In this document: positions 1-64,000 of the stretch, in pieces | How the letters are laid out: every line of letters begins with the position of its first letter | How positions within the stretch are numbered: position 1 is the stretch's first letter | Origin: an uncultured candidate division WWE3 bacterium | GTDB taxonomy: Bacteria > Patescibacteriota > WWE3 > UBA101185 > UBA10185 | NCBI GenBank assembly: GCA_938004185.1 | Contig: CALKWN010000065.1 | Coordinates: 315,111-379,110 of the forward strand | Direction: 5' to 3' | DNA length: 64,000 nt | Notes under the pieces: generated by a model | The model's input: only the letters and a program-made list of their open reading frames with translations | Databases searched by the model: none | Told to the model about the DNA's origin: nothing | Program-made: the position numbers and the translations under genes

Positions 1-15
1 AAAAATAGTCTGAGC

Positions 16-60
16 AAAGAAAACGGGGCAATGTAGTTTATAAACTTTTACATTACCCCT
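16..60 (-). terminator. Probable intrinsic terminator downstream of the 67..312 ORF
   Basis: Imperfect hairpin GGGGCAATGTA...TACATTACCCC (25-59), followed on the minus strand by a T-rich tract. Confidence 0.5.
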
Positions 61-66
61 TTAGTA

Positions 67-312
67 CTACTCCTTCTCAACCTTAGGGTGCTTATTCAAG
101 AGAATTTCACGGGACACCTCGTTAATGTCTCTGTGACGGTCTCTGTAGCTCCCACAAAAACAGCTTTTTGTACAATATGGGCCCGGAACGTGAGGTAAAA
201 CCCTTTCACTTTCCGCCCGGGAAAGACGTACAGCACTATCGGTAGGCTTACATCTTCCCTTACCGGCTCTTGCCTGGGCTACTATGGCGTCAACAATTTC
301 TTTTACGTCCAT
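67..312 (-). CDS. Hypothetical protein (81 aa, CxxxCxC cluster)
   Basis: ORF with strong SD GGAGGTG upstream of ATG and a downstream hairpin; no recognisable family. Confidence 0.6.
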   Translation of the reverse strand: MDVKEIVDAIVAQARAGKGRCKPTDSAVRLSRAESERVLPHVPGPYCTKSCFCGSYRDRHRDINEVSREILLNKHPKVEKE

Positions 313-496
313 CGCACACCTCCGATCAATCGAATCGTTTCTGATTACAACCGGGTTTACTAACCCTTTTAACAGACCTCCGCGGAAAAATTTGTACCTT
401 CAATTGCTCTCCTTTTTTAAGTTTAAAAAAAACGACCCCCTGGAAGAAATCTTCGTTTAGTTGGCCGTTACAATATTTAATTGAGCAAATCGTAGC

Positions 497-529
497 AAAA
501 AAAAGTTCCGGAGTCAAACGCTCCGGAAC
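497..529 (-). terminator. Intrinsic terminator of rplS
   Basis: Perfect 9-bp stem GTTCCGGAG/CTCCGGAAC plus 8 T on the minus strand. Confidence 0.85.
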
Positions 530-559
530 AAATAAGTCCGTGTTAAATAAAACTAAAAA

Positions 560-1045
560 TTACTTTTTAATCTCTTTAACTCTCATAGCTTCTCTACCTA
601 CTTTATCTCTAAGATAGTAAAGTTTAGCTCTTCTGACATTTCCTCTTTTCATTACTTTTATTTTTTCTATGTTAGGTGAGTGCAAAGGAAAAATTCTTTC
701 AACCCCTACCTGATCGGCGCCTATTCTTCTAACAGTAAATGTTTTGGATACATCAGACCCTCTGAAAGATATCACAATACCCTCAAAAGGCTGTATTCTC
801 ATTTTGTCGCCTTCGATTATTTTGTAAAAAACTCTTACGGTGTCCCCGGCTCTGAATTCAGGAAGTTTTTCCTCTGTCTGATCGGTAGAATCGTCTTCAA
901 CACTCTCTTCGTCGACAGTAGTTTCTTCCGTTACTTCAACGTTTTCTTGTTCGGCAATCTCTTCTGCGGGTGTCTCGTCAGCAACTACAGGAGTATCCTG
1001 CTGGTCGGTGTCTTGTTTTGTTGTATCTTTAATATTATCGGTCAT
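560..1045 (-). CDS. rplS: 50S ribosomal protein L19 with acidic N-terminal extension
   Basis: Motifs [40 protein letters not shown]. Confidence 0.97.
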
Positions 1046-1093
1046 AGACTGTGATAGGATAGCAAATTAATACCGAGATTTCAATAATTTCAA

Positions 1094-3205
1094 TTATTTC
1101 TTTCTCGAACCCACTTTTGCAGGTTTTCCGACGGAAATATCCAAACCGCCCGAGCCTGAAATATTTATTGTAAGGGAGTCTCCCTCAGAGATTTCACCAG
1201 CAATAATCTTGCTGGAAACGACGTTCTCAACCTCTTTTTGTATAAGTCTTCTTAAAGGTCTTGCTCCGTATTCATCGCTGTACCCGTTTTCTACCAAGTA
1301 ATCAACTGCCTTAGGTGTTATTTCCAAATTTATCTGCTGTTCTTTTAACATTTTTTTGGTTTTCTCAAGCATACGTAAAGTAATCTCTTTAATATCTTCT
1401 CTGCCCAAGCTTGTAAAAACAACAATCTCATCAATTCTATTCAAAAATTCCGGTTTAAAAGAGTCTTTCAAAATACCGAATATTCTTTTGTCTGCGGACC
1501 TTTCCGCCTCATCGTGACTCTTTTTCATATCTTCGTTAAAACCTATATCTTTTCTTCGTAAAAGTTCCGATCCGACATTTGATGTGAGTATTAAAATTGT
1601 GTTTTTAAAGTCTACCGTTCTACCTTTGCTATCCGTTAACCTTCCGTCTTCCATAATCTGAAGGAGTGTATTAAAAGTATCGGGATGGGCTTTTTCTATC
1701 TCATCCAACAAAATAACTGAAAAAGGCTTTCTTCTTACAACATCGGTTAACTGACCGCCCTGGTCATAACCGATATATCCGGGAGGGGCACCTATCATTT
1801 TGCTTACAGAGTGCTTCTCCATGTACTCACTCATATCGAGCCTTATAATCATATCCTCGTCACCGTATAAGGCTTCGGCAAGAGTCTTAGCTAATTCGGT
1901 TTTACCTACACCTGTAGGACCTAAAAATAAGAAAGAGCCAATCGGCCTTTTTGGATCTTTTAATCCTGCTCTTGCTCTCCTTATAGCTTCCGATAAAACG
2001 CTTATAGCTTTGTCCTGCCCCACTACTCTATTTTTAATTGTTTCTTCAAGTTTTAATAATCGTTCTCGTTCAACAACATTCAGTTTCTCAAGAGGAATGC
2101 CTGTAGCCCTCGAGACCACTTTTATAACCGCGTCTTCGGTAACATCCGGAATTTCTTCGAGTTTTGTTTTAGTCCAAATTTCCACCAATTCGGATTTTAT
2201 CTTTTCGAGCTCTTCGAGTTTCTTTTTAACTTCATTTTTCTCTTCATCCGAAATTTTATTTTTTCTTCCCTGCGATTTTAAGTTTGAAATTTCTTCTTCT
2301 ACTTTTTTCAAATTTTCGGGCTCTTTAACCTGTGAGAGTCTGACCATAGCACAAGCTTCATCTATAAGATCTATTGCCTTATCCGGCAAAAACCTGTCGG
2401 AAATATATCTGTCGCTCATTTTTACAGCCGATATTATTGCGTCATCGGATATTTTTACATTGTGGTGTGACTCGTAGCGTTCACGTAATCCGCGTAAAAT
2501 CTCAACTGTATCTTCAGTAGTCGGCTCATTTACCATAATAGGTTGGAATCTTCTCTCGAGTGCGGCGTCCTTTTCAACATGCTTTCTGTATTCGTCTATC
2601 GTAGTTGCACCTACCATCTGTAACTCACCTCTTGCAAGTGCGGGCTTTAGAATATTTGCCGCATCCATCGAACCTTCAGCACTTCCGGCTCCTATTACCG
2701 TATGAAGCTCATCGACGAACATTATTATCTGACCGTTGGCCGAAATTACCTCCGAAATAATATCTTTTAGCCTTCCTTCAAACATCCCCCTGTGAGATGT
2801 ACCGGCAATAATTGAAGCCAAATCGAGCATAAATACTCTTTTTCCGCGCAGAGGCTCCGGAACCTGCCCGTTTACAATTTTTTGGGCAAGACCCTCAACT
2901 ATGGCGGTCTTACCTACTCCCGGGTCGCCAATTAACACCGGGTTATTTTTTGTTCTTCTGGAAAGGATATGAATAACACGCTCAATTTCGTTCTTTCTAC
3001 CGATTACGGGATCGAGTTTGCCTTCCCTTGCGAGCTGAGTTAGATCACGACCGTATTTATCCAGTTTAGAAGCCGACTGATTTGTTTCTTTTATAACTTC
3101 GGCGTAACAAACCTCACAAAGGGCCATATAAACCTGTTTGCCCTCAATAATCTGATTTATGGGATATTTTGCGGGGCGTTGTCCGCATCTGTGGCAGAGT
3201 ACCAT
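1094..3205 (-). CDS. Clp/Hsp100 ATPase, ClpE-like (N-terminal CxxC...CxxC zinc finger, two AAA+ modules)
   Basis: Walker A GDPGVGKT and GPTGVGKT; [13 protein letters not shown]; YGARPLRR; N-terminus CHRC...CEVC in place of ClpC N-domain repeats. Confidence 0.9.
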
Positions 3206-3254
3206 GAAAAGTATATTAGCACTCGATGTTTATGAGTGCAAGAGTTATTTGCGA

Positions 3255-5102
3255 TTAGTGTTCCCAAACATCGCCTACAAAAGGATCGCTTACGACTTTT
3301 ACTTTTTTAATAAACAATTCGGCTGCTCTTACCATTTCTTCAGACTGCACTTTTGCCCAATATTCCGCCTGATCCTCACGAACTTCGGAAACTATCTCAT
3401 CGTGTACGGTCAGCGTAAGCGAACCGTCTATTCCCTCTTTAACTCTCCTATCGTTCAAAAATATAAGTGCGTATTTTATTGCGTCAGCATTAGTGCCCTG
3501 GATGGGATGATTTTTAGCTTCCCTTTCAATTCGCGATGTTTTCTTTCTAAAATCGGGGTCGTTTTTTTCAGGTTTTTCGTACCATCTTTTTCTTCCGAGG
3601 GGGGTTGTACTAAAACCGTCTCTTACAGCTTTTTTGGCTGTCTTATCAAGGTATTCCTTAACACTGGGGTAACTTGCAAAATATCTGTTCACATAATCCT
3701 CGCCTTGTTCTTTAGAAACAGGCTTTCCCGATTCATTTTCAATGCGGCCGGCCAGACCTATCGCACCCATTCCGTACATTAAACCGAACCCTATCGGTTT
3801 TGCAATTTGCCTTAAATCCGGATATTTCTTTTTGAAATCATCACTATAAGGCACGTTAAACATAAGTGATGCGGTATATGAGTGAATATCTAAACCGTCA
3901 TTTAATGCTTTTATCATTTTAGCGTCCCCGGAAAGCTCGGCTAAAATTCTCATTTCAAAGGCCGAATAATCTGCAGTTACTAATTTGTACCCAGGTTCGG
4001 GATTAAAACAGGTTCTAAACGGAGCTTCTTCAGAATTTCTCGGAATTTGCTGAAGGTTAGGGTTATTACAGGAAAATCTTCCTGTAGCAGTGCCCAACTG
4101 ATTAAATTCGGGATGAAGTCTTTTTGTAACCGGATTTATTTTTGACAATAAACTGTCACCAAAAGCCGATAATAGTTTTTCATAACCTCTGTAGTTTCTT
4201 AAAATCTTTACTACCGGATGAGGATTGGTGGCCAAAATAGCGTCACCTGTTGAAGGTAAATTCAGATTCAGCCTTACATTGAAAAGTTCCATCAACTGCT
4301 GCTGACTGTTCATGTTAATCGTGTCGGCGTGGTTCCCGAACAAATCTATCATGTTATGTTGATACAAAGGTCTTATTGCTTCCTGAAACTCCTTTGCCAA
4401 TGCATTTCTTTTTTCCGAAAGTTTTACCATAATATCGCGCCATTTTTGTTCATCGATGTAAATTCCTTTGAGCTCCATTTCTCCGACCGCTCGGGTAGCT
4501 GAAAATTCGAGCTTGGCAACGTTTAAAAGATTTTCTTTTTTTATCTTTACAAGCTGTTCTTCGAATATCGGAAATAAAATTAATGTATCCAGGGCCGAGT
4601 ACTTTAGCTGTTCTACATTTATTTTTGTTTTAGTCGTTACACCTTCAAACGTCTCCCTAACATCCTTTTTCAAATCCATTCCGGTATATTTTTTTGTAAG
4701 GTCTTTCAAGGAATAGTATCCGCGTCCCATACCTGCGTTTAAAATAACTTCAGCCAGCATCGTATCGTACATGTTTGTAGGAGCTGCGCCCACATGTACT
4801 TTCAAATGCCTGTAGTCAAATTTTCCGTTGTGAAAAATTTTTAGTATTTTAGGATTCTCTAAGTACTCTTTAAACCTGGCGATATTTTTTAAATCTAAGG
4901 CTCGGGCATCAAAAATGTAACTTTTATCTTCGACTCCTATTTGAACCAATAAAAGAGTTGAAGTGTAAGGATCCAATCCCGTACCTTCGATATCTACCCC
5001 GACAACTTTGGCTTTTTCTAAAAAATCTAAAGCCTCGTTAAGCTTATCTTTTTCTTTTATGTATTCGTAAGAAGGATTCTCCGGATCAAATTTAAGTTCC
5101 AT
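3255..5102 (-). CDS. polA: Family A DNA polymerase (3'-5' exonuclease plus polymerase; no 5'-3' nuclease domain)
   Basis: Exo motifs DIEGTGL, HNGKFD, YSALD; TGRFSCNNPNLQQIP; motif A DYSAFEMR; motif B KPIGFGLMYG; motif C VHDE. Confidence 0.93.
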   Translation of the reverse strand: MELKFDPENPSYEYIKEKDKLNEALDFLEKAKVVGVDIEGTGLDPYTSTLLLVQIGVEDKSYIFDARALDLKNIARFKEYLENPKILKIFHNGKFDYRHLKVHVGAAPTNMYDTMLAEVILNAGMGRGYYSLKDLTKKYTGMDLKKDVRETFEGVTTKTKINVEQLKYSALDTLILFPIFEEQLVKIKKENLLNVAKLEFSATRAVGEMELKGIYIDEQKWRDIMVKLSEKRNALAKEFQEAIRPLYQHNMIDLFGNHADTINMNSQQQLMELFNVRLNLNLPSTGDAILATNPHPVVKILRNYRGYEKLLSAFGDSLLSKINPVTKRLHPEFNQLGTATGRFSCNNPNLQQIPRNSEEAPFRTCFNPEPGYKLVTADYSAFEMRILAELSGDAKMIKALNDGLDIHSYTASLMFNVPYSDDFKKKYPDLRQIAKPIGFGLMYGMGAIGLAGRIENESGKPVSKEQGEDYVNRYFASYPSVKEYLDKTAKKAVRDGFSTTPLGRKRWYEKPEKNDPDFRKKTSRIEREAKNHPIQGTNADAIKYALIFLNDRRVKEGIDGSLTLTVHDEIVSEVREDQAEYWAKVQSEEMVRAAELFIKKVKVVSDPFVGDVWEH

Positions 5103-5150
5103 TTCAAGTATGATATTACCCGATTGAGCCTTAAGATGAAATACCCGAAC

Positions 5151-5179
5151 TTGACTCGAACAAACTATTTACCTAGAAT
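5151..5179 (+). promoter_or_regulatory. Sigma70-type promoter of the 5217..5528 ORF
   Basis: TTGACT-17 bp-TAGAAT. Confidence 0.65.
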
Positions 5180-5216
5180 TCGGTACAAACAAAAAACACT
5201 AACAGAGAGGAGAGTC

Positions 5217-5528
5217 ATGAGAGAGCTAAGTCAGGAAAACTTACGAAAAGTTGAGGCAAGTTTTAGAGGAAAATACAATAGAGAGGTCTGGTTGATACCC
5301 AAGTATGAATACGGAACCGGACGCAACATGTGGCGTGTGCTTGAAGATATGGGTTTTGAAGTCAGAAATTACCTGAAAGTCGGCATACTTTTAATTGTTA
5401 CTCCGCCCAGAAGCTGGAAAAGGCAGGTAATCGGGCACTGGACGTACATCAAAAACAGTCGCGGGAAAATTAAGCTGTTTGCATACTACAGAGACATACA
5501 AGATTGCTATCTGAAACTACCGAAATAG
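5217..5528 (+). CDS. Hypothetical basic protein (start reassigned to ATG 5217)
   Basis: SD GAGAGGAG before ATG 5217; own promoter and terminator. Confidence 0.65.
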   Translation: MRELSQENLRKVEASFRGKYNREVWLIPKYEYGTGRNMWRVLEDMGFEVRNYLKVGILLIVTPPRSWKRQVIGHWTYIKNSRGKIKLFAYYRDIQDCYLKLPK

Positions 5529-5555
5529 CATTGTTTCCGGATATCAGCAAAACAA

Positions 5556-5598
5556 AGCCGTAATTAGAACCAACAATTCTTTTTACGGCTATTTTTTT
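5556..5598. terminator. Probably bidirectional terminator between the ORFan and gatB
   Basis: Stem AGCCGTAA/TTACGGCT with T/A tracts on both sides. Confidence 0.65.
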
Positions 5599-6898
5599 AA
5601 ACAGACTCTTTTATGATTCGGAGAGTTGTAGCGGGATCAGCTTTACCCTTCATTTCCCTCATAACACCGCCCAGCAAAAACTGCAGTGCACTTTCTTTTC
5701 CGTTTTTAAAATCCTGGACGGCAGCAGGGTTATTTTGTAAGACGGTTTCTACTGCTTTTCTAATCTCATCGCTATTTGAAACTTTTTCGCCTTCATTTTT
5801 TACCCTCAACAAAATTTCGGATGCTGAAAGCTCCGACAAATCTTTGCGGTTAATTAAAATGTTAGCTGCTTTTGTAGACTCCAGCCCACCTGAAGTTAAA
5901 TCATGAAGTTTTTGAACCGCTTCTCTTCCCATAACTTCAACGAGGATTCGGCTTTGCTCTTTGCTTAAACCGTCTTTTTCCAGTTGAATACGCAGTGCAG
6001 AGGGCAATTCACCAACCAATAAGCCCAATTCCTCGATATACTTATCATCAAAAACCATGGGCGGTATATCGGGTTCCGGAAAATATCTGTAATCAGAAGC
6101 TTCTTCTTTGGTTCTTTGAGGAACAGTAATATTTTTAACATCGTTGTACCCTCTATTTTCTTGTTTCGGTGTTGAACCTGATTCCAAAATTTCGGTTTGT
6201 CTGGTTATTTCCGCGCGTACCGCTTTTTCCATAAACTTAAATGAGTTAATATTTTTGACTTCGACTTTGTAAGAAGGCAGTTCACCCTTTTTCTCCATCT
6301 CGGGCGTCCTTAAAGAAATATTTGCCTCGAGCCTCATCTGACCTTTTTCCATATCCCCCTCGCTTATTCCTAAATACCTGCAAATTACCTGAAGCTTTTT
6401 GCAGTAATCAACCGCGTCCTCGATAGAAGAAAAACACGGTCTTGTAACTATTTCTATCAAAGGCAATCCTGATTTGTTAAAGTCGACTAAAGTTTTTCCG
6501 TTTTGGTGAAATGACTTTGCAACATCTTCTTCGAGATGGACTCGCTCAATATCGGCCGTGTTTCCGCTTTCCAGAATTAAAGAACCGTTTTCGCATAAAG
6601 GCTGTTTGTACTGACTAATTTGGTAACCTTTCGGGAGATCGGGGTAAAAATAATGCTTTCTGTCGAATCTTGAATCTTTATTTAAAGTGCATCCTAAGGC
6701 TAGGCCAAGTAACTGTGCCTTTTTCACGCCTTCCGGATTGGGAACAGGCAAAGCACCGGGCAATCCTAAACATGTGGGGCACGTATGTGTATTAGGCTCA
6801 GCTTTCCATATATCCGCACTGCAACCGCAGAACATTTTCAGTTCTGTTTTAGGCTGAATATGAAATTCCATTCCCAGTACTAATTTAAATTCGCTCAT
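5597..6898 (-). CDS. gatB: Asp/Glu-tRNA amidotransferase subunit B
   Basis: KMFCGC, CLGLPGALP, FDRKHYFYPDLPKGYQISQ, HLEED, YRYFPEPD. Confidence 0.97.
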   Translation of the reverse strand: MSEFKLVLGMEFHIQPKTELKMFCGCSADIWKAEPNTHTCPTCLGLPGALPVPNPEGVKKAQLLGLALGCTLNKDSRFDRKHYFYPDLPKGYQISQYKQPLCENGSLILESGNTADIERVHLEEDVAKSFHQNGKTLVDFNKSGLPLIEIVTRPCFSSIEDAVDYCKKLQVICRYLGISEGDMEKGQMRLEANISLRTPEMEKKGELPSYKVEVKNINSFKFMEKAVRAEITRQTEILESGSTPKQENRGYNDVKNITVPQRTKEEASDYRYFPEPDIPPMVFDDKYIEELGLLVGELPSALRIQLEKDGLSKEQSRILVEVMGREAVQKLHDLTSGGLESTKAANILINRKDLSELSASEILLRVKNEGEKVSNSDEIRKAVETVLQNNPAAVQDFKNGKESALQFLLGGVMREMKGKADPATTLRIIKESV

Positions 6899-7290
6899 AC
6901 GCGCACTCCTAATTTATATAAACCTTCTTTTAGATTTGCTACTGCTTCATTAATTACAAAGTAGGGCGGCTCGAATCCGGCCTCATGAACTAAGCTATTT
7001 CTTAATTTGTGAGCATCCCAAATTCTTCCGTAAGTCACTCTGTCAAACTTTTCTTTTGAGTTTTTTAATCTTTCACCCATTGTTTCTCCGGGAACAACAT
7101 CTTTTAAAGCGGCGTCCAAAGTTTTGTCGGCAGTAATTAATGCCTGTTTTAACTGAGCCGGACTTTTCTGTTTTAATAAGATAGCTATATTGTCCCAGTC
7201 GGAAGTTATTTTTCTCACAGTGTCCTGAGATACTGTGCCGTAAGAATATGAGGCTGTATTTTTTCCGAATATTGTTTCAAAAAATCCCAT
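6895..7290 (-). CDS. Hypothetical protein with HEPN-like RNxxxH motif
   Basis: Translationally coupled between gatA and gatB; helical character; LRNSLVH motif. Confidence 0.75.
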   Translation of the reverse strand: MGFFETIFGKNTASYSYGTVSQDTVRKITSDWDNIAILLKQKSPAQLKQALITADKTLDAALKDVVPGETMGERLKNSKEKFDRVTYGRIWDAHKLRNSLVHEAGFEPPYFVINEAVANLKEGLYKLGVRV

Positions 7291-7292
7291 AT

Positions 7293-8732
7293 CTATTCCT
7301 TTATAAGTGTGGGCTTCTCGTTATGAAAACCCGTCTCTCTTTGATAAGAGCACAAAGCTCCGAAAATTTTTGACTCCTCATTCATTCTTGCCATTATCTG
7401 CACACCTACCGGAAGTCCGTTATAAAAACCGCAGGGGACGCTAACTCCCGGAACTCCTGCAATACAGCTGGGTTCGTTTAGTACATCCATCATTTCACCG
7501 AACATTGCAGAATTAGAACTTTCTCCGACATCTAAAGCCACGCAAGGCATTGATGGTGCTACAAGAAGATCCACTTTTTCAAAAGCCTTATCAAAACTGT
7601 CTTTTATTAAAGTTCTTACTTTTTGAGCTTTCGAATAGTAAGCGTCGTAGTATCCCGAGCTTAAAGTATACGTACCCAGCATTATTCTTTTTTTAGCTTC
7701 GAAGCCGAAAGAATTTCGGTCATTTCCGTATCTTATTCCGTCAAGACGCGCCAAATTAGAAGATACCTCGGATCTTTGTAAAATTGTATAGACCGCGATC
7801 GAGTATTTAGGGCTTAACATATCAACATCGATTATCTCGGCGCCCAAAGATTTGAATACTTCTATCGCTTCATCAACTTTTTTTCTTGTTCCCTCTTCAA
7901 GATCCATTTCAAAGTAGGACACCGGCCTTCCGATTTTAACTCCTTTCAAATCGTATTTACCTGCCTCCGACAAATAATCTTCAACAGCTGCGGGAGAGGA
8001 AGTTGCATCAAGAGGATCTTTCCCGGCCATAACCGAAAGAACTAACGCTCCGTCTTCGGCAGTTTTTGTAAGAGGTCCCGGGCTGTCCGTAGAAGAAGCC
8101 ATTGCAATAATTCCGTACCTGCTAACTCTTCCGTAAGACGGTTTGACTCCGGTTACTCCGCACCAAGAAGCAGGACCCCTAGTACTACCCCCGGTCTCAC
8201 TTCCTGTCGCAAAAAGGCACATGTGTGCTGAAACAGCTGCTGCCGAACCTCCGGATGAACCTCCCGGAACTTTTGTTAAATCCCAAGGATTGAAAGTTGT
8301 TCCATAATCGGAAGTTTCGGTTGAAGAACCATGAGCCAGCGCGTCGAGATTTGTTTTTCCGAGCAACACAGCACCGGCGTCGTTAAGTTTTTGTATCGCA
8401 GTAGCGTCAAAGGGAGGCTCGTATCCTTCAAGAATTTTTGAAGCCGCTGTTGTTTCAATATTTTTCGTTGAATAGTTATCTTTTGCTGCGTAGGGAATGC
8501 CTAACAAAGGTTTATCTTCAAAAGCTTTTTCTCCTTTTTCGGAAATTAAATTATCAGCTTCCTTTGCTCTTTCCATAGCAATATCTTTGGTCACTCTTAA
8601 AAAGGCTTTAATTTTCGGGTCAAATTTCTCGATCTGATCCAAACATGCAACGGTAAGGTCGGTTGATGAGATATCTCCTTTTTTTAGGTCCTTTAAGGCC
8701 TCTACAACTGTAAGTTCGTTCAAATTATTCAC
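7293..8732 (-). CDS. gatA: Asp/Glu-tRNA amidotransferase subunit A
   Basis: Amidase signature GGSSGGSAAAV, GSETGGS, SSNLARLDG. Confidence 0.97.
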   Translation of the reverse strand: MNNLNELTVVEALKDLKKGDISSTDLTVACLDQIEKFDPKIKAFLRVTKDIAMERAKEADNLISEKGEKAFEDKPLLGIPYAAKDNYSTKNIETTAASKILEGYEPPFDATAIQKLNDAGAVLLGKTNLDALAHGSSTETSDYGTTFNPWDLTKVPGGSSGGSAAAVSAHMCLFATGSETGGSTRGPASWCGVTGVKPSYGRVSRYGIIAMASSTDSPGPLTKTAEDGALVLSVMAGKDPLDATSSPAAVEDYLSEAGKYDLKGVKIGRPVSYFEMDLEEGTRKKVDEAIEVFKSLGAEIIDVDMLSPKYSIAVYTILQRSEVSSNLARLDGIRYGNDRNSFGFEAKKRIMLGTYTLSSGYYDAYYSKAQKVRTLIKDSFDKAFEKVDLLVAPSMPCVALDVGESSNSAMFGEMMDVLNEPSCIAGVPGVSVPCGFYNGLPVGVQIMARMNEESKIFGALCSYQRETGFHNEKPTLIKE

Positions 8733-9015
8733 GATCGAAAACTCCTTTCGTGACCACCAAATCTTTCTCTTTATTTTTTACGTTCTTCAGCGCCTCTTCT
8801 TTGGAGAGAGTAACAGTCCGAGAACCGTCCTGAAAAACATTTTTTAATCCTGTTACCTGAAAGGTTTCCTCAACTTTAGAAGTATCTAGCTCGTCTAAAA
8901 TTTTCACGTAATCCAGGGTATCGCTAAGTAGTTTTGAAAACTTCCCCTCATTGCCGGAAATATCTAGTTTAGACATTTCAGCTATTTTTTTTACCTCATC
9001 TATAGATATGCTCAT
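8725..9015 (-). CDS. gatC: Asp/Glu-tRNA amidotransferase subunit C
   Basis: Size, position before gatA, EVKKIAEMSKL...LDELDT pattern. Confidence 0.9.
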   Translation of the reverse strand: MSISIDEVKKIAEMSKLDISGNEGKFSKLLSDTLDYVKILDELDTSKVEETFQVTGLKNVFQDGSRTVTLSKEEALKNVKNKEKDLVVTKGVFDRE

Positions 9016-9054
9016 ACAAAGGTATTAAAGCAAATTTTTGTTCATATTTAAAGC

Positions 9055-9097
9055 AAAAGAAATGCCCGTCAAAAAATTTTTAGTTTTTAAGACGGGC
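9055..9097 (-). terminator. Terminator of the 9107..9664 ORF
   Basis: Stem GCCCGTC/GACGGGC followed by a T-rich tract on the minus strand. Confidence 0.6.
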
Positions 9098-9106
9098 GTG
9101 GATAAA

Positions 9107-9664
9107 CTAGATGACTAGTTCTTCCTGCTCAAAATCTTGCGTAATATCTTCCATGTCCTCATAAAATAGTTCCGCAATTTGCCTACCCAAAGGACCTGAA
9201 AAATAGAATCCCATGGTTTCCAAACTGCTTTTAGGAAAAACAACGTCAACTCTGAGCAAGGGAATTTTTATCACACCGAATGGTTTATAGTACAACATAC
9301 AAGTACTGCCTTTACCTGAATCGAATTTTATTTGGGACTCATGCGTTACTACATGCCCCATATAAATAAGATTCGGCTCGACCTGGGATACAATAACATG
9401 CAGCGAGCATACAGCTCTATTCAACTCGCAACCTCGATGAACAACCGCACGGGTGTCAGGAGATTTGTCGTACATCAGCATGCTATCCAGCTCTTCGAAG
9501 CAAATAGGCGGTATTAAACCGAAATCGATGTAACTTTTTGATCTTTCCCTAGTTATCTCGGATAAAGTTGGGGTGACATAGTCCTTTTGCTTTCTGAATA
9601 TTGTAAACAAAAGGCATGCACCAAGAACCACCATCACGGTCCAAAAACACTGATCTTCCGTCAT
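9107..9664 (-). CDS. Hypothetical protein with N-terminal membrane anchor
   Basis: SD AAGGAGGAG, N-terminal hydrophobic helix, own promoter and terminator. Confidence 0.7.
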   Translation of the reverse strand: MTEDQCFWTVMVVLGACLLFTIFRKQKDYVTPTLSEITRERSKSYIDFGLIPPICFEELDSMLMYDKSPDTRAVVHRGCELNRAVCSLHVIVSQVEPNLIYMGHVVTHESQIKFDSGKGSTCMLYYKPFGVIKIPLLRVDVVFPKSSLETMGFYFSGPLGRQIAELFYEDMEDITQDFEQEELVI

Positions 9665-9709
9665 CTCTCCTCCTTAATATATGATTTTTATTAAAATCCG
9701 CGATAACGC

Positions 9710-9738
9710 ATTATATTTTTGAGCGGGAAATTAGTCAA
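9710..9738 (-). promoter_or_regulatory. Sigma70-type promoter of the 9107..9664 ORF
   Basis: TTGACT-17 bp-TATAAT on the minus strand. Confidence 0.75.
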
Positions 9739-9753
9739 CAAATCCTGATTTGT

Positions 9754-10653
9754 CTACATCTGTTGAAGACGTCTTATTCTTTCTTCTATAGGAGGGTGGG
9801 TTGAAAACCAACCCGAAACTTTTTTTTCAAAATTTTTAACGGGGCTTACGATAAATAAATGTGCGGTAGCGCCGTTGGCAGCTTCCAAAATATCGCTGTC
9901 TGATGCAAGTTTAGCTAAAGCATCCGCAAGTCCCTTCGGGTGTCTTGTTATGGATGCGGCTGTAGCATCAGCTAAGTATTCACGATTTCTGCTGATCGCG
10001 AGCTTAATCAATGTAGCAATAATAGGAGAAAGTATTAAAAATAATATTCCGATCAAAAATATTAACCCGCTTCCCGAGCCTGAGCTGGAATTCCTTCTTC
10101 TTGATCCGCCGTATAAAGCACCTCTTGTAAACCAATCCGAAATCAAAACTATTGTCCCGACCAGAATACTTACTATAGACATCAACCTTATATCGTAATT
10201 TCCTATATGAGACATTTCGTGGGCAATAACTCCCTCAAGCTCTCTTTTTTCAAGGCGCTGGAGTATGCCGGTTGTGAAACACACAACTGAATGGTTAGGA
10301 TCTCTTCCTGTAGCGAAAGCGTTCATTGAAGAATCTTGGATTATGTAAATTCGGGGTTTCGGTATTCCCGACGCTATGCTCATGTTTTCTACGAGTTTGT
10401 GTAAATCGGGGGCGTCCTCAAATTTTACTTCTCTGGCGTTAGAAATACTTAAAACGATTTTGTCAGAATTGTAATATGAAAAAACTCCCGACAACCCCGA
10501 AAAAATTAAAGCAAAACCCATAAGGGAAAATCCGCTGCCTTCAAAATAATACTCACCCAAAAACCATCCAATTGCTGAAATTACGGCAATAAAAAGCACA
10601 ATAATTACGGCTGTATCTCTTTTATTTTTACTTATCTGCTGGTACATGTTCAT
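9754..10653 (-). CDS. htpX: Zinc metalloprotease HtpX (M48); start reassigned to ATG 10653
   Basis: NAFATG, HEMSH, ISRNREYLAD, STHPP; ATGA overlap with the NUDIX gene stop. Confidence 0.93.
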   Translation of the reverse strand: MNMYQQISKNKRDTAVIIVLFIAVISAIGWFLGEYYFEGSGFSLMGFALIFSGLSGVFSYYNSDKIVLSISNAREVKFEDAPDLHKLVENMSIASGIPKPRIYIIQDSSMNAFATGRDPNHSVVCFTTGILQRLEKRELEGVIAHEMSHIGNYDIRLMSIVSILVGTIVLISDWFTRGALYGGSRRRNSSSGSGSGLIFLIGILFLILSPIIATLIKLAISRNREYLADATAASITRHPKGLADALAKLASDSDILEAANGATAHLFIVSPVKNFEKKVSGWFSTHPPIEERIRRLQQM

Positions 10654-11117
10654 ACACGATCTTTTTCTTCTTCCTTCCAGCCGAAACTGGAATACTTTAC
10701 ACCTTTTAGCATTTCGTCCATTCCGAATCGAACAATAGGAATAGTGTTTTCTGGGAGAGATTCTATATTGAACCATCCAATCTCATCACATTTTTCAGGC
10801 TCGGTGTTGTGGGGGGAACCTTCCCATTTCCTAACTTTGTAGTAAATAAAAACCCTATCCATATCTGAAATCCGAGAAGAAAGCTGCAAAAGATTACCGA
10901 ATTCTAAATCGTCCTCTAAGATCTTAACTCCAGCCTCTTCTGCTACTTCACGGCACAGAGCCTGCGTAAAAGATTCACCCTGCTCAGCATGGCCTGACAC
11001 AAAACCATACCAGCCGTCACGCCAACCAGTGTTTTTTCTTTTTTGAAGTAAAATCTTACCGTCCTTTTCAAAATATGCCAACACAGCAATTTTGAGCTGA
11101 ACTACGTGCTTATCCAT
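10650..11117 (-). CDS. NUDIX hydrolase
   Basis: Nudix box GHAEQGESFTQALCREVAEEAG; NTEPEKC motif. Confidence 0.9.
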   Translation of the reverse strand: MDKHVVQLKIAVLAYFEKDGKILLQKRKNTGWRDGWYGFVSGHAEQGESFTQALCREVAEEAGVKILEDDLEFGNLLQLSSRISDMDRVFIYYKVRKWEGSPHNTEPEKCDEIGWFNIESLPENTIPIVRFGMDEMLKGVKYSSFGWKEEEKDRV

Positions 11118-11122
11118 TTTTC

Positions 11123-11668
11123 TTAGAACTGAACTTTAACCGGTTCTTTATCCGCTTCTTCGGTTTCAAAAAAAGCTTCTTGTTTAAAACCAAACATTCC
11201 TGCAATTAAATTTGACGGGAACGCGACAATTTTTTCGTTGTACTGCCTTACCACGCTGTTAAAAAACTGTCGTGAGTAAGCGACTTTATCTTCTGTATCG
11301 GAAAGTTCTTTCTGAAGATTAATAAAACCTTCCTGCGCTTTTAATTCGGGATAAGCTTCTGCTACGGCAAAAAGACTCTTAAGAGCTGAGGTTAACTGTA
11401 CATCAGCCTCACCTGCTGCTTTAGGATCACCGGCACTCATTAAAGCCGTACGGGCCTGAGTAACTTTCTCAAAAACTTCTTTCTCGTGCGATGCATATCC
11501 TTTTACCGATTCAACCAAATTAGGAATAAGGTCTATCCTTCTTTTCAGTTGAACATCTATTTGACTCCACGCTTCCTTAATTTTTACTCTAAGGGTAGCC
11601 AAAGAGTTATATACGGATACCAGGAAAGTTCCTGCAACCGCGATTATTGCCAAAATAATAATTTCCAT
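11123..11668 (-). CDS. lemA: LemA family protein
   Basis: AWSQIDVQLKRRIDLIPNLV, AVAEAYPELKA; SD AGGAGG before ATG 11668. Confidence 0.95.
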   Translation of the reverse strand: MEIIILAIIAVAGTFLVSVYNSLATLRVKIKEAWSQIDVQLKRRIDLIPNLVESVKGYASHEKEVFEKVTQARTALMSAGDPKAAGEADVQLTSALKSLFAVAEAYPELKAQEGFINLQKELSDTEDKVAYSRQFFNSVVRQYNEKIVAFPSNLIAGMFGFKQEAFFETEEADKEPVKVQF

Positions 11669-11722
11669 AAACACCTCCTAAAATAATTAACTGCGTATAT
11701 TATATATGTTTTGGGGAATATT

Positions 11723-13480
11723 TCACTTAAGCCTAAGGTTTGCTTCTTTTACAAAATCTTCAAAATCCAGAGTATTCACGATATCTTGTTTCTCCGCCCA
11801 ACCTCTTCGAGCGTTGTAAATACCGTACCTTAGATAATTGAATTGTTCGGTAGAATGTGCGTCGGCATTTATTATCATCTTCACTCCCCATTGTTTTGCT
11901 TCTTTAACTAAGTCGTCTGTGAGATCCAGACGGTTCGGCTGAGAATTAATTTCTAAAATTTTATTGTTATCGCGCGCCGCCAAAAACACCTTGTTCCAAT
12001 CGGGATCTGCGGGATCGCGCCCGTTTATAATCCTTCCTGACGGATGCCCGATTATGTTGATATAAGGGTTTTCCAGTGCTGCTGTAAGGCGATCCGTCAA
12101 CTGCTCCTTGTCCTGATCAAAAGAGGTATGAATAGAAGCGACAGCGTAATCTAGCTCAGAAAGAATATCATCAGGCAATCCAAGAGTGGCGTCGGCTAAT
12201 ATATTAACCTCGTAGCCGAAAAAGACCTTAATAATATCCTGCTTCGAATTTATTTTATTTATAACCTCTCTTTTCTTTTTAATAATATCCGATACTTCTT
12301 TATATCCTCTGGAAGTTACACTTGGAGCATGATCTGAAATTCCAAGATACTTATAACCCATTGAGATTGCCGCTTCCACCATCTCCTCAATAGTGTTAAC
12401 TCCGTCAGAATCAACTGTGTGGCAGTGCACGTCACCTTTTATATCTTCTAAAGTTATTAACTCAGGCAAAGAATATGAAACCGCAGCTTCTATTTCATTA
12501 GACCCGTTTCTAAGTTCAGGCTCAATGTATGGTAGTCCTATAAATTTGTAAAAAGACGGTTCATCTTTAAATTCGTAAAGTTTTTCTCCTTTTTTTATAC
12601 CGTATTCAGACAAAGACATCTTTTTAGAGAGTGAGAAGTTTCTTAAAATAATGTTATGCTGTTTCGAGCCGGTAAAGTATTGGAGCATGGCACCGTAAGC
12701 TTCGGGAGTTGAAACTCTCAAATCCACTTGTAAATCGTTTTTGAGAACAACACTACATTTTTTATCACCTTGAGCTAAAACATCGGATATCTCGGGAAAT
12801 GCCATAAAATGTTTGATTACTTTTTCTGCATTTGTTGTTGCTACGGGTAAATCAATGTCACCGACTGTGGCGTTTTTACGCCTAAAAGATCCGGCCGCCT
12901 CCATGTGGGTAATACAATCGAGCGTATTCATGTAATCGTAGATTCTCTCAACAACCTCCTCAGCTTTCGAATACAACAACCTCTCCTTTTCATTTTTCGT
13001 CATTTTCAACTGGCTTATAGCTTCTAAAATATCTGATTCGGATTTTTCGCCAAAGCCTTCAAGATTTCTTATCTCACCTTTTTCAGCGTGCTCTTTAAGT
13101 TTTTCTACGGCCGTTTCACGTTTATTTAATTTAAAGGCCGCCGAAAGTTTAAACGCTTTCCTTGCACCTATTCCCCTGATACCTATTAATTCGAACATTC
13201 CGTCTGGAAGGTCCTTTTTTATCTCGTGAAATTCTTTTACAGAGCCGGTGGTGAAAAGTTCATCCAGGTGTGAATAAATTCCTGCACCTATGCCGGGAAT
13301 TTCTTTTAGTCGTTTATTTTCCCAAAGATCGTAAATTGAAACCGTGAGGTTGTCTAAAATCGAAATTGCGTTTTGATAGGCTCTGACACGGAAAGTGTTG
13401 AAATTTTTAACATCCATTGCGGCGAGAACTTCCTTAAGCTGTAAAATAACCTCTTTGTTGGGAATTCGCCTGTCTTTCAT
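11723..13480 (-). CDS. polX: DNA polymerase X with C-terminal PHP domain
   Basis: HhH motifs GIG; GSFRR; GDID; YFTGSKQHN; PHP motifs HCH, SDH, GHP, DAH. Confidence 0.95.
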   Translation of the reverse strand: MKDRRIPNKEVILQLKEVLAAMDVKNFNTFRVRAYQNAISILDNLTVSIYDLWENKRLKEIPGIGAGIYSHLDELFTTGSVKEFHEIKKDLPDGMFELIGIRGIGARKAFKLSAAFKLNKRETAVEKLKEHAEKGEIRNLEGFGEKSESDILEAISQLKMTKNEKERLLYSKAEEVVERIYDYMNTLDCITHMEAAGSFRRKNATVGDIDLPVATTNAEKVIKHFMAFPEISDVLAQGDKKCSVVLKNDLQVDLRVSTPEAYGAMLQYFTGSKQHNIILRNFSLSKKMSLSEYGIKKGEKLYEFKDEPSFYKFIGLPYIEPELRNGSNEIEAAVSYSLPELITLEDIKGDVHCHTVDSDGVNTIEEMVEAAISMGYKYLGISDHAPSVTSRGYKEVSDIIKKKREVINKINSKQDIIKVFFGYEVNILADATLGLPDDILSELDYAVASIHTSFDQDKEQLTDRLTAALENPYINIIGHPSGRIINGRDPADPDWNKVFLAARDNNKILEINSQPNRLDLTDDLVKEAKQWGVKMIINADAHSTEQFNYLRYGIYNARRGWAEKQDIVNTLDFEDFVKEANLRLK

Positions 13481-13497
13481 AATATCTATGATAGCAG

Positions 13498-13545
13498 AAA
13501 AAAATGCGGTTCCAGAAGCTTAGTTGTACAGCTTAAGAAACCGCA
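13498..13545 (-). terminator. Terminator of the 13556..13837 ORF
   Basis: Stem TGCGGTT/AACCGCA followed by a T-run on the minus strand. Confidence 0.6.
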
Positions 13546-13555
13546 GGTATAAAAA

Positions 13556-13837
13556 TTACGCAACTTGTTTACCTACTTTGATGTGCATTGTTGATCCTAT
13601 ATGTCTCTCCAGAAAAACATAACTCGGTCTTCCTTTCATGGCTGCACATATTTCTTCAACAAGCCAAAGAGGCATTTGATTGAGATTCCCCAAATCGTAG
13701 GAATACTCATTTATGTCGGAAGGGATGTGGGTTTTATTGTCCGTATCTTTACAACACTCCACCATGAAACCCTTAGCTCCCTGCTCTCGCATAAGCTTTT
13801 CCATTTCCTTAACCGGATTAACACGAAAAAACGACAT
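13556..13837 (-). CDS. Hypothetical protein (93 aa)
   Basis: SD AAGGAGG; promoter TTGTTA-17-TAAAAT (13865-13893); downstream terminator. Confidence 0.65.
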   Translation of the reverse strand: MSFFRVNPVKEMEKLMREQGAKGFMVECCKDTDNKTHIPSDINEYSYDLGNLNQMPLWLVEEICAAMKGRPSYVFLERHIGSTMHIKVGKQVA

Positions 13838-13911
13838 AGTACCCTCCTTTTATTATTTTAGGGGATTTTATCACCGACCGGCGTTTTTAACAAAAAAAAT
13901 ACCCGAATTTA

Positions 13912-13940
13912 TTGACCTCACAACAACAAATTGCTAGTAT
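13912..13940 (+). promoter_or_regulatory. Promoter of tRNA-Asp and the LysM gene
   Basis: TTGACC-17 bp-TAGTAT. Confidence 0.6.
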
Positions 13941-13954
13941 AACACCAGCATTAT

Positions 13955-14031
13955 GGGGTCGTAGCTCAGTCGGTTAGAGCGCCGCACTGTCACTGCGGAG
14001 GCCGCGGGTTCGAGTCCCGTCGATCCCGCCA
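13955..14031 (+). tRNA. tRNA-Asp(GTC)
   Basis: Cloverleaf; acceptor GGGGTCG/CGATCCC; anticodon arm CCGCA-CTGTCAC-TGCGG; GTTCGA; encoded CCA. Confidence 0.98.
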
Positions 14032-14071
14032 TGTATAAATGTTTTCTGCCCCCGAATCAGGAGGTTTTTTA

Positions 14072-14542
14072 ATGTCCACAAACAAACAGGAAAGTACAAA
14101 TGAGAGAGACGGTTTAGCCTTAATTATTGGGGGGCTATTTATAGTAGCATTGGTTTTTGCCGCTTATAACTATTTCAATAAAAGTTCTGAAGAGTTCGAC
14201 AGGGCTCAAAACGATAACGTATTTCAGGAAGAAAATGGTACAGGAGGGGAAGAAATGCAGGGTGATTTAAACGGAGATGCTGTTACAGACTCAAACGTTA
14301 CTTCAGAAACACCCTCATTCATTGCGGCAGAGTGGGTTGCCAACAACTACAACGAAGGCGACATTCAGGGAACATCGTACACCGTAGTTTCGGGCGACAC
14401 CCTTTGGGAAATAGCTGAAGGAGCTTATGGCGACGGAACTCAGTGGACAAAAATACTGGAGGCAAATAAAGCTGACGTAGGGTTTTTAGTGAACGGTCAG
14501 CAAGCACTTATCGTACCCGGACAGGTTTTAGTACTGCCCTAA
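14072..14542 (+). CDS. Membrane-anchored LysM domain protein
   Basis: SD AGGAGG before ATG 14072; TM helix, acidic linker, YTVVSGDTLWEIA...IVPGQVLVLP. Confidence 0.9.
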   Translation: MSTNKQESTNERDGLALIIGGLFIVALVFAAYNYFNKSSEEFDRAQNDNVFQEENGTGGEEMQGDLNGDAVTDSNVTSETPSFIAAEWVANNYNEGDIQGTSYTVVSGDTLWEIAEGAYGDGTQWTKILEANKADVGFLVNGQQALIVPGQVLVLP

Positions 14543-14565
14543 TTTCGATTCATTTGCAAAAAAAG

Positions 14566-14593
14566 AAAACGCTCCCTACGGGGAGTGTTTTTT
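14566..14593 (+). terminator. Intrinsic terminator
   Basis: AAAACGCTCCC-TACG-GGGAGTGTTTT followed by T. Confidence 0.85.
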
Positions 14594-14627
14594 ATTGTCT
14601 TTCGTACTGATATAATCGTGAAGTATT

Positions 14628-14702
14628 GCGGGTGTAGCTTAGTGGTAAAGCGTCTGCTTCCCAAGCAGAAGACCGCGGGTTCGAGCCCCGTCACCCGCTC
14701 CA
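14628..14702 (+). tRNA. tRNA-Gly(CCC)
   Basis: Acceptor GCGGGTG/CACCCGC; anticodon arm TCTGC-TTCCCAA-GCAGA; CCA; extended -10 TGATATAAT upstream. Confidence 0.97.
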
Positions 14703-14873
14703 GAAAGGTGGTGTGAGCACCGCAAGGTGCTTAGCAGCTTTCTGGGATGGCGGGGCGAGAATGCCGGAAGGAGCATTAGCGACTGAGGCGGGGTCTCGAG
14801 CTTTACAGATTGTTTGAGCGTTAGCGAAATACAATGTGTTAAGACTTGTGACCGAGCCCCGTCACCCGCTCCA
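14682..14873 (+). repeat. 21-bp direct repeat of the tRNA-Gly 3' end (14682-14702 and 14853-14873) flanking a 150-bp structured insert
   Basis: CGAGCCCCGTCACCCGCTCCA occurs twice, identically. Confidence 0.92.
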
Positions 14874-14983
14874 AATAGACTAACAGAATCCTTTATCCTA
14901 ACAACATGCCTGAGCTGACGACAGTGACTAACTAAAGAGGATACAACCCATCGTGCACTGACCACAAACTTTGCTTAATTTGT

Positions 14984-15385
14984 TTAACACATATTATTTT
15001 TTGCTGACTTTTGTAAATAATTTATGTAATCTTCCTTTTTCTCATGCTCCATCGAATTTGCCTCGGGGTGCTTCAAGTGAGTAATTTCGTGCTCTATAGT
15101 ACCCACCAAACCGCCTGGTGCCCTATGAATATCTATGGGGCATATAGAAATACAGCTATCCTCGGGGTGATACATACCCCAAGGGCCGAAAGATCTTATG
15201 TAACATTCAACGTCTCCTTTAATTTCTGGAAACCCTTCTGCTACTATTTCTAAAACCTTTTTTTTGTTCTCCTCAGTGGGTTCGAAATAAACAATGTTAC
15301 GCTGTGCACAGAAATCTTTTAACCCTGGGAGAAAATTACTCATAAGGTTACTATTAACTTTTTCTGAGTATATTATTTTTACCAT
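14984..15385 (-). CDS. Hypothetical protein with HExxH zinc-metallopeptidase-like motif
   Basis: WGMY...ISI...TIEHEITH. Confidence 0.65.
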   Translation of the reverse strand: MVKIIYSEKVNSNLMSNFLPGLKDFCAQRNIVYFEPTEENKKKVLEIVAEGFPEIKGDVECYIRSFGPWGMYHPEDSCISICPIDIHRAPGGLVGTIEHEITHLKHPEANSMEHEKKEDYINYLQKSAKNNMC

Positions 15386-15422
15386 TCTTTAATTTTACTA
15401 TGTACAGAAAAACTAAAGAATG

Positions 15423-15457
15423 GGAGGGAAAGAAGTTTTTTTAAACTTTTTCCCTCC
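15423..15457. terminator. Strong hairpin, probable terminator
   Basis: GGAGGGAAAGAAGTTT/AAACTTTTTCCCTCC inverted repeat. Confidence 0.55.
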
Positions 15458-15634
15458 GATGTACTACTTGATGTCCGATCGAGTCTATTAATCTCGGCAA
15501 TTGCAGTAGCAGTTACAAATGAATTTAATTTAAAGATCTGGGTGTTGAGTTAATGGTATCCGTGTTATTTTTCATTTCTTGGCAGATAGTAATGTAAAAC
15601 AAACTTCTCCAAGCTACCCCATGCCTGGAATTAG

Positions 15635-16051
15635 CTAAAAAGCAATCAAAATAGCACCGGCAGTCATCAAAACACTTCCCAAAACTACGTGCAATGTAAT
15701 CTTTTCACTTAAAAACAATGCTCCGAACAAAACCGCTAAAACAAGACTTAATTTATCTATAGGAACAACCTTTGAAACACTTCCAAGCTGTAAAGCTCTA
15801 AAATAGAAAAGCCAAGAAATACCTGTGGTTAATCCGGATAAAATTAAAAATATTAAAGTATGTTTAGAAACAGTAGAAAGATTGCGAAAAGTACCCTGAA
15901 AAAACACTATTCCCCAAGCAAATAAAGTTATAACGATAGTTCTAATTGCTGTAGCCAGATTGGAGTTGATGTTTGTAACACCGATTTTTGCCAAAATTGC
16001 GGTTATAGCAGCAAATAGTGCGGATAAAAGAGCAAATATAAACCACGTCAT
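15635..16051 (-). CDS. EamA/DMT family single-domain transporter
   Basis: Five hydrophobic helices; LAKIG, ATAIRT, YFRALQLG, PIDKLS. Confidence 0.9.
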   Translation of the reverse strand: MTWFIFALLSALFAAITAILAKIGVTNINSNLATAIRTIVITLFAWGIVFFQGTFRNLSTVSKHTLIFLILSGLTTGISWLFYFRALQLGSVSKVVPIDKLSLVLAVLFGALFLSEKITLHVVLGSVLMTAGAILIAF

Positions 16052-16096
16052 ACAAATATTCTATCACTACACATATCTGGTAGAATAGTTTAACCG

Positions 16097-16172
16097 GCCG
16101 GTATAGCTCAGCTGGCAGAGCAGTCCCTTCGTAAGGGAAAGATCACAGGTTCGAATCCTGTTACCGGCTCCA
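16097..16172 (+). tRNA. tRNA-Thr(CGT)
   Basis: Acceptor GCCGGTA/TACCGGC; anticodon loop TTCGTAA; GGTTCGAATCC; CCA. Confidence 0.96.
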
Positions 16173-16246
16173 TTTAAACTCAGCCAAACTAGACAAATCT
16201 TGTACTATAGGGTATAATTCACCTATTCCAAAATTAGGAGGTTACA

Positions 16247-16462
16247 ATGAAATTTTTCTGGTGGTTGCTTTCCCTGGTGGTTGTGGTTTTTTTGTCATGG
16301 ACGCTTTTAAGCTCGGGTAATACTAGCGATTTGTCCATTTTTATCGGATTGCCGATAATTTGGGCTTTTTATCTAGTCTATACTTTCGGAATCATATTTT
16401 CCAAAAAAGAAAAACCCGAAGTAATCCAAATGGCAAAACCGATGAAACCTAAAAAAAAGTAA
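16247..16462 (+). CDS. Small two-TM membrane protein
   Basis: Promoter TAGACA-17-TATAAT (16190-16218); SD AGGAGG; two hydrophobic helices; terminator 16473-16527. Confidence 0.7.
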   Translation: MKFFWWLLSLVVVVFLSWTLLSSGNTSDLSIFIGLPIIWAFYLVYTFGIIFSKKEKPEVIQMAKPMKPKKK

Positions 16463-16540
16463 CCAAAACCCGGAGCAGACAAGTCCCCGCTGTAAATAAA
16501 CACAGCGCACTTCTCTGCTCTTTTTTTGTGCTAAAATTTA

Positions 16541-17440
16541 ATGTATATGAAACAATACTCCAAAGTAAAAAAGGCCGTTATTGCAGCTGCAGGTTACGGC
16601 ACTAGATTTCTTCCGGCGACAAAAAACCAACCGAAAGAAATGCTCCCGATAATAGACAAACCCATTATTCACTATCTTGTTGAAGAAGCCGTAAATTCGG
16701 GAATTGAAGAGATAATACTGGTGACAAGAGCAGGTAACCACATAATGGAAGATTACTTTGATAACAGATCCGAGCTTGAAACATCTCTAGAAAAAAACGG
16801 CAAACTCAAATATCTAGAAATAGTGCAATCCATTCCTCAAATGGCTAATTTTGTTTATGTCAGACAAAAAAATCACCTTCCCTACGGAAACGGCTCACCA
16901 TTAATAACAGTAAAAGAATTAATAGACGACAACGAAGCCTTCGTTTACATGTTCGGTGACGACCTTACCCTATCAAAAACGCCGGTAACCAAGCAACTCA
17001 TAGATGTTTACCACGAGCAAAACGCCACTGCGGTACTAGCAGTACAGGAAGTACCTTGGTCTGAAGTAGACAGGTACGCCACAATAAAATACAAAGAAAA
17101 TGCTCCCTATGAATTTACTATGGAAAAGGGCTTTGAAAAACTTCCAAAAGATCGGGCACCGTCAAACAAAGTTCAGTTCGGGCGTTTTGTCTTTTCCTAC
17201 GCAGTTATAGAAGAAGCCCTAAACACTCCTACAGGTAAGGACGACGAGCTTTGGCTCATAGACATCCTTAACAGGCTTGCCGAATCTGGAAAAAATGTCA
17301 TTGCCCAGCCTATAGAGGGGGAATGGCTTACGACCGGCGACCCATTAAGATATCTTAAGACTACCCTAAAATTCGCGATGGAAAGAGACGATTTGAGAGA
17401 TGACCTGAAATCGTTTATAAAAGAAGAAATAATAAAGTAA
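16541..17440 (+). CDS. galU: UTP--glucose-1-phosphate uridylyltransferase (GalU family)
   Basis: KAVIAAAGYGTRFLPATK..PKEMLPIIDKP. Confidence 0.9.
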   Translation: MYMKQYSKVKKAVIAAAGYGTRFLPATKNQPKEMLPIIDKPIIHYLVEEAVNSGIEEIILVTRAGNHIMEDYFDNRSELETSLEKNGKLKYLEIVQSIPQMANFVYVRQKNHLPYGNGSPLITVKELIDDNEAFVYMFGDDLTLSKTPVTKQLIDVYHEQNATAVLAVQEVPWSEVDRYATIKYKENAPYEFTMEKGFEKLPKDRAPSNKVQFGRFVFSYAVIEEALNTPTGKDDELWLIDILNRLAESGKNVIAQPIEGEWLTTGDPLRYLKTTLKFAMERDDLRDDLKSFIKEEIIK

Positions 17441-17442
17441 AT

Positions 17443-18180
17443 ATGGCAAAACCCAAATATAAATACAGAGGAAGAAGATACGGACAAAGCGAAGAAGAAC
17501 TGTCAAAGAAATTTATCAAAACGATGACGGCTATAATTGCTATATTTATCTTCGTTATCCTTTCTTTATTTGTGTTCGCGCCTTTCTTCGGATCGGCTTT
17601 CGGTTTGCTATCTAAAAACCGAAATAAAGATGACGGGGTGATAACTGTCAGGGTCAGGCCTCCGACGCTTTCCAATGTCCCGAATTCTACTAAAGAAAAT
17701 AAAGTGGATTTGACAGGCTTTGCGAACGAAGGTGAGACAATAAAGCTATTTGTAAACGGCCCCGAAGTTGCTCAAACAACCACCGGATCCGATGGAATTT
17801 TCAATTTTGCTGCAATTGAACTAATTAATGGTAGAAACACGGTATTTGCAAAAGCCATTAACCAGAAAAACGAAGAAAGCGGGCCAAGTGAGGTTTATAC
17901 GATAATTGTAGATACGGAAAATCCTGAAATAGAAGTAGTATCTCCTGAAGACGGTGATACCGTGCGAAACCTCGATAGAAGAATAACAATCACCGGAAAA
18001 ATAAATGAGAAAGCAACGATAAAGATAAACGACAGAATAGTAGCCCAAAAACCTGATCTTTCCTTTGAATACACTCTCGGAGTAAAGTCAGGGGAAGTTG
18101 AAATAAAAATCGTTGCAACTGATGAAGCCGGAAATTCATCAGAAGAAGAATTAAAAGTCAGATATCAAGAGTCGAGCTGA
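17443..18180 (+). CDS. Membrane-anchored protein with bacterial Ig-like domains
   Basis: N-terminal TM; beta-rich repeats; ATDEAGN motif. Confidence 0.75.
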   Translation: MAKPKYKYRGRRYGQSEEELSKKFIKTMTAIIAIFIFVILSLFVFAPFFGSAFGLLSKNRNKDDGVITVRVRPPTLSNVPNSTKENKVDLTGFANEGETIKLFVNGPEVAQTTTGSDGIFNFAAIELINGRNTVFAKAINQKNEESGPSEVYTIIVDTENPEIEVVSPEDGDTVRNLDRRITITGKINEKATIKINDRIVAQKPDLSFEYTLGVKSGEVEIKIVATDEAGNSSEEELKVRYQESS

Positions 18181-19324
18181 ACAAAGTCACAAATAACACA
18201 AACATTATTTGCGGATAAAACAATGAGTTTATAAAGGACGCCTCCACTATTAAAGCCGGTATCAGACTTATTAAAATTAACCTTCTTTTATTTTTCGATA
18301 GTAAGTTATCGAAAAAAGGAAAAAACCACGCCACCGAATATATTATTGCACCGAAAATTCCCGTAGTTGCCAGAACAAATAGAAAACTGGAATCGGACCC
18401 GGCTCCGGAGCGCGACGAAATATTATCTATGTTCAAAAAACCATATTCTTTTTGGGCGTACCTGTAAGAATTAAAACCCACACCTGTCAATAAATTGTCT
18501 TTTGAAATCTCAAGCGCGTTTTGCCAGGAAACGAGACGGAATCTGGCAGAATCAGCAGGATCTGTAATTCCAGATATTCTTGTCTGCACTCTTGGAACTA
18601 AAAAGTACGCCAAAAATGCGATAAAAATTCCAAGCAACAAAAATTTGGGATATCTGAATATTCCAAACATAAAAATTATTACAGCTGTCATTGCCCAAGC
18701 ACTTCTAGAAAAAGTGAGAAATATAAAAATCGAAATTGTAGCAGCCGAGTAAATATAGATCCTTTGTTTATTCCCAGCAGATATGCGGTATAAAATCCAC
18801 ACTAAAACAGTTGCCAAATACGCACCCAAAAAGTTGGGATCAAAAAACGTTCCGGCAGCACGGCTTTTGTGGGGATCCCAACCAAGCGATGGATCAAGTA
18901 CAGAAAAATCCGGCAAAAATACAAGCTGTAAGGCTGAAGCTGCGCATAGAAAAAGGGCGGACAGGATTAGGGTTTTTTCCAACAACCGTCCTTTCAAATA
19001 ATTTAAGTTTAATAGGTTGTAAACCACAATGGCAGCAAAAATGTAAACCCCTAAACGTAGGAGGTAGGCTAAGGATATATAAATCTCGCTACTCTCGTAC
19101 TTATAGATATTTACGAAAAATGATGCGGCTGCCCAAACAAAAAAGATTAAAAATAGAATCGAGTATTTAGGAAGGCTAAATCTTTTTTTAATTAAGAGAA
19201 ATATTAAACCCGAAAACGCAAAAATAGCCGCAGCTAGATCAAAAATGTAATAGTTACCGAATCTGGCAAACTGACCTAAACTCAAAGTTGCTGTCAATAA
19301 AATTAAAAGGTATTTAAGCACCAT
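18158..19324 (-). CDS. O-antigen ligase/polymerase (Wzy_C) family membrane protein
   Basis: RAAGTFFDPN, TFSRSA, R..SW, GVGFNSY; many TM helices. Confidence 0.85.
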   Translation of the reverse strand: MVLKYLLILLTATLSLGQFARFGNYYIFDLAAAIFAFSGLIFLLIKKRFSLPKYSILFLIFFVWAAASFFVNIYKYESSEIYISLAYLLRLGVYIFAAIVVYNLLNLNYLKGRLLEKTLILSALFLCAASALQLVFLPDFSVLDPSLGWDPHKSRAAGTFFDPNFLGAYLATVLVWILYRISAGNKQRIYIYSAATISIFIFLTFSRSAWAMTAVIIFMFGIFRYPKFLLLGIFIAFLAYFLVPRVQTRISGITDPADSARFRLVSWQNALEISKDNLLTGVGFNSYRYAQKEYGFLNIDNISSRSGAGSDSSFLFVLATTGIFGAIIYSVAWFFPFFDNLLSKNKRRLILISLIPALIVEASFINSLFYPQIMFVLFVTLFSSTLDI

Positions 19325-20591
19325 AGCTTTTTTTCCATACCTTTCGAACAGTAAAAATGAGCAATATTAGAATCAAAAACTCGGATATATGAGTTACGAC
19401 AGCAGAACCGTAAAATGAGTATTTCGGTATAACCACATAGTTAGCTGTAAAATTAAAGATGGCGCTGACAAGATATATATAAGGAAGGTAGCGCTGGTAG
19501 CCGAGAGTCACTATTAGCCAAGCCAATGGCTGGGTGAGACTATAAAGTACAAGACCTGCAAGAAGTATTCTCAAAGCCGGTACTGAGTTAGTAAATTCAG
19601 CACCCCCGAGAATACGAACGGCCAGGGGTGAGAATATATAACCAAGAACCGAAAAAGCCAAAGCCGCCCAAAATAAAAACTTAAGTGATTGAGTTAGGGT
19701 TTCTTTTAATTTGTCCTTTCCCTGAGTCATGTGTACAACCATGATCGGGTAAACCGAATTCATAAAAAAGGTAGGAAGGACGAGAGCCACTTCAAACACC
19801 TTGTATGGTAAGGCGTAAAGACCTACGGCTTCGTTATTGCTAATTCCCAAAAAGGACGGGACGGGAAGAACTGACAGTAACAGCGAGTCTGCTTTAAAAT
19901 TAACCTGGCTAAAAACAAACATTAACCCCAGCGGAAGTGATGATGCTAAAAGGTATTTCCAGACCTCTTTATCGGGCTTAAATTCGGGCTCAACCCCAAG
20001 TGATTTTATAAAGAAATAGTTTACGGTAAATGTTACGAGTCCTCCTAAAACATAGCTGAAACTTAACCACATCACACCTGCGTTTTGAGATGAAAGTAAA
20101 AATACCAACGCCAGAATTAGTAAATATCCTGAGAGATATCCTATTGTCGACAAATCATATCTTAGTTTTGCCTGAAATATTATGTTTGTTGTTGTAAAAA
20201 GAGCTTGTGTAAAAATTAAAAATAAACTTAAAATTATTCCCAACTTTAAACTATAGGAGTATGGAAAAAACTTTAATGCGGCTAATAACAGTAAAATAAG
20301 AAACAACGAGAAAAACATTCTTATAACTAAAATGTTTCCGAAATATTTTCCTGCCTTACTCCAATCTTTAGAAATTTCTCTAGTGGCTATGGCATTTAAT
20401 CCAAAGTCGACTATCACGAAAAACAGCGCCGGCCACGCCTGCATCAAGCTAAACTGACCGTACATTTCACGTCCGTAAGTCCTGGTGATTATTACTGTGG
20501 CTAAAACCGTGATACAAAGACTAAAAATTTTACCGAAAAGTTGGTACACGGTGTTAGCAGCAATTTTTTTGTGAGTTATGGTAAGGTTCAT
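19314..20591 (-). CDS. Wzx-type oligosaccharide flippase
   Basis: DFGLN..ATREIS, VGLY, many TM helices. Confidence 0.88.
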   Translation of the reverse strand: MNLTITHKKIAANTVYQLFGKIFSLCITVLATVIITRTYGREMYGQFSLMQAWPALFFVIVDFGLNAIATREISKDWSKAGKYFGNILVIRMFFSLFLILLLLAALKFFPYSYSLKLGIILSLFLIFTQALFTTTNIIFQAKLRYDLSTIGYLSGYLLILALVFLLSSQNAGVMWLSFSYVLGGLVTFTVNYFFIKSLGVEPEFKPDKEVWKYLLASSLPLGLMFVFSQVNFKADSLLLSVLPVPSFLGISNNEAVGLYALPYKVFEVALVLPTFFMNSVYPIMVVHMTQGKDKLKETLTQSLKFLFWAALAFSVLGYIFSPLAVRILGGAEFTNSVPALRILLAGLVLYSLTQPLAWLIVTLGYQRYLPYIYLVSAIFNFTANYVVIPKYSFYGSAVVTHISEFLILILLIFTVRKVWKKSYGA

Positions 20592-21808
20592 TAGTCACAA
20601 TCTCCGATTCTCATTTGATTTATTATAAAGGCAGGCGGTTTGCCGGAAATTTTCTTCATATCTCTTATCGTATCGAAATGTTTGTAAGGAACGTTATCTC
20701 CATTCAACCAGGAAAAGTGATCGAAAGGAGGCTCATATTTTATTGTAAAGGGCATCACGGCTCTCACTCTATCATCCTTCAACCACACGTCTTCAAAAGC
20801 TTTTTTAGTGTATTCTGCAACTGTTTCTACAGGAAGGTAGCTCGGGTTGTAATTTACGCCTTCAGCGTGTGCCCAACCTGTTTCCGTTATAAATACCGGT
20901 AATTCTTTTTCCACTTTAAGAACTACTTCAAGAAAACTTAGTTCGGTTTCGTAAGCTTTTATGCTCCATCTACCTTCGTTATAGGGACTTCCGGAGAAAT
21001 TGGGTTGGGGATAGGGGTGTGAAGCCCAGCCGTCTAATTTTGAGAATATTCCCGGAACAGCGATTTCCATTCTTCTCATATACTCAAGAGAATCTAAATG
21101 GTTAGAGTCTGTTGGCGCAGAAACATTGAATGCGCCGTTTAGCATAAAGAAGTCCGCATTTTCCTGTTTGAAGGTATCGATAGTGAAATTTAAAATTTCA
21201 GCGTACTCGTCAGGATCTACCCGACCGTACCAGAAATTTTTATCGTTAGGCTCGTTGTACACACTAACATATCTGTATCTTATCGGCCAAACAAATCTGT
21301 TAAGAAACTCTGCGGCCTTTACCGTCTGTTCCTTATAGTTATCCGTATCAACATCCCAAAGCTGTATTACAGGGATTAAATGTTTTTCGCGTAATTTTCT
21401 AAAAACCCCGTCCCATTTTTCGAAAGCGGTGTCCTTTACATTGTATGGAATCAAAACATATCCCCAGTCTCCTTTTCCGGTGTTAACAAGTTCCTCGGCA
21501 CGATCAAAAAACTCGTCTTCTTCCGCGTATATATAAATCCCGAACTTATTGTTTTCTTCCCACAATGGATCGCTTCCGGTGTATGTATAAAACTCAACCT
21601 CTTCTACCTGATTGCACTCATCGTTGTTTTCTGCAACCCTCATCCTATCGACGTAAACCTGCCTTTTTTGATCATCCGACAACCTCTCTTCTTCGAGATA
21701 CTTAGCGTATTCTCTATAAAAAATCATAGCTGTAACTACCGCTACGCTTAAAAAAACAAATAGCAGAATTGTACGAAAACGGTATTTTCTAATTTTTAGT
21801 ACCGGCAC
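20591..21808 (-). CDS. Membrane-anchored clan GH-A glycoside hydrolase
   Basis: NEPN acid/base, SHPYP, VFITETGW nucleophile. Confidence 0.8.
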   Translation of the reverse strand: MPVLKIRKYRFRTILLFVFLSVAVVTAMIFYREYAKYLEEERLSDDQKRQVYVDRMRVAENNDECNQVEEVEFYTYTGSDPLWEENNKFGIYIYAEEDEFFDRAEELVNTGKGDWGYVLIPYNVKDTAFEKWDGVFRKLREKHLIPVIQLWDVDTDNYKEQTVKAAEFLNRFVWPIRYRYVSVYNEPNDKNFWYGRVDPDEYAEILNFTIDTFKQENADFFMLNGAFNVSAPTDSNHLDSLEYMRRMEIAVPGIFSKLDGWASHPYPQPNFSGSPYNEGRWSIKAYETELSFLEVVLKVEKELPVFITETGWAHAEGVNYNPSYLPVETVAEYTKKAFEDVWLKDDRVRAVMPFTIKYEPPFDHFSWLNGDNVPYKHFDTIRDMKKISGKPPAFIINQMRIGDCD

Positions 21809-21888
21809 TACCCCATTCTATCATTTATAAGCCAACACATTGAAAAATTCGGCTGTATTTATCGGCCCAATTACCTTAAAATTACAAG

Positions 21889-23124
21889 GTGAGGTCCGAA
21901 GTAAAAGTTATCGTAATACTATTCTCAATCGTACTGGTTCTCGGCGGGCTTAGTCTTTATATCAGTAAAGTCGATTACAAGTATCGCCCGCTAACACCGT
22001 TTTCTAATTCATTTGATATTCTTTCGCTTTTTAAGGAAAGGAAAAAACCTTCTTATAGAATTTACGGTTACCTTCCGTACTGGACATTAGGTAGCATGGA
22101 ATATCTTCAATTAGACAGACTCACTGATATCGCATACTTCGGTTTATATATAAACGGAAAAGGTGAGTTTGTTAAAACCGTCGAAGGGGAAGATGGGAGT
22201 TTAATAACAGAGCCTGGCTATAGAAATTGGAAACAGGAAGAGAAAATTAAACAGTTAATTGAAGCGTGTAAAAAATATGGTGTAAATTTTGCACTTACTG
22301 TTATAGCTCACAGAGACACCGACAATGATGCATTTTTAACATGCAGAGAGTGCTGGGACACACTTTTGAATAACGTGATCACAGAGCTTGATGAAAAGGG
22401 AATCACGGATGTAAATCTGAACTTTGAGTATGCTGAATATACCGATATTGAAATAGCGGTGAAATTTACCGAATTTACAGAATATATGAATAGGAAGCTA
22501 GACGAAAGATACGGCAATTCAAATGTTGTGGTGTCAGCTTTTGCTGATTCAGCTGTTAAAAATAGGGTTAGCTCTGATTTAGAAAATTTAGCAAAACAAA
22601 GCGACGGAATATTTATTATGGGATATGATTTCCACCGCCCTACTTCGGATAAAGCAGGACCTGTCTCACCTATAGGAGGTAAGGGGGTTCATGCCGAATA
22701 CGACATAGAAACTATGATGAAAGACTATCTCTCGGTCGTTCCTCCCAATAAAATAATTCTGGGTGTTCCGTATTACGGCTATAACTGGGTTGTGGGGCAA
22801 AATGAAAAATATGCTGAAAGAATTGACGGAAGCGAAGAAATTGGTTTTTCACAATCACAAACCTTTGAGGCTGTTATGGACACATTAATAGATGTTAAGC
22901 CCAATGTTTTGTGGGACGAGCTGGGACAAGTTCCTTACTTCAGCTATGTTAGCCCCGAAACAGGTCAGCAAAGACAGGTTTTTTACGAAAACGAAAAATC
23001 TCTGAGAATAAAATATCAAATGGCTAAAAATAATAATTTAATGGGTGTAGGAATATGGGCACTAGGCTACGACGGCGGCTATACCGAACTTTGGAATCTT
23101 TTGTACGATGAATTTATTGACTAG
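21889..23124 (+). CDS. Membrane-anchored GH18 family glycoside hydrolase
   Basis: GYLPYW, MGYDF, LGVPYYG, GVGIWALG; catalytic motif reads NLNFE. Confidence 0.85.
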   Translation: MRSEVKVIVILFSIVLVLGGLSLYISKVDYKYRPLTPFSNSFDILSLFKERKKPSYRIYGYLPYWTLGSMEYLQLDRLTDIAYFGLYINGKGEFVKTVEGEDGSLITEPGYRNWKQEEKIKQLIEACKKYGVNFALTVIAHRDTDNDAFLTCRECWDTLLNNVITELDEKGITDVNLNFEYAEYTDIEIAVKFTEFTEYMNRKLDERYGNSNVVVSAFADSAVKNRVSSDLENLAKQSDGIFIMGYDFHRPTSDKAGPVSPIGGKGVHAEYDIETMMKDYLSVVPPNKIILGVPYYGYNWVVGQNEKYAERIDGSEEIGFSQSQTFEAVMDTLIDVKPNVLWDELGQVPYFSYVSPETGQQRQVFYENEKSLRIKYQMAKNNNLMGVGIWALGYDGGYTELWNLLYDEFID

Positions 23125-23152
23125 AGGATATAATTAACTTTTAATTATTAGG

Positions 23153-24193
23153 ATGGAAAATTCTGACCGGTCAAATTCAACAGCACAGAACGGAAACGGC
23201 ACACCTCTGCCTAAAAAGGTAGCTATTGTATACAGTGAAATAAAAAGAGAATACTTTCCTACGGAAGAACAATACATAACGGAAGCGGATGCATTTGAGG
23301 ATGCACAACTTATTTCGAAATATGTTGAAAGACTGGGTGTTGAATGTTCAATACTACCCGGAGATGCAAACCTTAGCGAAGAATTAAAAAAATTTAAGCC
23401 TGAGATGGTTTTTAATCTTGCGGATTCCATAAAGGGCAATGAGTATTTGTCTTCCGCTGTCCCAGGCATTTTAGAGTCACTTGAAATACCATATACCGGT
23501 GCAGACATTTTAGGACTTGCCCTATGCTACAACAAATTTTTAGTTAAAAAACTTTTACATCAATTTAAAATTCCGGTTCCTAACTTTCAATTATTTACTT
23601 CTGCCGTAGATCCTATTGATCCTCACCTAAGATTTCCTCTTATTACAAAGCTAAACGAGATACACGGCGGTGTAGAAATAACCCAAGATTCAGTTGTAGA
23701 AAATGAAAAAGCTCTGAGAGCAAGAATAAAATATTTAAATGAGGTGTATAAACAGCCTATTTTAGTTGAAGAGTTTATCGTAGGAAAAGAGATTACCGCT
23801 TACGTTCTTGAGGGACTTAACAGAAAAGTGTACATGGCTGAAAAAGTCTTCAACAAACCTGACGATAAGTATGTTTTTTTAACTTTTGAAGATCAGTGGA
23901 TAAATAAAGAGGAGACGTTCAAATACGAAAAATTTGAAAACTCTTATCTGAAAGATTTGGTAATAAGCGCTTTCGACGCAATAAAAATGATGGATTACGG
24001 AAAATTTGATATTAGACAGGACGGTTCTGGTAGATATTTCTTTATAGACGCAAACGCCAACCCGGCTTTCGGTCCAAAAGAGAGCAAAACTGCAATGGGG
24101 TTAATACTGGAAGATCTATATAAAATACCATTTATCGACATTTTGAAAAGACTGATGCTTAATACTCTTAGAGGGCCGCTTAAGGATTTTTAA
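23153..24193 (+). CDS. ATP-grasp ligase, D-Ala-D-Ala ligase-like
   Basis: IPYTG, NKFLVK, FPLITK, ILVEEFI.GKE, FDIR, DANANP. Confidence 0.8.
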   Translation: MENSDRSNSTAQNGNGTPLPKKVAIVYSEIKREYFPTEEQYITEADAFEDAQLISKYVERLGVECSILPGDANLSEELKKFKPEMVFNLADSIKGNEYLSSAVPGILESLEIPYTGADILGLALCYNKFLVKKLLHQFKIPVPNFQLFTSAVDPIDPHLRFPLITKLNEIHGGVEITQDSVVENEKALRARIKYLNEVYKQPILVEEFIVGKEITAYVLEGLNRKVYMAEKVFNKPDDKYVFLTFEDQWINKEETFKYEKFENSYLKDLVISAFDAIKMMDYGKFDIRQDGSGRYFFIDANANPAFGPKESKTAMGLILEDLYKIPFIDILKRLMLNTLRGPLKDF

Positions 24194-24226
24194 TCATCAT
24201 CACAACGAATATGCTTGTGATACTTT

Positions 24227-24302
24227 TGGTGGGCCCGCCTGGGATCGAACCAGGGACCTCTCGGATGTGAACCGAGCGCTCTAACCACTGAGCCACGGAC
24301 CC
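24227..24302 (-). tRNA. tRNA-Val(CAC)
   Basis: Reverse complement GGGTCCG...CTCGG-TTCACAT-CCGAG...GGTTCGATCCC...CGGGCCC-A-CCA. Confidence 0.96.
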
Positions 24303-24374
24303 TCGCGCCCATATTTTACAGTATTTTACACATCCCTCCTAGTTATTTAACCCGGTCTGATATAAAATTACCCT

Positions 24375-24929
24375 ATGGCAAGAAAATTTAGTGTTAGAAA
24401 CGCCGTCGCCGACGTACTGGAAATATTTCTTATAGGTATAACCGTTTTTCTGTTGGTATACATACTTGTAGGTCAGTTTCTGGAAGTTTCCGGCGACTCC
24501 ATGCACCCATATTTAAAAGATAAAGAGCAGATTATTGCCGAAAAACTTTCAATAAAATTCGACCCAATCCAAAGAAATGAGGTTATTATATTCTGGCATC
24601 CTGTTTCCAAATCAGAATTACTTGTAAAAAGAGTTGTTGCTTTGCCCGGAGAAACAATAAAAATTCAAAACGGTTTTGTATATGTGAACGGACAAAAGCT
24701 TGAAGAAACTTATCTCGCCCCAACAGTTGTTACCGAGGGTGACGAATTTTTAACGGAAGGAAAAGACTACAAAGTATCTGAGGACTATTTTATTGTAATG
24801 GGGGATAACAGAGGGGAAAGCACAGATTCAAGATACTGGGGACCTGTTCACAAAGATGCGGTCATAGGACGCGCATTGGCAGTTTTTTACCCAACAGACA
24901 GCATAAGATTGGTAAATAAAGAAAAATGA
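24375..24929 (+). CDS. lepB: Signal peptidase I
   Basis: GDSMHP, VKRVVALPG, MGDNR..STDSR. Confidence 0.95.
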   Translation: MARKFSVRNAVADVLEIFLIGITVFLLVYILVGQFLEVSGDSMHPYLKDKEQIIAEKLSIKFDPIQRNEVIIFWHPVSKSELLVKRVVALPGETIKIQNGFVYVNGQKLEETYLAPTVVTEGDEFLTEGKDYKVSEDYFIVMGDNRGESTDSRYWGPVHKDAVIGRALAVFYPTDSIRLVNKEK

Positions 24930-24966
24930 TTGGAAACTCTTAAGTGTGGGCTTAAATCGAAAATTG

Positions 24967-25227
24967 TTACTTAACCTCTACAACCTCGATTTGTTTCTTC
25001 TTCTTAGTTAACCAGGAAAATTTAACAATTCCGTTAACTTTGCTGAATATTGAGAAGTCCTTAGCCATGTCGGTATTTTTTCCGGCTACAAAAGTTCTAC
25101 CTCTTTGTCTGACGATGATTCCCCCGGGTTTTACAACTGATCCTCCGAAGACTTTTACACCAAGCCTTTTTCCCGATACATTTCCGCCCTGTCTGGCTTT
25201 TGAGCCTCCCGCTTTTTTATGTGCCAT
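24967..25227 (-). CDS. rpmA: 50S ribosomal protein L27
   Basis: MAHKKAGG, KRLGVK, IIVRQRG. Confidence 0.97.
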   Translation of the reverse strand: MAHKKAGGSKARQGGNVSGKRLGVKVFGGSVVKPGGIIVRQRGRTFVAGKNTDMAKDFSIFSKVNGIVKFSWLTKKKKQIEVVEVK

Positions 25228-25230
25228 ATA

Positions 25231-25701
25231 TTACTTAGCCTCCTTTTTTACCGGTTTTTTAGCTTTTATTGCGGGTTTTTTAGTTACCGGTTTTTTATCC
25301 CCAGCTACTTTCTTCACCGACTGTTTTTCTTTCTTTTCCGTTACAGGCGCACTTTCCGCTTTAACCACAGGCTTTTGTTCTTTTCCCGATGAAATCTCTA
25401 TTTTTTCGACTAAAACTTCAGATATTTCGTCCCTGTAACCTCTAGTTTTTCTATATCTGGATTTTGACTTAAATCTTGAAACAACAACTTTTCTACCTCT
25501 TTTTTCTCCTGTTATTTTAAGTTTAACCGAAACACCTTTTACTAAAGGATCTCCGATTACGGTTTCCCTTCCGTCAGAAAAAAGGAGCACATCGGCTGAA
25601 ATATCGCCGTTCTGCTTGTTTACAAAAAGGGTGTCACCCTCGTGTACTTTATATTGAGACGATCCTATTTTTATTACCGCGTATTTATCCATAGAAAACA
25701 T
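25231..25701 (-). CDS. rplU: 50S ribosomal protein L21 with Lys-rich C-terminal tail
   Basis: YAVIKIGSSQYKVHEG, KSRYRKTRGYR; adjacent to rpmA. Confidence 0.93.
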   Translation of the reverse strand: MFSMDKYAVIKIGSSQYKVHEGDTLFVNKQNGDISADVLLFSDGRETVIGDPLVKGVSVKLKITGEKRGRKVVVSRFKSKSRYRKTRGYRDEISEVLVEKIEISSGKEQKPVVKAESAPVTEKKEKQSVKKVAGDKKPVTKKPAIKAKKPVKKEAK

Positions 25702-25769
25702 TGGAATATTACACTAAATTTAGGGATTGAGCAAGAATTCCAACATAAATAGTGTAAATTGCAAAAACC

Positions 25770-27107
25770 TTACAACTCTGTCGTAGTTCCCGCTATTATA
25801 AGCAAATCGTAATCTTCCCCGTCATCCAACGAATCCTCCACAATTATGTTAGGAAATGCATCCTTTAAATCTTCCTCGAGCAAGGCCTTGTAAGCAATAC
25901 TGTCTTTTTTAAATCTCAATAAAGTATCTTCTCTCACTTCGTCGGCGGTGTCTATATCAAATACTTTGTAACCTTTATCCTCAAGGAGAGTTTTGGTTCT
26001 GGCTGCCAAACCATTAACTCCGGCACCGTTAAGAACCATAACATCCAACTCCTCTTTTTTAAGATCGGGGGATGGCGCTTCCTCTCTCGGAGCCTCAACC
26101 TGCTCACTCAAAACATTTTCCTGCTGAGTAGTATCAACTGCCATTTGTGAAGAATCACCGGACTTGTTTTTATTAAAGAATAAGAAAAAGGATAAAATTC
26201 CGGCAAATATTAAAACTGCGGAAGCTCCAACATAAACAATACTTTTGTTACTTTTTACCTCAACCGGTAGGGGCATTAGATTAAGAAGGTTGTTTTGGGA
26301 AAACAATATGTCAGGATCTGCTTCAACTACATATTCTACAAGAATATTCAGTTTAAACTGCTCATCGTACTCAACATCAACTGGAGGCATTCCGATCTCG
26401 GCTACTTCATATCCTGCAACATCTAAACTCTGATAGTTTAAAGTGTAAGCTCTCTTTACTGGTGTTTTTTTCTTGTAAAAAGACAGCTCGGAAACAAATT
26501 TTTCGATCTGATCTGAGGTAATTTCTTTGTTACTTACACCGCTGTAAAAAATGCCATTAAGCTCGGATAAGGCCATTGCATGGCTGCCGTCAATTCTTGC
26601 AATAAATACCGCAGGATCGTTTGTACCGACATACTTAGGAAGCAGAAGTAACCACGGAACCACACTTTTAAGTGAGATTCCAACTGCATTCGAAACTTCC
26701 AAAAGTTTCTCCATATAATCCTTTTTTACACCGACAAATTGGTATAAAAAGGGAGCAATTTTTTGATAGGAAAAGAACAAATCTTCAAGAGGCACTTCCG
26801 TTACCTTTGCTTTTATATCGTTTAAAAGCTGCTCCTGCTTTTCACCGTCCCTTTTGTTTATCGTGATAAATCTAAGGATAGTGTCCTCGGGCTCAGTTAC
26901 AACGTTTAACGTCAGTTTTGAAAGTGAGGACTCTGTTACTTGGGAAATGGCGTTTTTAACTTCCTCAGCATATTTTGAAGTGTCTAAAATTTTTGTGTCG
27001 TTTACTACTTCGGGAGATACGGTATTTGAGTAAGATCTTAAACCGTCCTTTCCAAACAATGTGACTCTTAGAATGTTGTTATTTAAAGACAGGTAGATAT
27101 CTTGCAT
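25770..27107 (-). CDS. PilM-like N-terminal domain plus TM plus LytR_C domain protein
   Basis: C-terminal VMVLNGAGVNGLA...GY...DLLIIAG matches LytR_C; single TM; N-terminus resembles a degenerate PilM. Confidence 0.7.
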   Translation of the reverse strand: MQDIYLSLNNNILRVTLFGKDGLRSYSNTVSPEVVNDTKILDTSKYAEEVKNAISQVTESSLSKLTLNVVTEPEDTILRFITINKRDGEKQEQLLNDIKAKVTEVPLEDLFFSYQKIAPFLYQFVGVKKDYMEKLLEVSNAVGISLKSVVPWLLLLPKYVGTNDPAVFIARIDGSHAMALSELNGIFYSGVSNKEITSDQIEKFVSELSFYKKKTPVKRAYTLNYQSLDVAGYEVAEIGMPPVDVEYDEQFKLNILVEYVVEADPDILFSQNNLLNLMPLPVEVKSNKSIVYVGASAVLIFAGILSFFLFFNKNKSGDSSQMAVDTTQQENVLSEQVEAPREEAPSPDLKKEELDVMVLNGAGVNGLAARTKTLLEDKGYKVFDIDTADEVREDTLLRFKKDSIAYKALLEEDLKDAFPNIIVEDSLDDGEDYDLLIIAGTTTEL

Positions 27108-27126
27108 ATGTATAACTATAACATAA

Positions 27127-30000
27127 TTAACCTACTTTTCGGATCGAAAAATCTTCTCCGGCCTCTATGGATTTGGCCTGGATTTTTTTAGAAATGTCGT
27201 CGTAGAAAAGCTCGATTACCTTCTCCGTATCGTCATCTTTTTCGTAAGTAACTTCGATCGTATCTCCCACTACAAGACCCATTTCTTTTCTTTTTTCCTG
27301 CACTTTTCTTACAAACTCGCGAGCCATTCCTTCCATTTTTAACTGTTCGTTTATGTTTAAATCCAATCCTACTGTAACATTTGAAAAGGACACCGAAGCG
27401 AGGTCGCCTGATACCGAATCAACGTACTGCACATCCTTAACATTCACCTCATCTTGCACAAGCAAGGAAAGCTCAGGATGGGACACGCTCAATCCCGCTA
27501 CCACAATTTTTGATAAGGGCTGACGAACCGAAATTTTTCGGTCGCTTCTTATTGAAAGACCGTATGAAACCAGTTCTCTGACATTTTTCATCTCATCTAT
27601 AAGAGACCTGTTTAACTCGACAAAAGCAGGATCGTGATCGGGATATTTTTCAAGGTGAACTGATTCTTCTCTTAGGTTTGGAGAAAACTTTTTCAAAAGC
27701 TGGTAAATGCTTTCAGTCATAAACGGTATTACCGGAGCCGCCGCTTCACAAAAATTTCTTAAAACATAGAAAAGCGTGCCTATTGCTTCCTCGTCTCCTG
27801 CTGAAATTCTTTCTCTAGATCTTCGCACATACCACCTGGACAGGTCGTCGACAAATTCTTCAACTGCCCTTGCCGATTGAGGAATATAGTATGTCTCCAA
27901 ACTTTCAGATATTGTTTTTACAACTTCGTGCAACCTCGCCGTTATCCAAATATCCAAAATGTTCTCGGATTTGAACTCACCTTTATCTTTCCAGTCGAAT
28001 GCCGATGCGTAGGTTTCGAAATACTTTGCCGAATTCCACAATGGATTCATTACATTTCTGAGTTTAGTCCTTAACTCGGCCTCTTCGAAATTTGCATTTT
28101 CACCAACCATGAGAGGCGAACCCATCAGATAAAGTCTGAGAGAATCTCCTCCGTAGGTTTCGATTACTACCTTGGGATCGGTATAGTTGTTAAATGTCTT
28201 GCTCATTTTTCTTCCGTCAGAACCTGCCATAACTCCTGTTGAGATAACATTTTTAAATGAGTTACTATCGAACACCGCGGTTGAAAGTATGTGCATAACA
28301 TTAAACCACGCTCTTACTTGAGCAATATATTCGACAATGTAATCTCCGGGAAAGTTAGCTTCAAATTTTTCCTTATTTTCAAAAGGGTAATGAATTTGGC
28401 ACCATGGCATAGAACCTGCATCCAGCCATGAATCTAAAACCTCAGTTCTTCTTTTAAATTCTTTTCCGTCTTTTTTTATAACAATTCTATCGATAAAAGG
28501 CCTGTGTAAATCCTCAACCTTCTGGCCCGATAATTCTTCCAATTCTTTTACTGAAGAAATTACTATTCTCTCACCGTCTTCTGCCTCCCAAACCGGCATG
28601 GGAGTAGCCCAATATCTGTTTCTTGATATACACCAATCAGGTTGCTGAACAATGTTCTGTCCGAACCTGCCGTTTTTTAAATGATTTGGAATCCAATTTA
28701 TCTCCTCGTTTAGCTCGGACATTCTTTCTTTTAAAGAGGCTACATTTACAAACCAGCTGTGTTGGGCTCTTTGTATAAGTAGAGTGTCGCATCTGTCGTG
28801 ATATGGGAATCTGTGAGTTACTTTTTCGTTTTTGAATAGCAATCCTGCAGATTCAAGATCGGTTATTAGGGAGGGGTCGGCGTCTTTGTAAAACATTCCG
28901 CTATAAGGATTGGTTTCACCGTCACCCGGAATAAATTTTCCCTCATCGTCTATTGTTAGCATTAGTGTAAGACCGAAGTGTTTTCCCATTTCCGAGTCTA
29001 TTTCACCGAAGCCAGGGGCACTGTGAACAATTCCGGTTCCTTCGTCCATAGTCGCCATTCCGTCATAGTGGTAAATTTCAAATTCCCCTTCCTTACCTTT
29101 GTAATATTTAAAAGGCGGATCGTATTTTAGTCCGACAAGATCGCTGCCCTTTACTGTTTTTAGTACTTTGTATTCTTTTTCTACAAAAACTTCAGCTAAA
29201 CGGAGGTTTGCCGCTACATACTTTTCTTTTTCACATTCAACAAGAGAGTAATCGGCATCTTTATCTAGCACCAATGCCCTATTTGACGGAACAGTCCATG
29301 GGGTGGTTGTCCAGGCCAAAACAAAAACATCTTTAAATTCTCCCTCGCTTAAAATTTTAAATTTTACGGTTATGGCAGGATCTTCAACGTCCTTATACGA
29401 GTTATCCATCGCAACTTCAAAGTTAGACACCGGAGTTCCGCATTTAGTACAAAATAGTGACGTTCTTATACCTTCGTAAACCAATCCCTTATCGTAAAGC
29501 TGTTTGAAAGTCCACATAACGGATTCCATATATTCTTTGTTCGTTGTCCTATAGGCATTTTTTATATCGACCCACCTTCCTATTTTATTAACATACCAGT
29601 CCCACTCGGCTGAAACATCACGCGTATAGTTGTAGCATTCTTCGGCAAATCTTTGTAAACCGAACTTTTCAATATCGCGTCTGTTTTTTATCCCGAACTT
29701 TTTTTGAACCTTATTTTCGACTGTCAGACCGTGGGCATCCCAACCCCAAACTCTTTCGACTCTTTTTCCTTTCATTGTCTGAAACCTGGGAATTACATCT
29801 TTGGCAATAGACCCGAGCAAATGTCCGTAATGCGGAAGTCCTGAGATAAAGGGCGGACCGTCATAAAAAACGTACAAGTTTTCTTTAGGATTTTTTTCTA
29901 CAGACTTTTCAAAAATTTTGTTATCAAGCCAAAAACTCAAAACCTGTTCTTCCATTTGGGGAATTGTTAAGTTTTCTTTTTTATCACGATCTTTGGTCAT
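27127..30000 (-). CDS. ileS: Isoleucine--tRNA ligase (type 2)
   Basis: DGPPF..GLPHYGH, WTTTPWT, GTGIVH, WCISRNRYW, KMSKT; long C-terminal extension typical of IleRS2. Confidence 0.96.
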   Translation of the reverse strand: MTKDRDKKENLTIPQMEEQVLSFWLDNKIFEKSVEKNPKENLYVFYDGPPFISGLPHYGHLLGSIAKDVIPRFQTMKGKRVERVWGWDAHGLTVENKVQKKFGIKNRRDIEKFGLQRFAEECYNYTRDVSAEWDWYVNKIGRWVDIKNAYRTTNKEYMESVMWTFKQLYDKGLVYEGIRTSLFCTKCGTPVSNFEVAMDNSYKDVEDPAITVKFKILSEGEFKDVFVLAWTTTPWTVPSNRALVLDKDADYSLVECEKEKYVAANLRLAEVFVEKEYKVLKTVKGSDLVGLKYDPPFKYYKGKEGEFEIYHYDGMATMDEGTGIVHSAPGFGEIDSEMGKHFGLTLMLTIDDEGKFIPGDGETNPYSGMFYKDADPSLITDLESAGLLFKNEKVTHRFPYHDRCDTLLIQRAQHSWFVNVASLKERMSELNEEINWIPNHLKNGRFGQNIVQQPDWCISRNRYWATPMPVWEAEDGERIVISSVKELEELSGQKVEDLHRPFIDRIVIKKDGKEFKRRTEVLDSWLDAGSMPWCQIHYPFENKEKFEANFPGDYIVEYIAQVRAWFNVMHILSTAVFDSNSFKNVISTGVMAGSDGRKMSKTFNNYTDPKVVIETYGGDSLRLYLMGSPLMVGENANFEEAELRTKLRNVMNPLWNSAKYFETYASAFDWKDKGEFKSENILDIWITARLHEVVKTISESLETYYIPQSARAVEEFVDDLSRWYVRRSRERISAGDEEAIGTLFYVLRNFCEAAAPVIPFMTESIYQLLKKFSPNLREESVHLEKYPDHDPAFVELNRSLIDEMKNVRELVSYGLSIRSDRKISVRQPLSKIVVAGLSVSHPELSLLVQDEVNVKDVQYVDSVSGDLASVSFSNVTVGLDLNINEQLKMEGMAREFVRKVQEKRKEMGLVVGDTIEVTYEKDDDTEKVIELFYDDISKKIQAKSIEAGEDFSIRKVG

Positions 30001-30146
30001 AACAAAGAAATTTTATCAAATTTGGGGCGCTTCGTTACCAATCTGCTCGGAAAAATAAATGTCGTTTACGTGGGCACGGTGCACAAGAAGACCTATCAAA
30101 CCTGACATTATTAAAATTAGCAATAAAAGTAGTAGGTAGGTTTTTT

Positions 30147-30698
30147 TCATTTTATTGGTTTCCAAAGTCTTTCCTCTCTAGAAAGTTCCATATTCACGTA
30201 TCTTGCCAAAACAAACAACAGGTCTGAAAGTCTGTTTATGTAAGGAAGAAGAAACCTCAATGATTTCTTTCCACCCTTGTTTATGTATGAAACAAAAGTT
30301 CTTTCAAGAGATCTCACCTTTACACGCGCCAGGTGAATCTGCGAAGCGGCCTCCGATCCTCCGGGTATTATAAAGGACTTGATTTCAGGCAACTGTCTTT
30401 GAAAGATGTCTATCTGGTCTTCTAAGTACCGTGTTTTCTTTTCCCATTCTCCGGCAGCTTCCTTTTTTAGCTTTAATCCTGCGATATACGCCCCGATCAT
30501 AAACAAATCTTCCTGCGTAGCTTCTAAAACCGGCACCGTTCGGCTTTTCTTTAGTGAAGACAACGCACACCCTAGTATCGCGTTTATTTCATCTGCGGTG
30601 CCAAGAAGCTCAAAAACCGGCTTTGATTTGAGTATCCGCTTTTTTGTTCCTAACAGGGATGACTTACCGGCGTCGCCATCTTTTGTGTATATCTGCAT
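30147..30698 (-). CDS. pduO: PduO-type cob(I)alamin adenosyltransferase
   Basis: IYTKDGDAG, GTADEIN, FIIPGG, RSLER, YINRLSDLLFVLAR. Confidence 0.92.
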   Translation of the reverse strand: MQIYTKDGDAGKSSLLGTKKRILKSKPVFELLGTADEINAILGCALSSLKKSRTVPVLEATQEDLFMIGAYIAGLKLKKEAAGEWEKKTRYLEDQIDIFQRQLPEIKSFIIPGGSEAASQIHLARVKVRSLERTFVSYINKGGKKSLRFLLPYINRLSDLLFVLARYVNMELSREERLWKPIK

Positions 30699-30713
30699 AC
30701 TATGATGATACCA

Positions 30714-33242
30714 CTAACACCTGCTATATCCGCACTGGTAGCACTTAGCGCAACCTTCTTCCAGGACAAGTGTATAATTTCCGCATTCCGGGCACATATC
30801 GGTGTTGGAGAATACCTGCGATGGGGACTGCTGCCTATCCTCTACTGTTGTACCCCCGTTTCCGCCCTCATTTCCTCCTTCATCACCGTTCTTACTGCCG
30901 TTTTCCTTTACGGTAAAACCAAATTCTTCGGCTAAAACCTTCGCGACGGCGTCCGGTAAAGAACTGACTCTATTTTTACCGAATCCGATGGATTTTGACC
31001 CACCTATTCCTGCTAGTTGAACTATTATTTCGCGAACAATTTCAAGATTGAAGTGGGGCATTCTGAGCCAACCGGACAAAAGACGACCTAATCCTTCGGC
31101 TAAGGCGGCAACATCACTACCTGCTTTCCCGACGTTTAAAAATACCTCAAGAGGTCTGCCTGAATCATCTTTATTGATTGTAATAAAAGCGTTTCCCTGA
31201 GGTGTTTTTACCTTATATGTTGTTCCGCTAAGCTTATATCCCCTGGTAATAAGTATCTCTTCTATAGATTTATCCTGGCTGGATAAATGTATCTCTTTAT
31301 TAATCGGTTCTGATGGCGTTTCTTTTGAATCCTTGGTCTCTTTCTGATCTTTTGTTGATTTTGTCTCCAATACTACTTCCTGCCTACTGCCTGTAACGTA
31401 AACTGTTAAACCCTTACATCCGGTCTGCCATCCCAGCATATAAACCTTGGCGACATCTTCTTTTGTGGCACCTTCCGGAAAGTTGCATGTCTTGGATATT
31501 GAATTATCAACAAAAGCCTGAATTGAAGCCTGTGTAAGTATGTGTTCTTCCGGGGTAACCTCGGCAGAAACGACAAAAGTATTTCGTACACTCTCCGGCA
31601 ACTCTAAGATGCCTCTGCATGTTCCGGTTTCAATTACCCTATCAATTATTGATTTTTTCATTTCTTCGGAAAAGTTCAGTTTATCTAAAGCTTTCTGGAA
31701 AAAGGGGCTCACGTAAGCAAGGGTCATCTTTCCCTCATCTCCGGCGCTCTGGTAAACATTCCTGTAGTAAGCCAAAGCAAAAACCGGTTCACATCCGTAG
31801 CCTTCAACGCCTGCAACAGTAGAAATTGTACCTGTGGGAGCAATGGTGGCCTGAGCACCGTTTCTAATACCGTAGAGCTTTATTCCGTCCAAAATCGAGT
31901 CCCAGTTAATCCAGGGTCGGCCGAAATTCCTTTTATACTCTTTTATCGGTTTTGGGGGTGCCCATTTTAGGTTTTCCGGATCATAAATACTTCCATGGAT
32001 TTTTCTAAACGGCCCCCTTTCTTTTGCTAGCTCAATAGAGGCTCTCATAGAATGGAATCTAATAAATTCCGAAACCTGGGCGGCAAACTCCTGACCTTCT
32101 TCGCTGCCGTATCTTATACCCAAAGAGTACATAGCATCCGCCAAAGCCATAAAACCGAGTCCTATTCTTCTGACGTCCATGGCCGCATCTTTTATCTCCG
32201 GAACAGCAGGTATGTACCTATTGGCTTCTACGACATTATCCAAAAATCTTGTAGCCGATATTACGGTCTTTTCAAGTTCTTCCCAGTTTAGTCTTCCGTC
32301 TTCAGTAAGATGCTCTGCCAGGTTTATGGATCCTAAACAACAGTTTTCGTAAGGTCCCAGCCACTGCTCACCGCAGGGATTTGTTGCTTCTAACTCGTAC
32401 ATGTGCGGAACCGGGTTTTCTTTGTTTGCCGTATCTATAAATAAAACACCGGGCTCTCCGTTTCTGTGCGCGCACTCTACAATCAAGTCAAATATTTCTC
32501 TTGCCCTTGGCGTTTCCGCCACTTTTTTTGTATGAGGATCTATTAATTCATAGGTTGTATCGTTTTTTACGGCCTCCATAAACACATCGGTAAGAGCAAC
32601 TGACAAGTTAAAATTGGATATTGTACCTTCAACTGCTTTTGAGGCAATAAAATCTCTTATATCCGGGTGGTCCACTCTTAAAACACCCATATTTGCCCCT
32701 CTTCTGACACCTCCTTGAGCTATTTCTCCGAAGGCGGCATCATATACCTTTAAAAATCCTACGGGTCCTGTGGCAACACCGTTGCTCGCCGAAACCCTCG
32801 ACCCTTTAGGTCTTAGCCTTGTAAAAGAAAATCCGTTTCCTCCGCCGCTTTGCTGGATTAAAGACGCAACTCTAAGGGTAGAAAAAATACCGTCCTTCTG
32901 CTTTCCCAAATCGTCTGCTATTGGAAGAACGAAGCAGGCAGCTAACTGGCCCAAAGGAGTTCCTGCACCTGTAAAGGTGGGCGAGTTCGGAAAAAATTTT
33001 TTGGTAGAAAGTAAGTTGTAAAATTCTATTTTAGATCTCTCTACATCAGCGTACGGTCTGTCGGGCTCAGCCATAATATTAGAGATGCGTTCAAACATCT
33101 GCTCAGGAGTTTCGCTTACCTGACCATTTTCATCTCGTCTAAGATATCTTTTCTCAAGAATCTTTGCAGCGTTATCAGAAAATTCAATATACTGGTTTTT
33201 GGAGAAAGCAGACGCATCTTCACGGTAGAGAAAACTACTCAT
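30714..33242 (-). CDS. nrdJ: Adenosylcobalamin-dependent (class II) ribonucleotide reductase with C-terminal TSCPD/Zn region
   Basis: PNSPT, ACFV, TNPCGEQ, CCLGS, APTGTIS, ISKT; C-terminal CPECG...EGC..C..CG; no ATP cone. Confidence 0.93.
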   Translation of the reverse strand: MSSFLYREDASAFSKNQYIEFSDNAAKILEKRYLRRDENGQVSETPEQMFERISNIMAEPDRPYADVERSKIEFYNLLSTKKFFPNSPTFTGAGTPLGQLAACFVLPIADDLGKQKDGIFSTLRVASLIQQSGGGNGFSFTRLRPKGSRVSASNGVATGPVGFLKVYDAAFGEIAQGGVRRGANMGVLRVDHPDIRDFIASKAVEGTISNFNLSVALTDVFMEAVKNDTTYELIDPHTKKVAETPRAREIFDLIVECAHRNGEPGVLFIDTANKENPVPHMYELEATNPCGEQWLGPYENCCLGSINLAEHLTEDGRLNWEELEKTVISATRFLDNVVEANRYIPAVPEIKDAAMDVRRIGLGFMALADAMYSLGIRYGSEEGQEFAAQVSEFIRFHSMRASIELAKERGPFRKIHGSIYDPENLKWAPPKPIKEYKRNFGRPWINWDSILDGIKLYGIRNGAQATIAPTGTISTVAGVEGYGCEPVFALAYYRNVYQSAGDEGKMTLAYVSPFFQKALDKLNFSEEMKKSIIDRVIETGTCRGILELPESVRNTFVVSAEVTPEEHILTQASIQAFVDNSISKTCNFPEGATKEDVAKVYMLGWQTGCKGLTVYVTGSRQEVVLETKSTKDQKETKDSKETPSEPINKEIHLSSQDKSIEEILITRGYKLSGTTYKVKTPQGNAFITINKDDSGRPLEVFLNVGKAGSDVAALAEGLGRLLSGWLRMPHFNLEIVREIIVQLAGIGGSKSIGFGKNRVSSLPDAVAKVLAEEFGFTVKENGSKNGDEGGNEGGNGGTTVEDRQQSPSQVFSNTDMCPECGNYTLVLEEGCAKCYQCGYSRC

Positions 33243-33253
33243 AATAATTTATG

Positions 33254-33312
33254 AGTCTCACAAGCCGGCAACCTTTCACTGCCCGAAGCAAAAATTGTCG
33301 GAACGCGAGACT
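33254..33312 (-). promoter_or_regulatory. Structured 5' leader hairpin of nrdJ
   Basis: 59-nt interrupted hairpin with G-U pairs valid on the minus strand, ending 11 nt before ATG. Confidence 0.6.
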
Positions 33313-33516
33313 GTATGAACTAAATACTGCTTAGTAAATGAAATCAAAAAAACGGAAAATATACAAGGAAATCTTCGTTAGGATATTAGAACAATCTGTT
33401 GATTTTATAAAGAGAAATTTTTGTGAATGTTGAGATACCGCAATTTTAAAAATTTGGTAGGTCGGGAGATGCTTTTATAAAAATTTTCCGGCAACCGCTG
33501 TGAAAAAGGCTTGGGC

Positions 33517-33566
33517 TTACTTCTGCCTCAAATTCTATTTCTGTCTCAGATTTACTTCTGTCTTAA
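33517..33566 (-). repeat. Three 15-bp tandem copies encoding L-R-Q-K-stop at the ftsZ 3' end
   Basis: TTAAGACAGAAGTAA, CTGAGACAGAAATAG and TTGAGGCAGAAGTAA on the minus strand. Confidence 0.8.
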
Positions 33567-34739
33567 AAATGTAGGTATATCAAACCCGGTTCCGTAATCT
33601 TCCTCTTCGGCATCATCGGGTTTCCACATATCCGCAGGCAGTTTGGGTTTTTTCTCTTCAGTAACCGGTGTTTCCGGCTTTACTGGCTGCATTATAGGAG
33701 GTTGAACAGGAGTTTCAGGTTTGGGTCTATTCTGTACTTGGCTGTAGTGCTTTTCCACATATCCGGCCACAGAATCATCTTCTTCAGGAACCTCAAAACC
33801 GGTTGCAATTACCGTTATCTTAAGCTGACCTGCAAGTTCATCGTCTATGGATGTACCGAAAATGATATCAGCTTCTTCATTTGCAATACTCCTAATAATA
33901 TTTGCCGCTCTGTCTACTTCTCTCATTGTAAGATCGGGCCCGCCCGAAATATTGAACAATATGCCTTTTGCTCCCTCAACGGATTGCTCCAGCAAAGGAG
34001 AAGATATTGCCGCTCTGGCTGCAACTTCAGCACGATTCTCTCCGGTACCTATACCTATGCCCATTAGTGCAGTCCCGGCGTCCTTCATAATAGTTTTAAC
34101 ATCCGCGAAATCTACATTAATAAGTCCCGGCATGACAATCAAATCAGAAATACCCTGTACACCTTGGTTTAAAACGCTGTCCGACAACCTAAAGGCATCT
34201 ATTATGGACATATCTTCGTCAGCAACTTCTAATAGCTTCTGGTTCGGAATAGTAATAAGAGCATCCACTTCTTTTCTAAGTTCTTCCATGCCTCTGTCGG
34301 CAGCACGCATTCTCTGTATACCTTCGAAATGAAAAGGTTTCGTTACAACCCCTATGGTAAGGGCACCCGACTCTTTGGCGACCTTTGCAACAACAGGAGA
34401 TGCCCCGGTACCTGTACCGCCACCCAAACCTGCAGTTATAAACACCATGTTTGCACCCTCGAGATTATTTTTTATCAGATCCATAGATTCTTCGGCCGCT
34501 TTCTTTCCGATTTCAGGATTAGATCCTGCACCCAGACCCTGTGTAAGTTCTTGACCGATAGGTATTTTTATTACTGCTTTGTTTATGGAAAGATCTTGGG
34601 CGTCTGTGTTAATTGCAACAAACTCAACACCCCTTATCTGATTGGACTCGATCATCGAGTTTATTACGTTTCCGCCGGCACCGCCGACACCGACGACGCG
34701 AATTTTTGCAAATCGTTCTATTTCTGGTTTAACTTGCAT
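33552..34739 (-). CDS. ftsZ: Cell division protein FtsZ
   Basis: [27 protein letters not shown]-terminal DIPTFLR. Confidence 0.99.
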
Positions 34740-34748
34740 TGCCTTTAC

Positions 34749-34794
34749 ACCGATCGGAAAAATAGTTTCCGAAACGGTACTGACATAATACCAA
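34749..34794 (-). promoter_or_regulatory. Probable ftsZ promoter (extended -10) and 5' UTR hairpin
   Basis: TGGTATTAT at 34786-34794, then stem ACCG.TCGGAAA/TTTCCGA.CGGT at 34749-34778. Confidence 0.5.
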
Positions 34795-34868
34795 ATTTAT
34801 TTATCAACACTTAATTTTTTAGGGCAGTTAAAAATTCTACTATACAAAAAACCCTAAAAACTTTCTTT

Positions 34869-36125
34869 TTAGGGCAGAAAAGATTTAAGTTTACCGAAAA
34901 TCTTAAAAAAACTTTTGTTCATATTACCCCTCTTGTCATCAAAAGACAATAACTGACTGCCTCTAAAAAGTTTTACGCCGTACAAAACAGCTCCTACTCC
35001 GGCAGAAGAAGAGGGACCCTGAATTTCATCTATTAACCCCGTCACACCTCTCGGAATTCCTAAACGTACGGGCATTTTTAAATTTAACTTGGCATTTCTT
35101 TCTACATTTGCAGTGAGGGCACCGCCCCCCGTAATTACAACACCAGCTGGTAACTTACCTGTCAGATTAACTTTCTGAACTTCCAGAGCAATAAGTCTGA
35201 AAATTTCTTCCAGGCGTGCATCAAGAATCTTGTAAAGCATTTGTCTGGGAAGACGGTCGATCTCGAGACCGAATTCTGAAACATCAAAATCCTCATCTTT
35301 TTTTACGGCATCTGAATTTTTTGAAATTGCGGCTTCGTTGCTGAGCCTTATTTTTATGCGTTCGGCGTCCTCTAAACGGGATCTTAGTCCTATGGCCAAA
35401 TCACTCGTAATAAGCTTTCCGCCTATCGGAAGAACGGCTGAGTGAACCGGACTTCCGTCGAGAAATGCAATCATTGAGGTAGTACCGCCCCCTATATCAA
35501 CCAACAAAGTACCGAGCTCTTTTTCCGTATCAGTCAGTACAGCTTCTGCTGAAGCTACACCCGTGTATACCATTTCTTCGACGTTTACTCCAACCTGATT
35601 AACACATTTCAAAATGTTTCTTAAAGCTATGGAAGCGCCGTGAATAATGTTGGTTTCAACCTCTAACCTTACACCTGACATGCCGACAGGATCTTTTATA
35701 CCTTCCTGAGAATCTATTGAAAAATCTCTTGGAATAACATGGATGATCTCGCGTGTAGAGGGAAGGGAAACCGCCTGTGCCGCCTCAATAACTCTCGTAA
35801 CATCTTCTTTTGATATCTCGCTGGTCTGGCTCGGAGAGACAGCAACAACACCATGCGAATTAAGGGTTTCTATATGGCCTCCGTTTATGGTCACAAAAGC
35901 ACTTGAAACCGAAACGCCGGCCATTCTTTCAGCCTTCTCTATGCTGGCAGCAATAGCCTCAACTGCGCTATCGATATCAACAACATTTCCTTTATTTACA
36001 CCTTTTGAAGGAACTTCGCCCGAAACACCTATTACAGACACCTTCGACTCAGAGACCGATGCGATGGTCGTACCCACCTTAGTGGAGCCGATGTCTATTC
36101 CTGTAATTATCTTTTCTTTGGGCAT
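34869..36125 (-). CDS. ftsA: Cell division protein FtsA
   Basis: GIDIGSTK, AERMAG, PVGMSGVRLE, DIGGGT, VITGGG. Confidence 0.97.
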   Translation of the reverse strand: MPKEKIITGIDIGSTKVGTTIASVSESKVSVIGVSGEVPSKGVNKGNVVDIDSAVEAIAASIEKAERMAGVSVSSAFVTINGGHIETLNSHGVVAVSPSQTSEISKEDVTRVIEAAQAVSLPSTREIIHVIPRDFSIDSQEGIKDPVGMSGVRLEVETNIIHGASIALRNILKCVNQVGVNVEEMVYTGVASAEAVLTDTEKELGTLLVDIGGGTTSMIAFLDGSPVHSAVLPIGGKLITSDLAIGLRSRLEDAERIKIRLSNEAAISKNSDAVKKDEDFDVSEFGLEIDRLPRQMLYKILDARLEEIFRLIALEVQKVNLTGKLPAGVVITGGGALTANVERNAKLNLKMPVRLGIPRGVTGLIDEIQGPSSSAGVGAVLYGVKLFRGSQLLSFDDKRGNMNKSFFKIFGKLKSFLP

Positions 36126-36139
36126 ATTGCGGTTAAAAC

Positions 36140-36991
36140 CTACTCATATAATACTATTACTTTATCATATCGTAAATCAATTTTAATTACGGATTTTCCC
36201 TCGAGAAGGAGATTTTTATATATCTTTTCCAACTTTTTAACTGACTCTGATACATTTTTCAAATTACTTATGAATATCTCTGTAGGCCCCAAATAAAGCT
36301 TTGAGTACCTTTCGCTGAAACTTACACTACTTACATCAAGCCCGGCCTGACCGGCTTCGGTCAAAATTTCAACACTAACCGGCACTATGTTAGCCTCTAA
36401 AAAAGTACCGACATTAATATCCCCGCTATAGACTATAAGAGGCAGTCCCATGAATTCCTCGGATACTTCTCCTAAAACGTAACCCTCAACATCGATAAGA
36501 TAGTAAGGATTGTCTTTTCCTTTACTGATAATAGCTAATGGCACCCTTTCGTCTATTTTTATTACCAAATTATCCGGATAGTCTACTGATACATCAATAT
36601 TTTTTGCACCGAGAAAATTTGATTTTAATGTTTCTGCAATCTCAGAAGAGTTTAGAAAAAAAATACTGTGCCCTCCCATTTTCTGATAAACCATGCTGTT
36701 AAAATCTTCCACATTTACGAAAGTGCCTCCTCCTATTACCGATATATTTTTAACTGTGAATTTAGGATTTAAATAAATATACTGATACAAAAAGTAGCCT
36801 ATAAACCCAAGTGTTAAAAAAACAATAACTATCTTAATAATAATTCGGTATTTTCTGGCAAGGACACGTGGGTTTCTAATACCTCTTTTTCTTCCTCTTA
36901 TCTTATTTAATAAGATCTGGTTCCCGCTGGTTTGTACAGGATATTTTTTACTGCCCAGATTTTTTCTTGAGCTTAATGGTTTCATTGGCAA
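36140..36991 (-). CDS. ftsQ: Cell division protein FtsQ/DivIB
   Basis: Basic N-terminus, TM, POTRA-like region, ERVP, C-terminal IDLRY; located between murG and ftsA. Confidence 0.85.
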   Translation of the reverse strand: MPMKPLSSRKNLGSKKYPVQTSGNQILLNKIRGRKRGIRNPRVLARKYRIIIKIVIVFLTLGFIGYFLYQYIYLNPKFTVKNISVIGGGTFVNVEDFNSMVYQKMGGHSIFFLNSSEIAETLKSNFLGAKNIDVSVDYPDNLVIKIDERVPLAIISKGKDNPYYLIDVEGYVLGEVSEEFMGLPLIVYSGDINVGTFLEANIVPVSVEILTEAGQAGLDVSSVSFSERYSKLYLGPTEIFISNLKNVSESVKKLEKIYKNLLLEGKSVIKIDLRYDKVIVLYE

Positions 36992-38063
36992 TTATTCCTG
37001 CGGCATCTAAGCTTATTAATCCGGAAGCCTCTGGATCATTTAGCTTGTAGCTACTTAAAGAAAGTAGCATCTTTTTCACATTTTCAACCAAAATACTCGG
37101 AGTTAAATCCTTTTCTTCGATAATTTCCGCAATTCCATAGTTCTTAAGTATTTCTGCATTTCTCATTTGTTCGTTATGACTTACCCAAGGTATTGGTATT
37201 AAAATTGCGGGTTTTTCCAAGGCAAGTAATTCTGTAACCGTGTGTGCTCCTGACCTACCTACAACTAAAGCTGACTTATTAAACGCTTCGCCTATCTCAT
37301 CATCAAAAATAAATTTTCTTAAAAAATACTTACCATTCGACAAACCTCTGACCTCTTCATACATATCCCTAAGCTGCTCGAAATCATTAAATCTAGAATG
37401 ATCACCACACTGGTGAATTATGTTAGCCAGCGCTAAAAGTTCTGCCAAAGATTCCCTCACCACATCGTTTATCAAATGGGAGCCTGATTTTCCTGCAGTA
37501 ATATAAATGGTTGGTAGATCATTTAGGGTTGAGAACGAATCAGACCCAATTTCAAAAACGGATTTTCGTATCGGTACCCCTGAATAAACTATTTTTTTCG
37601 CAGGAAAGTATTTTTCTGAGTCTTTCCAACCTATGCAAATTTTTTTAACAAAGTTTGCTAAAAGCTTGTTCGCGTAGCCTGTAACTACAGTTTGCTCATG
37701 TGTAATTGAAGGAATTCCCAAAAACCAACCTGAAATGACAGTGGGTACGGCAAGATAACCACCGAAAGACAGTATCACATCGGGTTTTATTTCTCTAAGC
37801 CACTTAAATGACTGAATAAAACCGAGAGGTATTCTAGCCAAACGTATCGGATTGTATGTTTTATAAAATTTTCCGGCTTTAAGATCGTAAAAAGGTATGC
37901 CGAGAGAAGTAATCTCCTTATACTCAAGGCTTTCATTTTTATTACTTGCCGCAGAATATTTATGCCCGAACCAATACATAAGAACATCTGGATATCTGTT
38001 TTTTAAAACATCTATTACTGGTAGTGCAGAACTGTGATGTCCACCCGTGATTACTATTTTCAT
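36948..38063 (-). CDS. murG: MurG-family glycosyltransferase (divergent G-loops)
   Basis: TGGH, FGGY, HEQ, GVPIR, GRSGA..VTE, EQ..NA; dcw context. Confidence 0.88.
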   Translation of the reverse strand: MKIVITGGHHSSALPVIDVLKNRYPDVLMYWFGHKYSAASNKNESLEYKEITSLGIPFYDLKAGKFYKTYNPIRLARIPLGFIQSFKWLREIKPDVILSFGGYLAVPTVISGWFLGIPSITHEQTVVTGYANKLLANFVKKICIGWKDSEKYFPAKKIVYSGVPIRKSVFEIGSDSFSTLNDLPTIYITAGKSGSHLINDVVRESLAELLALANIIHQCGDHSRFNDFEQLRDMYEEVRGLSNGKYFLRKFIFDDEIGEAFNKSALVVGRSGAHTVTELLALEKPAILIPIPWVSHNEQMRNAEILKNYGIAEIIEEKDLTPSILVENVKKMLLSLSSYKLNDPEASGLISLDAAGIIANETIKLKKKSGQ

Positions 38064-39229
38064 TTAGAAATCTCCCTTCCTACATTTGCAAGAATTCCGA
38101 GACCCATAAGACTAAAAACCATGCTCGAACCTCCATAGGATATTAAAGGTATTGGGACGCCGGTCAGCGGTAAAATTTGTGTCATTGCACCGATGTTAAC
38201 AAAAAATTGTAATCCTATCCAAGACGTAACACCGGATGCTAACAAACGGCCTCTTAAAGACTTTGCATGCTTTGCAATATCAAATCCCAGATAGATTAAA
38301 TAGGAAAATGCAAAAATTACGACGACCGTACCTGCAAATCCGAATTCTTCACCAATAATCGCAAAAATTGAATCTGATGCTACCTCGGGCAAGTAATAGT
38401 ATTTTTGGCGCGATTGGCCGAATCCTACTCCGAACATGCCGCCGGAACCAAGAGCAATTTGAATTTGCTTTATATGGTAACCTTCACCGCGGTCATCGGC
38501 GTCAAATCCCTTAATTTGAGTCAGCAACCTATCTCTTCTGTATGGAGAAAGGATAATTAGTACCGTTGCCATAATTAAAAGTACCGGAGCAAGCATGAAA
38601 AGGGGTTTTATCGAAGACCCGGAAGCAAAATAAACTACCGTTCCTATTGCCGCAACCATGACCGCAGTAGACATGTTAGGTTGTGCAATTATTAAAACGA
38701 AAAATATACCCGTAATTACGGCATAGAGTTTAAAAGGATTTTTATTATCCTGAAGGACCTTAGGAAGCATTGTAGATAAATACAATATCAATGTAAGTTT
38801 AGTTAACTCGCCGGGTTGAAAACCCACCACACCCAATATAGGAATTTTCGGAAGAGGCGGACCGTTTAAGTAAAGCCATCTGTTCGCTCCGTTTATGCAA
38901 GGTGCAAAAAAAATGTTCCATGAGCAAGGTAGAACTGAAACGATTGCCAGAGCAACAAGAAATATTAATGTTGCTGTAAAAAACAACGCGGCTATCTTGT
39001 CAATTTTTTTATAATCCAGTTTGTAAAAAAAGGTAAATCCTAATAGACCTATAACTACCCAACCTAGCTGAAGAAAAACAAACCTATACGGATCGTTATA
39101 CAGACTATCCGAGTGAATTATTGTGGAATCGGCAATTATAATTATGCCGAAAAGAAGAAACATGAGAACAAGAAAAACGAAAGGCCTGTCTTTTCTTGGC
39201 GATGTTTGGACAGATTTTGATTTAATCAT
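38060..39229 (-). CDS. ftsW: SEDS family protein FtsW
   Basis: INGANRW, FQPGE, GSGG..GVG.GQS.QK, LPE..SD, LPLTGVP.P.ISYGGSS. Confidence 0.93.
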   Translation of the reverse strand: MIKSKSVQTSPRKDRPFVFLVLMFLLFGIIIIADSTIIHSDSLYNDPYRFVFLQLGWVVIGLLGFTFFYKLDYKKIDKIAALFFTATLIFLVALAIVSVLPCSWNIFFAPCINGANRWLYLNGPPLPKIPILGVVGFQPGELTKLTLILYLSTMLPKVLQDNKNPFKLYAVITGIFFVLIIAQPNMSTAVMVAAIGTVVYFASGSSIKPLFMLAPVLLIMATVLIILSPYRRDRLLTQIKGFDADDRGEGYHIKQIQIALGSGGMFGVGFGQSRQKYYYLPEVASDSIFAIIGEEFGFAGTVVVIFAFSYLIYLGFDIAKHAKSLRGRLLASGVTSWIGLQFFVNIGAMTQILPLTGVPIPLISYGGSSMVFSLMGLGILANVGREISK

Positions 39230-39232
39230 AAA

Positions 39233-40318
39233 TTACATGAGCGCAATAAATATTCCGGCAAACGCGCAGAACGCTCCGAAAAGCCAAAATCTAAGAGTTA
39301 CTTTTGTTTCGGGCCAGCCCAAAAGCTCGAAGTGGTGATGAACAGGAGCAAACCTGAATAATCTTTTTTTAGTAATTTTTACGGAAAGCTGCTGAAGCGG
39401 ACTGCTTATTCCGTCAAAAAGAAACACCGCACCAATAATAAGAAACGCAATTTCCCTGTGTAAAAATACGGCCAAAAGCGCCAAGGTCCCCCCTAAAACG
39501 TGGGAACCGACGTTGCCCATAAATATCCTAGCCGGGTAAATATTAAAGTAAAGAAAAGGGAGTATCGCACCGGCAAAGGTAGCACAAAAAATTGCCAACT
39601 GGTTATATCCTAAAACCCTGGAAACAACCCAAAAAGACAAAAATGCTATAAGGGATAAGCCTGCAGCTAAACCGTCTAATCCATCGGTGAAAGCAACGGC
39701 ATTAAGAACAACAATGAAAAGCAAAAATACGAATATCGGATAAAATATTCCGATGTGAACCTCTCCGATTAGCGGGAACCAAATGTAATCCCATCCCAAT
39801 TTGAAATAAACCCAATATGCAACAAAACCCCCGATAAGGCTCTGAATAAGAAACTTAATGTAGGTTTGCATACCGCTGGAATCCGAGCTCCCTACTATTC
39901 GCCAAAATTCTTTAAAAGAACGCCATGGGGAAGATAGGACTCTTAATATACCTCTGGAACCACTTTCTCTTTTTCTATATAGCCAATTGAAATGATATTC
40001 AAAGAATCCCGGAAGACCTGATTTTCTATAAACTTTTGTAAAATCTTCGAATAACCCTAAGAGTCCAGACAACAGGGCTACGAAAATCGGCAAGAGGGTT
40101 TGTGTTCTGGACCTATTAATCAGCAGCGTTAACAACGCTACGACAGAAACAAAAACAAGTCCGCCCATAGTAGGAGTTCCAATTTTTTGAAAGTGACTCT
40201 TTGGTGCGTCACCTCTTACCTCTTCACCCATCTGAAACCTATAAACAAAATTAATCCATATAGGATACACAAGAAATGAAACTATTCCCGCTGCAAATAA
40301 AAATAATAAATCCAACAT
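39233..40318 (-). CDS. mraY: MraY-family translocase with substituted catalytic residues
   Basis: H..K.GTPTMGG, TDGLDGL, P.RIFMG, APVHHHFE..GW.ETKV..RFW; start set at ATG 40318 (TAATG overlap with murA). Confidence 0.88.
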   Translation of the reverse strand: MLDLLFLFAAGIVSFLVYPIWINFVYRFQMGEEVRGDAPKSHFQKIGTPTMGGLVFVSVVALLTLLINRSRTQTLLPIFVALLSGLLGLFEDFTKVYRKSGLPGFFEYHFNWLYRKRESGSRGILRVLSSPWRSFKEFWRIVGSSDSSGMQTYIKFLIQSLIGGFVAYWVYFKLGWDYIWFPLIGEVHIGIFYPIFVFLLFIVVLNAVAFTDGLDGLAAGLSLIAFLSFWVVSRVLGYNQLAIFCATFAGAILPFLYFNIYPARIFMGNVGSHVLGGTLALLAVFLHREIAFLIIGAVFLFDGISSPLQQLSVKITKKRLFRFAPVHHHFELLGWPETKVTLRFWLFGAFCAFAGIFIALM

Positions 40319-41649
40319 TATTCCCGCTGATCCCATATGTTTGCTCCTAAATTTTTTAACTTAATCGAAAAATTCTCAATATACCCGTCGACTATATCAA
40401 TTCCGTCTATGTCACTTCGCCCTTCCGCAACCAGTCCGGCCAAAAGATGAACGGGACCGAACCTGAAATCTGCTATATCAAGCTTTTCTCCCTTTAATTT
40501 TACAGGTCCGTTGGTTTTAGCTACAGTGTACGGCTCTCCTTGCTTTTCGATATCATAGCCATCGTCGCTTATTGCGGGCGCAATACCGACTTCCGAAGGT
40601 CTCAAAAGCTCAATTTTTGCCCCCATCCTGTTTAAGTCCTTTGTGTAGCCGAATCTGTCTGTATAGACAGTGTCGTGAATTAGACTTTCACCGCTGCACT
40701 GTGTTAGAAGAAGCGTAGCCGTCGATTGCCAGTCTGAAATGAAGCCCGGAGTCGGCGCAATTGTAAGATTTGCAGCCTGCAGTTCCTCTCCATGGCGCCA
40801 TATTTTTAAAACATTTTGTGATAACTCGTACCGCGCTCCGATTTTAGTTAAAAAGTTCACAAGAGGAATCATGACGTTTCTATCAATATTTCTAATTTCA
40901 AGATTACCTTTTGTTAATAAAGCTGCCATTGCAAAAATTGCAGCCTCGATCTTATCCGACTGCACACTACATGAAGCGCCTTTAAAAATATTCACTCCCT
41001 TTACTTTAATTACACGTGGTTCGGTTCTCACAACCTCGCCGCCCATTGAATTTATAAGTCCGATTAGATCCTCGATTTCACTTTCTTCGGAAGCATTGTG
41101 TATCTCACTTTCTCCCGCAAGAAAGGACGCGGTCATTATGGCAATATCTGTAGCTAAATGGCTTGGTATTTTAAAGTTAATGTGTGAAGCGGTAGCTGAA
41201 GAGGAAGAAATATAATAGTAACTTTCGTCTTCTTCTACGGTTATACCCAGACTTTTCCAAGCTTCCAGTGTTCTGTTGATATTCGAGATTTCACCTGACA
41301 AAGGTTTAAACTTAGGCAAAGAAGCTTTACCGAATCTAAATAAAAGAGGTGGGACCAACAAAACAGATGTTCTATACTTTGACCCAACATCAAGAGGTAT
41401 TTCATGAGAAGTTATTCCCGACCCATTCAAAATTAATCTACCCGTTCCCGCCCACTCAGCTTTACCTCCAAGTAGTTTAATCATACTGATGTCATCTTCT
41501 ATCGCACCGATTTTCGGAACATTCTGAATAATTACATCATCATTTGAAAACATCGCGGCGGCCATCAATTTTAAGGCTGAGTTTCTTGTGCCGGACACCT
41601 GCACGGTGCCTAACAACGGAGCGCCACCTTCTACGATAACGCCGCTCAT
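40318..41649 (-). CDS. murA: MurA-like enolpyruvyl transferase homolog (divergent active site)
   Basis: GG.PL.G.V.VSG.RNSA, NVP, NA..E.EI.DL, PGF..D.Q, RF....L..MGA.I. Confidence 0.8.
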   Translation of the reverse strand: MSGVIVEGGAPLLGTVQVSGTRNSALKLMAAAMFSNDDVIIQNVPKIGAIEDDISMIKLLGGKAEWAGTGRLILNGSGITSHEIPLDVGSKYRTSVLLVPPLLFRFGKASLPKFKPLSGEISNINRTLEAWKSLGITVEEDESYYYISSSSATASHINFKIPSHLATDIAIMTASFLAGESEIHNASEESEIEDLIGLINSMGGEVVRTEPRVIKVKGVNIFKGASCSVQSDKIEAAIFAMAALLTKGNLEIRNIDRNVMIPLVNFLTKIGARYELSQNVLKIWRHGEELQAANLTIAPTPGFISDWQSTATLLLTQCSGESLIHDTVYTDRFGYTKDLNRMGAKIELLRPSEVGIAPAISDDGYDIEKQGEPYTVAKTNGPVKLKGEKLDIADFRFGPVHLLAGLVAEGRSDIDGIDIVDGYIENFSIKLKNLGANIWDQRE

Positions 41650-41650
41650 A

Positions 41651-41869
41651 TCAGGATAATTTTATTAGGAGAAATGAATTTACTACAAGCAAAACTCCCA
41701 AAACTGCCGTAAGGATAAAAACCGCTTTTTCTACACCCCGCAGTGATCTATAAGCGGTAAATGAGTTCTTTAGACCTGACGACAAACCGGCATTTTTTGT
41801 TTGAATAAGGACCAAAAACACCAACAGTACTGAGATTATTGCCTGTATTATTTTTAAAAAATTAATCAT
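41651..41869 (-). CDS. secG: Preprotein translocase subunit SecG
   Basis: TM-LVLIQ..AGLS...RG.EK..TM pattern; start set at ATG 41869. Confidence 0.8.
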   Translation of the reverse strand: MINFLKIIQAIISVLLVFLVLIQTKNAGLSSGLKNSFTAYRSLRGVEKAVFILTAVLGVLLVVNSFLLIKLS

Positions 41870-41870
41870 A

Positions 41871-42281
41871 TTATTTCTTCTGCGTACAAAGCCACTCAAA
41901 AAAAGTATATACCATTGAGAGGATAAAGGCAGAAAATAAGGCAGACCAGAAGACCGTAAGGCTTTTTGATGGTAGCATAAAGCCGAAAATAATCAAATCA
42001 GACAAAGTGGTCTCAAGTATTGTAAAACCGGGTAAAAACAGTGTTAAAACATACAAAGAAAGTGTAGACAATATAGTTGCAATAAATAAAAAGCCGATCC
42101 CCTTATGAGGAAGACCGAATGTCATTAAAAGAGGCTTTCCGATAAAAAAAAGAAGAGTAAGGGCTAAAGCCAGTACAACAAAAGCTTTTATATCTTCACC
42201 GTAGTATAAAGAAGATAAAACGTAGTTAGTGCAGTACAAAGATATAAGGACAAAAACAAAAGTTCTTATAACCCTCTTCAT
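41871..42281 (-). CDS. Four-TM membrane protein (phage holin 4 / DUF360-like)
   Basis: Four hydrophobic helices; KPLL...LP and PGF pattern. Confidence 0.6.
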   Translation of the reverse strand: MKRVIRTFVFVLISLYCTNYVLSSLYYGEDIKAFVVLALALTLLFFIGKPLLMTFGLPHKGIGFLFIATILSTLSLYVLTLFLPGFTILETTLSDLIIFGFMLPSKSLTVFWSALFSAFILSMVYTFFEWLCTQKK

Positions 42282-42299
42282 ATATAAATTATATCCTGA

Positions 42300-43655
42300 T
42301 TACGGCGCTGTTCCAAAGACCTTCCTGCTTCTTAAAGAATGGTGGTATTTTTGGGCAAATCTGTGACTCTCATCTCTTAAATTAATAAGCAATTTCAATC
42401 CCGGTCTGCTTTTATCAGCCGATATTTCATGAAAACCGTCTTCATAATAAATTACCGTTTCGTCTTTTTTGGCCAGGCCTACCATCGGCACGTCCAGGTT
42501 TAACTTCGTCATAGCACTCATCGCCGAAGACAGCTGCCCCTTACCCCCATCCAAGATGATTAATGACGGCATTCCCCAGCTTTTTCTTTTTCCACCGATC
42601 TCGTGAGCTAAGCGCCTATAAATAACTTCAAATATCATGGCGAAATCATCGGGAGTATTTTTAGTTTTTATTTTAAATTTTTTATACTCACGTTTGTCGA
42701 TTCTTCCGTTTATTGCTGTAACCATTGATCCCACCGCTTCCTTCCCCGAAATGTTCGATATATCGTAGCATTCTATTCTTGTTGGAATTTGTTTCAAAGT
42801 CGGTAATATTTCTACAAGATCTTCGAGAGCTTCTCGCGCAAGATCATCCAGCAAATACGGATTTTCTAAATATTCACCGGGAAGTCTAAATATTTGTCTC
42901 ACATAATTAAAACGGCCTAATACATCCCTTACAGAGGCCGCTTCTTCGTATTTTTTAGCTGTAGAGAGTTTTTTCATGTCTCTTTCGAGCTTTTTTATAA
43001 GCATTGTCGTCTTACCCGATAATATTTTCTTTATGGTTGCTACATTTTTTTTGTTTATTTCTAAAGCTTTTTTACCGTTTACACACGGAGCCGGACAAAG
43101 GTTTATATGACCGTACAAACAAGGACTCTTTAGCTTTCTGTATTTTTCGAATTTTGACACCGAACAATCCCTAAACGGAAAAACTCTTCTCAGCAACCTC
43201 ACAATATTTTTAACCGTAGTCCCGTCTGGATAAGGACCGAAATATGTTTTGTATTTATTGCTACTACCTTTTCTGAATGTTTCAACTGTTTCAATATTTA
43301 CCATCTTACCTTCAACGACAACTTTTTCCGATCTTATCCCAATGTATAAGTAAGATTTATCATCTTTTAAATTAATGTTGAAAACAGGAAGATACTTTTT
43401 AATTAATTCGGCCTCGAGTATGAGTGCTTCCAGCTCACTTTCAACTTCAATGGTTTCAAAAGATGCGATTTTTTCGACAAGTGCGTGTGTTTTAGATCTT
43501 CTATCCAAGTTTATACGGAAATAGGATGATACTCTTGATTTCAGGTTTTTCGCCTTACCCACATAAATCACAGAACCTGAACTGTCCTTATAAATATAGA
43601 CACCCGGCGACTGGGGCAACTTCTTCACTTTTTCTTTTATATTTGAGGAAACCAC
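42300..43655 (-). CDS. uvrC: Excinuclease ABC subunit C (no C-terminal HhH domain)
   Basis: GIY-YIG PGVY..IYVGKAKNL..RV.SYF; C..C cluster; IECYDIS; DGGKGQ; RDESHRFA; GTG start at 43655. Confidence 0.92.
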   Translation of the reverse strand: MVSSNIKEKVKKLPQSPGVYIYKDSSGSVIYVGKAKNLKSRVSSYFRINLDRRSKTHALVEKIASFETIEVESELEALILEAELIKKYLPVFNINLKDDKSYLYIGIRSEKVVVEGKMVNIETVETFRKGSSNKYKTYFGPYPDGTTVKNIVRLLRRVFPFRDCSVSKFEKYRKLKSPCLYGHINLCPAPCVNGKKALEINKKNVATIKKILSGKTTMLIKKLERDMKKLSTAKKYEEAASVRDVLGRFNYVRQIFRLPGEYLENPYLLDDLAREALEDLVEILPTLKQIPTRIECYDISNISGKEAVGSMVTAINGRIDKREYKKFKIKTKNTPDDFAMIFEVIYRRLAHEIGGKRKSWGMPSLIILDGGKGQLSSAMSAMTKLNLDVPMVGLAKKDETVIYYEDGFHEISADKSRPGLKLLINLRDESHRFAQKYHHSLRSRKVFGTAP

Positions 43656-43677
43656 GAAGTTATTGTAGCATTTACCC

Positions 43678-45393
43678 ATGCTCTTAAAGCGTTTTTATAA
43701 GGTTTTTATTACACTAACCGTTGTTCCATTTTTCTTTATACAGGCAAGAGCGGATGAAAATTTCATAATTAACTACGATATAAGGTACGAGATTCAGGAA
43801 AACGGAGAAACTTTAGTTACACAAAATACCACAATTACCAGTCTTAAAAGCGATGTTGTTCCTACAACTTACACCTTTAAAACAAAATACATGGATGTAT
43901 ACGATATATCGGCCGAAACAAACGGCAAGAAAACCGAAGTTCGTAAAGATACTTCCGGAAATAGTGATGTAACCGTAATTGTGCCGTTTTCTACTTATTC
44001 TATAGGGGAAGGAAAACAAAATACCGTAGAACTCACATACAAAACTAAAGGAATAGCCTCAAAAGTAGGGGATGTTTGGAATATTTATATTCAGGGAATA
44101 GACACGCCCGAAACAACCACAATTTACAATATCGTTTTATCTGTTCCCGAATCAATGGGTCCTAAAATATTTGTTTCACCTGCTCCGGCAAGCGAAAAAT
44201 TTGAGAACGGAAAGAACATATACTATTTCGCAAAAGAGAATTTTACTGCAAAAGGAGTATCCGCAGCGTTCGGAAAACATCAATCACTCAATTTTAGAAT
44301 AAAATATCAGCTTGAAAATAATAGAATATTGGGTTCGGTGTACGAAGTAGCCCTTCCGCCTGACATAAAAAATGTGCAGCAAGTCAAATATGACTCAATA
44401 GACCCCAAGCCCAGAAAAATAAGACTGGATAAAGACGGTAACGCTCTGGCGCTTTTTTGGGTGGGTCCTAAGAAAAAACTAGAAGTAACACTTACAGGAC
44501 AAGCAAAAATTCTCGGCAGACAAATAAACCCCGACCTCGGAGGAAAGTTTGAGTCACTGCCTAAGGATCTGATCAGAACTTACACAAAACAGCAAAAATT
44601 TTGGGAAGTAAATAATAAAGAAATACAAAATTTTTCCTCATCTCTTTTCGACTCCGGTCTCAATGTCTCTCAAAACACAAAAAGAATTTACGATTACATT
44701 ACCGCTAATATTTCTTACGATCATTCGGCCGCAGAAAAAAATGTTGTCGAGAGAAAAGGTGCTTTAGCTGCATTAACACAAAGAGGCTCTTTCACGTGTA
44801 TGGAATTTACGGATCTGTTTGTAGCCACGGCAAGGGCTATGGGTATACCGGCCAGGGAAATTAACGGGTACGCCTTTACAAACGACGACATTGAAAAGCC
44901 CATCTCTATAAGCCTCAAAGGAGGGGACACCCTTCACGCCTGGGCAGAATATTACGATCCGTTCTACGGTTGGGTGCAGGTAGATCCGACATGGGGAACA
45001 ACTTCTGGAACTGATTATTTTACAAAACTCGACACTAATCATGTTGCTTTTGCAATAAAAGGTAAAAGTTCGGAATATCCTTATCCTGCCGGAGCATATA
45101 CTTTTAGTGATAATCAAAAATTGGTTGATATAGATTTTTCAGAATCCGGAAATAATTCAACTGACTTTGAACCGGTATTAAAAGTAGTAAAAACCCACAA
45201 TATAAACCCGATAAAAATAATTCTGGGTTATAAAAAATACATAATAGACAATACAAGCGGGTATTTTATTTACGATGTCCAGGGAAAAACTCTGGCTCCG
45301 GGACAAAAGACCTCGGTGTACTTGAGTCCTGAAGAAGATTCAATAAATATCAAGGACTTCAGAGATAAAAATTATTCAATAAAAATTCTTTAA
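43678..45393 (+). CDS. Secreted transglutaminase-like domain protein
   Basis: Signal peptide; catalytic triad CMEF / HAW / DPT. Confidence 0.85.
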   Translation: MLLKRFYKVFITLTVVPFFFIQARADENFIINYDIRYEIQENGETLVTQNTTITSLKSDVVPTTYTFKTKYMDVYDISAETNGKKTEVRKDTSGNSDVTVIVPFSTYSIGEGKQNTVELTYKTKGIASKVGDVWNIYIQGIDTPETTTIYNIVLSVPESMGPKIFVSPAPASEKFENGKNIYYFAKENFTAKGVSAAFGKHQSLNFRIKYQLENNRILGSVYEVALPPDIKNVQQVKYDSIDPKPRKIRLDKDGNALALFWVGPKKKLEVTLTGQAKILGRQINPDLGGKFESLPKDLIRTYTKQQKFWEVNNKEIQNFSSSLFDSGLNVSQNTKRIYDYITANISYDHSAAEKNVVERKGALAALTQRGSFTCMEFTDLFVATARAMGIPAREINGYAFTNDDIEKPISISLKGGDTLHAWAEYYDPFYGWVQVDPTWGTTSGTDYFTKLDTNHVAFAIKGKSSEYPYPAGAYTFSDNQKLVDIDFSESGNNSTDFEPVLKVVKTHNINPIKIILGYKKYIIDNTSGYFIYDVQGKTLAPGQKTSVYLSPEEDSINIKDFRDKNYSIKIL

Positions 45394-48300
45394 TTACGTT
45401 TTTTTGACGAACCGGTTCCCGCCAAGTTTTTATAATAGTCTCTAAGTGCCTCGGAAGTATATGAAGTTTTGTGGTCTTTTAATTCATCCAAGGATCCTGC
45501 GAAAATTACTTCTCCTCCCGCGTCGCCCCCATCGGGACCGAGGTCGATAACATAATCGCAATTTGAAATAACGTCTAGATTGTGCTCGATAACAACAACC
45601 GTATTTCCTCTGGATGTCAGTCTTTTAAAAATAGCAATAAGGTTTTCAAGATCTGCAAAATGCAGGCCTGTTGTAGGCTCGTCCAGTATATAAAAGGTAC
45701 TTCCTGTGGCCCGTTTTGAAAGCTCTAAAGCCAATTTAACACGCTGAGCCTCTCCTCCGGATAAAGTAGGGGCGGGCTGACCGAGTTTTATATACCCCAA
45801 ACCCACATCGTATAAGGTTTCGATTCGGCGTCTGATCTGAGGAATATTTTCAAAAAACGAAAGAGCTTCTCCTACAGTCATATCCAAAACGTCGGCAATA
45901 TTTTTGCCTTTATAAAAAATTTCCAAAGCTTCTCTGTTGTATCTTTTTCCCTGACAAACTTCACAGTTAACATAAACGTCCGGCATAAATTGCATTTCTA
46001 TCTTTATCTGTCCCTCACCTCCGCAAGCCTCGCATCTTCCACCCTTAACATTAAAGCTAAACCGACCGGGACTGTATCCCCTAATCTTAGCCTCTTGAGT
46101 TTTTGAGAAAAGATCTCTTATGTGGTCAAATACTTTTGTGTAGGTAGCGGGATTGGACTTAGGCGTCCTACCAATAGGACTCTGATCGATGGCAATAATA
46201 TTTGTCAAATTCTCAGCGCCTTCCAAGGACTTAAAAGGTTCCGGCTTTTGTTCAAGCTTCATACCAAAATTCTGGCGAAGACCTTGGTATAAGGTATCCA
46301 TAATTAGTGTGGATTTGCCTGACCCTGAAACACCTGTAACACAAATGAATTTTCCCAGAGGAACAGAAACATTTATTTTTTTTAAATTTCTTCCTGAAGC
46401 CCCTTTTAATTCGAGTTTTTTGCCGTTGATAGCTTTGGGTTCTCTTAAACCACCTTCTAAATCGGTGAATATGTCCTTTTTATTGTTTTTGCCTACAACC
46501 AGCTTTCCGGAAAGATATTTTCCGGTAAGAGAGTTCGGGTTGTTCATTATTTCTTCAGGAGATCCCTCAGCTACGACCTTTCCGCCTTCCTCTCCGGCGC
46601 CGGGACCGAAATCGAATATATAGTCACTTTTAAACATAGTTTCGGAATCGTGCTCAACAACTAAAACCGTATTTCCCAGGTCGCGAAGTTGGTGAAGAGT
46701 TCTTATAAGTTTACCCTGATCTTTTTGATGCAGTCCTATAGAAGGTTCATCTAAAACGTAAAGGACGCCCGACAAACCGGAGCCAATTTGAGACGCGAGC
46801 CTAATTCTCTGTGCTTCTCCACCCGAAAGTTGCGAAGAGGAACGTGATAGCGTCAGATAATCCAAACCTACGTCTTTTAGAAAGTTTAACCTGTAAGAAA
46901 TTTCTTTTAAGATATTTCCGGCAATTTTGTGCTCACGTTCCGTAAGCACAGTTTCAAGTTTTTTTACCCACTCAACGGTGTCCTTAATTGAAAGAGAAGT
47001 TATTTCGGTAATATTTTTTGAGTCTATTACTACGGATAAAGATTCTTTTTTTAAGCGTGACCCGCCGCATAAAGGACAATTTTCGTTAATCATGTATTTT
47101 TCAATTTCATTTCTTATGTACTCGGATTGGGTTTCTTTATGTCTTCTCATTAGGTTAGGTATAACGCCTTCGTAAGCTGCATCGTAAGAATGCTCTCCGC
47201 CGTGCTGAGTCTTGTAAGTTACTCTGAATCTTTTTCCTTCTACTCCGTATAAAAGAATGTTTTTTGCTTCTTTAGACAAATCTGTTATGGGAACATCAAG
47301 CGAAAATTTATACACTTCGGCGACTTTTTTTACAACATTTCTTGTCCATGTTTGATGCTCGAAAAGCCGTTGCCACGGCAAAATACCGCCTTCGGCAACC
47401 GATAACCTGGGGTTGACCACAGCATCCTCGTTTACTCTCAGCTGAGTTCCCAAACCGTCACAAACAGGACATGCGCCGTGAGGTGAGTTGAAAGAAAAAG
47501 TCCTTGGTTCTATTTCCGGCAATGAGATATTACAGACAGGACACGCGAAATTTTCTGAGAGAAGATGATCTTCGGTGTCTTGAGGGTTCTCAGGAAAATC
47601 AAAGCTTTTGTCTTTTATTATTGTTAAGATCACAGTTCCATTGCTCAAGCGAAGAGCTGTTTCTACCGATTGAAATAATTCGGAAAAAGTTTGTTTAGCT
47701 TCCGGGCTGTCGCCGGTCTTTTTACTGTTTACCGAATGCCTCGAAATCATCGCATCTATCGAATGCTTATTTGTCTTTATCAATTCAAATTTTTCTTTAA
47801 GACTCATTATGTTTCCATCCACACGGGCTCTAATAATTCCTTGCTTCCTCAAATTTTCGAAAAGTGATGAATACTCCCCTTTCCTGTCTTTTACTATCGG
47901 AGAAAAAATAAAAAACCTTACACCTTTTTCTGACTTAAAATCCTTGTTCTCGGAAGCAATTTTTATGATCGACTGCGTAATTTCAGTAGAACTCTGTCTT
48001 TGAATCTCTCTTCCGCATTCAGGACAGTGAGGATGACCTACTCTTGCAAAAAGCAATCTTAGATAATCGTAAATTTCCGTTATTGTTCCGACTGTAGATC
48101 TTGGGTTTTTAGAGGTTGTTTTCTGGTCAATTGCTATTGCGGGAGAAAGACCGTCAATTCTATCGACATCGGGCTTGTCCATAACTCCTAAAAATTGTCG
48201 CGCATAGGCCGATAAACTCTCCACGTATCTTCTTTGACCTTCCGCATATATTGTATCCATGGCCAAAGATGACTTACCGGATCCTGATACACCGGTTAGG

Positions 48301-48398
48301 ACAACCATCTTATTTTTCGGAATATCCAGATTTATATCTTTGAGGTTATGCTGTCTGGCTCCTCTAATTATGATGTGGGAAAGAGACGTATTTTCCAT
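45390..48398 (-). CDS. uvrA: Excinuclease ABC subunit A
   Basis: Two GVSGSGKS Walker A motifs, EGQRRYVES, two LSGGEAQR, zinc fingers. Confidence 0.98.
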   Translation of the reverse strand: MENTSLSHIIIRGARQHNLKDINLDIPKNKMVVLTGVSGSGKSSLAMDTIYAEGQRRYVESLSAYARQFLGVMDKPDVDRIDGLSPAIAIDQKTTSKNPRSTVGTITEIYDYLRLLFARVGHPHCPECGREIQRQSSTEITQSIIKIASENKDFKSEKGVRFFIFSPIVKDRKGEYSSLFENLRKQGIIRARVDGNIMSLKEKFELIKTNKHSIDAMISRHSVNSKKTGDSPEAKQTFSELFQSVETALRLSNGTVILTIIKDKSFDFPENPQDTEDHLLSENFACPVCNISLPEIEPRTFSFNSPHGACPVCDGLGTQLRVNEDAVVNPRLSVAEGGILPWQRLFEHQTWTRNVVKKVAEVYKFSLDVPITDLSKEAKNILLYGVEGKRFRVTYKTQHGGEHSYDAAYEGVIPNLMRRHKETQSEYIRNEIEKYMINENCPLCGGSRLKKESLSVVIDSKNITEITSLSIKDTVEWVKKLETVLTEREHKIAGNILKEISYRLNFLKDVGLDYLTLSRSSSQLSGGEAQRIRLASQIGSGLSGVLYVLDEPSIGLHQKDQGKLIRTLHQLRDLGNTVLVVEHDSETMFKSDYIFDFGPGAGEEGGKVVAEGSPEEIMNNPNSLTGKYLSGKLVVGKNNKKDIFTDLEGGLREPKAINGKKLELKGASGRNLKKINVSVPLGKFICVTGVSGSGKSTLIMDTLYQGLRQNFGMKLEQKPEPFKSLEGAENLTNIIAIDQSPIGRTPKSNPATYTKVFDHIRDLFSKTQEAKIRGYSPGRFSFNVKGGRCEACGGEGQIKIEMQFMPDVYVNCEVCQGKRYNREALEIFYKGKNIADVLDMTVGEALSFFENIPQIRRRIETLYDVGLGYIKLGQPAPTLSGGEAQRVKLALELSKRATGSTFYILDEPTTGLHFADLENLIAIFKRLTSRGNTVVVIEHNLDVISNCDYVIDLGPDGGDAGGEVIFAGSLDELKDHKTSYTSEALRDYYKNLAGTGSSKKRN

Positions 48399-48411
48399 AA
48401 CCAGATGATTT

Positions 48412-48427
48412 TACGGGAAAAGTTCGG
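48412..48427. promoter_or_regulatory. Putative LexA box upstream of uvrA
   Basis: TACGG-N6-TTCGG direct repeat abutting the -10 element. Confidence 0.65.
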
Positions 48428-48440
48428 GTTTGTGAAGACC

Positions 48441-50663
48441 TCAATCATTCTCTACTTCATCTTTTTTATCGATGGAAGGACACAAACTCTTAGGAACATT
48501 AGAACCCTTCACAAACACCTCCGACCTACCACAACTCTCATCTGTTTTAACAAAAACACCCGAGGGGACTTCAAACAAATCCTTTTCCTTATCGAGCAAA
48601 ACTTCAGACATTATGCGGTTCCAAATAGGAGCGGCCCCGGTTAATCCTGAAGCCATGTACCTGTTCATGGGTGTGTTGTCATTATTTCCCACCCAAACTC
48701 CGACAACGTAGGAAGGGGTGTAACCCAACGTCCAATTGTCCTTTATTAAATTTGTCGTGCCTGTTTTAACTGCGACATTATGCCCGGGAATTGTTAAATA
48801 ATTTCTTGTTCCAAACGCCGGCAGTCTTGCGTTGGCATCAGATAAAATGTTTGAAATTATGTAAGAAACTTCTTCGGATATCACCTGTTTGGGATAAAGC
48901 TGTCTTTTGGAAAAAATTTCGTATCCCCTGCCGTCTCTGATTGATAATATATAGGACGGTTCGGCATAAGCTCCCTTTCTAGAAAGAGTCGCGTAAACAT
49001 TCGCTAAATCCAACAACCTTACCTCTTTGCCTCCTAAAGTTACAGCCAGACCGTAAGTTCCGTCCACCTCCCAATTTGTAAGACCCATGTCCTTACCGAG
49101 AGAAACTATGTTGTCCGGCCCGACCTCGTTGGCCACTTTAACCGCAGGTATATTGTAGGAATTTGCTAAAGCTGCTCTTAAAGTTACATTGCCGTGATAC
49201 CTACCATCGTAATTTACAGGTTTGTATGGATCGGATCCCGCAAAATTATACACAACCGGGGAATCGTTAATCATCGTAGCTGCCGTAAAATCACCGGCTA
49301 AAGCCAATGAATAAGTCACGGGCTTGATAGAAGAACCCGGTTGTCTTAACGAGGTAACAACATCAAAGGCTCCCCAGACCGGCGCAAAATAATTGGAAGA
49401 ACCAACATAAGCCAGTATTTCAGCGTTCTTAACATCCAAAACAACAGCTGCACCGTTTGAGAACCCATATACTGCCCCCTTTTGAACCTCATCAAAGACT
49501 ATTTCCTCTGCCTTTTGCTGTAAAGAATAATCAAGAGAAGTGGTAACTCTTAGCCCTCCCCTATTCACAAAATTGCTACCATACATATCTTCCAGTTTTT
49601 TTCTAACAAAATTAACAAAGTGGGGAGCTGCTATGTAGTCTTTTTGGGGAACGAAAATTATATTTTCGACATAAGCCTCCTCTGCCTGCTCTTTATCTAT
49701 GTAATTAAGCAAGATCATTCTATCTAAAACATACTTCTGTCTTTCTTTTGCAATTTCCAAATCATTAAGCGGGGAGTAACGTGATGGTGAGGATGGCAGT
49801 CCCGCTAACATGGAGCTTTCCGCCAAATCCAGCTCCCAGACATTTTTTCCGTAATATTTTTGAGCTGCCGATTGAACTCCCCAGGCGTTTCCTCCGTACG
49901 CGATGTTGTTTAGATACATTTCCAGAATTTCTTCTTTCGAATATTTTGCTTCAACCATCACGGACAAAACCGCCTCTTTAATTTTCCTAGAAAAAGTTCG
50001 CTCGGGAGTCAAAAGCACATTTTTTACAAGCTGCTGTGTGATAGTGGACCCACCCTGCTTGTCTCCATTTAGAAATGTTTTTCTGAATGCTCTTAGAATG
50101 CTATCGGGACGTAATCCTCCGTGAAGATAAAACAAAGAATCCTCGACCGCTATAGTTGCGTTTATCAAGTTATCGGGAATTTTGTTCAACTCGACAGGCT
50201 CATACTTTTTATCGGCGTATATTTCATAAAGTAAGACACCGTTCCTGTCCAAAATCTTTGTAGAACCGTATTTTTCCGCCATCACAAGCATATCGGGGCT
50301 CGGTAGTTCTCTAAACCAAGTGTGGACCATGTAAGGTATAAGAATTAAAACTACGGCAAATACTAGGCCTGCAACAAATAACCTAAATTCCTTTAAAAGA
50401 ATTTTTACTCTGCTTAAAAAATACAGCGGGATGTTTAAACAACTTTTTATGGCTTCGATAGGAAATGAAACATTAAGTCTCTTCTTAATTTTTTGCGGCT
50501 TATTTTTACGTCTCACCTTTCCCTTATTTATAAAGGCGTTTATCTTGCTGTTTAATTTTTTAGCCTGTCGGAATAGACCGTCGTAGATAGAAAGTATGAG
50601 GTAGCCGATTTTTTTAAGAAGTTTAATGAATAATTCCCAAATTTTGATTGGAATATTTAGCAT
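48441..50663 (-). CDS. Class A penicillin-binding protein (PBP1A family)
   Basis: GT motifs EDSLFYLHGG, GGSTITQQL, RKIKE; TP motifs SSIK, SYN, KTG. Confidence 0.95.
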   Translation of the reverse strand: MLNIPIKIWELFIKLLKKIGYLILSIYDGLFRQAKKLNSKINAFINKGKVRRKNKPQKIKKRLNVSFPIEAIKSCLNIPLYFLSRVKILLKEFRLFVAGLVFAVVLILIPYMVHTWFRELPSPDMLVMAEKYGSTKILDRNGVLLYEIYADKKYEPVELNKIPDNLINATIAVEDSLFYLHGGLRPDSILRAFRKTFLNGDKQGGSTITQQLVKNVLLTPERTFSRKIKEAVLSVMVEAKYSKEEILEMYLNNIAYGGNAWGVQSAAQKYYGKNVWELDLAESSMLAGLPSSPSRYSPLNDLEIAKERQKYVLDRMILLNYIDKEQAEEAYVENIIFVPQKDYIAAPHFVNFVRKKLEDMYGSNFVNRGGLRVTTSLDYSLQQKAEEIVFDEVQKGAVYGFSNGAAVVLDVKNAEILAYVGSSNYFAPVWGAFDVVTSLRQPGSSIKPVTYSLALAGDFTAATMINDSPVVYNFAGSDPYKPVNYDGRYHGNVTLRAALANSYNIPAVKVANEVGPDNIVSLGKDMGLTNWEVDGTYGLAVTLGGKEVRLLDLANVYATLSRKGAYAEPSYILSIRDGRGYEIFSKRQLYPKQVISEEVSYIISNILSDANARLPAFGTRNYLTIPGHNVAVKTGTTNLIKDNWTLGYTPSYVVGVWVGNNDNTPMNRYMASGLTGAAPIWNRIMSEVLLDKEKDLFEVPSGVFVKTDESCGRSEVFVKGSNVPKSLCPSIDKKDEVEND

Positions 50664-50713
50664 CTATTTAATCGGATTTTAATTTAAGGTTGGGGGTAGG
50701 TCAATGAATATTT

Positions 50714-52711
50714 CTAGTTAAGCATCTTTTTCATCTCTCTTACTCTATCGCGTAAAACGGCAGCTCTTTCAAAATTCAGCATTTCAGCTTCGTATAACAT
50801 TTCCTTTTCAATATTTTTAATTTCCCTGCTAAGTTCTTTGGGAGGCAACTGTCTGTAATCAACTTCTTTTCCTAAAGATTTCCCGCTTTTCTTACTCTGA
50901 AGTGTTTCTTCAAGTTCTTGGTCAATGAGTTTTTCGCGTATAGGTTTGGATATTTTTTGAGGTTTAACATTATTTTTTTCGTTGTATTCCAATTGTATTT
51001 GACGCCTTCTCTCAACCTCATGTATGGCTCTTTTCATGCTGCCGGTCATATTATCCGCATACATCAATACTTCACCGGATATGTGACGCGCCGCTCTCCC
51101 CATTGTCTGAATAAGCGAAGTTTCCGACCTTAAAAATCCTTCTTTATCTGCGTCCAGAATAGCAACCAAAGACACTTCGGGTAAATCTAAACCCTCTCTT
51201 AACAAGTTGATCCCCACCAAAACGTCGTATTTACCGTTACGCAGGTTATCCAAAATGTCGGTTCTCTCCAAAGTATGTACATCTGAATGCAGGTAGGTGA
51301 CTTTTATCCCTTTTTCAAGCAAATATTCCGACATTTCCTCTGCCATTCTTTTCGTCAATGTGGTTACTAAAACTCTTTCTTTTCTCTCGATCCTATCTTT
51401 AACTTTTTCAAGTAAATCCTCGATCTGATTTTTTGTCGGCAGAACGGTCACTTTCGGATCCACAATTCCGGTTGGACGTATAAGTATTTCTGCGGAAGTG
51501 CCGTCCGATCTATCCAGCTCCCATTGGTCGGGGGTGGCGCTTACATAAATTGTCTGATTAACCCTTTCTAAAAATTCGTCGAAATTAAGAGGTCTGTTAT
51601 CCATAGCGGAAGGGAGTCTGAAACCGTAATCCACTAAGACCTGCTTTCTTGATCTGTCTCCGTTGTACATTCCCCTGATTTGAGGAACAGTTATGTGAGA
51701 TTCGTCTATGATTAATAAATAATCCTTGGGAAAATATTCCAGTAAGGCGTGGGGGGCATCTCCCGGGTTTCTTCCGTCAAAATATCTCGAATAGTTTTCT
51801 ATTCCTTTGCAGTAGCCTAACTCTTTTATCATCTCAAGATCATAATTGGTTCTTTGCTCTAATCTGTAAGCTTCTAGTTGTTTTCCGGTTTTTTTCAACT
51901 CTTTAAGACGTATTTCGAGGTCGGTTTCTATTTGCTTCAAAGCAACCTGACGGGTTTCTTCGGGAGCTACGTAGTGTTTCGCAGGATAAACTACGGCTAG
52001 ATCCGAGTAAGGCTTGGTTATGTAATTTCCGGTAAGGGGTTCAAAAAAATTCATATCAACTAAAACATCATCCGATATTTCCAGTCTCAACCCTTCGTCC
52101 TCGTAAGCCAGATACACATCAATAACATCTCCGGTTACTCTGAAGGTTCCTCTATGAAAATCATATTCTGAACGCTCGTAGTAAATCTGAGATAATCTTT
52201 TTAAAAGGTCGGATTTTCGAATTTTCATACCCGTCCTAAGCTCCAGGGCAACTTTTGAATATTCTGCCGGACTTCCTAGGTTGTATATGCAGGAAACCGA
52301 TGATACAACTATGACGTCCTTTCTAGTCATTAAAGATGTTGTGGCTGAAAGTCTTAACTTATCGATCTTTTCGTTAATCGCGGAATCTTTTTCAATGTAA
52401 GTATCGGTTGAGGGTATATAACTTTCGGGCTGGTAATAATCGTAATAGCTCACAAAATACTCAACCGCATTTTCGGGAAAAAAGTCCCTGAATTCCTGAT
52501 ACAGCTGTGCCGCCAACGTTTTATTGTGAGAAATTACTAAAGTAGGCTTTTGTACTTTTTCAATAACGTTCGCAACAGCAAATGTTTTTCCGCTTCCTGT
52601 CACGCCCAACAGAACCTGATCTTTTTTTCCAGATTCCAGTCCTAAAGTTAATTTATTGATAGCGTCAGGCTGATCACCCGTCGGTTTAAATGGAGAAACA
52701 AGCTTAAACAT
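50714..52711 (-). CDS. uvrB: Excinuclease ABC subunit B (start set at ATG 52711)
   Basis: GVTGSGKT, FVSYYDYYQPE, DESH, GINLLREGLD, GRAAR. Confidence 0.98.
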   Translation of the reverse strand: MFKLVSPFKPTGDQPDAINKLTLGLESGKKDQVLLGVTGSGKTFAVANVIEKVQKPTLVISHNKTLAAQLYQEFRDFFPENAVEYFVSYYDYYQPESYIPSTDTYIEKDSAINEKIDKLRLSATTSLMTRKDVIVVSSVSCIYNLGSPAEYSKVALELRTGMKIRKSDLLKRLSQIYYERSEYDFHRGTFRVTGDVIDVYLAYEDEGLRLEISDDVLVDMNFFEPLTGNYITKPYSDLAVVYPAKHYVAPEETRQVALKQIETDLEIRLKELKKTGKQLEAYRLEQRTNYDLEMIKELGYCKGIENYSRYFDGRNPGDAPHALLEYFPKDYLLIIDESHITVPQIRGMYNGDRSRKQVLVDYGFRLPSAMDNRPLNFDEFLERVNQTIYVSATPDQWELDRSDGTSAEILIRPTGIVDPKVTVLPTKNQIEDLLEKVKDRIERKERVLVTTLTKRMAEEMSEYLLEKGIKVTYLHSDVHTLERTDILDNLRNGKYDVLVGINLLREGLDLPEVSLVAILDADKEGFLRSETSLIQTMGRAARHISGEVLMYADNMTGSMKRAIHEVERRRQIQLEYNEKNNVKPQKISKPIREKLIDQELEETLQSKKSGKSLGKEVDYRQLPPKELSREIKNIEKEMLYEAEMLNFERAAVLRDRVREMKKMLN

Positions 52712-52732
52712 CAAAAATGATTTTAACACAAT

Positions 52733-52748
52733 TTTGGGTTTTGTTTGG
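52733..52748. promoter_or_regulatory. Putative LexA box upstream of uvrB
   Basis: TTTGG-N6-TTTGG direct repeat in the promoter. Confidence 0.55.
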
Positions 52749-52755
52749 ATAATAG

Positions 52756-52783
52756 TTGCATTAATTTTTTAATTGAATATAAT
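52756..52783 (+). promoter_or_regulatory. Promoter of the candidate ncRNA
   Basis: TTGCAT-16 bp-TATAAT. Confidence 0.65.
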
Positions 52784-52787
52784 TTGT

Positions 52788-53083
52788 GCTGATCCCGAAA
52801 GGGGAGACGGAGATTTCGCCGAAAGGCGACATAGCGGGGAAAAAATAAACCCCAAGTTGCATGAGACGGGAATGTTCTTGACGCAGGATATGTTTAACAA
52901 AGCGCATTAAAAATTTGTGCTTCCAACTATCCTCTGAGCAGCGCGTCAGGATTTCCTTCATGCTTTTGAAACTAAATACATCTGCCGGGTTAAACCCTCC
53001 TTTTTATTGTGAAACAGATCGGCGACCCCACCCAACCCGGCGACAAGAATGCCGTGATTCCTAAATAGTCTCACGGCATTTTT
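52788..53083 (+). ncRNA. Unassigned structured RNA of ~295 nt
   Basis: Promoter upstream, terminator at the end, two GAAA tetraloop hairpins, long G-U-containing rod, long-range helices. Confidence 0.65.
53048..53083 (+). terminator. Intrinsic terminator upstream of the lexA promoter
   Basis: Perfect 10-bp stem AATGCCGTGA/TCACGGCATT followed by TTT. Confidence 0.8.
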
Positions 53084-53088
53084 CCTTA

Positions 53089-53149
53089 TTGACATCTTCG
53101 TATAATATTCGGTAGTATGAACATGGTTAAAAACCAAAGAAAAACCGTA
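53089..53149 (+). promoter_or_regulatory. lexA promoter with two putative LexA boxes
   Basis: TTGACA-18-TAGTAT; TTCGT-N6-TTCGG (53097-53112) and CCAAA-N6-CCGTA (53134-53149). Confidence 0.7.
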
Positions 53150-53175
53150 AATAATTATAAGGAGATTTCTTTATT

Positions 53176-53811
53176 ATGAGCCCCGTAACCCTATACAAAA
53201 GGCAAAAACAAATTTTAGATTTTATTTCACAATATATTCAAGTAAACGGGCATTCTCCAACTCTTCAGGAAATTGCGGACTCCATGAATCTTTCCTCGCT
53301 TGCTACGGTACACGAACATATCCAGGCTCTCGAAAAGAAAGGTTTAATAAAGAAATATGAAGGTTCTGTAAGAGGCATAGAAATTCTGGATAAATCCTTT
53401 AACTCATCTTTAATGGCTGTCGAACTTCCTCTCGTAGGTTACATCGCTGCCGGTGAGCCTATAGAAGCTATAGAAAATTCTCTTGCTACAGTAACTGTCA
53501 GCGCAGACATAGTTTCAAAAACCAAAAGATGTTTTGTTTTACAGGTAAAAGGTGACTCGATGATAGATATGGGAATTTTCGACGGCGACCACGTTGTAAT
53601 ACAACAGCAAAATACAGCGAGAGATGGTCAGATAGTAGTCGCCCTAATAGATAACGAATTTGCGACATTAAAATCAATATTCCATGAGAAAAACGGTAAG
53701 ATAAGACTCCAACCGGCAAACACTAAAATGGATCCTATATTTGTAGATCCCGCAAGCCTTAGTATCCAGGGAGTTGTCACCGGAGTAATTAGAAGATTCC
53801 AAAACAACTAA
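53176..53811 (+). CDS. lexA: SOS repressor LexA
   Basis: wHTH SPTLQEIA...L.KKG; AAG cleavage site; GDSM Ser; TLK Lys. Confidence 0.96.
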   Translation: MSPVTLYKRQKQILDFISQYIQVNGHSPTLQEIADSMNLSSLATVHEHIQALEKKGLIKKYEGSVRGIEILDKSFNSSLMAVELPLVGYIAAGEPIEAIENSLATVTVSADIVSKTKRCFVLQVKGDSMIDMGIFDGDHVVIQQQNTARDGQIVVALIDNEFATLKSIFHEKNGKIRLQPANTKMDPIFVDPASLSIQGVVTGVIRRFQNN

Positions 53812-53832
53812 ATATCGGTGTCCATTCAAAAA

Positions 53833-54486
53833 TTATTCTGTCTTTGGCTTTGCTGAATTTCTTCTGCTCTTAATAAATTCAAAAATCATCGGCAAAACAG
53901 ATATAAAGATTATCGTTATAACTACCAGAGAAAAGTTGTCTTTCACAAAAGGTATATTTCCGAAAAAATATCCTGCGAATATAAACAAAGACACCCAAAC
54001 AAAACCCCCGACAATATTGTAGGTCATGAAATATTTGTATTTCATACCCCCGATACCCGCGACAAAAGGAGCAAACGTTCTGACTATGGGAACAAATCGT
54101 GCCAAAAATATTGTTTTACCCCCGTGTTTATTATAAAAAGCCTGAGTTTTCTCGATATGTTCTTTTTTTATAGGGACTCTTGGATTGCTAATAAGTTTCT
54201 GCCCAAAAAAATGCCCTATCCAGTAATTTGCCGTGTCTCCGAGAAAAGCGGCAAACCACAAAAGAAAAAACAGCAAAACTACATTAAAAGCACCCAGCGA
54301 AGCAAAAGCTCCGGCTGCAAACAAAAGAGAATCTCCCGGCAAAAAAGGGGTAAAAACAAAACCGGTTTCCATAAATACAATAAAAAAAAGTATAAGATAA
54401 GACGCCGTACCGTATTGGCTTATAATCTCACCCAAATGAGTATCTATGTGAAGTATAAAAGAAACGATTCCCATGATTAAATCCAT
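53833..54486 (-). CDS. dedA: DedA family membrane protein
   Basis: ETG..PFLPGDSLLF, GD..NY..G, ARFVPIVRTFAPFVAG. Confidence 0.95.
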   Translation of the reverse strand: MDLIMGIVSFILHIDTHLGEIISQYGTASYLILFFIVFMETGFVFTPFLPGDSLLFAAGAFASLGAFNVVLLFFLLWFAAFLGDTANYWIGHFFGQKLISNPRVPIKKEHIEKTQAFYNKHGGKTIFLARFVPIVRTFAPFVAGIGGMKYKYFMTYNIVGGFVWVSLFIFAGYFFGNIPFVKDNFSLVVITIIFISVLPMIFEFIKSRRNSAKPKTE

Positions 54487-54520
54487 TCCAAGATGATAGC
54501 ATTTATGATAGGATTTGAAA

Positions 54521-55219
54521 ATGATAGACGGTACTCTGCTCGACCAGTACTACGCCAAATACGGCAAAGAAAACGTTGAAAAAGCCTTAGAATATTTAAG
54601 CTATAAAACCGCCGGAACTCTCCCCAAAAATGAAATTGAAGGAAAGCCAATTTTATATATTTTCAGACATGGACAAACTGAAGATAACGCGAATTTTGTA
54701 TTCAGCGGATGGCGTGATTCGCCGATTACCGAAAAAGGTAAAAAACAAGCATTGGAATTAGCAGAAAAAATAAAGGACAAAGATATCGGCATGTTAATCT
54801 CGTCACCTCAAATAAGAGCTGTGGAGACAATGAGAATCGCGTGCTCTTTAAATGAAAAGGCCTCAAAACTAAAAATCGAAACCGAAGAAAGAATAAAAGA
54901 AAGATCATACGGAATATTGCAAGGGAAAAGTAAACTTGAAATCCAGCTCGAAGACCCCGAACTATTGTTAAAAATAAGAAGATCTTTTGATTACCGACCT
55001 GAAAACGGTGAAAGTATAGAGATGGTTTGTAAACGCGTTGCCGAATTTTGCGAAGAAATAGTGCCCCTTATGAAAAAACATAAAATTAATGTTGCTGTTT
55101 CGTGTCACGGAAATTCCATCAGAGGTTTCAGAAGATTTTTTGAAAATTTATCAGACGAAGAAACTGCAACTGTAGAAACACCCCTCGCAAAAGATTACGC
55201 AGCCTACTCTATTGATTGA
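54521..55219 (+). CDS. Histidine phosphatase, probable cofactor-dependent phosphoglycerate mutase
   Basis: RHGQT..N..FSGW.D, ERSYG.LQG..K, HGNSIR; next to enolase. Confidence 0.85.
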   Translation: MIDGTLLDQYYAKYGKENVEKALEYLSYKTAGTLPKNEIEGKPILYIFRHGQTEDNANFVFSGWRDSPITEKGKKQALELAEKIKDKDIGMLISSPQIRAVETMRIACSLNEKASKLKIETEERIKERSYGILQGKSKLEIQLEDPELLLKIRRSFDYRPENGESIEMVCKRVAEFCEEIVPLMKKHKINVAVSCHGNSIRGFRRFFENLSDEETATVETPLAKDYAAYSID

Positions 55220-56445
55220 TTCTTTTCATTAAATATTTGTAAAAGACGGTTGTACTTAACCACGCGCTCCCCACGAACAGGTGCGCCGGATTTCATAAAC
55301 TCCGCTCTAACCGCCAACGCAAGGTCAGCTATAAAAGTGTCTTCGCCGGTCTCACCGCTTCTGTGTGATACACAAATCTTCATGCCTGCTTTTTGGGCGG
55401 AATGTACAAACTCAAATGTTTCTGACAGAGTTCCAACCTGATTAGGTTTAACAATTACAGCGTTTGCCAGCTTTTTCTCTATCGCCACACGTAAAAACTT
55501 TGGATTGGTAACAACTAAATCATCGCCGACAACCATAAGCTTTTTTCCTGCGATACCGCTGAAATGCTCCCACGCTTCGTGGTCGTCCTCGTAAAAAGGA
55601 TCTTCAAGATAAATAATCGGGTATTTAGTTAAAATATCGTTATAAAAAGCTGAGAGCTCTCCGCTGTCGTAAGATTTCCCTTCTTCTTTTATCTGGTACC
55701 CGCTTTTTGTATAAAACGATCCGGCGGCTACATCCATACCCATAAAAACCTGCTCTCCCGGCTTAAATTCAGAAGAGGCAGCTTTAGAAATGTAATCTAA
55801 GGCTTTAACAACTGTAAGGCCGTTGGGGGCAAAACCTCCCTCATCACCCACATCAGTATCTAAACCGTCTTTAATTAAGATATCTTTTAGAGAGTGGTAA
55901 ATTTTTGTTCCCATTTCAAGTGCTTCGTTAAAGGGCACCGACGGAGACGGAATAACCATAAACTCCTGAAAAGACAGGTTATTGTGTGAGTGTAAACCTC
56001 CGTTTAGGATATTAAACACAGGAACGGGAAAACTTAACTCCGGTTGTCTTTCCTTACCGTGCCAATAAAGCGAACCCAAATACTCATATAGCTCCATCCC
56101 TAGCGACTCTGCTGAAGCTTTTGCGGCTGCGAGTGATACAGATAAAATACTGTTTCCGCCCAAATGACTTTTGTTCTCGGTTCCGTCCATTTCAAGCAAA
56201 ACACGATCAATCACAAACTGCTCTGTCGGGTCTTCCCCTTCCAAAACATCGCTTATTGCCGTATTTACAATATCAACTGCCCTTTCGGCCGGAATGTCGA
56301 TAGCTTCATTTTCACCTTTTGAAGCACCGCTGGGTATTGCCTGAATTCCCTCAGAACCGTCATCGAGGGTGACTTTTGTTTCTATTGTCCAGTCTCCCCT
56401 GGAGTTGAGAATTTTATGGCAGGTTATGCTTTTAATTTTCGGCAT
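55204..56445 (-). CDS. eno: Enolase (start set at ATG 56445)
   Basis: ILNSRG, PSGAS.G, VGDEGGFAP, VGDDL, SHRSGET. Confidence 0.97.
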   Translation of the reverse strand: MPKIKSITCHKILNSRGDWTIETKVTLDDGSEGIQAIPSGASKGENEAIDIPAERAVDIVNTAISDVLEGEDPTEQFVIDRVLLEMDGTENKSHLGGNSILSVSLAAAKASAESLGMELYEYLGSLYWHGKERQPELSFPVPVFNILNGGLHSHNNLSFQEFMVIPSPSVPFNEALEMGTKIYHSLKDILIKDGLDTDVGDEGGFAPNGLTVVKALDYISKAASSEFKPGEQVFMGMDVAAGSFYTKSGYQIKEEGKSYDSGELSAFYNDILTKYPIIYLEDPFYEDDHEAWEHFSGIAGKKLMVVGDDLVVTNPKFLRVAIEKKLANAVIVKPNQVGTLSETFEFVHSAQKAGMKICVSHRSGETGEDTFIADLALAVRAEFMKSGAPVRGERVVKYNRLLQIFNEKNQSIE

Positions 56446-56446
56446 T

Positions 56447-58711
56447 TTATTTTTTCTTTTTGCCGCCGAGCACCTTTTTTTCAGCGTTGTACACAATTTC
56501 TCTGGTCTTTTCTATAACATCCGGGCTAACTGAAACGGATGTAACACCCCAGTCAACCAACATTTCAACCAGTTCTGGGAACACCGAGGGTGCTTGGCCA
56601 CAAACTGAGCAGGTTATCTTTCTTTTTCGGCAGGTTGTAACAATTTTTTCGAGTGAGGCTAAAACAGCCGGGTTCATTTCACTGTAAGTGTCGGCGACCT
56701 TTTCATTGTCTCTGTCAACACCAAGAGTAAGCATTGTTAGATCGTTTGTTCCGATTGAAACTCCATCGATACCTTCGTCAATAAATTCATCGAGTAAAAT
56801 AACGTTAGAGGGAATTTCTACCATCATCCAGAATTTGAACATGCCGCTTCTCCTTAAACCTCCAGCGCTTAACAATTTCTTGACTTCACGAAGTTGATCA
56901 ACCGTCCTTACAAAAGGCATCATCACCCAAAAATTCTTTAGACCTTTTTTATTTCTAACAATTTTTATAGCTTCGATCTCCATTTCGAGAACATCGGGCT
57001 CTTTCAAATAGCGTGAAACTCCGCGGTAACCTATCATCGGGTTGGGCTCTTCCTGTTCGAATTCTTTTCCTCCTACAAGATTTGCGTATTCATTTGATTT
57101 AAAGTCGTTGAATCTGTAGACTACCGGTCTGGGATAAAAAGCCTCGGCGAATTTTTCCATGCCTTCTGCTAATTGATTTATATACTCCTTCTTCTTTTTG
57201 TCCTTTATGAATTTCATGGGGTGTTTGCCGATCTGAGCCATTATAAATTCGGCTCTAAGCAAACCAACACCATCAACATTTCTTTGCGACATTTCGCCGG
57301 CCAATTCGGGTTCGGCAAGATTCATATAAATTTTTGTGGCTGTCTTTATATTTTTAACGTCAATGCTGGATTGTTTTACATCCTTTACCTGCGATATATC
57401 TCCTTCAAATACTTTACCTTCCGCTCCATCGACAGTTATTAGCTCTCCCTTGGTTAGCATTTTTGTTGCGTGACTTGTACCCACAACCGCAGGGATACCT
57501 AATTCGCGGCTTACAATTGCTGCGTGGCTTGTCCTTCCTCCGAGGTCTGTTACTATCGCACTTGCCCTTTTCATGGCAGGTACGTAGTCGGGATTTGTCA
57601 TTTCAGCTACAAGCACGTCGCCCTCTTTTACCAAATTTATTTCTTTCGGACTTTTTATTATCTGAACTTTTCCGACTCCGACACCCGGAGAAGCAGCTAA
57701 ACCTTCAAGTAATACTTTTGCTTTTTTGCTTGAGTCTATACCTAATTCAGTTTCTTTTTGTTGTAATGTTGTTACGGGTCTGGACTGAACGATGTACATT
57801 TTTCCATCTTCAACTCCGTATTCAATATCCTGAGGCCTTCCGTAGTGCTCTTCAATTTTCATACCTAGGTGGGCTAGCTCAACAATTTGTTTATTGGTTA
57901 ATTTTTGAACCTGCTGATATTTTTTTGATATCGGAGTATTTCCGGCAAGTGTCAGTTGCCAGGTTTGTTTTGCAATGTATCTCGAAACTATTTTTCCGGT
58001 TTTTTTATTTACTATGTACTGATCAGGAGTTACCTCTCCTGAAACCACGGGCTGACCTAAACCGAAGGCGGCTTCTATTGAAACCTCTTCTTTGTTATTC
58101 GTTAAAGGATTGACGGTAAACATTATTCCCGAGAAATCGGATTGAACCATGAGCTGAACGGGAACAGCAATTCCTACTTTTAAGTGTGAGTATTTATTTG
58201 TTTCGCGGTAAAAAATAGCTCTTGCTTCAAATAAGGACGCCCAGCATTCCTGAACCTTCTTAACTACCTCTTTCCACCCTTTTATATTAAGGTATGTTTC
58301 CTGTTGTCCGGCAAAGGATGCGTCGGGCAGGTCTTCCGCGGTTGCAGAACTCCTGACGGCAACGTACCTGTCGTTCTCACCGCACAAATGGTGGTAATAC
58401 TCCTTTATTTTTTCTGCAAGATCAGTGGGAAGTTCTGCTGCCATTATGGCCGTCTTTATGCGCTTCGAAGCTTCCTGAAGTTTTTTAGAGTCATCAACGT
58501 CTAAACCTGATAACTCATGCATAATTTTTTCTTTGAGTGAGGTTGCATTTAGGAATTCGTAATAGGCACCGGCAGTTACTACAAATCCGTCGGGAACCGG
58601 GATTTTTGCATTGACCATCTCACCGAGGTTTGCGCCCTTTCCTCCGACCAGACCGATGTCTTTCTTACCAACTTCCTTAAACCATAGTATTGGGGCAGTA
58701 TTTTTATTCAT
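56447..58711 (-). CDS. ppsA: Phosphoenolpyruvate synthase (PEP synthetase)
   Basis: GGKGANLGEM, VRSSATAEDLP.ASFAGQ, GGRTSHAAIVSRE, EPNPMIGYRG, SIGTNDL; start set at ATG 58711. Confidence 0.95.
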   Translation of the reverse strand: MNKNTAPILWFKEVGKKDIGLVGGKGANLGEMVNAKIPVPDGFVVTAGAYYEFLNATSLKEKIMHELSGLDVDDSKKLQEASKRIKTAIMAAELPTDLAEKIKEYYHHLCGENDRYVAVRSSATAEDLPDASFAGQQETYLNIKGWKEVVKKVQECWASLFEARAIFYRETNKYSHLKVGIAVPVQLMVQSDFSGIMFTVNPLTNNKEEVSIEAAFGLGQPVVSGEVTPDQYIVNKKTGKIVSRYIAKQTWQLTLAGNTPISKKYQQVQKLTNKQIVELAHLGMKIEEHYGRPQDIEYGVEDGKMYIVQSRPVTTLQQKETELGIDSSKKAKVLLEGLAASPGVGVGKVQIIKSPKEINLVKEGDVLVAEMTNPDYVPAMKRASAIVTDLGGRTSHAAIVSRELGIPAVVGTSHATKMLTKGELITVDGAEGKVFEGDISQVKDVKQSSIDVKNIKTATKIYMNLAEPELAGEMSQRNVDGVGLLRAEFIMAQIGKHPMKFIKDKKKKEYINQLAEGMEKFAEAFYPRPVVYRFNDFKSNEYANLVGGKEFEQEEPNPMIGYRGVSRYLKEPDVLEMEIEAIKIVRNKKGLKNFWVMMPFVRTVDQLREVKKLLSAGGLRRSGMFKFWMMVEIPSNVILLDEFIDEGIDGVSIGTNDLTMLTLGVDRDNEKVADTYSEMNPAVLASLEKIVTTCRKRKITCSVCGQAPSVFPELVEMLVDWGVTSVSVSPDVIEKTREIVYNAEKKVLGGKKKK

Positions 58712-58757
58712 ATAGAAATAATATAACAAAATGGCGGGTTTTGTAACCCAAATGGGG

Positions 58758-60131
58758 CTAAAATTCGAGAGAGTGCGGTTTTAATAACAACCTTACTTCG
58801 TTTTTTACCTTTTCAAGTTCTTCTTCCGAAGCGGCTTCTACACGAATCCCTAAAAACGGAGATGTGTTTTTTGCTCTTATCAAAAACCATGCTGTATCCG
58901 ATATGCTTGCCCTTACACCGTCAACGAAATTTTTCCTTGAGAATTTTTCGGAATTTTTTACTTCTTCTATTATCTTGAAAACAACGGTGAACTTTTCTGT
59001 GTCAGGACAAGGTACTTTTATTTCGGGTGAGCTCGTGCGTTCTGGAAATTCCTGCATTAACCCGCCAATCCCAGATTTTTCTTTATCCATGATTTCCAAG
59101 ACTCTGCAAATAGCGTATATTCCATCGTCGTATCCGAAATACCTATCGCCGAAATAAGTATGGCCTGAAAATTCAACTCCGAAGGTTGCTTCTTTTGATG
59201 TTATCTTTTGTATAAAAAAAGATCTTCCGGTTCTTACAATTTCCGGGTCTCCGCCGTAATTCTTTATTATATCTTCGGCTAAAGAAGTGCATTTAACATC
59301 GTAAGCGATCTTGGAGCCGGGAAAATCTTTAAGAATATATTTGGAAAATAGCAATAGAGCTCTGTCTGTTTCGTATGATTTGCCCTTTTCGTCGACCATT
59401 AAAAAACGATCTCCATCCCCGTCTAATCCGAAACCCGCATCTGCTCCCGAAGCTAAAACCGCAGATGTTGTCTGTTCAACAAAATGCGGCTCTTCCGGAT
59501 CCGGAGTACCATTAGGAAAAGTACCGTCTAATTCAAGGTTTACAGGCACTATCTCTAAACCGAGCTCCGTAAATACTTTTCGGGCTAAATCGCCGGTTGA
59601 GCCGTTGCCCGTGTTTAAAACAATCTTGAATTTTTTGCTAAAAGAAAAACTGTCCTTTACAAATTTTATATATTCGTCTGTAAAATCTTTTTCTTCATAA
59701 GATCCTGTGCCTGTTTCATAATTTTCGGATTCAATTATGTTTGCTATTTCCTGAACTCCCTCGCCGTAAATAGGGGCAGCTTTTGCATATTCAATTTTTA
59801 CGCCGTTGTATTCCTTTGTGTTGTGGCTTGCGGTAATGTATACCCCGCCGTCAAAATCTTTAGTGGTGGTATAAAAATGGATTAGGGGATACGGCAGTGT
59901 GCCCACGAAGGTCACGTCGCACCCGGTGCTTTGCAGACCTTCGGATAATTTTTGAGTGAGCTCGGGAGAACTGGCTCTGTTATCCATTCCCAAAACAATT
60001 TTTGATAAATTTTTCTTTCGATATATTGTACCTACGGCCTTTCCAATATGGTAAAAAAGCTCGCCGTCAATATCTTGTCCGTATATGCCGCGGATGTCAT
60101 ATTCTCTAAAAATCATTCTATTAATTTTCAT
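58758..60131 (-). CDS. Phosphomannomutase/phosphoglucomutase
   Basis: FREYDIRG, TASHN, DGDGDR, EFSGH. Confidence 0.93.
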   Translation of the reverse strand: MKINRMIFREYDIRGIYGQDIDGELFYHIGKAVGTIYRKKNLSKIVLGMDNRASSPELTQKLSEGLQSTGCDVTFVGTLPYPLIHFYTTTKDFDGGVYITASHNTKEYNGVKIEYAKAAPIYGEGVQEIANIIESENYETGTGSYEEKDFTDEYIKFVKDSFSFSKKFKIVLNTGNGSTGDLARKVFTELGLEIVPVNLELDGTFPNGTPDPEEPHFVEQTTSAVLASGADAGFGLDGDGDRFLMVDEKGKSYETDRALLLFSKYILKDFPGSKIAYDVKCTSLAEDIIKNYGGDPEIVRTGRSFFIQKITSKEATFGVEFSGHTYFGDRYFGYDDGIYAICRVLEIMDKEKSGIGGLMQEFPERTSSPEIKVPCPDTEKFTVVFKIIEEVKNSEKFSRKNFVDGVRASISDTAWFLIRAKNTSPFLGIRVEAASEEELEKVKNEVRLLLKPHSLEF

Positions 60132-60133
60132 TT

Positions 60134-60967
60134 TTATAGGGGCAGTGTGAAGATAAACTTAGTTCCCTGAGGCTTGTTGTCTTCCAACCAAATAGAACCC
60201 TTGTGTGATTCTACTATAGCTTTGACAATAACCAAACCCAACCCGGTGCCTCTTTCTCTTACTTTTGTATGATTTGACGCTTGACTAAACGGCTTGAAAA
60301 GACGTTCTTTGTCTTCATCGGCTATTCCGATACCGGTATCGGCAACTGTTATGCTAGCGTGATGATCATACCTACCGGTAGATATTGTAACTTTACCTCC
60401 CTCTTGGGTAAATTTCATTGCATTAGTAAGAAGATTATTTAAAACCTGTTTTAAACGCAGGGGGTCGAAACTGAAATTTCCAAAGTCTTCGTTAAGATTT
60501 AGTTCCAACTCAATTTTTTTGATTTTCGCGATCGGCTGGAAAGAAGCAACTTCCTCTTTTAAAACATCGTTTATATTTGCATAAACAACATTTATTTCAA
60601 ATTTTCCGCTTCCGATTTTTGAGAAATCTAGTATGTCAGCAACGGTTTTTAACATCGTGTCTGAGTTTTCACGGATTTGAACTAAAAGTTCGTGTATTTG
60701 ATCGGCGTCCATGGAGGCCGCTTCTTTTAAAATAAGGTCAGAGGCTCCTCTGACAACAGACAGTGGGGCTCTCAATTCGTGGATAAAAATGGGGACATAG
60801 TCGGCATTTCCGTCAAAATAAGATTTTTGCTCACCCCGACCGTCTTTTATATCGCCAATTTTACGGTGGAGCTTATTTAACTCTTCGTATTTGTGAAAAA
60901 GTACAGCAACAACTAAAACCAAGATTACTGATTCAGCTATAACGAGCCATATTATATAAGGTTCCAT
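60134..60967 (-). CDS. Membrane-anchored sensor histidine kinase with no evident sensor domain
   Basis: One TM; HELRAPL; NLLTNAMKF; DTGIG; GTGLGL. Confidence 0.92.
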   Translation of the reverse strand: MEPYIIWLVIAESVILVLVVAVLFHKYEELNKLHRKIGDIKDGRGEQKSYFDGNADYVPIFIHELRAPLSVVRGASDLILKEAASMDADQIHELLVQIRENSDTMLKTVADILDFSKIGSGKFEINVVYANINDVLKEEVASFQPIAKIKKIELELNLNEDFGNFSFDPLRLKQVLNNLLTNAMKFTQEGGKVTISTGRYDHHASITVADTGIGIADEDKERLFKPFSQASNHTKVRERGTGLGLVIVKAIVESHKGSIWLEDNKPQGTKFIFTLPL

Positions 60968-60974
60968 AGGGCGG

Positions 60975-61376
60975 CTAACCCGTTACTTTTATGCCGGTAT
61001 CGGGCGTTTCCCCCAATAGTATGGCAATTTTCTCGGGCAGTTCTGAAGGTACTACATTATATTTCATGTAGTAGTCTTCGGCTCCGTATTCGACAGCTTT
61101 GTTGACATTCTCGTCGTTTCCGAAGTTTGTTAGCATAACAACCTTTATTTCCTTCGTATCAAGGTTTTCCTTCATTTCTTTGAGAATATCAAGACCGCTC
61201 ATACCCGGTAAAATAATGTCCATAAGGACTAAATCGGGCTTTTCGCGCATGATGGCGTCCATTGCTCTGGAGCCGTCGGCTACGTGGGCTACTTCGTAAC
61301 CCCTCATCTTAAGGGGCACAGAAAATATGTTAAAAAAACTTTCGTCGTCCTCTACGAACATGACTTTCTTTGGCAT
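60975..61376 (-). CDS. Single-domain response regulator (REC)
   Basis: VEDD, PDLVLMDIILPGMSG, LTN, K. Confidence 0.93.
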   Translation of the reverse strand: MPKKVMFVEDDESFFNIFSVPLKMRGYEVAHVADGSRAMDAIMREKPDLVLMDIILPGMSGLDILKEMKENLDTKEIKVVMLTNFGNDENVNKAVEYGAEDYYMKYNVVPSELPEKIAILLGETPDTGIKVTG

Positions 61377-61452
61377 AAGTTAATAGTATAGGAAGAGTGG
61401 GTAGCAATTCAAGTCTTTTTTGCTACCGATTCTTCAACATTTAATATAGGCG

Positions 61453-61722
61453 CTAAAGATAACGGTTAATTTTCTCCAAATCCTTCGATCTTTCCGGTCT
61501 TTCTTGCCCTCTACTCATAATGTGGTAAGCCGCTAAAAGTGCTGCTTCTACACGATCTTTATCCACCTCATCGCCTTTAAAAGGCTCAAAATTACTTAAG
61601 AAATTATTTGCTACTTCGGTTAGGCTGGGTTCTTCAGCAACTGCACTTTTTAAATTTTGCGCGAAATATTCAAACGATTGATCTATACTTTCGTCGTTTG
61701 ATAAGATCTCATTATCTTCCAT
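61453..61722 (-). CDS. Hypothetical acidic protein (89 aa)
   Basis: SD AGGGAGG; unobstructed ORF in intergenic space. Confidence 0.65.
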   Translation of the reverse strand: MEDNEILSNDESIDQSFEYFAQNLKSAVAEEPSLTEVANNFLSNFEPFKGDEVDKDRVEAALLAAYHIMSRGQERPERSKDLEKINRYL

Positions 61723-61864
61723 CTTCTTTATCCTCCCTAAATATATACTCGATTAGATACAGTTTACTACGATAAATAAGTATAAAGCAACAACGCAGGT
61801 ATTTACTATCAAACTTAACTATAGTGACAGCTCCCAACAAGCTGATATATTTAAATAGTTTTCT

Positions 61865-62923
61865 ATGAAAATGATAAAAGACACCTTAATTGTAGTATTC
61901 GCATTAGCATTTGTTCTTGCTGCAGGTTCCTTTTATATAAAATACGGGGATAAACTTAAAAATAATGATTCTACCGCACTTCTTCCGAACCCTGTAAAAG
62001 CTAACACCTCCGATGATAAGCCTTTTTCTTATCCCAGCATTTTCCAAAAAGATCCGCTTATAAATATTCTGTTAATAGGTACTGACACAAGTCTTGAAAG
62101 AAGAAGCAACGGCGTTTATGGTTTTAACACCGACGCTACCATATTGGTAAGTATCGATACCCAAACAAAACAGGTTCTTCTCACATCCGTACCTAGAGAT
62201 CTTTGGGTAAACGGTAATAAGATAAACGCCCTATACATTTTATCCGGGTGGGACGGTCTAAAAAATGCTTACGAAACAATTACCGGGCTTGAAATAGGCG
62301 GGTATATAATGGCCGATTTTGATAGCTTCCGCTGGCTTGTTACTCAAATAGGCGGCGTAAATGTAGAAATAAAAAACAGTTTCACGGATTACTCTTTTCC
62401 GAACTACCAGGATACAGACATAGAGCAGGTTTCATTCACTGAGGGCTCGGAATTGATGACAGCGGACCGCGCTCTTACCTACGCCAGGTCAAGAAAAGGC
62501 ACAAACGGAGAAGGAAGTGATTTGATGAGGGCAAAAAGGCAACATCTCATACTACAGGGAATTGTAAATTCTTTTGATAATCCCTTAAATACTATGGCTA
62601 AAATGGACATAAAAGAAGTATTTGAAATATTAACGAAACACATGAGTACCAGTCTTACGGTAGATGATGCAATATATCTTTGGGATTTTTACGCTTACAG
62701 AAATGAGTACAATGTAAGATCTTTTGTTCTTGATGATAAATATCTTTATCACCCGGGTGTATATCCAGAAAGTACTTATACGGCGTGGGTTTTTCTTCCT
62801 AGAAATCCCACATACCAAGACATTCACGATGCGATAAAACTTCAACTTGAGGGAAAAGATATTACCGAGCCTGATATTTCAAATCCTTCGACTGAACAGG
62901 GAACGGAAACTATTACGGAATAG
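61865..62923 (+). CDS. LytR-CpsA-Psr (LCP) family protein
   Basis: NILLIGTD, TD, SVPRD, KINA, YARSR, SD..R..RQ. Confidence 0.92.
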   Translation: MKMIKDTLIVVFALAFVLAAGSFYIKYGDKLKNNDSTALLPNPVKANTSDDKPFSYPSIFQKDPLINILLIGTDTSLERRSNGVYGFNTDATILVSIDTQTKQVLLTSVPRDLWVNGNKINALYILSGWDGLKNAYETITGLEIGGYIMADFDSFRWLVTQIGGVNVEIKNSFTDYSFPNYQDTDIEQVSFTEGSELMTADRALTYARSRKGTNGEGSDLMRAKRQHLILQGIVNSFDNPLNTMAKMDIKEVFEILTKHMSTSLTVDDAIYLWDFYAYRNEYNVRSFVLDDKYLYHPGVYPESTYTAWVFLPRNPTYQDIHDAIKLQLEGKDITEPDISNPSTEQGTETITE

Positions 62924-63272
62924 AAATATTTTTGTAGTGTTTTAATAAATAGGCTGAACCGTCCTTTACAATTCCTACAAAATCAAAGCGCCAATCGGCT
63001 CCCAACAAACGATGTCTTAACAAAAAATAATTAGAGGTGTGATACCACTTAAGCCTTTTTCTTCTCGTCAGCATAACCGAAGGATCTTCCTGCAAATTTT
63101 TTGACAATGTTTTAACCTCGACAAAAATTAGTTTTTCTTTGTAGGCAATTATGTCCAGCTCTCCGGCGTAACAATACCAATTTCTTTTAATAATTTTGTA
63201 CCCCTTTGATTTCAGGTATTTTTCGGCAATAATTTCGCCTTTTCGTCCTGTCTGAATATTTGGTAAGGACAC
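62913..63272 (-). CDS. yraN: YraN family (UPF0102) nuclease-like protein
   Basis: G..GE..A..YL...GY.I..RNW...GELDII....FVEVK...RFD. Confidence 0.9.
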   Translation of the reverse strand: MSLPNIQTGRKGEIIAEKYLKSKGYKIIKRNWYCYAGELDIIAYKEKLIFVEVKTLSKNLQEDPSVMLTRRKRLKWYHTSNYFLLRHRLLGADWRFDFVGIVKDGSAYLLKHYKNISIP

Positions 63273-63324
63273 CCATCTAAATTACACTCACAAAATAAAA
63301 TCGTGAATATCCGAAATTCTAATG

Positions 63325-64000
63325 TTATTGGGAAACAGATGCGGGAATTTTATCGGGCGCGATTCCGTAATATTTTACCAATTCATTTAGAATATCCATC
63401 CATAATGGAACGGATGTAAGAGCGGCGTAAACCGAAGATTTAGGCTCCTCGAGTTTTACTATCATGGAAATGCGTTTGTTACCTGAAAGAAAACCCACAA
63501 AGGTGGCGTTTGTTTTATCATCGGCATATCCACCGGCCTCAGGAACCTGAGCGGTACCAGTTTTCCCGGCGATTTTGTAATCTTTTATTACGTAATACTT
63601 TGCCTCACCACTTTCTGCGGCGCTTTCAAGCATTTTAACCATTTCCTTAGAGGTCTCTTCGCTTATTACCCTTCTTATAGGTTTGGGATTTATTTGAAGT
63701 AATTTTGTACCATCGTTTATACCGGAAATAATGTTGGGTTGATACAAAGTCCCCCCGTTTGCGATAACATTGAAAGCATTGAGAACCTGCAGAGGAGTGG
63801 CTGAAATACCCTGACCAAATGAAATATTTGCCAAACCTACATCCGACCAGGTTGAAGCTTCATGCAGAGTACCGGTATCTTCTCCCTGTAGCTCTATTCC
63901 CGTTATTGTACCGAAACCGAAATTGCTCAAATAAGATCTCAGTTTTTCTGCACCCACCTTATGACCCACCCACGAAGCTCCAATATTGTTAGACAGTTCG
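63325..64000 (-). CDS. Class B penicillin-binding protein (FtsI-like), C-terminal part; 5' end lies outside the window
   Basis: SNIG at the window edge; FGFG..TGI; SFGQG...TPLQ; GKTGTAQ. Confidence 0.9.
   Translation of the reverse strand, partial: ELSNNIGASWVGHKVGAEKLRSYLSNFGFGTITGIELQGEDTGTLHEASTWSDVGLANISFGQGISATPLQVLNAFNVIANGGTLYQPNIISGINDGTKLLQINPKPIRRVISEETSKEMVKMLESAAESGEAKYYVIKDYKIAGKTGTAQVPEAGGYADDKTNATFVGFLSGNKRISMIVKLEEPKSSVYAALTSVPLWMDILNELVKYYGIAPDKIPASVSQ

Follow-up and report, generated by a model that had tools for sequence, protein, structure and literature searches.

A candidate structured RNA between uvrB and lexA of a WWE3 bacterium, in a slot where most congeners carry a small open reading frame

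The window analysed here, a stretch of 64,000 nucleotides, comes from the main contig (C65) of G000, a 99% complete assembly of an uncultured WWE3 bacterium. At the locus of interest a predicted RNA unit is bordered by two genes confirmed by Pfam: uvrB, divergently oriented (minus strand, 50714..52711; domains UvrB, UvrB_inter and Helicase_C), and lexA (plus strand, 53176..53811; LexA_DNA_bind and Peptidase_S24). The small contigs of G000 are heavily contaminated, carrying 28 different small-subunit rRNA 3' ends, and because so many of them are foreign, the analysis rests, where it matters, on C65 together with C176. Pattern matching finds a direct-repeat operator candidate in the uvrB promoter (52733..52748), nearly invariant among congeners, which we regard as a putative LexA box likely to be bound by LexA. 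The initial annotation had drawn from this box a possible link of the RNA to the SOS response; the proximity is real, with the repeat 7 nt upstream of the -35 element of the unit, but the same repeat is present in G005, a congener without the unit. A second direct-repeat candidate (53097-53112), also found by pattern matching, lies within lexA's own promoter, TTGACA-18-TAGTAT (53089..53118, plus strand), which was identified by promoter scan and is kept in genomes that lack the unit.

The slot between uvrB and lexA is a landing place for inserts across genera. A search for lexA loci, taken to the best 30 of 82 genomes matched, yielded 23 from other genera, 20 of those with uvrB adjacent; eight of these 20 gaps hold extra DNA, 349-1052 nt in length, most with unrelated small genes (L117, L119, L122, L124, L125, L128, L131 and L134). 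The gap at L117 encodes a 54-residue peptide similar in layout, with its charged start and hydrophobic end, to the congener peptide described below.

The unit itself lies on the plus strand and begins with a promoter (52756..52783) composed of -35 TTGCAT, a 16-nt spacer and -10 TATAAT. An element of the type TTGC...TATA(A/C)T stands at the matching position in all eight units compared, and is absent from G005. All eight also have a pyrimidine-G at +7/+8 after the -10, followed by R-Y-C (a G-R-Y-C start), which places the predicted 5' end (52788..52794) at G52791, within a range of 52788-52791. A Shine-Dalgarno-like purine tract (52798..52806) follows about 8-16 nt past the start, at the position of the ribosome-binding site of congeners, and AUU stands at +23 in the window, in place of the AUG found at +24 to +27 in congeners. 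The tract overlaps a weak hairpin 1 (52794-52803), after which come hairpin 2 with a GNRA loop (52816..52829), hairpin 3 with an A-rich loop (52836..52853), the part most variable among strains, and a 105-nt interrupted rod (52859..52963) with a 9-nt bulge on its 3' side (52934-52942). A linker predicted to be single-stranded (52964..52983) aligns with the stop-codon region of congeners and the CAUC motif after it, and leads to a 3' hairpin with an 8-bp stem and a 42-nt loop (52984..53041) and to an intrinsic terminator (53045..53083) with 13-nt arms that are 92% complementary. A consensus scanner missed both the promoter (its -35 matches at 3/6 positions) and the terminator (its loop is 13 nt), so that these two calls rest on conservation.

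All of the motifs named by the initial annotation are present where it had placed them, and most of the local structure it had read from them is borne out by predicted pair probabilities: 0.96 for hairpin 2, 0.83 for hairpin 3, 0.96-0.99 for the helices of the rod, 0.82-0.97 for the 3' hairpin and 0.99 for the terminator. Hairpin 1, CCC-GAAA-GGG, fared poorly at just 0.13-0.16, and a proposed switch pairing of 52816-22 with 53019-25 received 0.00-0.02; these values come from nested folding, which cannot score pseudoknots. The rod is well folded, but two of the helices listed for it both use A52951. On the plus strand G-U accounts for 3 of the 48 pairs, and the energy of the rod is -37.7 on that strand versus -28.4 on the other. 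The whole unit folds at -94 kcal/mol (z -3.4 on the plus strand, with none of 100 shuffles as good; z -1.45 on the minus strand), and the 5' part plus rod, taken without the terminator, reaches z -4.04 (1/200 shuffles) against -1.36 on the minus strand. Of 600 pieces of C65 matched for GC content and 191 nt long, 4 equal the fold of the hairpins and rod of the window, and the cores of seven ORF-type units have z from +0.96 to -1.4, versus -3.4 for the window.

The stretch occurs, whole or in part, in 19 of the 22 sequencing runs listed, from 10 studies, two of the runs being possibly the source of the assembly. Since single contigs from other studies, among the seven runs compared, span the unit (X9 covers 52720-53100 with one difference, X18 covers 52300-53118), it is not an assembly artefact. 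One metatranscriptome contig, X19 (267 nt, depth 3.7), is identical to 52843-52963 over part of its length and does not resemble the window over the remaining 146 nt; it gives no strand, end or level of transcription, and both a chimera and a second genomic context are possible explanations of it. That the X19 run showed no identical contig over uvrB or lexA among the matches listed proves nothing.

Five of the six congeners (G001, G002, G003, G006, and G004, where two contigs share it) carry a unit of equal length in the same slot; G005 has none. The order of parts in these congeners is promoter, strong ribosome-binding site, 52-codon ORF, the same 3' hairpin, and terminator. The initial annotation had overlooked this small membrane-protein ORF standing in place of the hairpins and rod, and because of that replacement just the ends of the unit are conserved: BLAST matched 11 of 61 genomes, and each non-self match begins at the 3' hairpin or the terminator. 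Measured from the start G, the motif that precedes the 3' hairpin is 188 nt away in the window and 189-200 nt away in congeners. A metagenome scan anchored on the terminator plus the lexA promoter returned 46 loci, of which 35 were dropped for want of a lexA start downstream; the remaining 11 precede lexA, and 11 of 11 are of the ORF type. The shared promoter position, 3' hairpin and terminator uphold the earlier reading of a stand-alone unit with a promoter and a terminator of its own.

The 3' hairpin and terminator form a module that is paired in 111 of 111 cells across seven sequences, with two-sided changes at 3 of 16 pairs (two in the hairpin, which is 100% paired, and one in the terminator). 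Slid controls give 32-46% pairing, a contrast that is not to be read as a probability since the seven sequences are related. Homologs, which the initial annotation had called for, were obtained for this module, and no credible ones for the 5' hairpins or the rod. The module was found in 6 of 134 genomes of the class, every time at the uvrB-lexA slot of the same genus; two matches outside the genus had E values of 0.005 and 0.009. Among viral sequences, 91 matches to a pattern of the module reached at best 21 bits, with a broken terminator, and the terminator-lexA anchor had no viral match.

The congener ORF yields seven distinct peptides of 52-55 residues, with hydropathy of 1.6-1.9 and identities at the three codon positions of 0.72/0.74/0.57, values that make it look like a genuine membrane protein. 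It occurs in 5 of 86 genomes of the family, all in the same genus, and was not found in G000. No Pfam family matches it, the best hits have E 0.22 in PHROGs and 0.80 in Atlas, none occurs in viral contigs, and among 1.84 billion cluster representatives there is one real cluster. The gene at L006:1274-1432 and its orthologs make up a genus-limited family with its own promoter and terminator. We consider the peptide a candidate type I toxin or membrane regulator. An antitoxin promoter was found neither in the window nor in a form common to all congeners; promoter-like sites on the minus strand are missing from the window and G001 and fall within the lexA promoter in three of seven units.

A comparison of the window's middle with the congener ORF shows no homology (z 1.34 in sense and 1.59 in antisense orientation), in species whose lexA third positions have already approached saturation (0.42-0.50). 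In a tree of 13 loci built from lexA, part of uvrB and dedA, the window species lies outside the ORF clade with support 85, and sits next to that clade with support 48.

Within the genomes and collections searched, the 190-nt part made up of hairpins and rod is limited to one species. BLAST in sets of 61 and 7 genomes matched the 3' part only, with nothing for the 5' hairpins or rod. Model R2, built from one sequence and its predicted structure and therefore of limited reach, matched 2 of 134 genomes of the class and 2 of 151 of the phylum, each time G000 and one other. In G084 the match (35 bits) falls within a Fic-family gene whose ortholog in G000 has no match there, and its local score of 55 compares with 52 for the best random piece (up to 400 pieces); we ascribe it to chance. 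So, too, the match in G204 (23 bits, E 0.001), found in a GC-rich leader before a recombinase-like ORF. That leader (L158:1501-1615) is a GC-rich, multi-hairpin element directly 5' of a large recombinase-like ORF, with no Rfam match. Pattern searches gave candidates that were likewise set aside: 34 viral matches to the two-hairpin pattern, none of them recovered by nhmmer and several group-I-intron-like by eye; two viral matches to the 5' arm of the rod, neither matched by R2; and, for the rod centre, two matches in genome collections and none in viruses, at 6.3 bits or less. No hairpin or rod pattern was found in phages or plasmids, and the bulge pattern occurs in one of 401 genomes, namely G000 itself. 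The unit has no second copy in G000, no flanking repeats and no phage or plasmid match. With no homolog found outside the species, covariation in the rod is not measurable. A literature search, outside the supplementary motif tables of comparative-genomics screens, found no paper on this RNA.

Strain variants offer a partial substitute. In the X10 variant, 11 substitutions fall in the 293 nt of the unit, six at unpaired positions, four preserving a pair (C-G to U-G, U-G to C-G, U-A to U-G, and G-C to G-U) and one breaking a pair in hairpin 3, which across variants has three substitutions and two indels. The hairpin 2 loop changes from GAAA to GGAA in a strain variant and is still GNRA, and none of four variant substitutions in the rod breaks a pair. 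Set against random placement, this retention does not reach significance, with P 0.14 in the rod and 0.105 over the unit, and a first variant set (7 substitutions, 1 pair broken) was uninformative at P 0.51. Rates of change say more. One contig differs at 2 of 205 RNA sites versus 4 of 40 lexA third positions (p 0.007, or 0.026 if both unlisted differences fall in the RNA), and overall, among the differences listed and without phasing, 11 of 293 RNA sites differ versus 20 of 194 in lexA, all 20 of them synonymous (p 0.007). A divergence of about one-third that of lexA synonymous sites is partial evidence that the folded middle is under constraint. No conserved reading frame is present: the small frames of the window (11, 12, 17, 20 and 34 codons) have no conserved or well-placed start, and in strain variants an insertion after 52976 shifts the only 34-codon frame with a Shine-Dalgarno-like site.

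Against the 4227 models of Rfam 15, the window returns four tRNAs only at the gathering threshold; the best scores in the region are 17-18 bits (E 1.8-7.5), amid noise up to E 10, and six congener loci likewise gave no match. The suggestion that this is an uncatalogued structured RNA is borne out to that extent. 6S RNA is, as a whole molecule, one rod with a large central bubble, and binds sigma70 RNA polymerase. The interrupted rod of the window recalls it, as it does the small SRP RNA, but here the rod is an internal 105-nt part of an overall fold of hairpins, rod and 3' hairpins. The 6S model (RF00013) has no match in the unit or in G000, the small SRP RNA model (RF00169) none to E 1 in G000, and no SRP54-family protein (PF00448) was found in that 99% complete genome. 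RNase P RNA and tmRNA, normally present in one copy per genome, were rejected as identities of the unit, both being located elsewhere on C65, the first at 602939-603277 (L012:1501-1839) and the second at 679927 (126.6 bits). At 81.9 bits the RNase P RNA falls short of the RF00010 cut-off of 100 and would be overlooked in routine annotation.

Two features of the 3' loop may tie the unit together over long range. The loop holds the anti-Shine-Dalgarno stretch CCUCCUUU (52996-53003), a GAUC (53017-20) and a C-rich run. GAUC at the 5' end can pair with 53017-53020, and the closing helix GCUGAUC/GAUCGGC of the initial annotation has its full 7 bp if transcription starts at 52788; from the likely start, G52791, it would shrink to 4 bp. 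Pairing of the 5' end with the loop's GA(U/C)C is possible at positions 1, 2 and 4 in eight of eight units, at 3 and 5 in seven and at 6 in six, with A-U, G-U or G-C at position 2, counts that are partly circular since the register was fixed by choice on GA(U/C)C. The pseudoknot that had been proposed is thus formable, with 4-6 bp, in 7 of 8 units, but duplex energies beat those of shuffles in just 1 of 8 (window p 0.20); the 5' end is the loop's best partner within the window unit (-19.0), and 20% of shuffles do as well. We regard docking of the 5' end as suggestive only, and as unlikely the more general scheme of an RNA chassis whose first bases would dock into its own 3' loop and close an interchangeable 190-nt cargo loop. 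The second feature is the complementarity of the purine tract at 52798..52806 with 52997-53005 (9 bp, two of them G-U), which has a probability of 0.00-0.10 in nested folds, these being blind to pseudoknots.

The 8-mer CCUCCUUU is identical to one in the 16S 3' tail on contig C176, and its complement occurs 47 times on C65, 15 of these directly before an ORF start. Congener loops retain no more than a U-run and C/A-rich runs, and since the full anti-Shine-Dalgarno occurs just in the loop of the window, the proposed seed is not conserved. When five unpaired stretches were scanned against 730 gene starts, or half of them, the best duplex was with a pilin-like gene at C65:93833 (-23.4 vs -17.3 +/- 2.1 for shuffles). 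This duplex and the sole perfect 13-nt match, in a PD-(D/E)XK nuclease gene at C65:666217, are what a generic anti-Shine-Dalgarno finds in any genome. No target common to the window and its congeners was found. For the window loop lexA ranks 316 of 730, and 16 of 24 control leaders are as good. Three of seven congener units (L003, L007 and L081) have a 3' loop that matches, along some 10-14 nt, the complement of the spacer separating the Shine-Dalgarno site of lexA from its start, and there the unit's own lexA beats all 24 leaders from unit-less genomes; this preference is absent in the window, G001, G003 and L067.

Three described systems resemble the unit in part. RsaE of Staphylococcus aureus (PMC2790875) is an Hfq-independent sRNA in which an unpaired C-rich motif blocks ribosome loading. 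It shares with the window unit a stand-alone intergenic position and a C-rich stretch predicted to be unpaired, in a genome, G000, in which neither Hfq nor CsrA was found; the window differs in having CCUCC and CCCC but no UCCC in its loop (three of six congener loops do have UCCC), in its size of about 290 nt with a long rod, and in its restriction to one species. In type I toxin mRNAs such as Helicobacter aapA (PMC6733600, PMC8594479), the Shine-Dalgarno is locked by a distant anti-Shine-Dalgarno. The congener units are similar, at 290-300 nt from promoter to terminator, with a short hydrophobic peptide and a structured 3' end, and both an SD-like tract and a far-off anti-Shine-Dalgarno are retained in the window; unlike those mRNAs, the window unit has no short hydrophobic ORF, present in the congeners and a criterion of type I toxins, and it is single-copy, with a long-range duplex mostly no better than shuffles. 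The sRNA OxyS (PMC8825220) took the place of a peroxidase gene, whose regulatory setting it retained. The window RNA similarly occupies a slot and promoter used by relatives for a protein gene; the difference is that full length has been kept while the middle is a new folded domain with no detectable homology to the ORF. Retention of length and ends around a folded domain standing where relatives have an ORF is what is new with respect to OxyS.

In our judgement the unit is a functional stand-alone RNA on a chassis shared with its congeners, with a probability of about 0.8. How it would act can be set out more tentatively, and the complete mechanism is possible at somewhat less than even odds: a ~290-nt sRNA would pair its anti-Shine-Dalgarno loop with ribosome-binding sites of mRNAs, a reading suggested by the identity of the loop stretch with the 16S 8-mer, by the failure to find Hfq or CsrA, and by RsaE as the nearest model. 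The transcript would begin at G52791, or at most 3 nt before it, and end near 53083. Stability and gating of the loop would come from the folded 5' domain together with the short pairing of 5' end and loop, and the leftover SD-like tract could cover the anti-Shine-Dalgarno through its nine possible pairs; once exposed, the loop would cover strong Shine-Dalgarno sites and repress translation in trans without Hfq. The terminator would insulate lexA, leaving it to be driven by its own promoter. The mechanism explains the rod, the largest part of the molecule, just as a stabiliser. On a doubtful alternative, the rod with its 9-nt bulge, together with the hairpins, would be the working part, binding a protein such as RNA polymerase, RNase III (which G000 encodes) or a phage protein, while the 3' hairpin and terminator would only stabilise and end the RNA. 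No part folds better than the rod, which strain variants preserve, and G000 has no Rfam 6S match; yet the unit resembles neither 6S nor SRP RNA by model, no rod homologs appear in the 134 class and 151 phylum genomes, nor the bulge elsewhere in the 401, and the partner RNA of a core protein would be expected to be more widespread.

It is unlikely, in our estimate, that the slot takes up unrelated units of promoter, cargo and terminator and that the middle is here a relic or passenger, a foreign or decayed fold-back sequence with no present role in an inherited chassis, its anti-Shine-Dalgarno left over from silencing of the peptide's own ribosome-binding site after the fashion of the type I toxin mRNAs above. 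The extra DNA in eight of 20 gaps of other genera, the congener with an empty slot, the confinement of the middle to one species and the sequestration known in such mRNAs (PMC6733600, PMC8594479) all fit this view; they are set against a strain divergence about one-third that of lexA synonymous sites, a length equal to that of the ORF type, improbable for an unrelated insert, and a single copy with neither repeats nor phage or plasmid matches. A mobile or catalytic element lodged in the small-protein gene (retron RNA, intron remnant, ribozyme or miniature insertion element) is improbable. Judged by eye, the outline of short hairpins and a long stem between short inverted repeats resembles a retron RNA, and the order of the two crossing helices is that of an H-type pseudoknot; G000 is moreover rich in miniature structured inserts behind tRNAs. 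Retron ncRNAs have a reverse transcriptase gene adjacent, however, and here the neighbours are uvrB and lexA, no reverse transcriptase occurs on C65, and the six matches in G000 are on contaminated small contigs. No group I or II intron, HDV-like or other ribozyme model of Rfam matches to E 10, no ORF remnant flanks the rod on either side, and a profile of the tRNA-linked inserts misses the single-copy unit (none of its 16 matches), so those inserts were rejected as relatives. We consider extremely improbable the other reading offered by the initial annotation, in which the unit would act as attenuator or switch within an extended leader of lexA. Unit and lexA share a strand, and three of seven congener units pair their loop better with their own lexA start than with the 24 unit-less leaders, but the window loop has no such preference, the terminator has a probability of 0.99 and the alternative pairing one of 0.00-0.02, and, because lexA has behind the terminator a promoter that unit-less genomes share, such a leader is excluded as far as sequence can exclude it.

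On the unlikely scheme of a chassis with interchangeable cargo, a membrane-peptide ORF in most species and a folded domain of equal length in this one, a whole small-protein gene would have become a structured RNA gene, or have derived from one, inside a single genus, and this RNA/ORF swap would sit behind a promoter abutting a LexA-type operator. The locus offers a rare side-by-side pair: the unit is a small-protein mRNA in five species, and a sister species has a predicted folded RNA with no ORF but with the same ends and length. It would make the origin of sRNAs from small-protein genes, or the reverse, testable in a genus with reduced genomes. The setting is one in which Hfq, CsrA, 6S and SRP RNA were not found in G000, and the folded middle has been seen in a single species. 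PMC9297842 deals with the ribosomes of CPR bacteria only.

Elsewhere in G000, several reverse transcriptases are encoded on the contaminated small contigs. For 11 of the 44 tRNA genes on C65 and C176, the 3' end recurs within about 90-160 nt downstream as a copy of 19-21 nt, mostly with a structured insert and a terminator hairpin between the two, as at 14703-14873 of the window, behind tRNA-Gly. A profile of the core of these inserts finds 14 copies in G000 at E < 1e-4, some of them with no tRNA called upstream.
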